NCBI GenBank assembly: GCA_938045545.1
Contig: CALIBN010000025.1
Location: forward strand, 1-12,271
Length of the DNA: 12,271 bases
Reading direction: 5' to 3'
Source of the DNA: an uncultured archaeon
GTDB lineage: Archaea > Thermoproteota > EX4484-205 > JAAOZP01
A program made the position numbers and the translations under genes. Shown here piece after piece: positions 1 to 12,271 of this stretch. The first letter of the stretch is position 1, and the number at the start of each line of letters is the position of its first letter. Below the pieces are notes generated by a model, which worked only from the letters and a program-made list of their open reading frames with translations, was not told the DNA's origin and did not search any database.

Positions 1-131
1 TAAGTCACTCCCCTATTAGGACTTTTAGTAGTGAAGGGATAATTCGCGATCGGAACATCCACCATAGTTAAGGCAGAGAAGAGCGTACTCTTACCCACGT
101 TCGGCTTACCCACCAACCCCGCAAGCTCCAT
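1..131 (-). CDS. ychF: YchF/OBG-family translation-associated P-loop NTPase, 5' end only (runs off the left edge)
   Basis: Not in the ORF track. Manual translation from ATG at 131 gives [44 protein letters not shown]1 (GKPNVGKS) and G2 (ANYPFTT) motifs lie right at the N-terminus, as in YchF-like proteins. Confidence 0.9.
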
Positions 132-154
132 CCAACTATCCTACAACAAGCCAA

Positions 155-162
155 GCTATAAC
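155..162 (-). promoter_or_regulatory. Putative TATA box for a leaderless ychF transcript
   Basis: Minus-strand GTTATAGC; the TTATA core ends 26 nt upstream of the ATG at 131. Confidence 0.35.
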
Positions 163-315
163 TCCAGCGCTCAGCACCCGCTGGGTGGGAAGTCTGCTAA
201 TAGTTAATCATTTACGATTAAACTAGTTCCTAAAAGGTGAATCAATCCGCATTTGTGACGCTAGGTGAATTAGTGCATCACTTTATGCATCAAACTGCAT
301 ACTAATAAGAGTTAG

Positions 316-325
316 TTTTATATTA
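316..325 (+). promoter_or_regulatory. Putative archaeal TATA box of the hydantoinase/oxoprolinase AB operon
   Basis: TTTTATATTA about 40 nt upstream of the TTG start at 366. A GGTGG SD-like motif at 355-359 implies a short leader. Confidence 0.5.
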
Positions 326-365
326 TTGAGAGATGCGCTAAAGGGTTGATGAACGGTGGTAGTAT

Positions 366-2426
366 TTGGTATACAGGATAGGGATTGATATCGGTGGGGC
401 CTTTACTGATCTGGTTGGCTATGACGATGAAACCGGCGAGCTCGTCTGGGTCAAGGATGAGACAACACCACACGACCCCTCAATCGGCGTATTAAGAACA
501 ATTTCCAAAAGTGGAATAGATTTTTCTAAGGTCTTCTCCATCATACATGGGCAGACCCTTGTCATCAATACAATCATTGAGAGGAAAGGCGCTAAGGTCG
601 GCCTAATAACAACTAAGGGTTTTAGGGATGTCTTAGAGCTTCAAAGATCTAACAGGAGGGACATGTATAATTTCAGGTACCAAAAACCTGATCCAATCGT
701 TCCGAGGTATCTGCGCTTAGAGGTGGAGGAGCGCGTCACCGCAGACGGAGAGATCCTTAAGCCCATGAAGGAGGAGGATGTAGAGAATGCGCTCGAAAGA
801 TTTGTGAAGGAGGGTGTTGAGAGTATTTGTATAAGTTTCATAAACTCTTACGCAAACCCTAACCATGAACTCAGAGCAGGCGAGATAGTGCAGGGGCGTG
901 TAGATGCCCCTGTAACGTTAGGGCATGAAATAACTAGAGAGTGGAGGGAGTATGAACGTACTATGACGGCCGTTCTCAACGCTTATGTTAAACCTAAACT
1001 CATAAAATACTTGACAAAGCTGGAGGAGGCTTTCAAGGAGAGAGGTTTCAAAAGAAGCCCCTTTGTTATGCTCTCCAACGGCGGAGTAGCAACTTTTGAC
1101 ATAGCTAAAAAATTCCCCATATATACGATAGAATCCGGTCCCGTGGCGGGCGTGATAGGCGGGGTATACATAGCTAAACTAGTGGGAGACAGTAATGTAA
1201 TAATCCTAGATGGTGGGAGCACCACGACAAAAGCCAGCCTTGTTGAAGGTCTAATCCCCCGAGTCCATACGGAGTATTACGTAGAAAGGACGAAGACTTC
1301 TGCAGGGTATCCGGTGAGGGTGCCGGTAGTAGATACATTCGAGATAGGGAACGGAGGAACGAGTATTGCGTGGATTGACTCGATAGGGAACCTGAGAGTT
1401 GGGCCAAAGGCTGCTGGTGCTTATCCTGGACCCGCCTGCTACGGGAAAGGTGGAACCGAGCCTACCGTTACAGACGCCTATGTTGTGAACGGTTTAATCA
1501 ATCCTGAATATCTCTTGGGTGGGGCTATGAGAATACATAAAAAACTCGCCTACGACGTAATTGAACAAAAAGTTGCGGACCACTATAACATCTCTGTACA
1601 AGAAGCAGCTGAGGGTATCATTAAACTCGCTAACGAAAATGCAGCATTCGCTATTAGAGTGGTCTCAGTCCAGCGCGGCTATGACCCAAGAGACTTCACA
1701 CTAATAGTACATGGCGGATCAGGGCCAATGTTCGCCCCCTTCATCGCTCAAGAACTTGAGATAAAGAAGATAATAGTCCCGGTAATTCCTCCGGGGGTTT
1801 TCAGTGCATGGGGAATGCTCACCACGGATATACGGCACGACCTTGTCTATACCGAAATTGTTAGGCTGGATAAGGAGCCGGCGATAAGGAAGATAAACGA
1901 CATATACTCGCGGCTTGAGATGAAAATCCTTGAAATTTTCAGGGAGGAACTCGGCGTAGGCGAAGTTGTGATCCAGAGGTACGCTGACATGCGGTACTAT
2001 GGCCAAGAACATACGGTGAAGGTCCCGATTCTATCAGGAAATATAGATGCTGAGGAAATCAACGTGATAGTGAATAGGTTTCACGAGTATCATGAACGGG
2101 AATATGCATTTAGACTAGAAGGCCCTGTAGAAATCGTGAATTTCCACGTGGTCGGCGAGTATAAGATAAGAAAGTTTGAGCTCAAGGAGATTGAGAATCC
2201 AGCCGAGTCGTCCGACGACGCTTTAATCGGAGAGAGAAGAGTATATTTGAATGGTGATGATTTAACATTGTCTGTCTATAATAAGCAGAAGTTGTCTCCC
2301 CGATTCAAGATCAACGGACCCGCCATCATTGAAGATCCTACATCTACAGTTCTTGTCTTGGATACGCAGAAGGTATCGGTAGATAAATATGGTAATGTAA
2401 TTATCTCAGAGAGTGGGGGGATATGA
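366..2426 (+). CDS. hyuA: Hydantoinase A / 5-oxoprolinase family, ATP-binding subunit (HyuA/OplA/CapA-like)
   Basis: 686 aa. Motifs: GIDIGGAFTD, GLITTKGFRDVLE, REYERTMTAVLNAYV, IESGPVAGV, DGGSTTTK, GPACYGKGGTEPTVTDA, RGYDPRDF, DMRYYGQEH, GPAIIEDPTST. TTG start with GGTGG upstream. The symbol is family-level only. Confidence 0.93.
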   Translation: MVYRIGIDIGGAFTDLVGYDDETGELVWVKDETTPHDPSIGVLRTISKSGIDFSKVFSIIHGQTLVINTIIERKGAKVGLITTKGFRDVLELQRSNRRDMYNFRYQKPDPIVPRYLRLEVEERVTADGEILKPMKEEDVENALERFVKEGVESICISFINSYANPNHELRAGEIVQGRVDAPVTLGHEITREWREYERTMTAVLNAYVKPKLIKYLTKLEEAFKERGFKRSPFVMLSNGGVATFDIAKKFPIYTIESGPVAGVIGGVYIAKLVGDSNVIILDGGSTTTKASLVEGLIPRVHTEYYVERTKTSAGYPVRVPVVDTFEIGNGGTSIAWIDSIGNLRVGPKAAGAYPGPACYGKGGTEPTVTDAYVVNGLINPEYLLGGAMRIHKKLAYDVIEQKVADHYNISVQEAAEGIIKLANENAAFAIRVVSVQRGYDPRDFTLIVHGGSGPMFAPFIAQELEIKKIIVPVIPPGVFSAWGMLTTDIRHDLVYTEIVRLDKEPAIRKINDIYSRLEMKILEIFREELGVGEVVIQRYADMRYYGQEHTVKVPILSGNIDAEEINVIVNRFHEYHEREYAFRLEGPVEIVNFHVVGEYKIRKFELKEIENPAESSDDALIGERRVYLNGDDLTLSVYNKQKLSPRFKINGPAIIEDPTSTVLVLDTQKVSVDKYGNVIISESGGI

Positions 2427-4177
2427 GCAAATCCGATCTTTTCACTTTGGAGATCATTAAGAGCGGTCTTATCACGGCTAATGAAGAGATGTTTTACGCC
2501 TTCGGAAGAACAGCAAAGAGCCCCGTAATCTATGAGGTTTTAGACTATGCAGTCGCCATGACTAATTCAGATGGCGATTTAATAGCTCAGGCACCAGGTG
2601 TCCCTGGCTTCTCAGGTGTCCTTGACTTTGCGGCAAGAGAAGTGCTCGATAAGTGGAACGGTGAACTATTTCCGGGTGATGTGGTTGGGCTTAATGTTCC
2701 ATACAAGTCGGGTACGCATTTAAACGATGTTACATTGGCGATGCCGGTCTTCTACAAGGACGAACTCCTCTCTATTATTTTGAACAAGGGGCATTGGAGC
2801 GAGGTTGGAGGAATGCACTTCGGCAGCTGGACATCAGATTCGACAGAGATTTATCAAGAAGGAATCCTTCTGCCCTGCATAAAGTTATACAAAGAAGGTA
2901 AACCGAATAAAGACGTGATAGACATTATCTTGGAGAATTCCAGGCTTCCTCAACACACACTCGGCGATATGGAGGCACAAGTAGCTTCCATGAAGGTCGC
3001 ATCTCGCCGCGTTGAAAGACTAGTTGAGAAGTATGGCATCGAAATGGTGAAGAAAGCAATGGAAAAGATTTTAGCCGATGGGTACAGACTTGCGTTACTG
3101 AATATCAGTAAGTTGCCGAAGGGAGTTTTTGAAGCGGAGGATTACATCGATGATGACGGTTTAACAGATAATCCAGTGTACGTGAAGGTAAGAGTCACAA
3201 TAAGTGAGAATGAGTTTGTAGCAGACTTTACTGGAAGCGGCTCGGCAAAAGGCTCTATAGCTTCACCCTACGCCGCAACTGTCTCAGGTGTAAGAGAAAC
3301 ATACATAGCGGTTACGGATCCACACATACATTTCAACGGGGGGTATTTCAGGCCATTAAAAGTGATTGCGCCGCCCGGCTCCGTTTTTCACCCAGTTAAA
3401 CCTACGCCAACTTCTACATACTGGGAGTCAATGGCATATGCGACCGATTTAGTCTGGAAAGCTCTTGCACCACACGTACCCGATAAGCTGACTGCCGGAC
3501 ATTTTTTGTCTATACTTGCAACGATACTTGGAGGAGTAGATAATAGAATAGGTGAGCCTTTCGCTATCGTTGAACCTCAACCAGGTGGGTGGGGGGCAGG
3601 GTACGACAAAGATGGTGAGAGTGGACTAGTAGCATGTGGAGACGGTGAGACTTTTATAGCGTCCAACGAGGTTTACGAGAAACGTATGCCCATAATGGTA
3701 GACAGGTATTGTCTAAATGTAGAAGGAGGTACAGGTCATGGAAAATTCAGAGGAGGTTTTGGGGTAATAAAGGATTATCGCGTCCTATGTGATGAGGCCT
3801 ACTTTACCGTCTCAATAGGTCGGAGCAAGTTCCCGCCATGGGGGGTTGCGGGAGGAATGGATGGCACCCCCAACTATTGCGTAATATTCAAGCACGGCGA
3901 GGAGCCCAAAGTCACCAGAAAGGTTGCCGCCCTCAAATTGAGAAAAGGCGAAGTAGTGAGTCTGAGGTCTGGCGGCGGAGGAGGATGGGGTGATCCGCTG
4001 GAAAGGGATCCAGAGAGGGTTAGAATGGATGTAAAGAACGAGTACATAACAATCAAAGTGGCGAAGGAAATATACGGAGTAGTGCTGCATCCAAACACTT
4101 TAGAGATAGATTGGGATGCTACAAACGAGTTAAGGCAAAAAATAAAAAGGGAAAGGCAGAAGAAGACAACTAAATAG
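2423..4177 (+). CDS. hyuB: Hydantoinase B / oxoprolinase family, metal-binding subunit (HyuB/OplB/CapB-like)
   Basis: 584 aa with ATGA overlap to subunit A. Motifs: SPVIYEVLD (D41), GTHLND (H99, D102), GHWSEVGG (H124), EIYQEG, GGGGGWGDPLERDP. The symbol is family-level only. Confidence 0.93.
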   Translation: MSKSDLFTLEIIKSGLITANEEMFYAFGRTAKSPVIYEVLDYAVAMTNSDGDLIAQAPGVPGFSGVLDFAAREVLDKWNGELFPGDVVGLNVPYKSGTHLNDVTLAMPVFYKDELLSIILNKGHWSEVGGMHFGSWTSDSTEIYQEGILLPCIKLYKEGKPNKDVIDIILENSRLPQHTLGDMEAQVASMKVASRRVERLVEKYGIEMVKKAMEKILADGYRLALLNISKLPKGVFEAEDYIDDDGLTDNPVYVKVRVTISENEFVADFTGSGSAKGSIASPYAATVSGVRETYIAVTDPHIHFNGGYFRPLKVIAPPGSVFHPVKPTPTSTYWESMAYATDLVWKALAPHVPDKLTAGHFLSILATILGGVDNRIGEPFAIVEPQPGGWGAGYDKDGESGLVACGDGETFIASNEVYEKRMPIMVDRYCLNVEGGTGHGKFRGGFGVIKDYRVLCDEAYFTVSIGRSKFPPWGVAGGMDGTPNYCVIFKHGEEPKVTRKVAALKLRKGEVVSLRSGGGGGWGDPLERDPERVRMDVKNEYITIKVAKEIYGVVLHPNTLEIDWDATNELRQKIKRERQKKTTK

Positions 4178-4205
4178 ATAATCGTTAGACAGCCCTCCAC
4201 AGAGA

Positions 4206-4215
4206 GCTTTTTGTT
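4206..4215 (+). terminator. Possible archaeal oligo-T terminator after hyuB
   Basis: GCTTTTTGTT about 30 nt after the TAG stop. It lies upstream of a separate TATA-like element for the next gene. Confidence 0.3.
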
Positions 4216-4243
4216 GAAGATCCTGCCCGCTCTTAACCAACAA

Positions 4244-4250
4244 TTTTATA
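4244..4250 (+). promoter_or_regulatory. Putative TATA box for a (near-)leaderless peptidase transcript
   Basis: TTTTATA ending 29 nt before the ATG at 4279. There is no SD-like motif before that ATG. Confidence 0.45.
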
Positions 4251-4278
4251 GCCAACCACCATACTCTGATGATTCGCC

Positions 4279-5382
4279 ATGTACTTAGACAGGTTAAAGA
4301 GATTGAGGGAAAATATGGATCGCTTAAGTCTCGACGCGGTCATGCTGACTTTCGAGCCGAACATGTATTATTTATCCGGTTATAGCGCAATTTCCCTTGA
4401 ACGTTTAGTCGCACTATTGTTATTCAGAGAGCAAGAGACGGCGCACCTGATAGTGCCTAAACTTGAGAAGGATCGGGCCGAGGAGAATTGCAGGTTAAAA
4501 AAAGTTGAGATTCTCGCTTATAGTGATGTAGAGGACCCGATAAACGTAATGAGGGGGCTTTTTTCAAAATATCGTGTTGAAAACTTGGGCTTGGACGGAA
4601 GCACTCCCTACAGATTCGTTCACCCAATAATTTCTGCGGGTCTTGTATCGAGTCTTTCGCTTGTTGACGACATGATGTACTCTCTAAGGATCGTCAAAGA
4701 TGTTGAGGAGGTTAGATGCTTAGAAAGAGCTGCAGAGATCAATAATAAACTTATGTTAGAAAGTATTATTCACGTGGAGTCTGGCCTATCTGAGAAGCAG
4801 CTTGCCGCCTTCGTAAGAATGAGGGCATTAGAGCTAGGCGCTGATGAGGTTGCCTTCACTCTGATCCAGTCAGGAAGTAACTCTGCACTCCCCCATCAGG
4901 AACCGACAGAGAGGAGAATTGGTAATGGGGAAATAGTTCTTCTGGATATTGGTATCAAATTTATGGGATACTATTCTGATATAACTCGGACTATCACTTG
5001 CGGGAAACCTTCGCAGCAGCAGCAACAAATTTTTGACATAGTATATAGAGCCCAATCGGCCGCTATTGCAATAGCTAAGGAGGGGTCGAAGGCCGGCGAC
5101 CTAGACAAGGAAGCTAGGCAGACTATATCTGAGGCCGGGTATGGGGAGTACTTCATTCACAGGACGGGGCATGGATTAGGATTGGAAGTTCATGAACCTC
5201 CTTACATAAAAGGAGATAACAACCAAGAGTTAAGAAAAGGGATGGCGTTTACCGTAGAGCCGGGAATATATCTACCGGGAAGGTTTGGAGTTAGGCTGGA
5301 AGACAACCTGATAATAACTGAAGACGGGCACACCAACTTAACTAAATTGCCAAAATTTCTCTCGATTGAGGAGTATCTATAA
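4279..5382 (+). CDS. pepQ: M24B Xaa-Pro dipeptidase/aminopeptidase (prolidase-like)
   Basis: 367 aa, creatinase-N-type domain plus pita-bread domain. All five metal ligands are present: D223 (LLDIG), D234 (YYSDITRT), H298 (HRTGHGLGLEVHEPP), E327 (TVEPGIY), E341 (GVRLED). Confidence 0.9.
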   Translation: MYLDRLKRLRENMDRLSLDAVMLTFEPNMYYLSGYSAISLERLVALLLFREQETAHLIVPKLEKDRAEENCRLKKVEILAYSDVEDPINVMRGLFSKYRVENLGLDGSTPYRFVHPIISAGLVSSLSLVDDMMYSLRIVKDVEEVRCLERAAEINNKLMLESIIHVESGLSEKQLAAFVRMRALELGADEVAFTLIQSGSNSALPHQEPTERRIGNGEIVLLDIGIKFMGYYSDITRTITCGKPSQQQQQIFDIVYRAQSAAIAIAKEGSKAGDLDKEARQTISEAGYGEYFIHRTGHGLGLEVHEPPYIKGDNNQELRKGMAFTVEPGIYLPGRFGVRLEDNLIITEDGHTNLTKLPKFLSIEEYL

Positions 5383-5390
5383 CCAACGCG

Positions 5391-6371
5391 CTATTCGTAA
5401 AGCCAACATCTGACGACGTGTCCGTTATCTGTCATAACATCTGGTGGCTCGCGCTCGCTACAAACAGGCTTTGCGAAGGGACATCTAGTATGAAATCTAC
5501 ACCCCTTTGGTGGGCTTAGTGCACTAGGTATTTCTCCCACCGCCTCTACTCCCTTCGGTTTAATTTCCTCATCCTGCCTAGTCAGTGTTGGGATTGAAGA
5601 TAGGAGCATCTGAGTGTATGGGTGTAGTGGCTCTCTAAAGAATTCCTCCGTTGGGGCCTCCTCGTATATTTTCCCTAGATACATTATCATTACTCGGTGT
5701 GCTATGTTTCTCACAACACCTAAATCATGGGTGATCAAGAGATAGCTAATATCGTGTTCCTTCTGTATTCTACTTAATGTGTTAAGCACCTTCGCCTGTG
5801 ATGAAACGTCTAATGCGGAGGTAGGCTCGTCTAAGATTATAAAAGACGGGCTTGGGGCAAGGGCTCTAGCTATTGCAACGAGCTGCTTCTCTCCTCCACC
5901 AAGCTCGTGGGGGTACTTGAACATAAAATCTTCGCCTAAACCTACAAACTCCAACAATTCCGCCACTTTACCATAGACACCTGATGAATCAGCCAGTCGG
6001 TGGATACGTAATGGTAATCCAACGATATCTTTAATCATGTGCTTAGGATTAAGTGATGTCCCGGGGTCTTGAAAGACGATCTGAATCTCTCTCTTTAACT
6101 CAAGACTACGCTTCTTGATTGGAATTGATAAATCATGCCTTCCCTTATAGAGTATTCCTCCACTGTCCGGCGGATAGAAACCCATTACCACATGTCCGGT
6201 GGTTGTCTTCCCTGAGCCAGACTCGCCTACAAGTGCGAGGGTTTCACCATATTTTACTGAGAAGCTTACCCCGTCTACAGCCTTTACTATTCCTTCTTTT
6301 ATCTTGAAATATTTTCTAACATCAGAAACCATTAGTATCGAGTCCTTCTGCATATTCACACCCTCACTCAT
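5391..6371 (-). CDS. dppF: Dipeptide/oligopeptide ABC transporter ATP-binding protein (DppF/OppF-like)
   Basis: Walker A GESGSGKTT, Q-loop VFQDP, non-canonical signature LGGGE, Walker B IILDEPTSALD, THDL, and a C-terminal HPYT/Cys-rich domain. The real start may be the in-frame ATG at 6353, which follows SD GAGGGTG. Confidence 0.92.
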   Translation of the reverse strand: MSEGVNMQKDSILMVSDVRKYFKIKEGIVKAVDGVSFSVKYGETLALVGESGSGKTTTGHVVMGFYPPDSGGILYKGRHDLSIPIKKRSLELKREIQIVFQDPGTSLNPKHMIKDIVGLPLRIHRLADSSGVYGKVAELLEFVGLGEDFMFKYPHELGGGEKQLVAIARALAPSPSFIILDEPTSALDVSSQAKVLNTLSRIQKEHDISYLLITHDLGVVRNIAHRVMIMYLGKIYEEAPTEEFFREPLHPYTQMLLSSIPTLTRQDEEIKPKGVEAVGEIPSALSPPKGCRFHTRCPFAKPVCSEREPPDVMTDNGHVVRCWLYE

Positions 6372-7332
6372 ATAGGTGGCATGCCACTGCGTGGTCTGTA
6401 TTGATAATGGTTCTCTTAGGCTTTACTGTATGGCATTTGTCCAATGCGTAGGGGCATCTCGGAGCGAATCTGCAACCAATAGGCGGGAAGCGGTAGTCAG
6501 GTAGCTTGCCTCTAATTCCTTCGCCTATCTCACGTGTACTTATTTTAGGTGCGCTGGAAATAAGCAAGCTTGTATATGGGTGAGCTGGATGGTCAAACAG
6601 CTCGCTCGTCCTAGCCTCCTCCATTATGTCTCCCGCATACAGCACATATGCTCTATCAGTCATTTGGCGAACCATACCCAACGCATGTGACACCAATATG
6701 GTGCTCAGTCCTCTCTGCTTTACCAGCCTATCAATCAACTTCAATATCTGGTCTTGAATTGTAACGTCGATATTAGTGGTTGGCTCATCCGCGAGCAAAA
6801 GTTTGCCTGCAGATATTAAGGCCATGGCAATCATTACCCTTTGCCTCATACCACCGCTTAACTGGAAGGGGAAGGACTCCAAAACCCTCTCGTAGTCAGG
6901 AAGCTTCACGTCATTCAATACCCTTACTGCATGATCATGTAACTCCTCTTTCGTAGGATTATGCCCCTCTGCCAATAACTTATACTTGACTACGTCGTAT
7001 AACTGGTCCTTAATCTTGAATACCGGATTCAAGGCAGCCATAGGGTCTTGGAATATCATTCCTATTTCTCGCCTTCTCACCGTCGAAAGCTCGGCCTCGC
7101 CGGATCTCAGTATGTCTATGTCCTTAAACTTTATCACACCGCTGGGAATAAGTGCGTTCTGAGGAAGGATTCTCAATATGGATTTAAGGAGTGTTGTTTT
7201 CCCGCTGCCCGTTTCACCAATTATTCCTACCCTTTCTCCCTCTACCATTCTCAACCAAACACCGTTTAATACTTTATTGATATACCAGTAGCTCTTATAA
7301 TGAACGTAAAGATCCTGAATGTTTAGCAGCAT
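6364..7332 (-). CDS. dppD: Dipeptide/oligopeptide ABC transporter ATP-binding protein (DppD/OppD-like)
   Basis: GETGSGKTT, IFQDPMAALNP, QLSGGMRQRVMIAMAL, LLLADEPTT, HPYT and GCRFAPRC..C..ACHL. SD GGGTGA lies 6 nt before the ATG. Confidence 0.92.
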   Translation of the reverse strand: MLLNIQDLYVHYKSYWYINKVLNGVWLRMVEGERVGIIGETGSGKTTLLKSILRILPQNALIPSGVIKFKDIDILRSGEAELSTVRRREIGMIFQDPMAALNPVFKIKDQLYDVVKYKLLAEGHNPTKEELHDHAVRVLNDVKLPDYERVLESFPFQLSGGMRQRVMIAMALISAGKLLLADEPTTNIDVTIQDQILKLIDRLVKQRGLSTILVSHALGMVRQMTDRAYVLYAGDIMEEARTSELFDHPAHPYTSLLISSAPKISTREIGEGIRGKLPDYRFPPIGCRFAPRCPYALDKCHTVKPKRTIINTDHAVACHLYE

Positions 7333-7334
7333 AC

Positions 7335-8243
7335 TTAATCACCCGCAAAGACGTCTCTAATTCCGTCGCCGAGCAAATTAAATGAAAGTATTATCAATAC
7401 AATGCCGAGTGCAGGGCCCATGCTCATCCACCAGTAACTCGGGAGGTACTTGCTATACTCCGATACCATTGTTCCTAGGTCAGGTGTCGGCGGCTGTGCC
7501 CCAAGGCCGACGAAACTAATAGCGGCCCCTATCAGTACAACCCATCCAGCGTCCAACGTAACTTTGGTAAGTATTATGCCTAGCTGGTTTGGCAGCAACT
7601 CGCGGAAGAGAATATGAACAGTGGAGGCGCCTTGCGCCTCGGCTGCAAGTATGAACGGCTCATTCCTAAGAGACGCGGTGACAGAATGGGTTAGTTTAAC
7701 GTACCAGGGCCACCACATCAATGATACTGCTAGCATGGCATTGTATATGTTGGGCTCCAGTATCGAAGCGATTGCTAGGGCTAAGACCAGATAAGGTATT
7801 GAAATGAATATGTCTGATAATCGAATGATTATCGTCTCTATTATGGTTCCTCTATAATATCCGGCAATAAGGCCTAAGACCACACCAGTAGGCACCACTA
7901 GTGAGAGAACTATCCCTATTAACAGGAAAGCGTATCGGAATCCAAATATAACGCGACTTAACACGTCTCGCCCGTACATGTCTGTGCCAAGTAGGTGCTC
8001 TAAGCTTGGCGGTTTATAGGCATCCTTAAAATTGATGTACAGTCCGGCATGCTCAGGATAGGGGGCAATAAACTCTGCTAGGCCAACAAAGAGGATTAGA
8101 AGACAGATAAGCGACAGGCCAATTAAAGAGAGTCTACTCCTCTTAAATCTGTACCAGACCCGCTTCAGATTCTCTCTCTTAACACGTCGCTCAAGCCCGA
8201 GGTACCGCCTCTGAGCATCAAGTGTCCTACTCATTCGTCTCAC
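7335..8243 (-). CDS. dppC: Dipeptide/oligopeptide ABC transporter permease (DppC/OppC-like)
   Basis: HLLGTDMYGRDVLSR, EAA loop FILAAEAQGAS, SFVGLGAQPPTPDLG, FNLLGDGIRD. The likely start is the ATG at 8234 after SD AGGTGA. Confidence 0.92.
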   Translation of the reverse strand: MRRMSRTLDAQRRYLGLERRVKRENLKRVWYRFKRSRLSLIGLSLICLLILFVGLAEFIAPYPEHAGLYINFKDAYKPPSLEHLLGTDMYGRDVLSRVIFGFRYAFLLIGIVLSLVVPTGVVLGLIAGYYRGTIIETIIIRLSDIFISIPYLVLALAIASILEPNIYNAMLAVSLMWWPWYVKLTHSVTASLRNEPFILAAEAQGASTVHILFRELLPNQLGIILTKVTLDAGWVVLIGAAISFVGLGAQPPTPDLGTMVSEYSKYLPSYWWMSMGPALGIVLIILSFNLLGDGIRDVFAGD

Positions 8244-9313
8244 CTTTTATGTTTGATGCGTGGATCTAAGTTCGAGATAAGCAAATCTATGACAATAGAC
8301 GCTAAGGTATAGGCGAGGCCAATTACAAGAACGACGCCAACAATCGCGTTTAAGTCTTTTCTTAACATGGCGGTTATGCCATATCTTGACAGACCGGGCC
8401 AATTAAATATAAACTCGACTAGAAATGCATTCCCTATCAAAGACGCCATGTCTAATGTCATTATCGTTACCGTTGGAATCATGGAGGGTTTTAGTGCATA
8501 TTTAAAGAACACGACAGAACCTGGGAGCCCATGGGAATACATGTTCAGAATATAATCTTTATTCACATTCTCTATGAGGTTTGCCCTTAGAATTCTTGCC
8601 TCTTGGGCTATTGTCCCTATAGCGAGGGCGAGAGAGGGTATGATAAGATGGCTCAAGGCATCAAAGAATGCGGGTATGTTACCCTGTAGCAGGGTATCCA
8701 ATGTGACAAGCCCAGTTATCCTTTTCACTTCGTATCCTAGACTTAGCCGACCATAGGCAGGTAGCAAACCTAGCCAGCTTGCCAAGATTAGCTGAAGAAT
8801 TATGGCCCAGACAAAGGAAGGAATCGCAATTCCTGCATAAGCGAACACGCGCACAAAGTTGTCTACGGCCGAGTTGGGTCTCCTGCCACTCAAAACCCCT
8901 AGAGTAAAAGCACCGACTACATCGATTACAAGTGCAAATACTATAAGTTCAACCGTAGCTGGCAGAAATTCTATGATATCTGTAGTTACATCTCTGAATG
9001 TGACCAAAGATATGCCAAGTCTTCCGTGGAAAACATCTGTTAGCCATACAAAATACTGGACGTATAGGGGTTCATGAAGATGGAGCATCTGCCTATACTG
9101 CTCTACAACGTCTTCGGGCGCTCTGGGGCCCAAAGCAAGCCTAGCGGGGTCGCCTGGTAAGACGCGCGCAATTACAAAGATGAGTACTGATATACCTAGT
9201 AGCGTTACTATACTATACGCTATTTTTCTTATGTAATAGTTATCAATTAGGCTGGATAATCTAGCACTTATCCGCGACTGACTTGTATTCAGATCAGAAT
9301 CTTGGTTCGTCAT
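8240..9313 (-). CDS. dppB: Dipeptide/oligopeptide ABC transporter permease (DppB/OppB-like)
   Basis: LPGDPA, LYVQYFVWL..G.LGIS, PATVEL, IPSFVWA, VEFIFNWPGL, C-terminal DLL...LDPRI, and multiple hydrophobic segments. Confidence 0.92.
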   Translation of the reverse strand: MTNQDSDLNTSQSRISARLSSLIDNYYIRKIAYSIVTLLGISVLIFVIARVLPGDPARLALGPRAPEDVVEQYRQMLHLHEPLYVQYFVWLTDVFHGRLGISLVTFRDVTTDIIEFLPATVELIVFALVIDVVGAFTLGVLSGRRPNSAVDNFVRVFAYAGIAIPSFVWAIILQLILASWLGLLPAYGRLSLGYEVKRITGLVTLDTLLQGNIPAFFDALSHLIIPSLALAIGTIAQEARILRANLIENVNKDYILNMYSHGLPGSVVFFKYALKPSMIPTVTIMTLDMASLIGNAFLVEFIFNWPGLSRYGITAMLRKDLNAIVGVVLVIGLAYTLASIVIDLLISNLDPRIKHKR

Positions 9314-9349
9314 GGCTGCGTCATTACTCGGACTCTTCCGCGGGGCGGA

Positions 9350-10093
9350 TCATAATAGATCCGTTAGGCCCCATTTCTGGAGCTCGGAAAGGGGTGGGGG
9401 TTCGTAAGTGTATTTTCTGCTGTGCGCCCAGCCGCAGAGTTCTTTAAGCCTCACGTGATGTTCGGCATGCTTTAGCGAAGCAATGATAGGGTCTATTACA
9501 GGTATTCCAAACCTCGTTTGTACCTCTCTGTAGAAGCCGAAAAAGACTGTACACCCCAATATTACTACTTCGGCCCCCTCATTGACACTCTCCTCAACCG
9601 ATTCCATAAGCCTCCTTTCTGTTTCACGCTCATCCTTATGAAGGTCGTGGACCCCCATTTCTATGTCCTTAAAAGATACAAGCCTATCCTTTAAACCATA
9701 TTCTTTGATTCTACTCATCATTAGCGGTATCCATTTCTTCCGGCCAACTATAATTGAGAATTTGTCTCCTAAAGATAATGCCAGTGTTGTAGATGATTCA
9801 AGGGGTGCGGTTACGACGATATTGCTTATTTCACGCGCCTCTCTTAGTCCGGGGTCATAGAAACATCCTATTATACAGGCATCATACCCTTCTTTTTCAG
9901 CTTTTTTGACCTCTTTCAATATTTGAGGCACAACTAATGCATCATATGCATAGTATTCGAGATGATGCGGACCCCATTTGAAGGAGACGACGTCTAGGTT
10001 TGTCGATGGATCTTTGTATCCCTCCAAGTAGTCTTTCATAGGTTTATCAAAGATTGAAGTTCCGACCGGGTTGATGAATAAAATTCTAGCCAT
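9350..10093 (-). CDS. Asp/Glu/hydantoin racemase family protein (hydantoin/allantoin racemase-like)
   Basis: 247 aa. N-terminal RILFINP, two catalytic cysteines C77 (IIGCFYDPGLREARE) and C181 (GAEVVILGCT), and GIPVIDP. SD GGGTG at 10102-10106. Confidence 0.88.
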   Translation of the reverse strand: MARILFINPVGTSIFDKPMKDYLEGYKDPSTNLDVVSFKWGPHHLEYYAYDALVVPQILKEVKKAEKEGYDACIIGCFYDPGLREAREISNIVVTAPLESSTTLALSLGDKFSIIVGRKKWIPLMMSRIKEYGLKDRLVSFKDIEMGVHDLHKDERETERRLMESVEESVNEGAEVVILGCTVFFGFYREVQTRFGIPVIDPIIASLKHAEHHVRLKELCGWAHSRKYTYEPPPLSELQKWGLTDLL

Positions 10094-10134
10094 TTAATAA
10101 ACACCCATAAAAAATATTCGCACAGGGTGTCGCG

Positions 10135-11814
10135 TCATGACGGGATTTTTTCTGGGAAGACTTGGAACCATCTGAAGTCTAGCTCATATTCTGCTATTGG
10201 TAGGACTTCTCCCCTAGCAGCCGGATAGTCAACATAGTCGGCCTGATAGGCTCTAAGCACTACATGCTCATACACAAATACCGATGGTGCCAGCTCATCC
10301 AGCTTTTTCTGTATCTCATAATACTTCTGCATCCGCTGATTAAAGTCTACCGTAGCTAGTGCATCCTCTATCATTTTATCGATCTCTGGATTCATTAACC
10401 ATTCTCCTTGTTCCCATGTTCCAGTGGCTGCGGAGTGATATCTCGACATGAGTATAGACCCTGCCTCCGCATAGTGGGCGATTACAAATATTGAAACTGC
10501 GTTTGGCGTTGTTTCCATCTTGGTCATACCCTCCACCACTGAGAGCCAGGGGACCTTCACTACATTGACTTTGAGCCCAATCTCCTCCATGTTAAGTTTG
10601 AAAAGCAACGCAACCCTCTCCTCCCACGGGACCTCGGCAATCCACCAGAACTCTATCGGATACTGGTCAAGCTTTCCCCAATACTTCGATTTCCTGAGCT
10701 CCTCCTTAGCAGCCTCTACATTCCTTTCCATGGGCTTTCTCGCCGGATCTGCCCCTGGGAGCATGCTTGGGACCGGGCCTGAAGGACGCTTCTCAAACGG
10801 CATTATATCGTTTATTGCCGTTTCATAGTCAAAAGCCAGTGTAATTGCCCTCCTGACATGTACGTCATCTGTTGGAGGTTTCTTGGTATGGAGCATTATG
10901 TAGAAGATCATTGCTGATGGTACTTTCGCGATCTTAACCCCCGGTATCTTGGCCATTGCGTCGTAGTTTTCTAGTGGTTGCCACTGGTCGGTAACCTCCA
11001 GCTGTCTCTTCTCCATCATGGTTCGTATTGTGGTGGGTTCTGTGAAGCCATACATTATTACTTTAGTCGGGGAGTTTGGTGCTGTGTCACCCCAGTATCC
11101 GTCATACTTTACTAGGGTTACAGATTCCCCTCTCTTATGCTCAAATAGCTTGTACGGTCCCGATCCAGCGTCTTGTTCGCCAGACATCAACCAGTTTTTC
11201 CCATAGTCTCCCATCTCACCGTAGGGGCCTTCTGTCTTGTGCTGCTTCACTAGCTCGCTATCAACAATGTAGAGCCGCACTAGGGTGATGAGGAATGGGC
11301 CGAATGGCTTCGTAAGTGTTATCTGAACTGTGTAATCATCCAGAGCCACTGTCCTTTCAAGGTCGATGTAGGGTTTGAATAAGTAGCCGTAGCCTTCTCC
11401 TATTGTTATCATCCGTTTCAGGGAAAAAATAACGTCCTCTGCCTTGAGTTCGCGTCCGCTATGAAACTTTACTCCCTTCCTAAGGTGGAACTTCCAGACC
11501 ATCCCATCTCCAGATACCTCCCATTTTTCAGCTACATGTGGTCTGACAGTCCCATCCTTATTCGGATAGACTAGTGTGTCATAGACGTTTAAGAAATAGA
11601 CCGAGCTCGCCTCATCCGAGCCTACGGCCGGATCCATGTATGGCACATTGGCAAAAGAGACCCTCAGCAGCCTCTCTTTCGGCGGGGCGGTCTGCCCGGT
11701 TAATGTAGTGCCCGTAAGAACGAACCCTACCGCTGCAACAACGGCTATCACAACGACTATAGCAGCAATAACGAGTGTCCTCCTCCCTCTGATACTAGTT
11801 TTGCCCGCTGTCAT
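10135..11814 (-). CDS. dppA: Family 5 (DppA/OppA-like) ABC substrate-binding protein with N-terminal membrane anchor
   Basis: 559 aa. Basic N-terminus plus hydrophobic helix, NVYDTLV, AEKWEVSGDG..WKFHLRKGVKFHSG..LKAEDVIFS (family 5 signature), GSGPYKL, DDVHVRRAI. Confidence 0.92.
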   Translation of the reverse strand: MTAGKTSIRGRRTLVIAAIVVVIAVVAAVGFVLTGTTLTGQTAPPKERLLRVSFANVPYMDPAVGSDEASSVYFLNVYDTLVYPNKDGTVRPHVAEKWEVSGDGMVWKFHLRKGVKFHSGRELKAEDVIFSLKRMITIGEGYGYLFKPYIDLERTVALDDYTVQITLTKPFGPFLITLVRLYIVDSELVKQHKTEGPYGEMGDYGKNWLMSGEQDAGSGPYKLFEHKRGESVTLVKYDGYWGDTAPNSPTKVIMYGFTEPTTIRTMMEKRQLEVTDQWQPLENYDAMAKIPGVKIAKVPSAMIFYIMLHTKKPPTDDVHVRRAITLAFDYETAINDIMPFEKRPSGPVPSMLPGADPARKPMERNVEAAKEELRKSKYWGKLDQYPIEFWWIAEVPWEERVALLFKLNMEEIGLKVNVVKVPWLSVVEGMTKMETTPNAVSIFVIAHYAEAGSILMSRYHSAATGTWEQGEWLMNPEIDKMIEDALATVDFNQRMQKYYEIQKKLDELAPSVFVYEHVVLRAYQADYVDYPAARGEVLPIAEYELDFRWFQVFPEKIPS

Positions 11815-11822
11815 GTAGTTTA

Positions 11823-11834
11823 GAGATCGATCTC
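11823..11834. promoter_or_regulatory. Perfect 12-bp palindrome, candidate repressor operator
   Basis: GAGATCGATCTC is its own reverse complement. It lies between the TATA box and the ATG of the SBP gene. Confidence 0.5.
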
Positions 11835-11837
11835 GCC

Positions 11838-11853
11838 CTATATATCTCTTTCA
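11838..11853 (-). promoter_or_regulatory. BRE-TATA promoter of the ABC/racemase operon (leaderless)
   Basis: Minus strand reads TGAAAGAGATATATAG: a purine-rich run followed by TATATA ending 25 nt before the ATG at 11814. No SD is present. Confidence 0.6.
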
Positions 11854-12034
11854 GCCGAATAGTGATTTACAAAAAGGATTGATTATAGGATTTAGCGATG
11901 AAATGTCTTAGTTCTTAGGGAAGGTATTGCCTAACAAATCGGCGGGTATTGAAAGCTGTTGGGAGGCCTAGATGAAGGTTTAAGAACATATTTTAGTGTA
12001 TGTCATTGTCTTTGCGTGAGGCTGGTGTTTGTAG

Positions 12035-12271
12035 ATGGTGTATGATCTATTGGTGATTGGTGCGGGTATTGTTGGTTTGACCTCCGCCTATCATTTCGTT
12101 AGGGGTGGAGGTGGCAGGGTGTTGGTCGTTGACGCCAATGGTGGCCCTGCTCAGGGGAATACTGCGAGGAGCGTTGGTGGATTCCGCATGGGGCTGTTCA
12201 CCTCTCGTGTTAACAGGCTTATCTCAGAGACCACCGTCAAATTCTACTTGGATGTTCAGAAGAGTGGCTAT
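12035..12271 (+). CDS. FAD-dependent oxidoreductase, DAO/sarcosine oxidase family, possibly dye-linked L-proline dehydrogenase; 5' end only (runs off the right edge)
   Basis: Not in the ORF track. Manual translation: MVYDLLVIGAGIVGLTSAYHFVRGGGGRVLVVDANGGPAQGNTARSVGGFRMGLFTSRVNRLISETTVKFYLDVQKSGY. It has a Rossmann GxGxxG motif, an acidic residue at the end of beta-2, and a GNTARSxG motif. GGTG lies at 12024-12027. Confidence 0.85.
   Translation, partial: MVYDLLVIGAGIVGLTSAYHFVRGGGGRVLVVDANGGPAQGNTARSVGGFRMGLFTSRVNRLISETTVKFYLDVQKSGY

Follow-up and report, generated by a model that had tools for sequence, protein, structure and literature searches.

What is the substrate of a gene cluster that sets an ATP-dependent lactamase and a prolidase-like peptidase beside a Dpp-type importer with a racemase gene in its operon? 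We analyzed such a cluster on a contig of 12,271 nucleotides, the whole of which (C25) is referred to here as the window. We suggest that it has an accessory role in catabolism or salvage and acts on a small, chiral cyclic amide that carries no charge and yields the dipeptide Xaa-Pro once its ring is opened. The likeliest substrates are cyclo(Xaa-Pro) 2,5-diketopiperazines, a reading to which we assign a probability of about one half.

Gene content of the window

The HyuA-like gene (366-2426, plus strand, TTG start, 686 aa) encodes the ATP-binding subunit of the predicted lactamase, with Pfam domains Hydantoinase_A, Hydant_A_N and Hydant_A_C (E 6e-93). The protein carries the motifs DIGGAFTD (8-15), DGGST (282-286) and GAYPGP (351-356), which we checked against those named for the caprolactamase CapAB (PMC8453981). 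The metal-dependent hydrolytic subunit, HyuB (2423-4177, plus strand, 584 aa; Hydantoinase_B, E 4.6e-161), starts in a 4-base overlap with the end of HyuA. Its metal tetrad, D41, H99, D102 and H124, has the same numbering as in CapB and is invariant in 62/62 relatives. The best PDB matches of HyuA are 7hk5 (E 1.5e-124) and CapA (6yra_A, E 5e-116), and the best solved relative of HyuB is also 7hk5 (E 1.2e-72); this fused protein of 1288 aa outscores caprolactamase as a match to both subunits. The M24B metallopeptidase follows on the same strand (4279-5382, 367 aa; Peptidase_M24 and Creatinase_N). Alignment to the Pyrococcus furiosus prolidase 1pv9 finds all five metal ligands (D223, D234, H298, E327 and E341), and H207, H294 and H305 are likewise conserved.

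The importer and the racemase form an operon on the minus strand, with intergenic gaps of -8 to 41 bases. It comprises a Cluster-C substrate-binding protein anchored in the membrane by its N-terminus (10135-11814, 559 aa; SBP_bac_5, E 4.5e-69), the racemase (9350-10093, 247 aa), permeases resembling DppB/OppB (8240-9313; BPD_transp_1 and BPD_transp_1_N) and DppC/OppC (7335-8243; BPD_transp_1 and OppC_N), and ATPases resembling DppD/OppD (6364-7332) and DppF/OppF (5391-6371), each with ABC_tran and oligo_HPY. The top NCBIfam match of the DppF/OppF-like ATPase is a dipeptide ABC ATP-binding protein model, at a score under its cut-off. The embedded racemase/epimerase is of the two-cysteine type and belongs to the hydantoin-racemase branch of PF01177 (Asp_Glu_race, E 3.6e-38). 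Its best PDB match is OpaE (9qbx, E 1.3e-20, 77 bits), with whose GC motifs C77 and C181 align.

At the right edge, the contig end truncates a DAO-family gene (12035-12271, plus strand) after 79 aa. This N-terminal fragment (E 1.9e-12) shares 86% identity with the start of a 421-aa orthologue in a related locus, L015. The orthologue matches 3axb with E 3e-89, and its AF2 model (pLDDT 93) superimposes on 3axb with a TM score of 0.93 at 38% identity. A stub at 3-131 on the minus strand encodes a GTPase unrelated to the cluster, and no Rfam match or tRNA was found in the window. We thus confirm the full gene list of the first-pass annotation. Its statement that a carbamoylase and an NCS1 permease are absent from the window is also borne out, since there is no further ORF of at least 80 aa outside the listed genes.

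Conservation and distribution of the cluster

All nine genes, from HyuA to the binding protein, recur in 11 of the 52 loci found with HyuB, either in the order of the window (L002, L003, L004, L015, L016 and L021) or rearranged (L006, L009, L011, L013 and L014). On Thermus thermophilus pTHTHE1601, the record's annotation shows them as a single operon with all genes in the same direction. Within Caldarchaeales, the order of the true host, HyuB (at least 81% identity) is present in 15 of 76 genomes. Orthologues of the M24 peptidase (at least 50% identity) are found in all 15 and in 1 of the other 61, and those of the racemase (at least 71% identity) in 14 of the 15 and none of the 61, such that the three share the same 14-15 genomes. 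These genomes retain a separate M24B paralogue of about 30% identity, which argues that the cluster copy is a dedicated one. The contig itself looks mis-binned, and absences from its "own genome" therefore carry no weight.

The gene combination is conserved in both archaea and bacteria, which speaks for the first-pass reading. Linkage of M24 to this A/B clade occurs in about nine separate places on the clade tree, though M24 is missing from many related loci whose flanks are long enough to show it (L018, L020, L022, L023, L028, L041, L048, L072, L078 and L080). Carbamoylases of the M20 or nitrilase fold do not recur: in a set of 139 neighbour ORFs without a label, drawn from 34 loci, Peptidase_M20 and CN_hydrolase each had fewer than two members, and no linked carbamoylase was found in the window or about 60 related loci. 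The system is specific neither to archaea nor to heat damage, since mesophilic gut Clostridia have it as well, as do Bacilli, Thermus and haloarchaea. The window holds a hot-spring archaeon's copy of a widely conserved gene set that probably takes up a small ring compound containing proline, most likely a cyclic dipeptide, opens it at the expense of ATP and cleaves what results.

In 8 bacterial loci NCS1 permeases take the place of the ABC importer, and other bacterial relatives have an MFS permease in its place. Linkage to the proline dehydrogenase homologue is confined to the window and five close relatives; Geocrenenecus-type loci have argH/argG at the DAO position. A cluster on Parageobacillus pGEOTH01 contains, in order, racemase, MFS, XRE-cupin, HyuA, HyuB, cupin, Xaa-Pro peptidase, pruA and proline dehydrogenase, and the same set is arranged differently in Bacillus canaveralius (L019). 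In these Bacilli the proline dehydrogenase is of the PF01619 type and pruA encodes P5C dehydrogenase. The earlier suggestion that proline is the end product gains support from these genes and from the homology of the DAO protein to an archaeal L-proline dehydrogenase that has been characterised. Cyclophilin isomerases adjoin HyuAB in 10 Clostridia loci.

The substrate and the alternatives

It is gene context that points to a proline-yielding cyclic-amide pathway, most likely for cyclo(Xaa-Pro). In our model, the anchored binding protein and the ABC transporter would take up the ring compound, and the racemase would epimerise an alpha-carbon of the ring, making D-containing isomers usable. HyuA would then phosphorylate the lactim form of the sole secondary amide, Pro-CO-NH-Xaa, and the HyuB metal site would hydrolyse the activated amide. 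The known substrates of the HyuAB family all bear N-H at the lactam, so that the tertiary Xaa-CO-N(Pro) bond could not be activated and the product would have to be H-Xaa-Pro-OH. The dedicated M24B peptidase would split Xaa-Pro, and the neighbouring L-proline dehydrogenase homologue could oxidise the proline. If true, this could explain how microbes use very stable proline-containing ring compounds. Around cyclodipeptide oxidases, enrichment has been reported for PF01177 racemases, dipeptide ABC transporters and peptidases (PMC10557607). The first-pass interpretation is partly supported, with a diketopiperazine as the substrate we infer.

One part of it, the "peptide" label of the importer, is doubtful. 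The best PDB match of the binding protein is Escherichia coli DppA (E 1e-30), whose R355 and D408 hold the dipeptide termini, the Asp holding the free N-terminus. In an alignment of about 25% identity these residues correspond to V395 and H447, and among 24 linked binding proteins the R355 column never has Arg and the D408 column has Asp in only 4. SBP_bac_5-type proteins also bind metals, opines and sugars. Together with the replacement of the importer by NCS1 or MFS permeases, these changes favour an uncharged heterocycle.

The least improbable alternative, although an unlikely one, is classical use of 5-substituted hydantoins: HyuAB would form an N-carbamoyl amino acid, the racemase would interconvert D- and L-hydantoins, and the M24 enzyme or a carbamoylase encoded elsewhere would remove the carbamoyl group. 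HyuA, HyuB and a hydantoin racemase are also combined in the hyu genes of Pseudomonas sp. NS671, and the NCS1 family that replaces the importer includes the hydantoin permease Mhp1. Three CN_hydrolase genes lie elsewhere in each of five host-lineage genomes, so a remotely encoded carbamoylase may exist, but none of the five scores above the cut-off of the hydantase model TIGR01879. Hydantoin use would also leave the dedicated M24B, the cyclophilins and two unrelated kinds of proline dehydrogenase unexplained; carbamoylases of the M20 or CN_hydrolase type do not recur among the 139 ORFs tallied beside HyuAB, and the M24 family is not known to include any. We consider it slightly less probable again that pGlu-Pro or another pGlu-Xaa peptide is imported, that HyuAB opens its N-terminal lactam, yielding Glu-Pro, and that M24 cleaves this product. 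Such salvage would still release proline and would fit both the 5-oxoprolinases in the HyuAB family and the loss of the N-terminus-holding Asp from most linked binding proteins. PxpA, moreover, was found in 0/5 host-lineage genomes (G026-G030), so HyuAB could also serve as their sole 5-oxoprolinase. A pGlu-dipeptide retains a free carboxylate, however, for which the R355 column offers no Arg; the racemase would have no obvious role, and the NCS1 permeases of relatives suggest neutral heterocycles.

In the literature we searched, what bears on the clade's substrates is a single speculative mention of cyclic dipeptide hydrolases (PMC6061476). Some HyuAB relatives adjoin aminotransferases instead (L036, L041 and L081), as in caprolactam clusters, and the clade therefore probably acts on several lactams. 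The window enzymes could act on another lactam or a cyclic amidine, such as an omega-lactam or ectoine-like ring, with M24 as a non-peptide amidohydrolase, but we see little chance of this. The M24 family does include the ectoine hydrolase DoeA, creatinase and DddP, and a DoeA model gives the window protein 84 bits; the protein's match to prolidase models and structures is far stronger (264 bits; 1wy2, E 1e-73), and the proline-catabolic neighbours would be unexplained. Least probable of all is a housekeeping 5-oxoprolinase lying by chance beside an unrelated peptide importer and prolidase. The absence of PxpA and the closer similarity to 7hk5 than to caprolactamase are compatible with that role, yet the orthologue is patchy within the order, is accompanied by M24 and racemase orthologues of its own, and keeps its linkage through rearrangement and inter-domain transfer. 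We favour cyclo(Xaa-Pro).

Comparison with known systems

The caprolactamase of Pseudomonas jessenii (6yra), for which a mechanism via an activated lactim has been proposed, shares the A/B architecture, ATP motifs and Asp-His-Asp-His metal site with the window enzyme (PMC8453981). On NCBIfam equivalogs the window subunits score 541 and 254 bits, against cut-offs of 1000; L38, I62 and Y136 of the CapB pocket are replaced by E, G and W, and the downstream enzyme is a peptidase rather than an aminotransferase. The best solved relatives of both subunits are 5-oxoprolinase (eukaryotic OPLAH and bacterial OplAB) and 7hk5, deposited as an N-methylhydantoinase and fused where the window form is split into two genes. 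Unlike 5-oxoprolinase, the predicted HyuAB lactamase of the window is patchily distributed and tied to an importer, racemase and peptidase.

The prolidases of P. furiosus and P. horikoshii (1pv9 and 1wy2) have the two-domain fold, five ligands and conserved histidines of the window M24, which scores 264 bits against the archaeal PepQ equivalog cut-off of 630. HyuAB-linked M24s have H-R-[TLI]-G-H, with Y, F or D at the position of P. furiosus R295, whereas the hosts' other M24B paralogue keeps PPRI. The full-length L015 orthologue is a close structural match to the dye-linked L-proline dehydrogenase of Aeropyrum pernix (3axb), although the window holds only 79 aa of the gene and specificity at 38% identity is putative. 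E. coli DppABCDF (1dpe and 1dpp) has the same five-component layout and binding-protein family, but the window operon contains a racemase gene and the terminus-holding residues differ.

Two catabolic systems are among the closest known to the cluster. The hyuA-hyuB-hyuC-hyuE genes of NS671 provide a two-subunit ATP-dependent ring-opening amidase and a two-cysteine hydantoin-type racemase, as in the window, but need the N-carbamoyl-amino-acid amidohydrolase HyuC, whose place the M24B peptidase occupies. Agropinic acid catabolism on octopine-type Ti plasmids similarly combines a Dpp-type importer (AgaABCD) with a HyuAB-type delactamase (AgaF/AgaG); there the substrate is an opine lactam, and neither a racemase nor an M24 peptidase is involved. 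For the remaining step, OpaE belongs to the Asp/Glu/hydantoin racemase family, and both of its cysteine motifs can be aligned with the window racemase. As described in two reports, it converts a D residue to L within a cyclised peptide in oxepinamide biosynthesis in Aspergillus ustus (PMC12661438, PMC7530659). Although OpaE is fungal and biosynthetic, and matches the window racemase with only 77 bits, it may be taken as a precedent for epimerisation within a ring and would support such a role for the racemase of the cluster.

Gene content and origin of the contig

The window corresponds to the entire contig C25 of assembly G000 and contains ten genes plus the stub of another. HyuA (366-2426, plus strand) and HyuB (2423-4177, plus strand), the two subunits of an ATP-dependent hydantoinase/oxoprolinase/lactamase-type enzyme, overlap by 4 bases, and an M24 prolidase-like metallopeptidase (4279-5382, plus strand) starts 101 bases past HyuB. 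Convergent with the M24 gene is a tightly packed six-gene operon on the minus strand, comprising an SBP_bac_5 binding protein whose N-terminus forms a membrane anchor (10135-11814), a PF01177 racemase (9350-10093), two permeases (8240-9313 and 7335-8243), and two ATPases with an oligopeptide-type C-terminal tail (6364-7332 and 5391-6371). The start of a DAO-family gene, 79 codons from 12035 to the contig end on the plus strand, diverges from the binding-protein gene. Every item of the first-pass gene inventory was borne out, including the five metal ligands of M24, and a domain scan of the window ORFs agreed with its statement that neither a carbamoylase nor an NCS1 permease is encoded there. 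Scans of the window for Rfam families and tRNAs detected none, and none of the ten proteins attained the equivalog level in NCBIfam. A 9-mer found 5´ of both HyuA and the binding-protein gene, AATCAATCC, was considered as a shared operator (about 0.4 such occurrences are expected by chance, by our estimate) and dropped, since its 7-base core, ATCAATC, is absent from both upstream regions in 12 of 12 related loci.

At its other end, the contig cuts a P-loop GTPase gene after the first 43 codons (3-131, minus strand). This stub lies outside the cluster and is syntenic with a 402-aa gene in six loci with HyuB relatives (L002, L003, L004, L015, L016, and L021). The stub is 100% identical to the L015 gene, and the full copy that G000 has on contig C10 shows 51% identity; further flank genes within L015 have 36-55% identity to G000. 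Among 26 genomes of the order of G000, HyuB is present in G000 alone, and 16 genomes of the genus of G000 gave no match. The tetranucleotide correlation with the rest of the bin is r = 0.61 for C25 and 0.65 for C19, compared with 0.92 and 0.96 for C44 and C45, contigs of a size like that of C25. Given these distributions, correlations, and identities, C25 is most likely a mis-binned contig of an HR02/Calditenuaceae-like archaeon. Because the contig is probably foreign to the bin, absences from G000 (carbamoylases, PxpA, pyroglutamyl peptidase, and further HyuB, M24, and racemase copies) were set aside, and the key searches were repeated on five genomes of the inferred host lineage (G026-G030, Caldarchaeales). 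The main genome of the bin has a second PF01177 racemase split across two frames (G000:C45:10371-11026) and a CN_hydrolase gene with an internal TAA stop (G000:C11:56560-57552).

Predicted enzymes, importer, and flavoprotein

Pfam assigned Hydantoinase_A, with its N and C regions, and Hydantoinase_B to the two adjacent genes (E = 6e-93, 5e-53, 5e-18, and 4.6e-161). The ATP-binding motifs of the A subunit, described as phosphate 1, phosphate 2, and an adenosine GxxPGP motif (PMC8453981), have counterparts in HyuA at DIGGAFTD (residues 8-15, with Ala where CapA has Thr), DGGST (282-286), and GAYPGP (351-356). In HyuB, the Asp-His-Asp-His metal site (D41, H99, D102, and H124) is invariant in 62 of 62 aligned relatives, and the residue numbers are identical to those in CapB. 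These features fit the ATP-dependent hydantoinase/oxoprolinase/lactamase family, and ATP-dependent hydrolysis of a lactam is the predicted activity of the pair. The caprolactamase equivalogs NF050156 and NF050157 scored 541 and 254 bits, below their cut-offs of 1000 and 1000, and the closest solved relatives are 7hk5, a fused 1288-aa protein deposited as N-methylhydantoinase, followed by CapAB. HyuB E38 is common to all 62 relatives and 7hk5, and residue 136 is mostly aromatic. Pocket residues of HyuB mapped from CapB were tried as a marker of M24 linkage and did not separate M24-linked from unlinked enzymes.

The M24 protein combines Creatinase_N with a pita-bread M24 domain and, on alignment to Pyrococcus furiosus prolidase (1pv9), has both the metal ligands (D223, D234, H298, E327, and E341) and the conserved histidines (H207, H294, and H305). 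It scored 264 bits against the archaeal PepQ equivalog NF040821, for which the cut-off is 630. An H-R-[TLI]-G-H motif is found in 18 of 20 aligned HyuAB-linked M24 proteins (the exceptions are L039 and L082), with Y, F, or D at the position of P. furiosus R295. The same hosts have another M24B paralogue of about 30% identity that keeps the P. furiosus-like H-S-L-G-H and P-P-R-I motifs (L083-L085; G026, G027, and G029). Given the separate paralogue and the differing motifs, the cluster M24 is a dedicated copy, and the motif difference may represent a specificity switch. Cleavage of Xaa-Pro dipeptides is its predicted activity, for which linkage to proline dehydrogenases provides indirect support.

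The racemase has C77 and C181 within two GC motifs that align with those of the fungal epimerase OpaE, its top solved relative (9qbx, E = 1.3e-20), followed by allantoin and hydantoin racemases. The protein therefore has the two cysteines of a hydantoin racemase of the classical hyu cluster, and is a predicted racemase. OpaE is reported to act in the oxepinamide pathway, where it changes a D residue of non-ribosomal peptide derivatives into the L form (PMC12661438; PMC7530659). Several Caldarchaeales genomes (G074-G078, G050, and G083) encode up to five hydantoin-racemase paralogues with 33-46% identity to that of the window, some of them as adjacent divergent pairs (for example, G083:C2:96713-98183).

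The importer has a complete Dpp/Opp layout, with a cluster-C binding protein, two permeases, and two ATPases with an oligo_HPY tail. The top solved relative of the binding protein is Escherichia coli DppA (E = 1e-30). Two DppA residues that bind the charged ends of the dipeptide, R355 at the carboxylate and D408 at the ammonium group, are not retained and correspond to V395 and H447 in an alignment that is approximate given the low identity. Among 24 HyuAB-linked binding proteins, the R355 column contains V, L, D, or F and never Arg; the D408 column has H in 13, Asp in 4 (from Clostridia), and otherwise V, I, S, T, or G. These residues hint at a ligand without free charged ends, a weak indication because identity is low and the family also binds metals, opines, and sugars.

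The 79 residues of the DAO fragment are 86% identical to the N-terminus of a 421-aa orthologue in L015. NCBIfam made no assignment for this orthologue (top score, 63 bits), which matches PDB 3axb and 3vqr at E = 3e-89. Its AlphaFold model (34 homologues, pLDDT 93) superimposes on 3axb, by its PDB title the Aeropyrum pernix dye-linked L-proline dehydrogenase, with a TM-score of 0.93 and 38% identity. The next structure matches, about 22% identical, are sarcosine oxidases and the P. horikoshii L-proline dehydrogenase beta subunit. By sequence and model, the L015 orthologue is over its full length a homologue of the A. pernix enzyme and is predicted to oxidize L-proline, so the label "proline dehydrogenase-like" in the first-pass annotation holds. 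The linkage is narrow, being restricted to the window and five close relatives; the gene beyond DAO encodes CDC48, and in Geocrenenecus-type loci arginine-synthesis genes stand beside HyuB in the place of DAO.

Linkage of the gene set in archaea and bacteria

A HyuB search with one genome per species gave 52 loci, against which the window proteins were compared by tblastn. All nine core genes (HyuA, HyuB, M24, racemase, binding protein, two permeases, and two ATPases) are found in 11 of these loci, with the gene order of the window in six (L002, L003, L004, L015, L016, and L021), a different arrangement in L006, L009, L011, and L013, where M24 lies beyond the transporter, and a third order in L014 (Thermoproteota). 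Loci L005, L007, L008, L010, and L012 carry a partial set, and since several end at a contig end, genes may lie beyond. Annotated plasmids provided 460 records with a HyuB homologue. On pTHTHE1601 of Thermus thermophilus SG0.5JP17-16, a single co-directional run encodes racemase, binding protein, two permeases, two ATPases, Xaa-Pro peptidase family protein (the M24 of this run), HyuA, HyuB, and HyuB. A haloarchaeal plasmid has cupin, HyuA, HyuB, racemase, and five transporter genes, and pHV4 of Haloferax volcanii has transporter, HyuA, HyuB, and cupin. Conservation in other genomes, on which the first-pass proposal had been made to depend, is documented by the 11 loci and the Thermus run.

Co-occurrence was scored in 76 genomes of the order of the true host; as these genomes are related, the counts are descriptive and do not amount to a statistical test. 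HyuB of at least 81% identity is present in 15 of the 76, M24 of at least 50% identity in those 15 and in G073 (there at a contig end), and the racemase, at a minimum of 71% identity, in 14 of the 15 HyuB genomes and none of the 61 others. This pattern shows that HyuB, M24, and the racemase go together from genome to genome and that they belong to an accessory rather than a housekeeping system. Within this order, paralogous HyuAB pairs with 53-62% identity likewise adjoin a cupin and an M24 (42-44% identity; L069, L073, and L074). Two more paralogous clusters of a Dpp-type importer and HyuAB in this order, L072 (G078:C38) and L075 (G045:C45), have no M24 nearby, and one of them has its own racemase (39% identity).

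ORFs of all loci were clustered and representatives scanned with Pfam; the bacterial HyuAB relatives are 40-50% identical to those of the window. Bacterial clusters have an XRE-cupin regulator and, directly 3´ of HyuB, a small Cupin_2 protein. In most clusters of bacteria and haloarchaea, and in most of the paralogous archaeal ones, the gene after HyuB encodes a Cupin_2 protein of about 111 aa (for example, L014 11734-12069, L020 11732-12070, L069 12358-12699, and L078-L080), which is missing in the clade of the window. NCS1 permeases are encoded in eight loci (L020, L023, L028, L029, L030, L036, L041, and L046), and cyclophilin-type prolyl isomerases in ten Clostridia loci (L028-L031, L034, L035, L037, L038, L047, and L051; for example, L028 5985-6584, L034 6043-6624, and L037 12690-13475). 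We saw no cyclophilin gene beside HyuAB in the thermophile loci. M24 peptidases are encoded in L019, L033, L034, L035, L037, L038, L039, L047, and L051. A fragment annotated as "aminopeptidase P family N-terminal domain" lies upstream of HyuAB on a Planococcus glaciei plasmid (L081, 4469-4699), adjoining DUF917, DUF1177, and cytosine-permease genes, and resembles a decayed M24 partner.

The most telling bacterial neighbourhoods are two clusters in Bacilli. Plasmid pGEOTH01 of Parageobacillus thermoglucosidasius, with a HyuB 50% identical to that of the window, is annotated with a racemase, MFS transporter, XRE regulator, HyuA, HyuB, cupin, Xaa-Pro peptidase family protein, pruA, and proline dehydrogenase. 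The same parts occur in a different order in Bacillus canaveralius (L019), a locus that also has a DUF3830 gene (17332-17787). Two unrelated kinds of proline dehydrogenase, the DAO type in the window and the PF01619 type in Bacilli, adjoin the same core.

A candidate route from cyclic amides to proline

In the known substrates of the HyuAB family, 5-oxoproline, N-methylhydantoin, and caprolactam, the carbonyl under attack adjoins a ring N-H. All proposed mechanisms for the family start with the A subunit, which activates a secondary lactam in its lactim form through phosphorylation or, in one proposal, carboxylation; hydrolysis then follows at the B-subunit metal site (PMC8453981). By analogy, we infer that HyuAB would open cyclo(Xaa-Pro) at the Pro-CO-NH-Xaa amide, and because only this amide has an N-H, the product would have to be H-Xaa-Pro-OH. 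This dipeptide would fall into the substrate class of an M24B prolidase, with its imide bond at first cis. Prolidase cleaves the trans form and is not known to cleave the cis form. The need for the trans form could explain why a prolyl isomerase is found in the clusters of mesophilic Clostridia and not in those of thermophiles, where isomerization is presumably fast. Isomers that contain a D residue would enter the pathway through the racemase. Each of these steps is a prediction from protein families and gene neighbourhoods.

Two other substrates have to be weighed against this route. Hydantoins would call for a classical hyu carbamoylase, of the M20/AmaB type or with a nitrilase fold, and none is encoded in the window or recurs in the 34 loci for which we examined 139 otherwise unlabelled ORFs at most 4 kb from HyuAB. 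The tally for these ORFs was led by MFS_1 (6 members) and MatE (3), and Peptidase_M20 and CN_hydrolase each had fewer than two members, with one weak M20 match in L041. Linkage to M24, which the first-pass annotation had set against linkage to M20 or nitrilase-fold enzymes, arises at about nine separate places on archaeal and bacterial branches in a quick HyuB tree (62 rows; the placement of the long branches L082, L019_2, L027, and L072 is uncertain). Genes for a carbamoylase could lie elsewhere, given that each of the five host-lineage genomes has three CN_hydrolase genes, the nearest in G026 about 90 kb away, yet none of the five has a TIGR01879 match above the cut-off, and the hydantoin route is weakened by these results. 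A role in the use of 5-oxoproline or pGlu-peptides gains some weight, as PxpA was found in none of the same five genomes, but would leave the racemase, the NCS1 permeases, and the patchy distribution unexplained. Since aminotransferases rather than M24 stand beside some relatives (L036, L041, and L081), the wider HyuAB clade probably handles several lactams.

We consider that there is good comparative evidence for a conserved pathway of cyclic amide uptake and proline release, and that cyclo(Xaa-Pro) is the best candidate for its substrate, with a probability of about 0.5. The salvage scheme of the first-pass annotation is thereby supported in part: the passage from a cyclic amide to proline is backed by this evidence, and the cyclic dipeptide is retained solely as the leading candidate. 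More tentatively, and at somewhat less than even odds, this HyuAB clade could comprise ATP-dependent cyclodipeptide hydrolases, the missing openers of diketopiperazines. Together with a ring epimerase and a prolidase, both dedicated, and in mesophiles also with a prolyl isomerase that converts newly formed cis Xaa-Pro to the cleavable trans form, they could constitute the first molecularly defined catabolic pathway for proline diketopiperazines, which gene transfer would have carried to hot-spring archaea, Thermus, Bacilli, haloarchaea, and gut Clostridia.

Heated and fermented foods, protein hydrolysates, and microbial culture fluids are rich in proline diketopiperazines, which act as signals and are resistant to ordinary peptidases. 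Our full-text literature search, which covered article texts for the most part from open-access journals and so may have missed a prior report, found no paper that joins Aigarchaeota and hydantoinase, and none in which HyuAB is shown to act on diketopiperazines. The closest published statement is one speculative sentence, to the effect that many genes called "oxoprolinase" could encode lactamases or cyclic dipeptide hydrolases (Otzen et al., 2018; PMC6061476). Diketopiperazine-degrading strains have been reported, without enzyme identities (Perzborn et al., 2013; PMC3852281), and PF01177 racemases, dipeptide ABC transporters, and peptidases are described as enriched around cyclodipeptide oxidases (Andreas and Giessen; PMC10557607).

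If the cyclo(Xaa-Pro) reading is true, a large set of genes that at present bear no label beyond "hydantoinase/oxoprolinase family" or "Xaa-Pro peptidase family" would acquire a function, models of hot-spring and gut microbes would gain a carbon and nitrogen source, and thermostable ATP-driven enzymes would become available for the opening of stable six-membered dilactams. Cultured strains of Thermus, Parageobacillus, and Haloferax make the reading testable. In its overall composition, the cluster is a variant of known HyuAB-type catabolic clusters.
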